40,138 nucleotides of DNA from a virus (taxonomy: Duplodnaviria; Heunggongvirae; Uroviricota; Caudoviricetes). A program made the position numbers and the translations under genes. The notes below the pieces were generated by a model. That model saw only the letters and a list, made by a program, of their open reading frames with translations. It was not told the origin of the DNA and searched no databases. Of the stretch, positions 1 to 40,138 are shown piece after piece. The stretch is taken from the IMG/VR virus record IMGVR_UViG_2896601577_000009. The stretch is one strand, 5' to 3'. Every line of letters starts with the position of its first letter. Positions within the stretch are counted from its first letter, which is position 1.

Positions 1-231
1 TTATTTCACTTCTTTAAAACCAGCGGCTTTCATCACCAGTTCCATTTGCGCCATAGTGATACCTTTTTTGGCATCTTCAGCAGAAACGTTGATTCCTGAA
101 ATACCCTGCAGGGCTTTAAAATCCACTTTTTCCATATCGATAGTCACGTTTTCCTGCGCGTAGGTATCGGTATAGGTTAATTTTTCTTCAACACCCGCGA
201 TGTTTTTGTATTTGGCGCTTAACGGCTCAAG
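1..231 (-). pseudogene. C-terminal fragment of a disrupted chromosomal gene (product unknown; possibly a yehR-like lipoprotein, unverified)
   Basis: Minus-strand frame ends ...NVTIDMEKVDFKALQGISGINVSAEDAKKGITMAQMELVMKAAGFKEVK with stop at 1-3. The frame is interrupted by the IS66-family element at 232 and resumes for 52 bp at 2672-2723 before IS1. Confidence 0.35.
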
Positions 232-302
232 GTAAGCGTACAGCCTGAACCGTCTGGTCAGAATCTGACGAATTAGACAAAGTGGTGTCCACCAAATAAG
301 TA

Positions 303-704
303 GTGGGAACCAAAGTGTCAGATATGCAGAAAAATGTGAATCCCGGCAGGCGAAAAGGCTGCCCTAATTATCCTCCCGAATTTAAACAGCAGCTCGTTGC
401 TGCCTCCTGTGAACCCGGGATATCCATCTCAAAACTTGCTCTTGAAAATGGCATTAACGCCAATCTGTTGTTCAAATGGCGACAACAATGGCGCGAGGGA
501 AAGCTGCTATTACCTTCTTCAGAGAGCCCCCAGCTACTTCCTGTGACTCTCGATGCAGCTGCCGAACAGCCAGAATCGCTCGCAGAGGATCCGGAAACCC
601 TCAGTATCAGCTGTGAGGTAACGTTCCGGCACGGGACGCTCCGCTTCAATGGCAATGTCAGCGAAAAGCTCCTGACTCTGCTGATACAGGAACTGAAGCG
701 ATGA
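303..704 (+). CDS. IS66-family TnpA (orf1)
   Basis: 133-aa ORF with the conserved LLFKW motif, overlapping the start of the next ORF as in IS66 elements. Start codon uncertain. Confidence 0.7.
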   Translation: MGTKVSDMQKNVNPGRRKGCPNYPPEFKQQLVAASCEPGISISKLALENGINANLLFKWRQQWREGKLLLPSSESPQLLPVTLDAAAEQPESLAEDPETLSISCEVTFRHGTLRFNGNVSEKLLTLLIQELKR

Positions 705-1048
705 TCCCGTTACCTTCCGGGACCAAAATTTGGCTGGTTGCCGGTATCACCGATATGAGAAATGGCTTCAACGGCCTGGCGGCAAAGGTGCAGACGACGC
801 TGAAAGACGATCCGATGTCAGGTCACGTTTTTATCTTCCGTGGGCGTAATGGCAGTCAGGTAAAGCTCCTCTGGTCTACCGGCGATGGACTGTGTCTGCT
901 GACCAAACGGCTGGAGCGCGGCCGCTTCGCCTGGCCGTCAGCCCGGGATGGCAAAGTGTTCCTCACACCGGCACAGCTGGCGATGCTCCTTGAAGGTATC
1001 GACTGGCGGCAGCCTAAAAGACTGCTTACGTCCCTGACTATGTTGTAA
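701..1048 (+). CDS. IS66-family TnpB (orf2)
   Basis: 115-aa ORF, MIPLPSGTKIWLVAGITDMR..., clearly paralogous to the 116-aa ORF at 17246-17596. Confidence 0.8.
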   Translation: MIPLPSGTKIWLVAGITDMRNGFNGLAAKVQTTLKDDPMSGHVFIFRGRNGSQVKLLWSTGDGLCLLTKRLERGRFAWPSARDGKVFLTPAQLAMLLEGIDWRQPKRLLTSLTML

Positions 1049-1096
1049 GCCTCTTTATCCTGGTCGACGCTGAATGAGCCTGGTAATATACCCGGT

Positions 1097-2634
1097 ATGA
1101 GCAGCTCACTTCCTGACGATATCAATGCACTGAAACGTCTCCTTGCCGAACAGGAGGCGCTGAACCGTGCCCTGCTGGAAAAGCTGAACGAGCGTGAACG
1201 CGAAATAGACCATCTGCAGGCACAGCTGGATAAGCTGCGCCGGATGAACTTCGGCAGCCGCTCCGAAAAAGTCTCCCGTCGTATCGCACAGATGGAAGCT
1301 GACCTGAAGGCACTTCAGAAAGAAAGTGATACCCTTACCGGTCGGGTTGACGACCCGGCCGTGCAGCGCCCGCTGCGTCAAACCCGCACCCGCAAACCGT
1401 TCCCCGAATCTCTCCCCGCGATGAAAAACGGCTGCTGCCGGCAGCGTCATGCTGCCCGGAATGTGGAGGCTCACTGAGCTATCTGGGTGAGGATGCCGCC
1501 GAACAGCTGGAGTTGATGCGCAGCGTCTTCCGGGTTATCCGGACTGTACGTGAAAAGCATGCCTGTACTCAGTGCGATGCCATCGTGCAGGCCCCCGCGC
1601 CTTCACGGCCCATCGAGCGGGGTATCGCAGGACCGGGGCTGCTGGCCCGCGTGCTGATCTCAAAGTATGCAGAGCACACCCCGCTGTACCGCCAGTCTGA
1701 AATGTACGGCCGCCAGGGCGTGGAGCTGAGTCGTTCACTGCTGTCGGGCTGGGTGGATGCATGCTGCCGGCTACTGTCACCACTGGAAGAAGCGCTTCAG
1801 GACTATGTGCTGACTGACGGTAAGCTCCATGCTGATGACACGCCTGTCCCGGTGCTGTTGCCAGGCAATAAGAAAACGAAGACCGGGCGGTTATGGACCT
1901 ACGTTCGTGACGACCGTAACGCCGGGTCAACGCTGGCGCCGGCGGTGTGGTTCGCTTACAGCCCGGACAGAAAAGGCATCCATCCGCAGACCCATCTTGC
2001 GGGGTTCAGTGGTGTACTGCAGGCGGATGCATACGCCGGGTTCAACGAGCTGTACCGGGATGGCCGGATAACGGAAGCCGCCTGTTGGGCTCACGCCCGC
2101 CGTAAAATCCACGATGTGCACGTTCGCACCCCGTCAGCCCTGACGGAGGAAGCGCTGAAACGGATCGGCGAACTGTACGCCATCGAGGCAGAGATAAGGG
2201 GAATGACGGCGGAGCAGCGCCTTGCCGAACGTCAGTTGAAAACGAAACCGCTGCTGAAATCCCTGGAAAGCTGGCTGCGTGAAAAGATGAAAACCCTGTC
2301 GCGACACTCAGAACTGGCGAAAGCGTTCGCATACGCCCTGAACCAGTGGCCGGCGCTGACGTACTATGCAGATGATGGCTGGGCTGAGGCGGACAATAAC
2401 ATCGCTGAAAATGCGTTGCGGATGGTCAGTCTGGGCCGCAAAAACTACCTGTTCTTCGGTTCGGATCATGGAGGAGAGCGGGGAGCGCTGCTGTACAGCC
2501 TGATCGGGACGTGCAAACTGAACGGAGTGGAGCCAGAAAGCTACCTCCGCTATGTCCTTGACGTCATAGCCGACTGGCCGATAAACCGGGTCGGCGAACT
2601 GCTCCCCTGGCGCGTAGCACTGCCGACTGAATAA
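1097..2634 (+). pseudogene. IS66-family TnpC transposase, apparently frameshifted
   Basis: Two ORFs (1097-1477 and 1513-2634) together align to the intact 530-aa TnpC at 15623-17215. The frame breaks near 1400-1440, just before the conserved CCPECGG zinc-finger region. Confidence 0.7.
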
Positions 2635-2738
2635 CACATCCCCGTCAATACGGTTCTTGCTGCACGCTTACGGCTCAAGTGTCTTGGCAGCGTCTTCTTT
2701 GGTGGTTGCACCAATAGAGGCAAGGTAATGACTCCAAC

Positions 2739-3116
2739 TTATTGATAGTGTTTTATGTTCAGATAATGCCCGATGACTTTGTCATGCAGCTCCACCGATT
2801 TTGAGAACGACAGCGACTTCCGTCCCAGCCGTGCCAGGTGCTGCCTCAGATTCAGGTTATGCCGCTCAATTCGCTGCGTATATCGCTTGCTGATTACGTG
2901 CAGCTTTCCCTTCAGGCGGGATTCATACAGTGGCCAGCCATCCGTCATCCATATCACCACGTCAAAGGGTGACAGCAAGCTCATAAGACGCCCCAGCGTC
3001 GCCATAGTGCGTTCACCGAATACGTGCGCAACAACCGTCTTCCGGAGCCTGTCATACGCGTAAAACAGCCAGCGCTGGCGCGATTTAGCCCCGACGTATC
3101 CCCACTGTTCGTCCAT
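2739..3116 (-). CDS. insB: IS1 InsB (transposase C-terminal reading frame, normally made as an InsAB' frameshift fusion)
   Basis: 125-aa [47 protein letters not shown]...; identical ORF in all three IS1 copies. Confidence 0.85.
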
Positions 3117-3160
3117 TTCCGCGCAGACGATGACGTCACTGCCCGGCTGTATGCGCGAGG

Positions 3161-3436
3161 TTACCGACTGCGGCCTGAGTTTTTTAAGTGACGTAAAATC
3201 GTGTTGAGGCTAACGCCCATAATGCGTGCAGTTGCCCGGCATCCAACGCCATTCATGGCCATATCAATAATTTTCTGGTGCGTACCGGGTTGAGAAGCGG
3301 TGTAAGTGAACTGCAGTTGCCATGTTTTACGGCAGTGAGAGCAGAGATAGCGCTGATGTCCGGCAGTGCTTTTGCCGTTACGCACCACCCCGTCAGTAGC
3401 TGAACAGGAGGGACAGCTGATAGAAACAGAAGCCAC
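3161..3436 (-). CDS. insA: IS1 InsA
   Basis: 91-aa [46 protein letters not shown]..., zinc-finger N-terminus typical of InsA. Confidence 0.9.
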
Positions 3437-3559
3437 TGGAGCACCTCAAAAACACCATCATACACTAAATCAGTAAGTTGGCAGCATCACCAGAGTGAGG
3501 TAGCCTGAGTTTAACGGACACTCCTTCCTGAAATAGAATGGCATCAGAAGGAGCTAATA

Positions 3560-3862
3560 ATGAGCAGAAAAAACCAACGTTACTCTAAAGAGTTCAAAGC
3601 CGAAGCTGTCAGAACGGTTCTTGAAAATCAACTTTCGATCAGTGAAGGCGCTTCCCGATTATCCCTTCCTGAAGGCACTTTAGGACAATGGGTTACCGCC
3701 GCCAGAAAAGGGCTCGGTACTCCTGGTTCCCGCACGGTGGCTGAACTGGAATCTGAAATTCTGCAACTGCGTAAGGCGTTAAATGAAGCTCGCCTTGAGC
3801 GAGATATATTAAAAAAAGCAACAGCGTATTTTGCACAGGAGTCGCTGAAAAATACGCGTTAA
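3560..3862 (+). CDS. IS600 OrfA
   Basis: 100-aa ORF MSRKNQRYSKEFKAEAVRTVLENQLSISEG..., identical to 18641-18943. Helix-turn-helix and leucine-zipper region typical of IS3-family OrfA. Confidence 0.85.
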   Translation: MSRKNQRYSKEFKAEAVRTVLENQLSISEGASRLSLPEGTLGQWVTAARKGLGTPGSRTVAELESEILQLRKALNEARLERDILKKATAYFAQESLKNTR

Positions 3863-3897
3863 TCGAACAATGGCGACAACAATTTCCCATTGAAGCG

Positions 3898-4362
3898 ATG
3901 TGTCAGGTATTTGGTGTATCCAGGAGCGGTTATTACAACTGGGTACAGCATGAACCCTCAGACAGAAAACAAAGTGATGAGCGGCTAAAACTGGAGATTA
4001 AGGTGGCACATATCCGCACTCGCGAAACATATGGAACCCGGCGGCTCCAGACGGAGCTGGCAGAGAATGGCATCATCGTTGGTCGTGACCGACTGGCACG
4101 TCTTCGTAAGGAGCTAAGGCTACGCTGTAAGCAGAAACGCAAGTTCAGAGCGACTACGAACCCGAACCACAATCTGCCAGTTGCGCCAAATCTGCTGAAC
4201 CAGACGTTCGCTCCTACAGCACCAAATCAGGTCTGGGTGGCGGACCTGACGTATGTTGCCACACAGGAGGGATGGTTGTACCTCGCTGGCATCAAAGATG
4301 TTTATACGTGCGAAATTGTCGGCTACGCCATGGGAGAGCGCATGACAAAAGAGCTGACAGGT
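3898..4362 (+). pseudogene. IS600 OrfB transposase, N-terminal part, disrupted by IS2
   Basis: Identical to the N-terminus of the intact 272-aa OrfB at 18979-19797 up to ...MTKELTG, where the IS2 end begins. Confidence 0.8.
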
Positions 4363-4372
4363 GGATTTGCCC

Positions 4373-5278
4373 CTATATTTCCAGACATCTGTTATCACTT
4401 AACCCATTACAAGCCCGCTGCCGCAGATATTCCCGTGGCGAGCGATAACCCAGCGCACTATGCGGATGCCATTCGTTATAATGTTCGAACGCCTCTGCAA
4501 GGTTCTTTGCTGCCGTTAACCCGTCTGGTTTGGGCATGATACTGATGTAGTCACGCTTTATCGTTTTCACGAAGCTCTCTGCTATTCCGTTACTCTCCGG
4601 ACTCCGCACCGCCGTGTTCTTCGGTTCAAGTCCCAACATCCGGGCGAACTGGCGTGTTTCATTAGCCCGGTAGCATGAACCATTATCCGTCAGCCACTCC
4701 ACTGGAGACGACGGAAGATCGTTGCCGAAGCGGCGTTCCACCGCTCCCAGCATGACGTCCTGTACTGTTTCACTGTTGAAGCCGCCGGTAGTCACCGCCC
4801 AGTGCAGTGCCTCACGATCACAGCAGTCCAGCGCGAACGTGACACGCAGTCTCTCTCCGTTATCACAGCAGAACTCGAACCCGTCAGAGCACCATCGCTG
4901 ATTGCTTTCTTTCACGGCCACTCTGCCTGTATGTGCCCGTTTCGATGGCGGTACAGCAGGTTTTCGCTCAAGCAACAGCGCATTCTGGCGCATGATCCGG
5001 TAAACACGTTTGGCATTGATCGCAGGCATACCATCAAGTTCTGCCTGTCTGCGAAGCAGCGCCCATACCCGACGATAACCATACGTGGGCAGCTCTCCGA
5101 TAACATGGTGTATACGGAGAAGCACATCCGTATCATCAGTGTGACGACTGCGGCGGCCATCCATCCAGTCATCGGTTCGTCTGAGAATGACGTGCAACTG
5201 CGCACGCGACACCCGGAGACAACGGCTGACTAAGCTTACTCCCCATCCCCGGGCAATAAGGGCGCGTGCGCTATCCAC
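4373..5278 (-). CDS. insD: IS2 InsD (OrfB, DDE transposase)
   Basis: 301-aa [37 protein letters not shown]... Confidence 0.85.
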
Positions 5279-5597
5279 TTTTTTGCCCGTCCATATTCAA
5301 CGGCTTCTTTGAGGAGTTCATTTTCCATCGTTTTCTTGCCGAGCAGGCGCTGGAGTTCTTTAATCTGCTTCATGGCGGCAGCAAGTTCAGAGGCAGGAAC
5401 AACCTGTTCTCCGGCGGCCACAGCAGTAAGACTTCCTTCCTGGTATTGCTTACGCCAGAGAAATAACTGGCTGCTACACCATGTTGCCGGGCAACGAGGG
5501 AGACCGTCATCCCCGGTTCAAAGCTCTGCTGAACAATTGCGATCTTTTCCTGTGTGGTACGCCGTCTGCGTTTCTCCGGCCCTAAGACATCAATCAT
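5236..5597 (-). pseudogene. insC: IS2 InsC (OrfA), frame disrupted
   Basis: InsC-like sequence is split between two ORFs (5370-5642 and 5236-5421). The break is after ...[10 protein letters not shown], consistent with a small deletion relative to the IS2 sequence recalled from memory. Confidence 0.55.
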
Positions 5598-5688
5598 CTG
5601 TACTCCAATGACTAGTCTAAAAACTAGTATTAAGACTATCACTTATTTAAGTGATACTGGTTGTCTGGAGATTCAGGGGGCCAGTCTA

Positions 5689-6048
5689 ACAGGTAAAGCC
5701 CTGTTTATGGCGCTCAGGAGCCAGCGCCCACCTGCCGGGCTAATCCACCACTCTGATCGAGGTTCACAGTACTGCGCATACGATTACCGGGTCATACAGG
5801 AGCAGTCTGGTCTGAAAACATCAATGTCGCGTAAAGGTCACTGTTACGACAACGCTCCGATGGAAAGCTTCTGGGGAACGCTGAAAAATGAGAGCCTGAG
5901 CCACTATCGTTTTAATAACCGGGATGAAGCCATCTCAGTAATACGGGAATACATTGAGATTTTCTACAATCGTCAGCGTCGTCACTCTCGTCTGGGGAAT
6001 ATCTCCCCGGCAGCCTTCAGGGAAAAATATCATCAGATGGCTGCTTAA
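5689..6048 (+). pseudogene. IS600 OrfB, C-terminal part downstream of the IS2 insertion
   Basis: ...KALFMALRSQRPPAGLIHHSDRGSQYCAYDYR... matches the C-terminus of the intact OrfB at 18979-19797. Confidence 0.75.
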
Positions 6049-6091
6049 AAAAAGAACAAATGGTAGTGTCCGCTATTGCCAGTACACCTCA

Positions 6092-6657
6092 GAGTTCCAG
6101 AAACTCCAGAGCAATGCTGCATCAGATTGTGCACTCCCTGTCTGTTGATTACCCTGAACTCGCATTTGTAACTCAGCAAAAGCCTGCTGCCAGTTTTCTG
6201 GATAAGAACGGTAATTGTTGGCGGGATCATATGCCCTGGTGTTATTCGCGATGAGCTGCCATATTTGACCATCTTTGTGCAGATAATTGATCTCTCTGGG
6301 GCGAGAGCGATGAGGAAAAGCAAATCGATTAATATCGTCAGTTAGCCGAATGACCGCATCATCAGCCAGCCAGGGGCGTTGGTTTTTACTCTCAGGGGAA
6401 GTTTCAACTTCAGGAGTGGCTTTGGTAATGGGGGGGATATGCACGTTTGCTGAAGCATTTTCCACATAGCCTTTTTTCGTTTTCTCTGCGATCAGCTTAA
6501 GCTCCGCTTTTGCCGCTGCCGCAGCATCCGCAAAACTTTTTATCTGGCTTTGCCCGTTAGTGCCGACTTTGCCCCAGTTGATATGCAGCTCGTTTCCCTG
6601 CTGCTCAACCGCCCAGAATTTATGTGATTTTTCGTCCTGATAGATAAAGTGTCTCAT
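6092..6657 (-). pseudogene. molR: molR-like N-terminal fragment (WGR-domain protein), 3' end removed by IS600
   Basis: MRHFIYQDEKSHKFWAVEQQGNELHINWGKVGTNGQSQIKSF... is a WGR-type N-terminus. The reading frame runs straight into the IS600 right end. Confidence 0.55.
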
Positions 6658-6759
6658 TCTGCATCCCTGTAATTTTATCCAGTTGAATGCAGATGCTACC
6701 AGTATTTATGCGGGTTAGAGAGAGACAAAATCGTAAGAAAACAACTTTAGGAATTTATA

Positions 6760-6788
6760 AAGAAAAGGCGCTGTCGATGCAGCGCCTT
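6760..6788 (-). terminator. Probable intrinsic terminator downstream of metG
   Basis: Hairpin AGGCGCTG-TCGATG-CAGCGCCT followed on the minus strand by a T-rich run, immediately after the metG stop. Confidence 0.5.
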
Positions 6789-6797
6789 GAAGGGGGA

Positions 6798-8831
6798 TTA
6801 TTTCACCTGATGACCCGGTTTAGCACCAGCATCCGGGCTTAGCAGGAAAATATCTTTCCCGCCAGGACCGGCAGCCATCACCATGCCTTCGGAGATACCG
6901 AAGCGCATTTTACGTGGTGCCAGGTTAGCCACCATAATGGTGTGACGACCAATCAGTGCCTGCGGATCCGGGTAAGCAGAACGAATGCCGGAGAAGACAT
7001 TACGCTTTTCGCCGCCGAGATCCAGAGTCAGGCGTAGCAGTTTGTCAGAACCTTCAACAAACTCTGCGTTTTCAATCAGCGCCACGCGCAGGTCAACTTT
7101 GGCGAAGTCGTCAAAGGTGATGGTTTCCTGAATCGGATCATCTGCCAGCGGGCCAGTTACCGGCGCGGCAGCTGCTTTCACTTCTTCTTTAGACGCTTCC
7201 ACCAGTGCTTCAACCTGCTTCATATCTATGCGGTTATACAGCGCCTTGAACGGATTCACTTTATGGCCCAGCAGCGGTTGCTGGATACCATCCCAGGTCA
7301 GTTCCGTATTAAGGAATGCTTCTGCGCGCTCGGTCAGTTTCGGCAGTACCGGCTTCAGGTAAGTCATCAGCACGCGGAACAGGTTTATGCCCATTGAGCA
7401 AATTGCCTGCAGGTCGGCATCGCGGCCTTCCTGTTTCGCTACCACCCACGGAGCCTGTTCATCGACATAGCGGTTAGCCAGATCAGCCAGCGCCATGATT
7501 TCGCGCACTGCTTTACCAAATTCGCGGCTTTCCCACGCTTCACCAATCACTTCAGCGGCATCAGTGAAGGTTCTGTACAACTGCGGGTCAGCCAGTTCGC
7601 TTGCCAGCACGCCGTCAAAACGCTTGTTGATAAAGCCCGCGTTGCGGGAGGCCAGGTTAACCACTTTGTTCACGATATCGGCATTCACGCGCTGAACGAA
7701 ATCTTCCAGATTGAGATCGATATCATCAATGCGCGAAGAGAGTTTCGCAGTGTAGTAGTAACGCAGGCTGTCGGCGTCAAAATGATTCAGCCAGGTGCTG
7801 GCTTTAATAAAGGTACCGCGAGACTTAGACATCTTCGCGCCGTTCACCGTCACATAGCCATGAACAAACAGGTTGGTCGGCTTGCGGAAGTTGCTGCCTT
7901 CCAGCATTGCTGGCCAGAACAGACTGTGGAAGTAAACAATATCTTTACCGATGAAGTGGTACAGCTCGGCGGTGGAGTCTTTCTTCCAGTATTCATCGAA
8001 GCTTACGCTGTCGCCGCGCTTGTCGCACAGATTCTTGAAAGAACCCATATAGCCAATCGGTGCATCTAGCCAGACGTAGAAATATTTACCCGGCGCGTTC
8101 GGAATTTCAAAACCGAAGTACGGCGCGTCGCGGGAGATATCCCACTGTTGCAGGCCAGATTCAAACCACTCCTGCATTTTATTTGCCACCTGCTCCTGCA
8201 ACGCACCGCTGCGGGTCCATGCCTGCAACATTTCGCTGAAAGAGGGCAGATCAAAGAAGAAGTGTTCAGAATCACGCATTACCGGCGTAGCGCCAGAAAC
8301 CACCGATTTCGGCTCGATCAATTCAGTCGGGCTGTAGGTCGCGCCGCAGACTTCGCAGTTATCGCCGTATTGATCCGGGGATTTACATTTCGGGCAGGTG
8401 CCTTTTACAAAACGGTCCGGCAGGAACATGCCTTTTTCCGGATCGTACAGCTGAGAGATGGTGCGGTTTTTAATAAAACCGTTTTCTTTCAGGCGAGAGT
8501 AGATAAGTTCTGACAACTGGCGGTTCTCTTCGCTGTGCGTCGAGTGATAGTTGTCATAGCTGATGTTAAAGCCTGCGAAATCAGTCTGATGCTCCTGACT
8601 CATTTCGCCAATCATCTGCTCCGGGGTGATACCAAGCTGCTGAGCTTTCAGCATAATCGGTGTACCGTGGGCATCGTCGGCGCAGATGAAGTTGACCTCG
8701 TGGCCGCGCATTCGCTGGTAACGGACCCAGACATCAGCCTGGATGTGCTCCAGCATATGGCCGAGGTGGATTGAGCCGTTAGCGTACGGCAGTGCGCACG
8801 TCACCAGAATTTTCTTCGCGACTTGAGTCAT
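6798..8831 (-). CDS. metG: Methionyl-tRNA synthetase
   Basis: 677-aa product [35 protein letters not shown]... with HIGH-type and KMSKS motifs and a C-terminal tRNA-binding domain; full length. Confidence 0.95.
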
Positions 8832-8962
8832 AGTAGGCATTACTTCTTAATAGTGAAAAGGGGTTAGATAGTACCAAATGGGAAAATGTTAAGTAAGTAC
8901 TTCTCTATATTCTTCAGGTAAACTATCAGCTGATGGTTTATCTATACAAAAAAGGAGTCGGG

Positions 8963-10071
8963 ATGAACGAACAATCCCAGGCCAAATCACCAGAAGCCTT
9001 GCGCGCAATGGTCGCCGGGACACTGGCCAATTTTCAGCACCCAACCCTGAAGCATAACCTCACCACGCTGAAAGCGTTGCACCATGTCGCCTGGATGGAC
9101 GACACGTTGCATGTGGAACTGGTTATGCCATTCGTCTGGCATAGCGCGTTTGAAGAGTTAAAAGAGCAATGTAGCGCCGAACTGCTGCGTATCACCGGGG
9201 CGAAAGCTATCGACTGGAAACTGTCGCACAATATCGCCACCTTAAAACGCGTGAAGAATCAGCCGGGTATTAATGGCGTGAAGAACATCATTGCGGTCAG
9301 TTCCGGTAAAGGCGGCGTGGGTAAATCCTCCACGGCGGTAAACCTGGCGCTGGCACTGGCGGCGGAAGGGCGAAAGTCGGCATTCTGGACGCCGATATCT
9401 ACGGCCCATCAATTCCCACCATGCTGGGCGCAGAAAATCAGCGTCCAACTTCGCCGGACGGTACCCATATGGCACCGATTATGTCTCATGGCCTGGCAAC
9501 CAATTCAATTGGTTATCTGGTCACTGACGACAATGCGATGGTGTGGCGTGGACCGATGGCGAGCAAGGCGTTAATGCAGATGCTGCAGGAAACCTTGTGG
9601 CCGGATCTCGACTATCTGGTGCTTGATATGCCGCCAGGCACCGGTGACATTCAATTGACGCTGGCGCAAAACATTCCAGTAACTGGTGCAGTCGTGGTCA
9701 CCACCCCGCAGGACATCGCGTTGATCGATGCGAAAAAAGGCATTGTGATGTTCGAGAAAGTCGAGGTTCCGGTGCTCGGTATTGTCGAGAACATGAGTGT
9801 GCATATTTGCAGTAACTGTGGTCACCATGAACCGATTTTCGGTACCGGTGGTGCAGAGAAACTGGCTGAAAAATACCATACACAGCTGCTGGGGCAGATG
9901 CCGTTACACATCTCCTTACGTGAGGATCTCGATAAAGGCACGCCAACGGTTATCAGCCGTCCGGAGAGCGAATTTACCGCTATCTACCGCCAGCTGGCTG
10001 ACCGCGTTGCAGCTCAGCTCTACTGGCAGGGTGAAGTCATTCCAGGCGAGATTTCCTTCCGCTCGGTCTAA
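8963..10071 (+). pseudogene. apbC: Fe-S cluster carrier ATPase ApbC/Mrp, interrupted by a frameshift
   Basis: N-terminal ORF contains MNEQSQAKSPEALRAMVAG...SSGKGGVGKSSTAVNLALALAAEG, then leaves the frame near 9367 within GAAGGGCGAAAG. The rest of the protein (MLGAENQRPTS...EISFRSV) is in a second ORF, 9421-10071. Confidence 0.8.
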
Positions 10072-10333
10072 CGCCTATTAACCATTCTGGTTATTCTTCA
10101 TACACCGCAGAGATGTTATATTGATGCGGTGTATTTGTTTTTGCCGCATTAATGAACACTTATTTAATACTGCGAATATTCTGCGGACCTTCGTCCGAAA
10201 CTCTACAAAGTCGATTGATCGTACAGGCAATGCTTCATTATCATCCTTCGTGGCTGTGTAGTGGATGTACAGCTATAGTTTGTTATGCACTCATTCTATC
10301 CAGGCATAACCTTTACTACAGGGATAACGTTCA

Positions 10334-10615
10334 ATGAATAAGTATTGGCTGTCAGGAATTATTTTTCTTGCCTATGGATTGGCTTCTCCCGCGTTCTCTT
10401 CAGAGACTGCAACATTAACCATCAATGGCAGAATTAGTTCCCCTACATGCAGTATGGATGTTGTTAATAATCATCTTCAGCAACGTTGTGGGCAGTTGTT
10501 ACAACGAGTTGAAACCAACTATCGTGCTTCTTCTACTGCAAAAGGCGTTACGACAGAAGTGGTAACTGTGGGTAATAACGACAAACGCAAAATCGTGTTA
10601 AATCGCTACGATTAA
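10334..10615 (+). CDS. yehE: YehE-like small secreted protein
   Basis: 93-aa ORF with signal peptide MNKYWLSGIIFLAYGLASPAFS; sits between mrp and yehD as in the E. coli yeh locus. Confidence 0.7.
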   Translation: MNKYWLSGIIFLAYGLASPAFSSETATLTINGRISSPTCSMDVVNNHLQQRCGQLLQRVETNYRASSTAKGVTTEVVTVGNNDKRKIVLNRYD

Positions 10616-10650
10616 TTTGCCAACACCGTTTTAAGCATTAAGCATATTTA

Positions 10651-10690
10651 AAAAGCCAAAATCATTCCTATGAATGATTTTGGCTTTTTT
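10651..10690 (+). terminator. Rho-independent terminator after yehE
   Basis: AAAAGCCAAAATCATTC-CTAT-GAATGATTTTGGCTTTTTT: a long perfect stem followed by a T-run. Confidence 0.75.
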
Positions 10691-10710
10691 ATTCACCTCA
10701 TGAATGTTAT

Positions 10711-10730
10711 TTACGGTAATTTACGGTAAT
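10711..10730. repeat. Tandem direct repeat TTACGGTAAT x2 in the AT-rich yehD upstream region
   Basis: Read directly in the sequence; possible regulator binding site. Confidence 0.4.
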
Positions 10731-19797: not shown

Positions 19798-19921
19798 AAA
19801 AAGAACAAATGGTAGTGTCCGCTATTGCCAGTACACCTCAGCTGTCCGATTATCTGATGGAAACTGCCGGAAACGTACCGGATAAGTTGCAGCCGAATAA
19901 AGATAAGTAACGTAGTACGCT

Positions 19922-20203
19922 ATGACTGAATCCGAAATACTGCGATTAATCCGCCGTGCTTGTGGAATCAGCAAGCAGCATGACGAACAGGCCACGCAGC
20001 CGGACAGCGTGACCGCAGATAATTATGTGCGTGTAGTGGCTGAGGTGATGCGCCGTGACGGTATTGAGCTTAACGGCGTGGATATGCGCAACATACGAAC
20101 AAGAGTCCTTGAGTTGCTGGCATATCGTCGCCGTTCTCAACAACGGAGGGAGAGCGCGAAAAATACTTACCAGTGGAAGAAGCCGGAACGATTGCGGCGG
20201 TAA
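19922..20203 (+). CDS. Hypothetical protein (93 aa)
   Basis: MTESEILRLIRRACGISKQHDEQATQPDSVTADNYVRVVAEVMRRDGIELNGVDMRNIRTRVLELLAYRRRSQQ...; balanced composition, no recognised motif. A short in-frame gene tail ending ...NVPDKLQPNKDK precedes it directly after the IS600 end. Confidence 0.3.
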   Translation: MTESEILRLIRRACGISKQHDEQATQPDSVTADNYVRVVAEVMRRDGIELNGVDMRNIRTRVLELLAYRRRSQQRRESAKNTYQWKKPERLRR

Positions 20204-20217
20204 CTTGCTGATATTCC

Positions 20218-20600
20218 CGATAACGCAAAATTGCGCTGGCTGACTTGTTGCATTGCAAAAAGTTAAGCAGGAAGGCACGGCCTGTAAGATGGGATGCAGT
20301 AAGTAGTTCAAGGCTACCTTGTGCTGGCACGCACAGTTAAGCCGTCGGTGCTGGATATCCCCCACTGGGGGAAAAGCTGGCTACATCCCTCACATCTGAG
20401 GACTGATAACGCGACATTGCGCTGGCTGGCAAAGTGCAAAATTGCACGATGGCCTAACCCATTGATTATTTCGAAAACCTGCAATGCAGGAAATCGGGGA
20501 AGTAAGCCTAAGCTATTGATTGTTTCGAAACCCCCCATTGGGGGATGTCGGGAAAGTAAGACTAACCCATTGATTCTTCCACAATCCTCAATTTGAGGAG
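20218..20600. repeat. Array of imperfect direct repeats, each carrying a different short palindrome
   Basis: A box GATAACGC(A/G)A(A/C)ATTGCGCTGGCTG occurs at about 20218 and 20401. Three ~54-bp units (about 20460-20620) share ATTGATT-TTTCGAAA-CC / palindrome / -TCGGG-AAGTAAG-CTAA. The palindromes differ between units with compensatory changes: TTGCATTGCAA, CCCCCACTGGGGG, CCTCACATCTGAGG, GTGCAAAATTGCAC, CCTGCAATGCAGG, CCCCCCATTGGGGG, CCTCAATTTGAGG. Confidence 0.6.
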
Positions 20601-21005
20601 GCCGGAACGTCTACATAGCTGCATCGCCGTAATGATGATTCAGCCCACCAGCCAAATCAGCACAGCAACGACAGAATAGCCCGACACAGAAAAACCACGA
20701 ATATGGGGTTTTTGTTATGACATGGTCATGATGACCACTCATACAAAACAGGTAAAGCCCACCAGCCTGATTAAAAAAGCCTGGTATCCAATCTCGATAT
20801 GGGGATCCCTATATCGACATTAACGCCCACTAAAACTGTGCATATATGCATAGAAAAAGCATCCACCAGCTTTATGACGGATGCCGCTCATCTTATAAAT
20901 AATCGTGTATTGCAGTGTGTATTGCGACTCCTTTAAACGATAGGTCTGAGCATTCGTAATGTACTGTTTTTAAATTTTATTTTTTCCTGTCTTTTCATAA
21001 AGGCG

Positions 21006-21779
21006 ATGTATGCAGCGACGATTGAAAGTGACCTTGATACCGAAAAGGCCTTTGAATATATCGCCGGTGCGCCGCAGGGGCAGAAGGATAATCCGCTTAT
21101 TAATATTCTGGATAAGTTCTCCACCTGGTATGACACGAATAGCGTGATGCTGGGCGGTGTCAAAATTCCGCACCTTTTCCCCGGTGATGATCTGAAACTT
21201 CAGACCGCGCAGGATTCAGACAATGGATTTTCGGCGCTTGAACAGGCGCTGCTGCGGTATATCGCCGCCGGTCTTGGCGTTTCCTACGAACAGTTGTCCC
21301 GTGATTACTCGAAGGTCAGTTACTCAAGTGCCCGCGCATCCGCCAATGAGTCGTGGCGCTATTTTATGGGGCGGCGAAAATTTATTGCGTCCCGGCTGGC
21401 CACGCAGATGTTTTCCTGCTGGCTGGAAGAGGCACTTCTTCGGGGGATTATTCGTCCGCCACGGGCACGGTTTGATTTTTATCAGGCGCGATCAGCCTGG
21501 TCACGGGCTGAGTGGATTGGAGCCGGAAGAATGGCCATTGACGGGCTCAAGGAGGTTCAGGAATCAGTGATGCGCATTGAGGCCGGACTGAGCACGTATG
21601 AGAAAGAGCTGGCGCTGATGGGCGAGGATTATCAGGACATTTTCTGCCAGCAGGTCAGGGAATCTGCAGAGCGGGAAAAAGCCGGACTCTCACGTCCGGT
21701 GTGGATAGCGCAGGCGTATCAGCAGCAGATAGCGGAGAGTCGCAGGCCGGAAGAGGAGACAACACCACGTGAGACGTAA
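21006..21779 (+). pseudogene. B: Portal protein (lambda B-like), C-terminal half only
   Basis: 257-aa ORF matching the C-terminal region of lambda-type portal proteins. Upstream is AT-rich non-coding DNA, so the N-terminal half is absent. Confidence 0.75.
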
Positions 21780-23274
21780 TCTTTCACACATTATTGCAGC
21801 AGCATTCAATGAACCGCTGCTTCTGGAGCCCGCCTATGCGCGGGTTTTCTTTTGCGCGCTGGGGCGCGAGATGGGGGCAGCAAGTCTTTCGGTACCGCAA
21901 CAGCAGGTACAGCTTGATGCTCCCGGGATGCTGGCTGAAACGGACGAGTACATGGCCGGAGGTAAACGACCGGCCCGTGTTTACCGGGTGGTGAACGGTA
22001 TTGCGGTACTGCCGGTGACCGGCACGCTGGTGCACCGGCTGGGGGGGATGCGGCCATTTTCCGGAATGACTGGCTATGACGGCATTGTCACCTGTCTTCA
22101 GCAGGCAATGGCAGATAGCCAGGTGCGGGGCATACTGCTGGACATTGACAGTCCGGGCGGGCAGGCCGCCGGCGTGTTTGACTGCGCTGACATGATTTAC
22201 CGCCTCCGGCAGCAGAAGCCGGTCTGGGCACTGTGTAATGACACGGCCTGTTCTGCGGCCATGCTGCTGGCGTCGGCCTGCTCCCGACGGCTGGTTACCC
22301 AGACATCCCGTATCGGTTCCATTGGCGTGATGATGAGCCATGTCAGCTATGCCGGTCATCTGGCGCAGGCCGGTGTGGATATCACGCTGATTTACTCAGG
22401 GGCGCACAAGGTGGATGGCAATCAGTTTGAAGCGTTGCCGGCAGAGGTTCGCCAGGACATGCAGCAGCGGATTGATGCGGCGCGCCGGATGTTTGCCGAA
22501 AAAGTGGCGATGTTTACCGGTCTGTCTGTTGATGCAGTCACGGGAACAGAGGCCGCTGTTTTTGAAGGTCAGTCCGGCATTGAGGCCGGGCTGGCGGATG
22601 AATTAATCAATGCGTCGGATGCCATCAGTGTGATGGCCACGGCGCTGAACAGTAATGTCAGAGGAGGCACTATGCCGCAATTAACTGCAACGGAAGCCGC
22701 CGTGCAGGAGAACCAGCGAGTGATGGGGATCCTGACATGCCAGGAAGCGAAAGGACGTGAACAGCTTGCCACGATGCTGGCAGGGCAACAGGGCATGAGC
22801 GTTGAACAGGCCCGGGCGATTCTGGCCGCGGCGGCACCGCAGCAGCCGGTGGCATCCGCGCAGAGTGAAGCCGATCGCATTATGGCGTGTGAAGAAGCGA
22901 ACGGTCGTGAACAACTGGCGGCAACGCTGGCGGCGATGCCGGAGATGACGGTGGAAAAAGCCCGCCCGATCCTGGCGGCTGCACCACTGGCGGATGCCGG
23001 GCCCTCACTTCGTGATCAGATCATGGCCCTGGATGAGGCAAAAGGGGCAGAAGCGCAGGCTGAAAAACTGGCGGCCTGCCCGGGAATGACCGTGGAGAAC
23101 GCCCGGGCGGTGCTGGCTGCGGGATCAGGTAAGGCCGAACCGGTCTCTGCATCCACAACCGCCCTGTTTGAACATTTCATGGCGAATCATTCACCGGCAG
23201 CGGTGCGGGGTGGCGTGTCACAGACGTCAGCAGACGGTGATGCGGACGTGAAAATGCTCATGGCCATGCCATGA
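21769..23274 (+). CDS. C: Head maturation protease/scaffold (lambda C with nested Nu3-like region; S49/ClpP-type peptidase)
   Basis: 501 aa with a peptidase core (...GILLDIDSPGGQAAG...) and a C-terminus built of repeated Ala-rich scaffold-like segments. Confidence 0.85.
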   Translation: MRRNLSHIIAAAFNEPLLLEPAYARVFFCALGREMGAASLSVPQQQVQLDAPGMLAETDEYMAGGKRPARVYRVVNGIAVLPVTGTLVHRLGGMRPFSGMTGYDGIVTCLQQAMADSQVRGILLDIDSPGGQAAGVFDCADMIYRLRQQKPVWALCNDTACSAAMLLASACSRRLVTQTSRIGSIGVMMSHVSYAGHLAQAGVDITLIYSGAHKVDGNQFEALPAEVRQDMQQRIDAARRMFAEKVAMFTGLSVDAVTGTEAAVFEGQSGIEAGLADELINASDAISVMATALNSNVRGGTMPQLTATEAAVQENQRVMGILTCQEAKGREQLATMLAGQQGMSVEQARAILAAAAPQQPVASAQSEADRIMACEEANGREQLAATLAAMPEMTVEKARPILAAAPLADAGPSLRDQIMALDEAKGAEAQAEKLAACPGMTVENARAVLAAGSGKAEPVSASTTALFEHFMANHSPAAVRGGVSQTSADGDADVKMLMAMP

Positions 23275-23310
23275 AGTCAGTGCTGACCATCAATATGAGG
23301 TTTTAACAAA

Positions 23311-23658
23311 ATGGTGACGAAAACCATCACTGAACAGCGTGCGGAAGTACGTATTTTTGCCGGTAATGATCCGGCTCACACCGCCACAGGCAGCAGCGGG
23401 ATTTCCTCGGCAACACCGGCTCTGACGCCCCTGATGCTGGATGAAGCCACCGGGAAACTGGTGGTCTGGGATGGACAGAAAGCCGGTAGTGCGGTTGGCA
23501 TACTGGTACTGCCGCTTGAAGGCACAGAGACGGTGCTGACCTATTACAAGTCGGGGACCTTTGCGACGGAGGCAATCCGCTGGCCTGACAGTGTGGATGA
23601 ACACAAAAAGGCAAATGCCTTTGCCGGCACAGCCCTGAGTCACGCGGCGCTGCCGTAA
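23311..23658 (+). CDS. D: Head decoration protein (lambda D-like)
   Basis: 115 aa, ...DPAHTATGSSGISSATPALTPLMLDEATGKLVVWDG...YYKSGTF..., closely resembling lambda gpD. Confidence 0.85.
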   Translation: MVTKTITEQRAEVRIFAGNDPAHTATGSSGISSATPALTPLMLDEATGKLVVWDGQKAGSAVGILVLPLEGTETVLTYYKSGTFATEAIRWPDSVDEHKKANAFAGTALSHAALP

Positions 23659-23715
23659 CACGTTATCAGGCCACCATGGTGGCCTGACTGATTTCTGAAT
23701 GAAAGGAACTGATTT

Positions 23716-24744
23716 ATGGGATTGTTTACGACCCGCCAGTTACTCGGTTATACCGAACAAAAAGTGAAATTCCGTGCGCTGTTTCTGGAGCTGTTTTTCC
23801 GCCGTACGGTGAATTTCCACACCGAAGAGGTGATGCTGGACAAAATTACCGGAAAAACGCCGGTGGCGGCCTATGTCTCCCCGATCGTTGAAGGAAAAGT
23901 GCTTCGCCATCGCGGTGGTGAAACCCGCGTGTTACGTCCGGGCTACGTCAAGCCGAAACACGAATTTAATTACCAGCAGGCGGTTGAGCGCCTTCCTGGT
24001 GAAGATCCGGCTCAGCTGAACGACCCGGCCTACCGTCGTCTGCGTATCATTACCGATAACCTCAAACAGGAAGAGCACGCCATTGTCCAGGTGGAAGAAA
24101 TGCAGGCGGTGAATGCCGTGCTGTATGGCAAATACACCATGGAAGGGGATCAGTTTGATACTGTCGAGGTGGATTTCGGGCGCTCTGAAGGAAATAACAT
24201 TGAGCAGGCTGACGGTAAAAAATGGTCTGAGCAGGACCGTGATACGTTTGATCCGACGCATGATATTGACCTCTACTGCGATCAGGCCAGCGGCCTTGTG
24301 AATATCGCCATTATGGACGGTACGGTCTGGCGTCTGCTGAATGGCTTTAAGCTGTTCCGCGAAAAACTGGATACCCGTCGCGGCTCAAATTCACAACTCG
24401 AAACGGCAGTGAAAGACCTGGGGGCGGTGGTGTCCTTCAAGGGGTATTACGGCGATCTGGCCATTGTGGTGGCGAAAACGTCTTATGTGGCAGAGGACGG
24501 TACCGAAAAACGTTATCTGCCGGAGGGCACACTGGTCCTGGGGAATACGGCAGCAGAGGGCATTCGTTGCTATGGTGCCATTCAGGATGCGCAGGCGTTG
24601 TCCGAAGGTGTGGTGGCCTCTTCCCGTTATCCGAAACACTGGCTGACTGTGGGCGATCCGGCCCGTGAATTCACCATGACGCAGTCCGCACCGCTGATGG
24701 TGCTGCCGGATCCGGATGAGTTTGTGGTGGTACAGGTGAAATAA
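23716..24744 (+). CDS. E: Major capsid protein (lambda E-like)
   Basis: 342 aa, ...YVSPIVEGKVLRHRGGE...PGYVKPKHEFN...DPAYRR...KLDTRRGSNS...AVKDLG..., with lambda gpE signature regions. Confidence 0.9.
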   Translation: MGLFTTRQLLGYTEQKVKFRALFLELFFRRTVNFHTEEVMLDKITGKTPVAAYVSPIVEGKVLRHRGGETRVLRPGYVKPKHEFNYQQAVERLPGEDPAQLNDPAYRRLRIITDNLKQEEHAIVQVEEMQAVNAVLYGKYTMEGDQFDTVEVDFGRSEGNNIEQADGKKWSEQDRDTFDPTHDIDLYCDQASGLVNIAIMDGTVWRLLNGFKLFREKLDTRRGSNSQLETAVKDLGAVVSFKGYYGDLAIVVAKTSYVAEDGTEKRYLPEGTLVLGNTAAEGIRCYGAIQDAQALSEGVVASSRYPKHWLTVGDPAREFTMTQSAPLMVLPDPDEFVVVQVK

Positions 24745-24795
24745 TCCGTGAGCGGGGGCGAAATGCCCCCGTGTCTTTTTTCACAGGAGGCTGAG

Positions 24796-25179
24796 ATGGC
24801 AACAAAAGAAGAAAATCTGAATCGTCTTCGTCAACTGGCTGGCCTGCTGGGGCGCGAGGCGGATATGTCGGGGAGTGCTGCGGATATTGCTCAACGTGTG
24901 TCTGAGTGGGAAGAGGAGCTTGCTGTTTCCCCGGAGGGCATTATGCACTCTGATGAGAGCGGGGCTGATCAAAATCACACAGACGATGGTGAGCAGTTGA
25001 ACAACACGGATGCTACGGATGATGTTAAAGCGGTCCGTGTGCGGAAATGCCTGCATGTGATGGGGTATTGCCCGGAGACAGGCCGTCCCGTTGAACTGAC
25101 GTACCGGGGCATGCGTGTTATGGTGCCATCACCACTGGCGACAGCCATGATACAGCACGGAACGGCTGAGCATGCGTGA
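24796..25179 (+). CDS. DNA packaging protein FI-like
   Basis: Position between E and FII; acidic 127-aa product starting MATKEENLNRLRQ with RBS AGGAGG upstream. Confidence 0.65.
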   Translation: MATKEENLNRLRQLAGLLGREADMSGSAADIAQRVSEWEEELAVSPEGIMHSDESGADQNHTDDGEQLNNTDATDDVKAVRVRKCLHVMGYCPETGRPVELTYRGMRVMVPSPLATAMIQHGTAEHA

Positions 25180-25525
25180 TTTTCAGAATGCCTTTGATGC
25201 TGCCCTTGCCGGGGTGGACAGCACGATTGTTGAAGTGATGGGGCTCTGTGCGCAGTTCACCTCGGGAGCACAGCGTGGAAGCGAAGTTCAGGGGGTTTTT
25301 GACGATCCGGAGTCGCTGGGTTTTGCCGGTGGCGGGGTCCGTATTGAAGGAAGCAGCCCGTCATTATTTGTGCGGACGGATACGGTGCGTGCCGTGCGGC
25401 GTGGTGACACGCTGACCATTAACGGCGAGATGTTCTGGGTGGATCGTATTTCTCCGGATGACGGGGGAAGCTGTTATCTCTGGCTCAACCGTGGGCAACC
25501 ACCCGCTGTTAACCGGCGACGATAA
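25172..25525 (+). CDS. Head-tail connector (lambda FII-like)
   Basis: 117 aa, ...GVFDDPESLGFAGGGVRIEGSSPSLFVRTD...RRGDTLTI...FWVDR.SPDDGGSC.LWL.RG.PPAVNRRR, as in lambda gpFII. Confidence 0.85.
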   Translation: MRDFQNAFDAALAGVDSTIVEVMGLCAQFTSGAQRGSEVQGVFDDPESLGFAGGGVRIEGSSPSLFVRTDTVRAVRRGDTLTINGEMFWVDRISPDDGGSCYLWLNRGQPPAVNRRR

Positions 25526-25540
25526 ACGCAGGGTGAAATT

Positions 25541-26116
25541 ATGGCGATAAAAGGGCTTGATCAGGCGATTGATAATCTGAGCCGGGTTCGTAAAAACGCC
25601 ATTCCGGCGGCTTCAGCAATGACGATTAACCGCGTGGCCACAACGGCGATTAATCAGTCTTCGTCACAGGTTGCCCGGGAAACCAGGGTGAGACGGAAAC
25701 TGGTAAAGGAACGGTCCAGACTGAAACGGGCGACGGTCAGAAATCCGAATGCCAGAATTATCGTTAACCGCGGTGATCTCCCTGTGATTAAGTTGGGGAT
25801 CAGAATGCTGGGACGTCGTCCGAACAGCATACTCAAAGCCGGTCAGCATCGTTATCAGCGGGCATTTATCCAGCGATTAAATAATGGGCGCTGGCATGTT
25901 ATGCAACGTCTTCCCCAGGCCAGATATGAGGAGGGCAATGACGACAAGGGAAGGAAAAAGCGTAATCGCCTTCCCATTCAGGTGGTGAAAATCCCGATGG
26001 CGGCCCCACTGAAACAGGCATTTGATGAGAATGTTGACCGTATCCGGCGTGAACGCCTGCCTAAAGAACTGGCATACGCGCTGAAACAACAACTGAGGAT
26101 TGCGATAAAACGATGA
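25541..26116 (+). CDS. Z: Tail completion protein (lambda Z-like)
   Basis: 191 aa, position and length as lambda gpZ. Confidence 0.8.
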   Translation: MAIKGLDQAIDNLSRVRKNAIPAASAMTINRVATTAINQSSSQVARETRVRRKLVKERSRLKRATVRNPNARIIVNRGDLPVIKLGIRMLGRRPNSILKAGQHRYQRAFIQRLNNGRWHVMQRLPQARYEEGNDDKGRKKRNRLPIQVVKIPMAAPLKQAFDENVDRIRRERLPKELAYALKQQLRIAIKR

Positions 26117-26508
26117 AACACACTGACATTCGTGCCGCAGTGCTGGATGCACTCGAGCAGCATGAACACGGGGCGACGCTGTTTGATGGTCGCCCCGTTG
26201 TTTTTGACGAAGAGGATTTTCCTGCGATCGCGGTTTATCTGACGGATGCAGAGTATACCGGTGAAGAGCTGGATGCAGATACCTGGCGGGCCACGCTGCA
26301 TATTGAGGTGTTTTTACCGGCACAGGTACCGGATTCAGAGCTTGATCAGTGGATGGAAAGCCGGATTTACCCGGCGATGACTGCGATCCCGGCACTGGCA
26401 GGACTGATTACCACGATGGTTACGCAGGGCTATGAGTATCGTCGTGATGACGATATGGCGTTATGGAGTTCTGCAGATCTGACTTATTCCATTACATACG
26501 AGATGTGA
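26113..26508 (+). CDS. U: Tail terminator protein (lambda U-like)
   Basis: 131 aa, position and length as lambda gpU. Confidence 0.8.
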
Positions 26509-26515
26509 GGACGAT

Positions 26516-27268
26516 ATGGCAACACCAAATCCCCTTGAGCCGGTAAAAGGTGCCGGTACCACTCTGTGGGTTTACAACGGCAAGGGTGATGCTTATGCAA
26601 ACCCGTTGTCAGACGATGACTGGCAGCGACTGGCTAAGGTGAAGGATCTGACGCCGGGCGAGATGACGGCAGAATCCTACGATGATAACTACCTGGATGA
26701 TGAAGACGCGGACTGGAACGCGACCGGGCAGGGGCAGAAATCTGCAGGTGATACCAGTTTTACGCTGGCCTGGAAACCGGGAGAGGAAGGCCAGAAAGGG
26801 CTTATAGGCTGGTTTGAAAGCGGCGATGTCCGGGCCTATAAAATCCGTTTTCCGAATGGCACGGTGGATGTGTTTCGTGGCTGGGTCAGCAGTATCGGTA
26901 AGGCCGTGACGGCGAAAGAAGTGATCACCCGCACGGTGAAAGTCACTAACGTGGGTAAACCTTCTGTAGCGGAAGAACGCAGCAAAATTACGCCGGTCAG
27001 TGCGATTAAGGTGACGCCGACATCCGGTACGGTGGCAAAAGGGAAAACAACCACCCTGACGGTTTCTTTTGAGCCGGAAAGTGCAACCGACAAGACGTTC
27101 AGAGCGGTTTCCGCCGATCCGTCGAAAGCCACCATTAGTGTGAAAGATATGACAATTACGGTAAACGGCGTGGCGACAGGTAAGGTGCAGATCCTTGTGG
27201 TGAGCGGAAATGGTCAGTTCGCCGCAGTGGCTGAAGTCACCGTTACTGAAGCGGGCGCTGCAGGGTAA
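26516..27268 (+). CDS. V: Major tail protein (lambda V-like) with C-terminal Ig-like domain
   Basis: 250 aa, [20 protein letters not shown]..., C-terminal Big_2-like region. Confidence 0.85.
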
Positions 27269-27281
27269 ACGGAGGTAATAC

Positions 27282-27675
27282 ATGTTTCTGAAAACAGAAC
27301 AATTTGAATATAACGGTGTGTCTGTCACGCTTTCCGAATTGTCTGCGCTGCAGCGGTTTGATTATATAAAGTTTGTTTCAGACGCAGAACAACAGGAGAC
27401 AACGAAGCATGATGTCGTGCACATTAACCAGCGATATCTGGAAACGGCATCCCTGCTTGTGGCGATGTCGCTATGGCATACCCATTCCCTCAAAGGCACT
27501 CTGGCCTCTCCGGAGACAGAGATGCAGCAGATCCGCCGTGAAGTGATGCTGGGATGGCCTGCTGATGCACTGAATCAGGCAACGAACCGGGTGCTTTATC
27601 TTTCAGGTATGCTGGATAACCGGCACGATGCCGATCCTGAACAAACCGGGAAAGCAGAAGCGACTGAGCCGGTAA
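27282..27675 (+). CDS. G: Tail assembly chaperone G-like; reading frame inconsistent with the downstream slippery site (possible frameshift lesion)
   Basis: N-terminus MFLKTEQFEYNGVSVTLSELSALQR is G-like. A lambda-type slippery heptamer G-GGA-AAG at 27648-27654 is followed by a stop 6 codons later (27673-27675), but it lies in the +1 frame relative to the G start; the start frame itself stays open to 27905. Confidence 0.45.
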
Positions 27676-27699
27676 CTTGTCCTGAAACTGGCGCGAGAG

Positions 27700-28113
27700 A
27701 TGGGGAGACCCGACTGGCGCGCCATGCTTGCCGGGATGACATCCACCGAATATGCCGACTGGCGACGTTTTTACTGCACGCATTATTTTCAGGATACCCA
27801 ACTGGACGCTCATTTTTCCGGGCTGATGTACGCCGTACTCAGCCTGTTTTTTGGCGATCCGGATATGCATCCGGCGGATTTCAGTCTGCTTGCTCCAGCG
27901 TGTGAGGAAGAGCAGACGGAGATGCCGGACGAGGAAGAAATGCTGATGCAGAAAGCGACAGGAGTTGCCGGAGGCGTCCGGTTCGGAGGGGACGGAGGGC
28001 GCGATATTTCACCTTCTGCGAATGTGGTGGATGTCAGCGAGGATGATGTTGCATTAATGATGGCTTCAGCGGGGATTTCCGGAGGTGTGAGATATGTCCC
28101 AGCCAGCGGGTGA
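27700..28113 (+). CDS. T: Tail assembly protein T-like region (normally expressed as a G-T fusion by -1 frameshifting)
   Basis: ...PDWRAMLAGMTSTEYADWRRFY...LSLFFGDPDMHP...GGVRFG... is T-like, but in a frame that does not fit a simple -1 slip from the heptamer. A GGGG run at 27702-27705 is a plausible indel site. Confidence 0.5.
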   Translation: MGRPDWRAMLAGMTSTEYADWRRFYCTHYFQDTQLDAHFSGLMYAVLSLFFGDPDMHPADFSLLAPACEEEQTEMPDEEEMLMQKATGVAGGVRFGGDGGRDISPSANVVDVSEDDVALMMASAGISGGVRYVPASG

Positions 28114-30706
28114 TCTGGTTATTGATTTGAGTCTGGATGCGGCCCGGTTTGATGAACAGATGGCCCGGGTACGCCGTCATTTTTCCAGTCTGGAGGCGGA
28201 TGCCAGAAAAACCGCCAGTACTGTTGAACAGGGGCTGAGCCGACAGGCGCTGGCTGCACAAAAAGCCGGGATATCAGTCGGACAGTATAAGGCTGCCATG
28301 CGCACACTGCCCGCACAGTTCACGGATATTGTCACTCAGCTTGCCGGTGGTCAGAATCCCTTCCTTATCATGCTGCAGCAGGGGGGGCAGATCAGCGATT
28401 CATTCGGTGAACCGCTCAGCCTGCTTACCCTGCTGAAGGAGGAACTTCTCGGGATCAGGGATGCCTCTGAATCATCAGAGGAGTCGCTGTCAGATACGGC
28501 AAATGCACTGGCTGAAAATGCCCGGAATGCCGGTGAGCTGGGACGATTTATGTCGGTGGTCCGTGTGGCGGCAGGTGGCGGGGTTGCCGTACTGGCCGTG
28601 CTTGCTGCCGCCGCCTGGCAGGCAGAGCAGGCTGACCGGGCCTTATTGCGTTCACTGATCCTGACCGGAGGGGCGGCTGCCACCACAACGGCAGAATTGT
28701 GGAAAATGGCCGGGGTGATCAGCGATGAAGCCGGTGGTGGTATCAGACAGGCGGCAGAAAATCTGGCCCGTCTGGCAGAAAGCGGGAAATATACCGCCGG
28801 GCAGCTACGGATCATGGGGGAAACCTCTCAGAGATGGCTGCAGACGGTGGGGGACGATGCCGGGAAGGTGGAAAAAGCCTTTGAAGGGATTGCAGCAGAT
28901 CCGGTGAAGGCGCTGGCCTCCCTGAATCAGCAGTATAACTTCCTGAGCGTTTCCCAGTTACGCCATATTGATGAGCTTGAGCGCACGAAAGGTAAACAGG
29001 CTGCGGTGACGGAGGCGATGTCCCTGTTTGCGGATGTCATGAATGCACGTCTGGAGCAACTTGATAAAGCGGCCACGCCGGTGGAAAAAATCTGGGACGA
29101 TGTTAAAACCTGGACTTCTGACGCATGGGCATGGATAGGTGATCATACACTGGGGGCACTCAGTCTGATCACTGACGTGGTGGCCGGAACCGTTGAACAG
29201 GTGAAGCTGCTGCTTGTGCAGGGGGATCTGGCACTGGCTGAATTTATTCAGTCAGCCTGGGAAACGACAAAGAATGTGCCCGGCGTTGGTGCGTTGTTTG
29301 GTGAACTGGCAGAAGAGAACCGCGTATTTATTGAGAAAACAAAACGCGATGAACTGGCGCTGAGAAAATCCATTGCGGAACGGGATGCGCGTATACGCCA
29401 GGGGGAAATGGGGTACATCAACCGCTCGCGTGCAACAGGCGTCAGCAAAGGTCTTGGGCAGCAGGAAGCCGTCAGCCGTCTGGCTGAAGAGCTGACAGGT
29501 AAAAAGCATACATCACCGAAAACGCGCTCTGCCGGGGAGAGGGAAGAGGAGCAGGCAAGAGAGGCTCTGCTTGCCCTTGAAGCTGAGCTCAGGACGCTGG
29601 AAAAACACAGCGGTGCGAATGAGAAAATCAGCCGGCAGCGCCGTGATTTATGGAAGGCGGAAAGTCAGTATGCGGTCCTGAAAGAGGCTGCCACGAAACG
29701 GCAGTTATCCTGGCAGGAAAAATCCCTGCTGGCTCATGAGAAAGAGACGCTGGAGTACAAACGCCAGCTGGCTGAGCTGGGAGACAAGATTGAACACCAG
29801 AAGCGGCTGAATGAGCTGGCACAGCAGGCGGCGCGGTTTGAACAGCAGCAGAGCGCGAAGCAGGCGGCAATCAGCGCAAAAGCCCGCGGACTCACCGACC
29901 GTCAGGCGCAGCGGGAGTCGGAAGAGCAGCGCCTTCGTGAGGTGTACGGTGATAATCCGGCTGCGCTGGCGAAGGCCACATCTGCACTGAAGAACACCTG
30001 GTCTGCGGAGGAGCAGCTTCGTGGAAGCTGGATGGCCGGGATGAAGTCCGGCTGGGGCGAGTGGGCGGAAAGTGCGACGGACAGTTTTTCGCAGGTAAAA
30101 AGTGTGGCCACGCAGACCTTTGACGGTATTGCACAGAATATGGCGGCGATGCTGACCGGCAGCGAACAGAACTGGCGTGGTTTCACCCGTTCCGTGCTCT
30201 CCATGCTGACAGAGATTTTTCTGAAGCAGGCGATGGTGGGGATTGTCGGGCGTATCGGCAGCGCCATTGGTGGTGCTTTCGGTGGTGGCGCATCCGCTTC
30301 CACGGGGACGGCCATTCAGGCTGCGGCGGCGAACTTCCATTTCGCGACCGGAGGATTTACGGGGACGGGCGGCAAATATGAGCCTGCGGGGATTGTCCAT
30401 CGCGGGGAGTTTGTCTTCACGAAGGAGGCGACCAGCCGGATTGGTGTCGGCAACCTGTATCGTCTGATGCGCGGGTATGCGGAAGGTGGTTATGTCGGCG
30501 GTGCCGGAAGTCCGGCGCAGATGCGGCGGGCCGAAGGCATTAATTTTAATCAGAACAATCACGTGGTGATTCAGAACGACGGCCCCAACGGGCAGGCAGG
30601 GCCGCAGCTGATGAAAGCGGTGTATGAGATGGCCCGTAAAGGTGCGCAGGATGAGCTCCGGCTGCAGTTGCGTGATGGCGGTCTGTTATCGGGGAGCGGG
30701 CGATGA
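28094..30706 (+). CDS. H: Tail tape measure protein (lambda H-like)
   Basis: 870 aa; N-terminus MSQPAGDLVIDLSLDAARFDEQMARVRRHF and C-terminal half (...QRRDLWKAESQ...GGFTGTGGKYEPAGIVHRGEFVFTKEATSRIGVGNLYRLMRGYA...) match lambda gpH. Confidence 0.9.
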   Translation: MSQPAGDLVIDLSLDAARFDEQMARVRRHFSSLEADARKTASTVEQGLSRQALAAQKAGISVGQYKAAMRTLPAQFTDIVTQLAGGQNPFLIMLQQGGQISDSFGEPLSLLTLLKEELLGIRDASESSEESLSDTANALAENARNAGELGRFMSVVRVAAGGGVAVLAVLAAAAWQAEQADRALLRSLILTGGAAATTTAELWKMAGVISDEAGGGIRQAAENLARLAESGKYTAGQLRIMGETSQRWLQTVGDDAGKVEKAFEGIAADPVKALASLNQQYNFLSVSQLRHIDELERTKGKQAAVTEAMSLFADVMNARLEQLDKAATPVEKIWDDVKTWTSDAWAWIGDHTLGALSLITDVVAGTVEQVKLLLVQGDLALAEFIQSAWETTKNVPGVGALFGELAEENRVFIEKTKRDELALRKSIAERDARIRQGEMGYINRSRATGVSKGLGQQEAVSRLAEELTGKKHTSPKTRSAGEREEEQAREALLALEAELRTLEKHSGANEKISRQRRDLWKAESQYAVLKEAATKRQLSWQEKSLLAHEKETLEYKRQLAELGDKIEHQKRLNELAQQAARFEQQQSAKQAAISAKARGLTDRQAQRESEEQRLREVYGDNPAALAKATSALKNTWSAEEQLRGSWMAGMKSGWGEWAESATDSFSQVKSVATQTFDGIAQNMAAMLTGSEQNWRGFTRSVLSMLTEIFLKQAMVGIVGRIGSAIGGAFGGGASASTGTAIQAAAANFHFATGGFTGTGGKYEPAGIVHRGEFVFTKEATSRIGVGNLYRLMRGYAEGGYVGGAGSPAQMRRAEGINFNQNNHVVIQNDGPNGQAGPQLMKAVYEMARKGAQDELRLQLRDGGLLSGSGR

Positions 30707-31032
30707 AAACCTTTCGCTGGAAAGTGAAACCGGATATGGAGGTGAACTCGCGGCCATCGGTGCGTGAAGTGCGTTTTGGTGACGGCTATTCGCAGCGTAT
30801 GGCGGCAGGGCTGAGTGCTGACCTGAAAACATACCGGGTGACGCTTTCCGTGACCCGGGAGGAAGCCCGGCATCTGGAGGAATTCCTGGCAGAGCACGGT
30901 GGCTGGAAGGCGTTTCTGTGGACACCGCCTTATGCATACCGGCAGATAAAGGTGACCTGTGCCGGGTGGTCTGCGCGGGTCGGGATGTTGCGCGTTGAGT
31001 TCAGCGCGGAGTTTAAGCAGGTGGTGAACTGA
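30703..31032 (+). CDS. M: Minor tail protein M
   Basis: 109 aa, same size and position as lambda gpM. Confidence 0.85.
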   Translation: MKTFRWKVKPDMEVNSRPSVREVRFGDGYSQRMAAGLSADLKTYRVTLSVTREEARHLEEFLAEHGGWKAFLWTPPYAYRQIKVTCAGWSARVGMLRVEFSAEFKQVVN

Positions 31033-31730
31033 TGCAGGATATTCGCGAAGAAAGGCTGAACGAGTCGGTTAAGTCAGAGCAGTCACCGCGGGTGGTACTC
31101 TGGGAAATCGACCTGACGGTGCAGGGTGGTGAGCGGTATTTTTTCTGTAATGAGCTGAATGAAAAAGGGGAGCCGGTCACCTGGCAGGGGCGTAAGTATG
31201 AGGCATACCCGATTGACGGCAGCGGCTTTGAGATGAACGGCCGGGGCAGCAGTGCCAGACCGTCGCTGACGGTGTCCAATCTGTTCGGTCTGGTCACCGG
31301 GATGGCGGAAGACCTGCAGAGTCTGGTGGGGGCCACGGTGGTCCGCCGCCGGGTGTATGCCCGTTTTCTGGATGCGGTGAATTTCGTTGCGGGCAATCCG
31401 GAGGCGGACCCGGAGCAGGAGCTGAGTGACCGCTGGGTGGTGGAGCAGATGTCGCAGCTGACAGCCATGACGGCCTCGTTTGTGCTGGCTACACCGACCG
31501 AGACGGACGGGGCGCTGTTTCCCGGTCGTATCATGCTGGCGAACACCTGTATGTGGACCTACCGCTCTGATGAGTGTGGTTACACGGGCGGGGCTGTGGC
31601 GGATGAGTTCGATAAACCCACCACGGATATCCGTAAGGACAGATGCAGCAAGTGCATGCGCGGGTGTGAACTGCGCAGGAATGTCGGCAATTTTGGCGGT
31701 TTCCTTTCCATTAATAAACTTTCGCAGTAA
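31032..31730 (+). CDS. L: Minor tail protein L
   Basis: 232 aa with a C-terminal Cys cluster, as lambda gpL. Confidence 0.85.
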   Translation: MQDIREERLNESVKSEQSPRVVLWEIDLTVQGGERYFFCNELNEKGEPVTWQGRKYEAYPIDGSGFEMNGRGSSARPSLTVSNLFGLVTGMAEDLQSLVGATVVRRRVYARFLDAVNFVAGNPEADPEQELSDRWVVEQMSQLTAMTASFVLATPTETDGALFPGRIMLANTCMWTYRSDECGYTGGAVADEFDKPTTDIRKDRCSKCMRGCELRRNVGNFGGFLSINKLSQ

Positions 31731-31740
31731 ATCCCGGTTT

Positions 31741-32490
31741 ATGACACAGACTGAATCAGCGATTCTGGCGCATGCCCGGCGGTGTGCGCCTGCGGAGTCG
31801 TGCGGCTTCGTGATAAGCACGCCGGAGGGGGAGCGGTATATCCCTTGTGTGAATATTTCTGCAGAGCCGGAGGCGTATTTTCGTATCGCACCGGAAGACT
31901 GGCTGCGGGCAGAGATGCAGGGGGAGATTGTGGCACTGGTCCACAGTCATCCCGGTGAGCTGCCCTGGCTGAGCGAGGCTGACCGGCGGCTGCAGATAAA
32001 AAGCGCACTGCCCTGGTGGCTGGTCTGCCGGGGGGAAATTCATAAATTCCGCTGTGTGCCACATCTGACAGGACGGCGCTTTGAGCACGGGGTGACGGAC
32101 TGTTACACGCTGTTCCGGGATGCATACCATCTGGCGGGAATTGATATGCCGGATTTTCATCGCGAGGATGACTGGTGGCGCAACGGCCAGAACCTGTACC
32201 TGGACAATATGGCGGTCACCGGCTTTTACCGGGTGCCCCTGTCCTCTGCACAGCCGGGCGATATTCTGCTGTGCTGCTTTGGTGCTTCGGTACCGAACCA
32301 TGCCACCATTTACTGCGGCAACGGTGAGCTGCTTCACCATCTGCCTTCACGGGGATTTGCAACGATTTGGCCGCCGCCTCAGCCTGTATGTGAACACGGC
32401 AGCGGAAGCCATTCGCGCCCTGTCGATGCAGATGCCGGGCTTTCGCCGTCAGATGAACGAAGGCTGGTACCAGATACGTATTGCCGGTGA
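31741..32490 (+). CDS. K: Tail assembly protein K (NlpC/P60-JAB-like), apparently extended at the C-terminus
   Basis: MTQTESAILAHARRCAPAESCGFV...HSHP... is K-like. The ORF is about 250 aa versus about 199 in lambda and overlaps the I start. Confidence 0.65.
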   Translation: MTQTESAILAHARRCAPAESCGFVISTPEGERYIPCVNISAEPEAYFRIAPEDWLRAEMQGEIVALVHSHPGELPWLSEADRRLQIKSALPWWLVCRGEIHKFRCVPHLTGRRFEHGVTDCYTLFRDAYHLAGIDMPDFHREDDWWRNGQNLYLDNMAVTGFYRVPLSSAQPGDILLCCFGASVPNHATIYCGNGELLHHLPSRGFATIWPPPQPVCEHGSGSHSRPVDADAGLSPSDERRLVPDTYCR

Positions 32491-32977
32491 TGACACGGCA
32501 CCGGAGGCGGTGTATGCCCGTCTTCACGAACAGCTGGGTGAGGGAACGGTCATCCACATTGTGCCGCGACTGGCCGGGGCCGGAAAGGGTGGACTGCAGA
32601 TTGTGTTGGGGGCGGCAGCCATCGTGGGCTCTTTCTTCACTGCCGGGGCATCAATGGCGTTATGGGGTTCAGCCCTGGCAGCCGGTGGTTTTTCTGCCAC
32701 CACGATGCTGTTTTCACTTGGAGCCAGCATGATTCTGGGCGGTGTGGCCCAGATGCTGGCCCCGAAGGCAAAAACACCGGATTACCGCGCAACGGATAAC
32801 GGCAGACAGAACACGTACTTTTCCTCGCTGGATAACATGATTGCCCAGGGGAACCCGATGCCGGTGCCTTACGGGGAAATGCTGGTTGGCTCCCGCCGTA
32901 TATCCCAGGACATCAGCACCCGTGATGAAGGCGGGGCGGAAAGGTCGTGGTTATCGGGCGACAGGGATAAAACATAA
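32300..32977 (+). CDS. I: Tail assembly protein I
   Basis: ...GDLQRFGRR...AAEAIRAL...GWYQ.RIAG...IHIVPR.AGA..GG.QIVLGAAAI.GSFFTAGA...LFSLGASM.LGGVAQMLAPKA...NTYFSSLDNM.AQGN..PV.YGEM.VGSR..SQ.IST.DEG as in lambda gpI. Start codon choice uncertain. Confidence 0.7.
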   Translation: MPPFTAATVSCFTICLHGDLQRFGRRLSLYVNTAAEAIRALSMQMPGFRRQMNEGWYQIRIAGDDTAPEAVYARLHEQLGEGTVIHIVPRLAGAGKGGLQIVLGAAAIVGSFFTAGASMALWGSALAAGGFSATTMLFSLGASMILGGVAQMLAPKAKTPDYRATDNGRQNTYFSSLDNMIAQGNPMPVPYGEMLVGSRRISQDISTRDEGGAERSWLSGDRDKT

Positions 32978-33265
32978 AAAAATCCCGCAGTGATCGCGGA
33001 GCTGCGGGGACAGACAAATGAAGATCAATGTGAAGGAGTTGTTTTTGTTACTCGGGCAAAAAAACACTAACGCAGCGAAATTATAAGCGCCACAGTCAGT
33101 GTGTGAAAATGTGAAGATATTCAGAATTTTTATGCCATTACCGGTTTTAACCAACAGGATTATCGGTGGGCATGAAAGAAATGTGTTTCATGCTTTTCAG
33201 GCGAAGGATATCCGACTTCTGTACGGAATGGCAAGTGGCGGTTAATTTATTCAGGGGAAGGCTGT

Positions 33266-36200
33266 ATGGGAAAAGGTGGCGGTAAGGCACACACGCCTCG
33301 TGAGGCGAAGGATAATCTCAAATCCACGCAGATGATGAGTGTGATTGATGCGATTGGTGAGGGACCGATAGAAGGTCCGGTGAAGGGACTGCAGAGTATT
33401 CTGGTGAACAAAACCCCACTGACGGACACGGACGGCAATCCCGTGATACACGGTGTGACGGCGGTCTGGCGCGCCGGGGAGCAGGAGCAGACACCACCGG
33501 AAGGCTTTGAGTCCTCCGGAGCTGAAACCGGACTGGGCGTGGAAGTGACGAAGGCAAAACCGGTGACGCGCACCATTACGTCCGCGAACATTGACCGCCT
33601 GCGGGTTACCTTCGGGGTGCAGTCACTGGTGCAGACCACGTCAAAGGGCGACCGTAATCCTTCCTCTGTCCGGATTCTGATTCAGTTACAGCGTAATGGC
33701 CGCTGGGTGACGGAAAAGGACGTCACCATTAACGGCAAGACCACCTCACAGTTCCTGGCCTCGGTGATTCTGGATAATCTGCCTCCCCGGCCCTTTAACA
33801 TCCGGATGGTCAGGGAGACGGCGGACAGCACCACGGACCAGCTGCAGAATAAGACGCTGTGGTCGTCATACACCGAAATCATCGATGTGAAACAGTGCTA
33901 CCCGAACACGGCCATTGTGGGGCTGCAGGTGGATGCGGAGCAGTTCGGCGGCCAGCAGATGACGGTGAACTACCATATCCGCGGTCGCATCATCCAGGTG
34001 CCGTCAAACTATGACCCGGAAAAACGCACGTACAGTGGTATCTGGGACGGCAGTCTGAAACCGGCATACAGCAACAATCCGGCCTGGTGTCTGTGGGACA
34101 TGCTGACTCACCCGCGCTACGGCATGGGAAAACGTCTGGGGGCGGCGGATGTGGACAAGTGGGCGCTGTATGCCATCGGGCAGTACTGCGACCAGATGGT
34201 GCCGGATGGCTTCGGGGGCACCGAGCCGCGGATGACCTTCAATGCGTACCTGGCACAACAGCGTAAGGCGTGGGATGTTCTCAGTGATTTCTGCTCGGCG
34301 ATGCGCTGTATGCCGGTATGGAACGGCCAGATGCTGACGTTTGTTCAGGACCGCCTGTCGGATGTGGTGTGGCCGTACACCAACAGCGATGTGGTGGTGG
34401 ATGATAACGGCGTGGGGTTCCGCTACAGCTTCAGTGCCCTGAAGGACCGGCACACGGCGGTGGAGGTGAATTACACCGACCCGCAGAACGGCTGGCAGAC
34501 CTCCACGGAACTGGTGGAAGACCCGGAAGCCATACTGCGCTACGGGCGCAATCTGCTGAAGATGGACGCGTTCGGCTGTACCAGCCGCGGTCAGGCCCAC
34601 CGTGCCGGACTGTGGGTGATAAAGACCGAACTGCTGGAAACGCAGACGGTGGACTTCACGCTCGGGTCTCAGGGGCTGCGGCACACACCCGGTGACATTA
34701 TTGAAATCTGTGATAATGACTATGCCGGGACCCTGACCGGCGGACGTGTCCTGTCCATTGATGCTGCCACCCGCACCCTGACGCTGGACCGTGAGGTTAC
34801 CCTGCCGGAGACAGGTACATCGGCGGTGAACCTGATTAACGGCAGCGGTAAGCCGGTGAGTGTGGACATCACCGCACACCCCGCGCCGGACCGGATACAG
34901 GTCAGTACCCTGCCTGATGGTGTGGAGACATACGGGGTGTGGGGACTCTCCCTGCCGTCACTGCGCCGTCGCCTGTTCCGCTGTGTCTCAGTCCGGGAAA
35001 ACACGGACGGCACCTTTGCCATCACGGCGGTGCAGCACGTACCGGAAAAAGAAGCCATCGTGGATAACGGTGCCCGCTTTGAGCCGCAGTCAGGCTCCCT
35101 GAACAGCGTCATCCCACCGGCAGTGCAGCACCTGACGGTGGAGGTGAGCGCAGCTGACGGCCAGTATCTGGCACAGGCGAAATGGGACACGCCGCGGGTG
35201 GTGAAGGGGGTGCGCTTCAGTCTGCGACTGACCAGCGGAAGCGGAGAAGACAGCCGTCTGGTGACCACCGCTATCACTGCGGATACAGAGCATCGTTTCA
35301 GTGGTCTGCCGCTCGGGGAATACACCCTGACAGTCAGGGCAATTAACAGTTATGGCCAGCAGGGCGAACCGGCCACCACCACCTTCCGGATTGCCGCACC
35401 GGCAGCACCGTCGCGGATTGAGCTGACGCCGGGCTATTTTCAGATAACCGCAACGCCACATCTTGCCGTTTATGACCCGACGGTACAGTTTGAGTTCTGG
35501 TTCTCGGAAAAGCGGATTGCGGATATCAGGCAGGTTGAAACCGCAGCCCGCTATCTTGGCTCGGCGCTGTACTGGATAGCTGCCAGTATCAATATCAAAC
35601 CGGGCCATGATTATTATTTTTATATCCGCAGTGTGAATACTGTTGGCAAATCGGCATTCGTGGAGGCTGTCGGTCGGGCGAGCGATGATGTGGAAGGTTA
35701 CCTGGATTTTTTCAAAGGAGAAATCGGGAAAACACATCTGGCCCAGGAGCTGTGGACGCAGATTGATAACGGTCAGCTTGCGCCGGACCTGGCTGAAATC
35801 AGGACGTCCATTACGAATGTCAGCAATGAAATCACGCAGACCGTCAATAAAAAACTGGAAAATCAGAGTGCGGCAATCCAGCAGATACAGAAAGTTCAGG
35901 TTGATACAAATAATAACCTGAACAGCATGTGGGCCGTGAAACTGCAGCAGATGCAGGACGGACGCCTTTATATTGCGGGTATCGGTGCCGGTATTGAGAA
36001 TACGCCAGCAGGAATGCAGAGTCAGGTGCTGCTGGCGGCAGACAGGATTGCGATGATTAATCCTGCGAATGGCAACACAAAGCCGATGTTTGTTGGTCAG
36101 GGCGATCAGATATTTATGAATGAAGTGTTCCTGAAATATCTGACGGCTCCCACCATTACCAGCGGCGGTAATCCTCCGGCATTTTCCCTGACACCGGACG

Positions 36201-36739
36201 GGCGGCTGACGGCGAAAAATGCCGATATCAGCGGTAACGTGAATGCGAACTCCGGGACGCTCAACAACGTCACTATTAACGAGAACTGTCGGGTTCTGGG
36301 AAAATTGTCCGCGAACCAGATTGAAGGCGATCTCGTTAAAACAGTGGGCAAAGCTTTCCCCCGGGACTCCCGTGCACCAGAGCGGTGGCCATCAGGAACC
36401 ATTACCGTCAGGGTTTATGACGATCAGCCGTTTGACCGGCAGATTGTTATTCCGGCGGTGGCATTCAGCGGCGCTAAACATGAGAAAGAGCATACTGATA
36501 TTTACTCCTCATGCCGTCTGATAGTGCGGAAAAACGGTGCTGAAATTTATAACCGTACCGCGCTGGATAATACGCTGATTTACAGTGGTGTTATTGATAT
36601 GCCTGCCGGTCACGGTCACATGACACTGGAGTTTTCGGTGTCAGCATGGCTGGTAAATAACTGGTATCCCACAGCAAGTATCAGCGATTTGCTGGTTGTG
36701 GTGATGAAGAAAGCCACTGCAGGCATCACGATTAGCTGA
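33266..36739 (+). CDS. J: Host specificity protein J (central tail fibre)
   Basis: 1157 aa; N-terminus [39 protein letters not shown], fibronectin-type and C-terminal receptor-binding region as lambda gpJ. Confidence 0.9.
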
Positions 36740-36755
36740 ATTTTATAACCCAGAT

Positions 36756-36783
36756 ACGGGCGCCAGAAATGGCGCCTTTTTTA
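36756..36783 (+). terminator. Intrinsic terminator after J
   Basis: GGGCGCC-AGAAAT-GGCGCC followed by TTTTTT. Confidence 0.65.
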
Positions 36784-36806
36784 TTGCAGAAAAGCGAGAG
36801 GTAATT

Positions 36807-37406
36807 ATGCGTAAATTATGTGCTGTTATTTTGTCCGCAGTAGTCTGGCAGGTCGCCGCTGCTACGCCAGCGAGTGCAGCAGAACATCAGTCCACGCTGA
36901 GCGCGGGGTATCTCCATGCCTCGACGAACGTTCCCGGTAGTGATGATCTGAACGGGATTAACGTGAAATACCGTTATGAGTTTACGGACGCGCTGGGGCT
37001 GATTACGTCCTTCAGTTATGCCAATGCTGAGGATGAGCAAAAAACGCGCTACAGCGATACCCGCTGGCATGAAGATTCCGTGCGTAACCGCTGGTTCAGC
37101 GTGATGGCGGGGCCGTCTGTACGCGTGAATGAATGGTTCAGCGCGTATGCGATGGCGGGTGTGGCTTACAGCCGTGTGTCGACTTTCTCCGGGGATTATC
37201 TCCGCGTAACTGACAACAAGGGGAAAACGCACGACGTGCTGACCGGAAGTGATGACGGTCGCCACAGCAATACCTCTCTGGCGTGGGGGGCTGGCGTGCA
37301 GTTTAACCCGACCGAATCCGTGGCCGTTGACCTTGCTTATGAAGGTTCCGGTAGTGGCGACTGGCGAACGGATGCATTTATTGTTGGTATCGGATACCGT
37401 TTCTGA
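36807..37406 (+). CDS. lom: Outer membrane protein Lom (Ail/Lom family beta-barrel)
   Basis: 199 aa with signal peptide MRKLCAVILSAVVWQVAAATPASA, alternating beta-strand pattern, and C-terminal ...GIGYRF. Confidence 0.85.
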   Translation: MRKLCAVILSAVVWQVAAATPASAAEHQSTLSAGYLHASTNVPGSDDLNGINVKYRYEFTDALGLITSFSYANAEDEQKTRYSDTRWHEDSVRNRWFSVMAGPSVRVNEWFSAYAMAGVAYSRVSTFSGDYLRVTDNKGKTHDVLTGSDDGRHSNTSLAWGAGVQFNPTESVAVDLAYEGSGSGDWRTDAFIVGIGYRF

Positions 37407-37510
37407 CAACAGACGCCGATTTATCTTCTGTAAATATTGTTATGATACGCAGGTTCATCCACTTTATGGGGTGAACTGCGTTTGAGGAAACGTAAAGTTA
37501 CACTGTCCTG

Positions 37511-37544
37511 AAGCCCGTGGCGTCACTGCTGCGGGCTTTTTTTA
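37511..37544 (+). terminator. Possible intrinsic terminator after lom
   Basis: AGCCCG-(14 nt)-CGGGCT followed by TTTTTTT. Confidence 0.5.
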
Positions 37545-37557
37545 TTGGTGGAAAAGT

Positions 37558-40138: not shown

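What the first reader, a model, noticed from the sequence alone, without database searches (positions are those of the whole stretch)
20218..20620. Array of imperfect direct repeats in which a conserved flank frames a different short palindrome in each unit
Seven palindromes of 11-14 bp fall into three stem types (TGCA-, CCCCC- and CCTCA-type). Within a type the stems differ with compensatory changes, while the surrounding unit sequence is conserved; a GATAACGC..ATTGCGCTGGCTG box recurs twice. This is not CRISPR-like, since spacers would not be palindromic, and not tRNA-like. It looks like a tandem set of structured RNA hairpins or an array of related protein-binding sites, sitting between IS600 and the truncated prophage.
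Basis: seen in the sequence. Interest (0 to 1): 0.6.

Follow-up and report, generated by a model that had tools for sequence, protein, structure and literature searches.

The report
Satellite's array of phage-regulator binding sites
The repeat array is the non-coding tail of a dead phage satellite, built from copies of a short "IHF site plus palindrome" module that lambdoid phages carry inside their own rha/roi regulator genes. It most likely acts as a landing pad or sponge for helper-phage regulators, which I could not find described in the literature I was able to search.

Summary
Window 20199-20613 holds 10 short palindromes, against 1.7 expected by chance. They include three in-register 54-nt units and a box that recurs twice.

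The region is the attR-proximal tail of a helper-embedded PICI satellite inserted in a lambdoid portal gene. An IS3-family element has truncated the satellite here.

Each unit has an IHF-consensus site with a palindrome centred exactly 29 nt away. The three tandem units are copies (36/41 to 43/45 nt identical) of nt 122-168 of three different phage roi alleles. The "box" carries the palindrome found inside phage rha genes.

All source genes belong to the Phage_pRha family. Across several genera these genes carry an allele-specific palindrome at the same domain position. Arrays of this kind, with at least nine half-site types, end many E. coli satellites, including the model EcCICFT073. They occur in both orientations and were not found in phage records.

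It is not CRISPR, cos, ori, an att arm or any Rfam RNA.

Best reading (about 0.55): a multi-specific array of IHF-assisted binding sites for helper-phage Rha/Roi proteins, acting as a sensor or sponge. Binding itself is untested, and the supporting Roi paper is cited from memory.

The parts
19841..19910 (+). 3' end of the satellite's Nu1-like small terminase gene. The rest was cut off by the IS3-family element to the left.
   Evidence: Homology to the intact satellite (L001) starts at 19841. The L001 terS matches Pfam Phage_Nu1.
19922..20203 (+). 93-aa ORF of unknown function (phrog_1561). It is the last gene of the satellite, and its stop codon lies inside the first unit of the array.
   Evidence: A homologue sits in the same place in EcCICFT073.
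20199..20246 (.). It has the IHF-like site TAACTTGCTGATA (20201-20213) and the palindrome CGCAAAATTGCG (20224-20235), which is the rha-gene type.
   Evidence: It shares 16-19 nt with the phi80 and DLP12-type rha genes.
20248..20404 (.). Degenerate middle of the array. It holds the palindromes TTGCATTGCAA (20248-20258), TCCCCCACTGGGGGA (20358-20372) and CCTCACATCTGAGG (20388-20401), with eroded flanks.
20405..20451 (.). Box 2, with an imperfect rha-type palindrome CGCGACATTGCG (20410-20421), followed by the palindrome GTGCAAAATTGCAC (20434-20447).
   Evidence: The GTGCAA palindrome heads the tandem units in 20 other distinct array versions, but those loci were selected with a search pattern that requires it. 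Its phage source was not found.
20452..20505 (.). Tandem unit 1. IHF consensus at 20455-20467 and palindrome CCTGCAATGCAGG at 20478-20490. It is a copy of nt 128-168 of a CP-1639/HK022-type roi gene (minus strand).
   Evidence: Identity is 36/41.
20506..20559 (.). Tandem unit 2. IHF consensus at 20509-20521 and palindrome CCCCCATTGGGGG at 20532-20544. It is a copy of nt 123-167 of a VT2-Sakai/HK629-type roi gene. The palindrome is perfect here and imperfect in the phage gene.
   Evidence: Identity is 40/45.
20560..20613 (.). Tandem unit 3. IHF consensus at 20563-20575 and palindrome TCCTCAATTTGAGGA at 20585-20599. It is a copy of nt 122-166 of a JLK-2012/Stx1a-type roi gene.
   Evidence: Identity is 43/45.
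20906..20925 (+). Doubled TGTATTGC motif, the att-arm motif of helper-embedded PICIs. It places the crossover near 21000. This is satellite context, not part of the array.
   Evidence: Sequence. The motif and its 81-bp spacing are given in PMC10111431.
21006..21779 (+). C-terminal fragment of the lambda-type portal gene into which the satellite is inserted.
   Evidence: Matches TIGR01539 positions 242-457. The split portal gene is annotated in L001.

Best explanation
The array is a cis-acting DNA element at the attR-proximal end of an E. coli/Shigella phage satellite (a PICI). Each unit pairs an IHF site with a 12-15 bp palindrome in fixed phase. The palindromes are the allele-specific sites that lambdoid phages carry inside their own Rha-family regulator genes (roi in the nin region, rha in the late region, and Rha-like genes next to cro).

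Proposed mechanism:
1. A helper or competing phage expresses its Roi or Rha protein.
2. Dimers of that protein bind the matching palindrome, stabilised by the IHF-induced bend. This is as reported for HK022 Roi on its own gene.
3. Carrying several palindrome types lets one satellite engage the regulators of several phage lineages.
4. The consequence I favour is titration or sensing of these proteins, amplified as the satellite replicates. An essential role in induction or packaging seems less likely.

Shown: anatomy, ancestry, distribution, and orientation independence.
Inferred: protein binding, and what follows from it.

In this window the satellite is truncated, so the array is a relic.
For: 1. 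Context. The array is the tail of a helper-embedded PICI in a portal gene (PMC10111431).
2. Architecture. IHF consensus sites sit 29 nt from each palindrome centre in all units. Three of the six IHF-consensus matches in the 40-kb window lie here.
3. Ancestry. Units 1-3 each copy the same roi segment from a different allele. Box-type units share 16-21 nt with rha genes of the satellite's own helper type, phi80 and P13374. Another unit type matches a Roi-like gene next to cro. All sources are Pfam Phage_pRha proteins.
4. The palindrome changes together with the recognition helix among roi alleles.
5. Rha genes from Aeromonas, Pseudomonas, Salmonella and E. coli phages carry extended palindromes at the R-N-F codons, with different, compensated outer arms. 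The phi80 genome holds its palindrome only once, inside rha.
6. In 32 of 44 distinct units from 21 arrays, a perfect palindrome starts at the same offset, with at least 9 half-site types. In the clearest cases the array copies are more symmetric than the phage originals.
7. Arrays end many satellites, including EcCICFT073. They occur in 1236 of 5426 complete E. coli genomes and in no phage record.
8. Both orientations occur relative to satellite genes.
9. The fully covered satellite encodes no Rha-domain protein, so any binder would come in trans.
10. Literature. IHF regulates rha, and Rha blocks phage growth in IHF-deficient hosts (PMC4936722; phi80 record note). That HK022 Roi binds inside its own gene next to an IHF site, with IHF stabilising the binding, is from my memory of Clerget and Boccard 1996. 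The paper is not held.
Against: - There are no binding data for any of these sites, and no solved Rha-domain structure.
- The key Roi paper could not be read.
- Only a few independent palindrome types underlie the covariation.
- The core rha palindrome CGCAATTTTGCG partly follows from conserved R-N-F-A codons.
- The IHF match in roi coincides with a conserved I-N-x-L-G motif, so in the phage genes these features could be coding by-products.
- Lambda has no rha or roi, to my knowledge, yet it mobilises EcCICFT073. Phi80 does so about 1000 times better, although its palindrome type is absent from that satellite's array. The array is therefore not required for induction or transfer.
- No phage source was found for the GTGCAA palindrome.
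- The benefit to the satellite is conjecture.
Confidence: 0.55

Rival explanations
1. The array is non-functional recombination debris. Repeated homologous or illegitimate exchanges between the satellite end and phage rha/roi genes left gene fragments that were then duplicated.
For: - The units are unquestionably pieces of coding sequence.
- The middle of the window's array is eroded.
- Some arrays carry broken palindromes.
- The PICI end is a dynamic zone (PMC10111431).
- In this window the satellite is dead anyway.
Against: - Only the 45-54 nt segment holding the palindrome and IHF site is ever retained, from at least 6 different source alleles.
- The phase is constant, and 32 of 44 units keep perfect palindromes.
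- In the clearest cases the array copies are more symmetric than the phage originals.
- No phage gene contains the composite order seen in arrays.
- Arrays are kept at the same place in unrelated satellite lineages.
Confidence: 0.15
2. The array is transcribed as the 3' tail of the satellite's late operon and acts as RNA. The RNA would either be antisense to helper roi/rha mRNAs or a set of structured hairpins.
For: - In the window, L001, L004, L005 and EcCICFT073 the units are antisense to roi/rha relative to satellite genes.
- No terminator separates the last ORF from the array.
- The hairpins fold better than shuffles, with z-scores of -2.4 and -3.7.
- Covariation is compatible with stems.
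Against: - In the dinD-site islands the array is inverted relative to the island's genes.
- There is no Rfam family.
- Rha-type units share only 16-21 nt with their source genes, which is too little for antisense pairing. Making the palindromes symmetric also lowers complementarity to the phage mRNA.
- A 6+1+6 palindrome makes a poor hairpin loop.
- The best-conserved part of the unit is a DNA-binding consensus at a fixed distance from the palindrome.
Confidence: 0.12
3. The array is an architectural element for the satellite's own machinery or for host IHF alone. It would bend or compact DNA near attR to help excision, packaging or transcriptional insulation, and the palindromes would be bound by a satellite protein.
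For: - The array lies between the last gene and attR.
- The IHF sites are in phase at 54-bp spacing, about five helical turns.
- The orf93 gene is often adjacent.
Against: - Several different palindromes in one array imply several binding specificities, not one satellite protein.
- The array lies 300-800 bp from the att arm motif (coordinates).
- orf93 is absent from the O157 and dinD-site satellites that carry arrays.
- This reading does not explain the nucleotide-level derivation from phage regulator genes.
Confidence: 0.1
4. The palindromes are origin-like iterons. They would let the satellite be replicated by helper initiators, or let it interfere with helper DNA synthesis, by analogy with lambda ori inside gene O.
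For: - Rha-domain proteins occupy the initiator position in Eru6/7/9 Stx phages (PMC8951638). One array unit type matches such a gene.
- Phi80 Rha is annotated as inhibiting DNA synthesis in IHF-deficient hosts.
- Lambda iteron 3 resembles window 20383-20408 at 20 of 26 positions.
Against: - The lambda similarity is not above shuffles.
- Spacing is 54 bp, against about 20-24 bp start-to-start for lambda iterons, and no AT-rich unwinding region follows.
- roi and late-region rha are not initiators. HK022 and phi80 have separate O/P-type replication genes.
- PICI origins map next to the primase gene.
Confidence: 0.05

Closest known systems
The self-binding site of HK022 Roi inside the roi gene, next to an IHF site (Clerget and Boccard 1996, from memory), and the IHF-dependent behaviour of phi80/P22 Rha
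   Same: Unit 1 is a copy of the HK022/CP-1639-type roi segment that contains a palindrome (CTGCATTGCAG in HK022) followed about 9 nt later by a perfect IHF consensus. P22-type rha shows the same layout.
   Different: - The phage has one site, inside a coding gene, serving its own protein. Phi80 has exactly one.
- The satellite has 3-9 non-coding sites of different specificities in tandem and encodes no Rha-domain protein.
- I could not check that the footprinted Roi site is this palindrome.
Helper-protein binding sites on satellite P4: cox boxes at the P4 late promoter, and Ogr/Delta sites (own knowledge)
   Same: A satellite carries DNA sites for a regulator made by its helper, so that helper gene expression is read by the satellite.
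   Different: - P4 sites lie upstream of a defined promoter and serve one helper protein.
- This array has no adjacent promoter.
- It sits at the downstream end of the element, works in either orientation, and combines several specificities.
Titration loci such as E. coli datA (DnaA boxes plus an IHF site) and P1 incA (RepA iterons) (own knowledge)
   Same: These are clusters of binding sites, IHF-assisted in datA, whose role is to soak up or inactivate a DNA-binding protein rather than to regulate an adjacent gene.
   Different: - Those loci bind one protein made by the same replicon.
- Here the presumed ligands are foreign phage proteins of several specificities.
- Titration is inferred, not shown.
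Lambda-type ori iterons inside gene O
   Same: Palindromic sites for a winged-helix protein lie inside that protein's own gene. The half-sites look superficially alike (ATCCCTCA / TGGGGGAT).
   Different: - Lambda has four adjacent 18-bp iterons plus an AT-rich region.
- The similarity to the array is not significant.
- There is no initiator link for roi or rha.
PICI cos sites and cosB (EcCICFT073 cos1/cos2, Rpp-TerS recognition)
   Same: Both are non-coding cis elements in the late or terminal zone of the same satellites, and lambda cosB also uses an IHF site.
   Different: - The satellite's cosQ/cosN lies upstream of terS in the intact relative.
- In EcCICFT073, cos1 and cos2 lie upstream of the array.
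- There is no cosN-like sequence in the array.

Membership tests
Rha/Roi self-site module (palindrome + IHF site inside Phage_pRha genes) | Nucleotide homology to the segment of an rha or roi gene just after the helix-turn-helix | tested here: met
   Units 1-3 match roi nt 122-168 at 36/41, 40/45 and 43/45. Box units share 16-21 nt with rha genes.
Rha/Roi self-site module (palindrome + IHF site inside Phage_pRha genes) | Palindrome with an IHF consensus at a fixed short distance | tested here: met
   The first base of the IHF consensus lies 29 nt from the palindrome centre in U1-U3, and 28.5 nt in unit 0. The same layout is seen in roi alleles and P22-type rha.
Rha/Roi self-site module (palindrome + IHF site inside Phage_pRha genes) | Bound by the cognate Rha-family protein and by IHF | not testable with these tools
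   This needs gel-shift, footprint or ChIP experiments. The only report (HK022 Roi) is recalled from memory, and the paper is not held.
Helper-embedded PICI satellite (context of the array) | Integrase, AlpA, primase and late-zone genes inserted in and co-oriented with a lambdoid late gene, with the doubled TGTATTGC att motif | tested here: met
   The intact relative L001 has all genes inside a split portal gene. The motif is at window 20906-20925. The window itself keeps only the last 1.16 kb.
CRISPR array | Near-identical direct repeats separating unique spacers, usually with cas genes | tested here: not met
   The repeat flanks are 61-78% identical. The variable part is a 13-nt palindrome, not a spacer. 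The annotated satellite carries no cas genes.
Type III toxin-antitoxin RNA repeats (ToxI-like) | Near-identical tandem repeats followed by a terminator and a toxin gene | tested here: not met
   The units diverge. No gene follows before attR. There is no Rfam match.
Lambda-type cos site | cosN nicking sequence with flanking cosQ and cosB next to the small terminase gene | tested here: not met
   There is no cosN-like match near the array. The satellite's cos maps upstream of terS in L001 and upstream of the array in EcCICFT073.
Lambda-type replication origin | Cluster of adjacent iterons plus an AT-rich region, bound by the initiator | tested here: not met
   Spacing is 54 bp and there is no AT-rich tract. 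The alignment to lambda ori is not above shuffles.
Integrase arm-type sites of the satellite attP | Doubled TGTATTGC motif about 81 bp from the crossover | tested here: not met
   The motif lies at 20906-20925, about 300 bp beyond the array.
REP/BIME (including IHF-containing RIP elements) | REP consensus palindromes | tested here: not met
   There is no match to three REP consensus cores, allowing up to 2 mismatches.
Any curated RNA family (Rfam 15) | Covariance-model score at or near the gathering threshold | tested here: not met
   No match at gathering threshold in the whole window. The best match in the region has E = 6.2.

The most novel reading that the evidence does not exclude
E. coli PICI satellites keep a non-coding 'operator library'. 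It is a rapidly reshuffled array of IHF-assisted binding sites pirated from inside the rha/roi genes of many lambdoid phages. As the satellite amplifies, the array captures those regulators. This would be a DNA-only, multi-specific device for sensing helpers or disarming competing phages.

A corollary concerns the Rha family in general: across genera, its members would recognise a palindrome embedded in their own coding sequence.
Probability: 0.35. Interest if true: 0.85.

Novelty: new variant of a known kind. Interest (0 to 1): 0.7.

Why it matters
PICIs are major vehicles of gene transfer and phage interference in E. coli and Shigella. How Gram-negative PICIs read or manipulate their helpers is still open: the 2018 ISME Journal paper says the activator is unidentified.

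This array is present in about a quarter of complete E. coli genomes and in the laboratory model EcCICFT073, so the idea can be tested directly with existing strains.

It also gives a concrete, testable target site for Rha/Roi proteins. This is a very common phage protein family whose function has been obscure since the 1980s IHF-mutant phenotypes.

If the sites act as decoys, this would be a defence or hijack mechanism made of DNA alone.

Tried and rejected
- Rfam at gathering threshold and at permissive E-value found nothing.
- A search for the cosN pattern found no site near the array. Comparison with the helper showed that cos lies elsewhere.
- A promoter and terminator scan found nothing above the shuffle expectation.
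- RNA folding of both strands gave hairpins either way and did not discriminate.
- A genome-contig scan for the GTGCAA-plus-IHF pattern gave one unrelated hit. This exact pattern is therefore absent from the representative genomes of other species.
- A viral scan for GTGCAAATTTGCAC returned mostly chance hits and no Rha-like source gene.
- A protein search with the composite minus-strand translation matched roi over the first 22 residues only. This rejects a single decayed gene as the origin.
- Comparison with lambda ori iterons was suggestive by eye but not above shuffles.
- No solved Rha-domain structure exists.
- Clerget and Boccard 1996 could not be retrieved by PubMed id, PMC id or DOI.
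- A literature search for the palindrome sequences, and for Rha or Roi together with satellites, found nothing relevant.
- I could not tabulate whether array types co-occur with resident rha/roi alleles. In the two genomes where both were in hand, one agreed and one did not, which is uninformative.
Full report

Yes.
- Three head-to-tail 54-nt units lie at 20452-20613.
- With arms of at least 5 nt and a centre of at most 4 nt, the region has 10 palindromes. One thousand dinucleotide-preserving shuffles give 1.7 +/- 1.2, with a maximum of 5.
- It is the densest such stretch in the 40-kb window.
- In an alignment of 23 related units from this and other loci, the six arm pairs are complementary in 97.8% of cells. 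Three pairs change on both sides, and no shuffle or slid register comes close.
- The compensation is between the three types (CCTGCA, CCCCCA, CCTCAA). Within a type only the centre differs.
- These counts represent few independent events, and they fit a DNA palindrome as well as an RNA stem.

**2. Where is it?**

- The same 1.1 kb occurs at 98.7% identity in 49 complete E. coli genomes, and parts of it occur in about 1500.
- In an intact copy (L001) it is the last 0.8 kb of an 11-kb element. That element encodes integrase, AlpA, a Bro-N protein, an Icd-like protein, primase, SSB, major capsid, head decoration, a second AlpA-like protein, a Nu1-like small terminase and a 93-aa ORF.
- The whole element is inserted in, and co-oriented with, the portal gene of a lambda/DLP12-like prophage.
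- This is the helper-embedded PICI configuration described by Tommasini, Mageeney and Williams (PMC10111431). Their doubled TGTATTGC att motif lies at window 20906-20925, and the portal fragment resumes at 21006.
Only the end of terS, the 93-aa ORF, the array and attR survive. The satellite is therefore dead here.

**3. What the array is not**

- cos. The satellite's cosQ/cosN (77 nt, 89.6% identical to the helper's cos, including GGGCGGCGACCT) lies upstream of its terS. No cosN-like sequence lies near the array.
- An att arm. The arm motif lies 300 bp further on.
- The satellite origin. PICI origins map next to the primase gene.
- Other families. It is not CRISPR, not a ToxI-like repeat, not REP/BIME, and not any Rfam family.

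**4. Anatomy of a unit**

Each unit carries a perfect IHF consensus on the minus strand (AATCAATGGGTTA, matching WATCAANNNNTTR). The palindrome centre lies exactly 29 nt from the first base of that site in all three tandem units, and 28.5 nt in the first box. Three of the six matches to this consensus in the whole window lie in these 162 nt.

**5. Where the units come from**

This is the key result.
- Searches of phage records hit only genes annotated roi, antirepressor or DNA-binding protein. The hits are always on the minus strand and always cover one unit at a time.
- Unit 3 matches JLK-2012/Stx1a-type roi at 43/45. Unit 2 matches VT2-Sakai/HK629-type roi at 40/45. Unit 1 matches CP-1639/HK022-type roi at 36/41. 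All three align to the same roi coordinates, nt 122-168.
- So the tandem units are the same short gene segment taken from three different alleles.
- In roi this segment follows the helix-turn-helix. It contains a palindrome, and 9 nt later the IHF consensus. The palindrome differs between alleles together with the recognition helix:
  - KRHDNVKRTIE goes with CCTCAAATTGAGG;
  - SRHDKVKQSIE goes with CCCCCAATGGTGG;
  - SRHSNVKVSID and SRPDNVKISIE go with CCTGCATTGCAG(G);
  - a Roi-like gene next to cro in Stx2a phages has SQHKDVKRSIE with CGCCAATGGCG.
- Eighty further roi loci with the first helix all carry the first palindrome type, apart from two single-locus variants with one substitution each.
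- The box-type palindrome (A)CGCAAnnTTGCG(T) is found inside the rha gene of the very prophage type that hosts this satellite, with 19 nt identical to arrays. It is also found in phi80 rha and in P13374-type rha, with 21 nt identical.
- Roi and Rha both match Pfam Phage_pRha.

**6. Is the internal palindrome a general feature of Rha-family genes?**

I sampled rha genes from Aeromonas, Pantoea, Pseudomonas, Salmonella and E. coli phages.
- Nine of the eleven genes surveyed, including phi80, DLP12-type and P13374 rha, have their best palindrome centred on the R-N-F codons. In five of them, 9 of 10 pairs match.
- The outer arms differ between genes in a compensated way: AGCC..GGCT, GCA..TGC, AACG..CGTT, CGTCTC..GAGACG, GTCA..TTAC.
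- Other parts of the same genes reach 4-5 pairs on average.
- P22-type rha has the palindrome followed by a perfect IHF consensus at the same spacing as the array units.
- The 46-kb phi80 genome contains its palindrome exactly once, inside rha.
- From the literature held: Rha of phi80 and P22 is detrimental to phage growth without IHF, and IHF regulates rha (PMC4936722). The phi80 record notes inhibition of DNA synthesis in IHF-deficient hosts.
- From my memory of the abstract of Clerget and Boccard 1996: HK022 Roi binds a site inside its own gene next to an IHF site, and IHF stabilises the binding. I could not retrieve that paper. Equating their site with this palindrome is therefore an inference.

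**7. The array family**

- Related arrays end other satellites: an O157:H7 satellite next to clpS, islands at the dinD site, 27 viral-collection loci, and the laboratory model EcCICFT073. In EcCICFT073 the array follows the orf93 homologue, downstream of cos2.
- From 21 arrays I extracted 44 distinct units. In 32 of them a perfect palindrome starts 23-26 nt from the unit start, with at least nine half-site types.
- Unit number and composition differ from satellite to satellite.
- Array copies can be more symmetric than the phage originals. CCCCCATTGGGGG compares with CCCCCAATGGTGG in the phage, and arms are one base pair longer in the rha-type units.
- No phage record contains more than one unit.
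- The satellite that is fully covered encodes no Rha-domain protein.
- At the dinD site the array occurs in both orientations relative to the island's genes.
- The minus-strand translation has stops.
- Palindrome spacing in other arrays is not a multiple of three: it is 43 nt in L006.
- No phage gene has the composite order of sites seen in arrays.

**8. Interpretation**

The simplest account of all this is a DNA element: a set of IHF-assisted binding sites for phage Rha-family proteins of several specificities, copied from the phages' own genes and kept by satellites.
- Shown: structure, ancestry, distribution, orientation independence, and absence of a cognate protein in the satellite.
- Inferred: that Rha/Roi dimers bind these palindromes, and what the satellite gains.

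I favour titration or sensing of helper or competitor regulators, amplified when the satellite replicates. Three points lead me there:
- the phage holds a single self-site;
- Rha and Roi are growth-inhibitory when misregulated;
- the array is not needed for mobilisation. Lambda, which to my knowledge lacks rha and roi, transfers EcCICFT073. Phi80 does so far better, although its palindrome type is absent from that array.

I put about 0.55 on the binding-site reading. Within that, I have no strong preference between sponge and sensor.

**9. Rivals**

- Neutral recombination debris, 0.15. This is disfavoured by the constant phase, the perfected palindromes, and retention of the array across satellite lineages.
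- RNA, either antisense to roi/rha or structured, 0.12. This is disfavoured by the inverted arrays, the short rha matches, and the absence of any Rfam family. It is not excluded without transcript data.
- An architectural element for satellite or host proteins, 0.10. Multiple specificities within one array argue against it.
- Origin-like iterons, 0.05. Rha-domain proteins do sit at the initiator position in some Stx phages (PMC8951638). However, the lambda-iteron resemblance is not significant, and the architecture differs.

**10. Novelty**

- The satellite class and its insertion in prophage late genes are published.
- I found no description of this array or of these palindromes in the searchable literature.
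- The helper-embedded PICI paper describes only the att motif and cos.
- Helper-protein binding sites on satellites (P4) and titration loci (datA, incA) are known kinds of element. A multi-specific array pirated from inside helper regulator genes would be a new variant of them.

In this particular window the array is a relic on a truncated satellite. The interest lies in the family it reveals.

Noticed in passing
The last one truncates the satellite inside terS.
   Followed up: partly
window 20620-20900: Between the array and the att motif there are three copies of CCACCAGCC (20645, 20759, 20863). There are also the palindromes TGGTCATGATGACCA (20723-20737), CGATATGGGGATCCCTATATCG (about 20795-20816) and TGCATATATGCA (20839-20850), and a minus-strand terminator-like hairpin (20885-20858). 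Related motifs flank the array on both sides in the O157 satellite (L005).
   Followed up: no
L308:2550-3880 (E. coli CFT073, EcCICFT073): The model PICI carries the same kind of array directly after its orf93 homologue. Its palindromes are TTCGCCAGCGGCGAA, TCCCCCATTGGGGGA and TTTCCACCATTGGTGGAAA. The last two are the two symmetric versions of the asymmetric VT2-Sakai roi site. cos2 lies just upstream of the orf93 homologue, in inverted orientation.
   Followed up: partly
L310-L317, L090, L190, L309 (rha genes of phages from several genera): Rha-family genes carry an extended palindrome centred on the conserved R-N-F codons. The outer arms differ between genes with compensating changes. The phi80 genome has its palindrome only once, inside rha.
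   Followed up: partly
window 20383-20408 versus lambda 39075-39100 (L307): ACATCCCTCACATCTGAGGACTGATA resembles lambda ori iteron 3 with its flanks (ACATCCCTCAAATTGGGGGATTGCTA) at 20 of 26 positions. The JLK-type roi palindrome is similar too. The local-alignment score is within the range of shuffles.
   Followed up: yes
window 21040-32850 versus L001: Downstream of the shared satellite tail, the prophage late genes in the window are only 72-79% identical to those in L001. The same satellite end therefore sits in the portal genes of different lambdoid prophages.
   Followed up: no
window 20314-20538, minus strand: A 74-codon ORF runs through the tandem units, because 54 nt equals 18 codons and the units derive from coding sequence. 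RefSeq annotates no gene here, and other arrays do not keep the frame.
   Followed up: partly
L318 (E. coli SCU-123, island at dinD): An integrase/AntA-AntB/ash/DUF5906 island carries the array inverted relative to its genes. Its last unit extends further into roi homology, as far as the K-N-G-V-I-R codons.
   Followed up: partly
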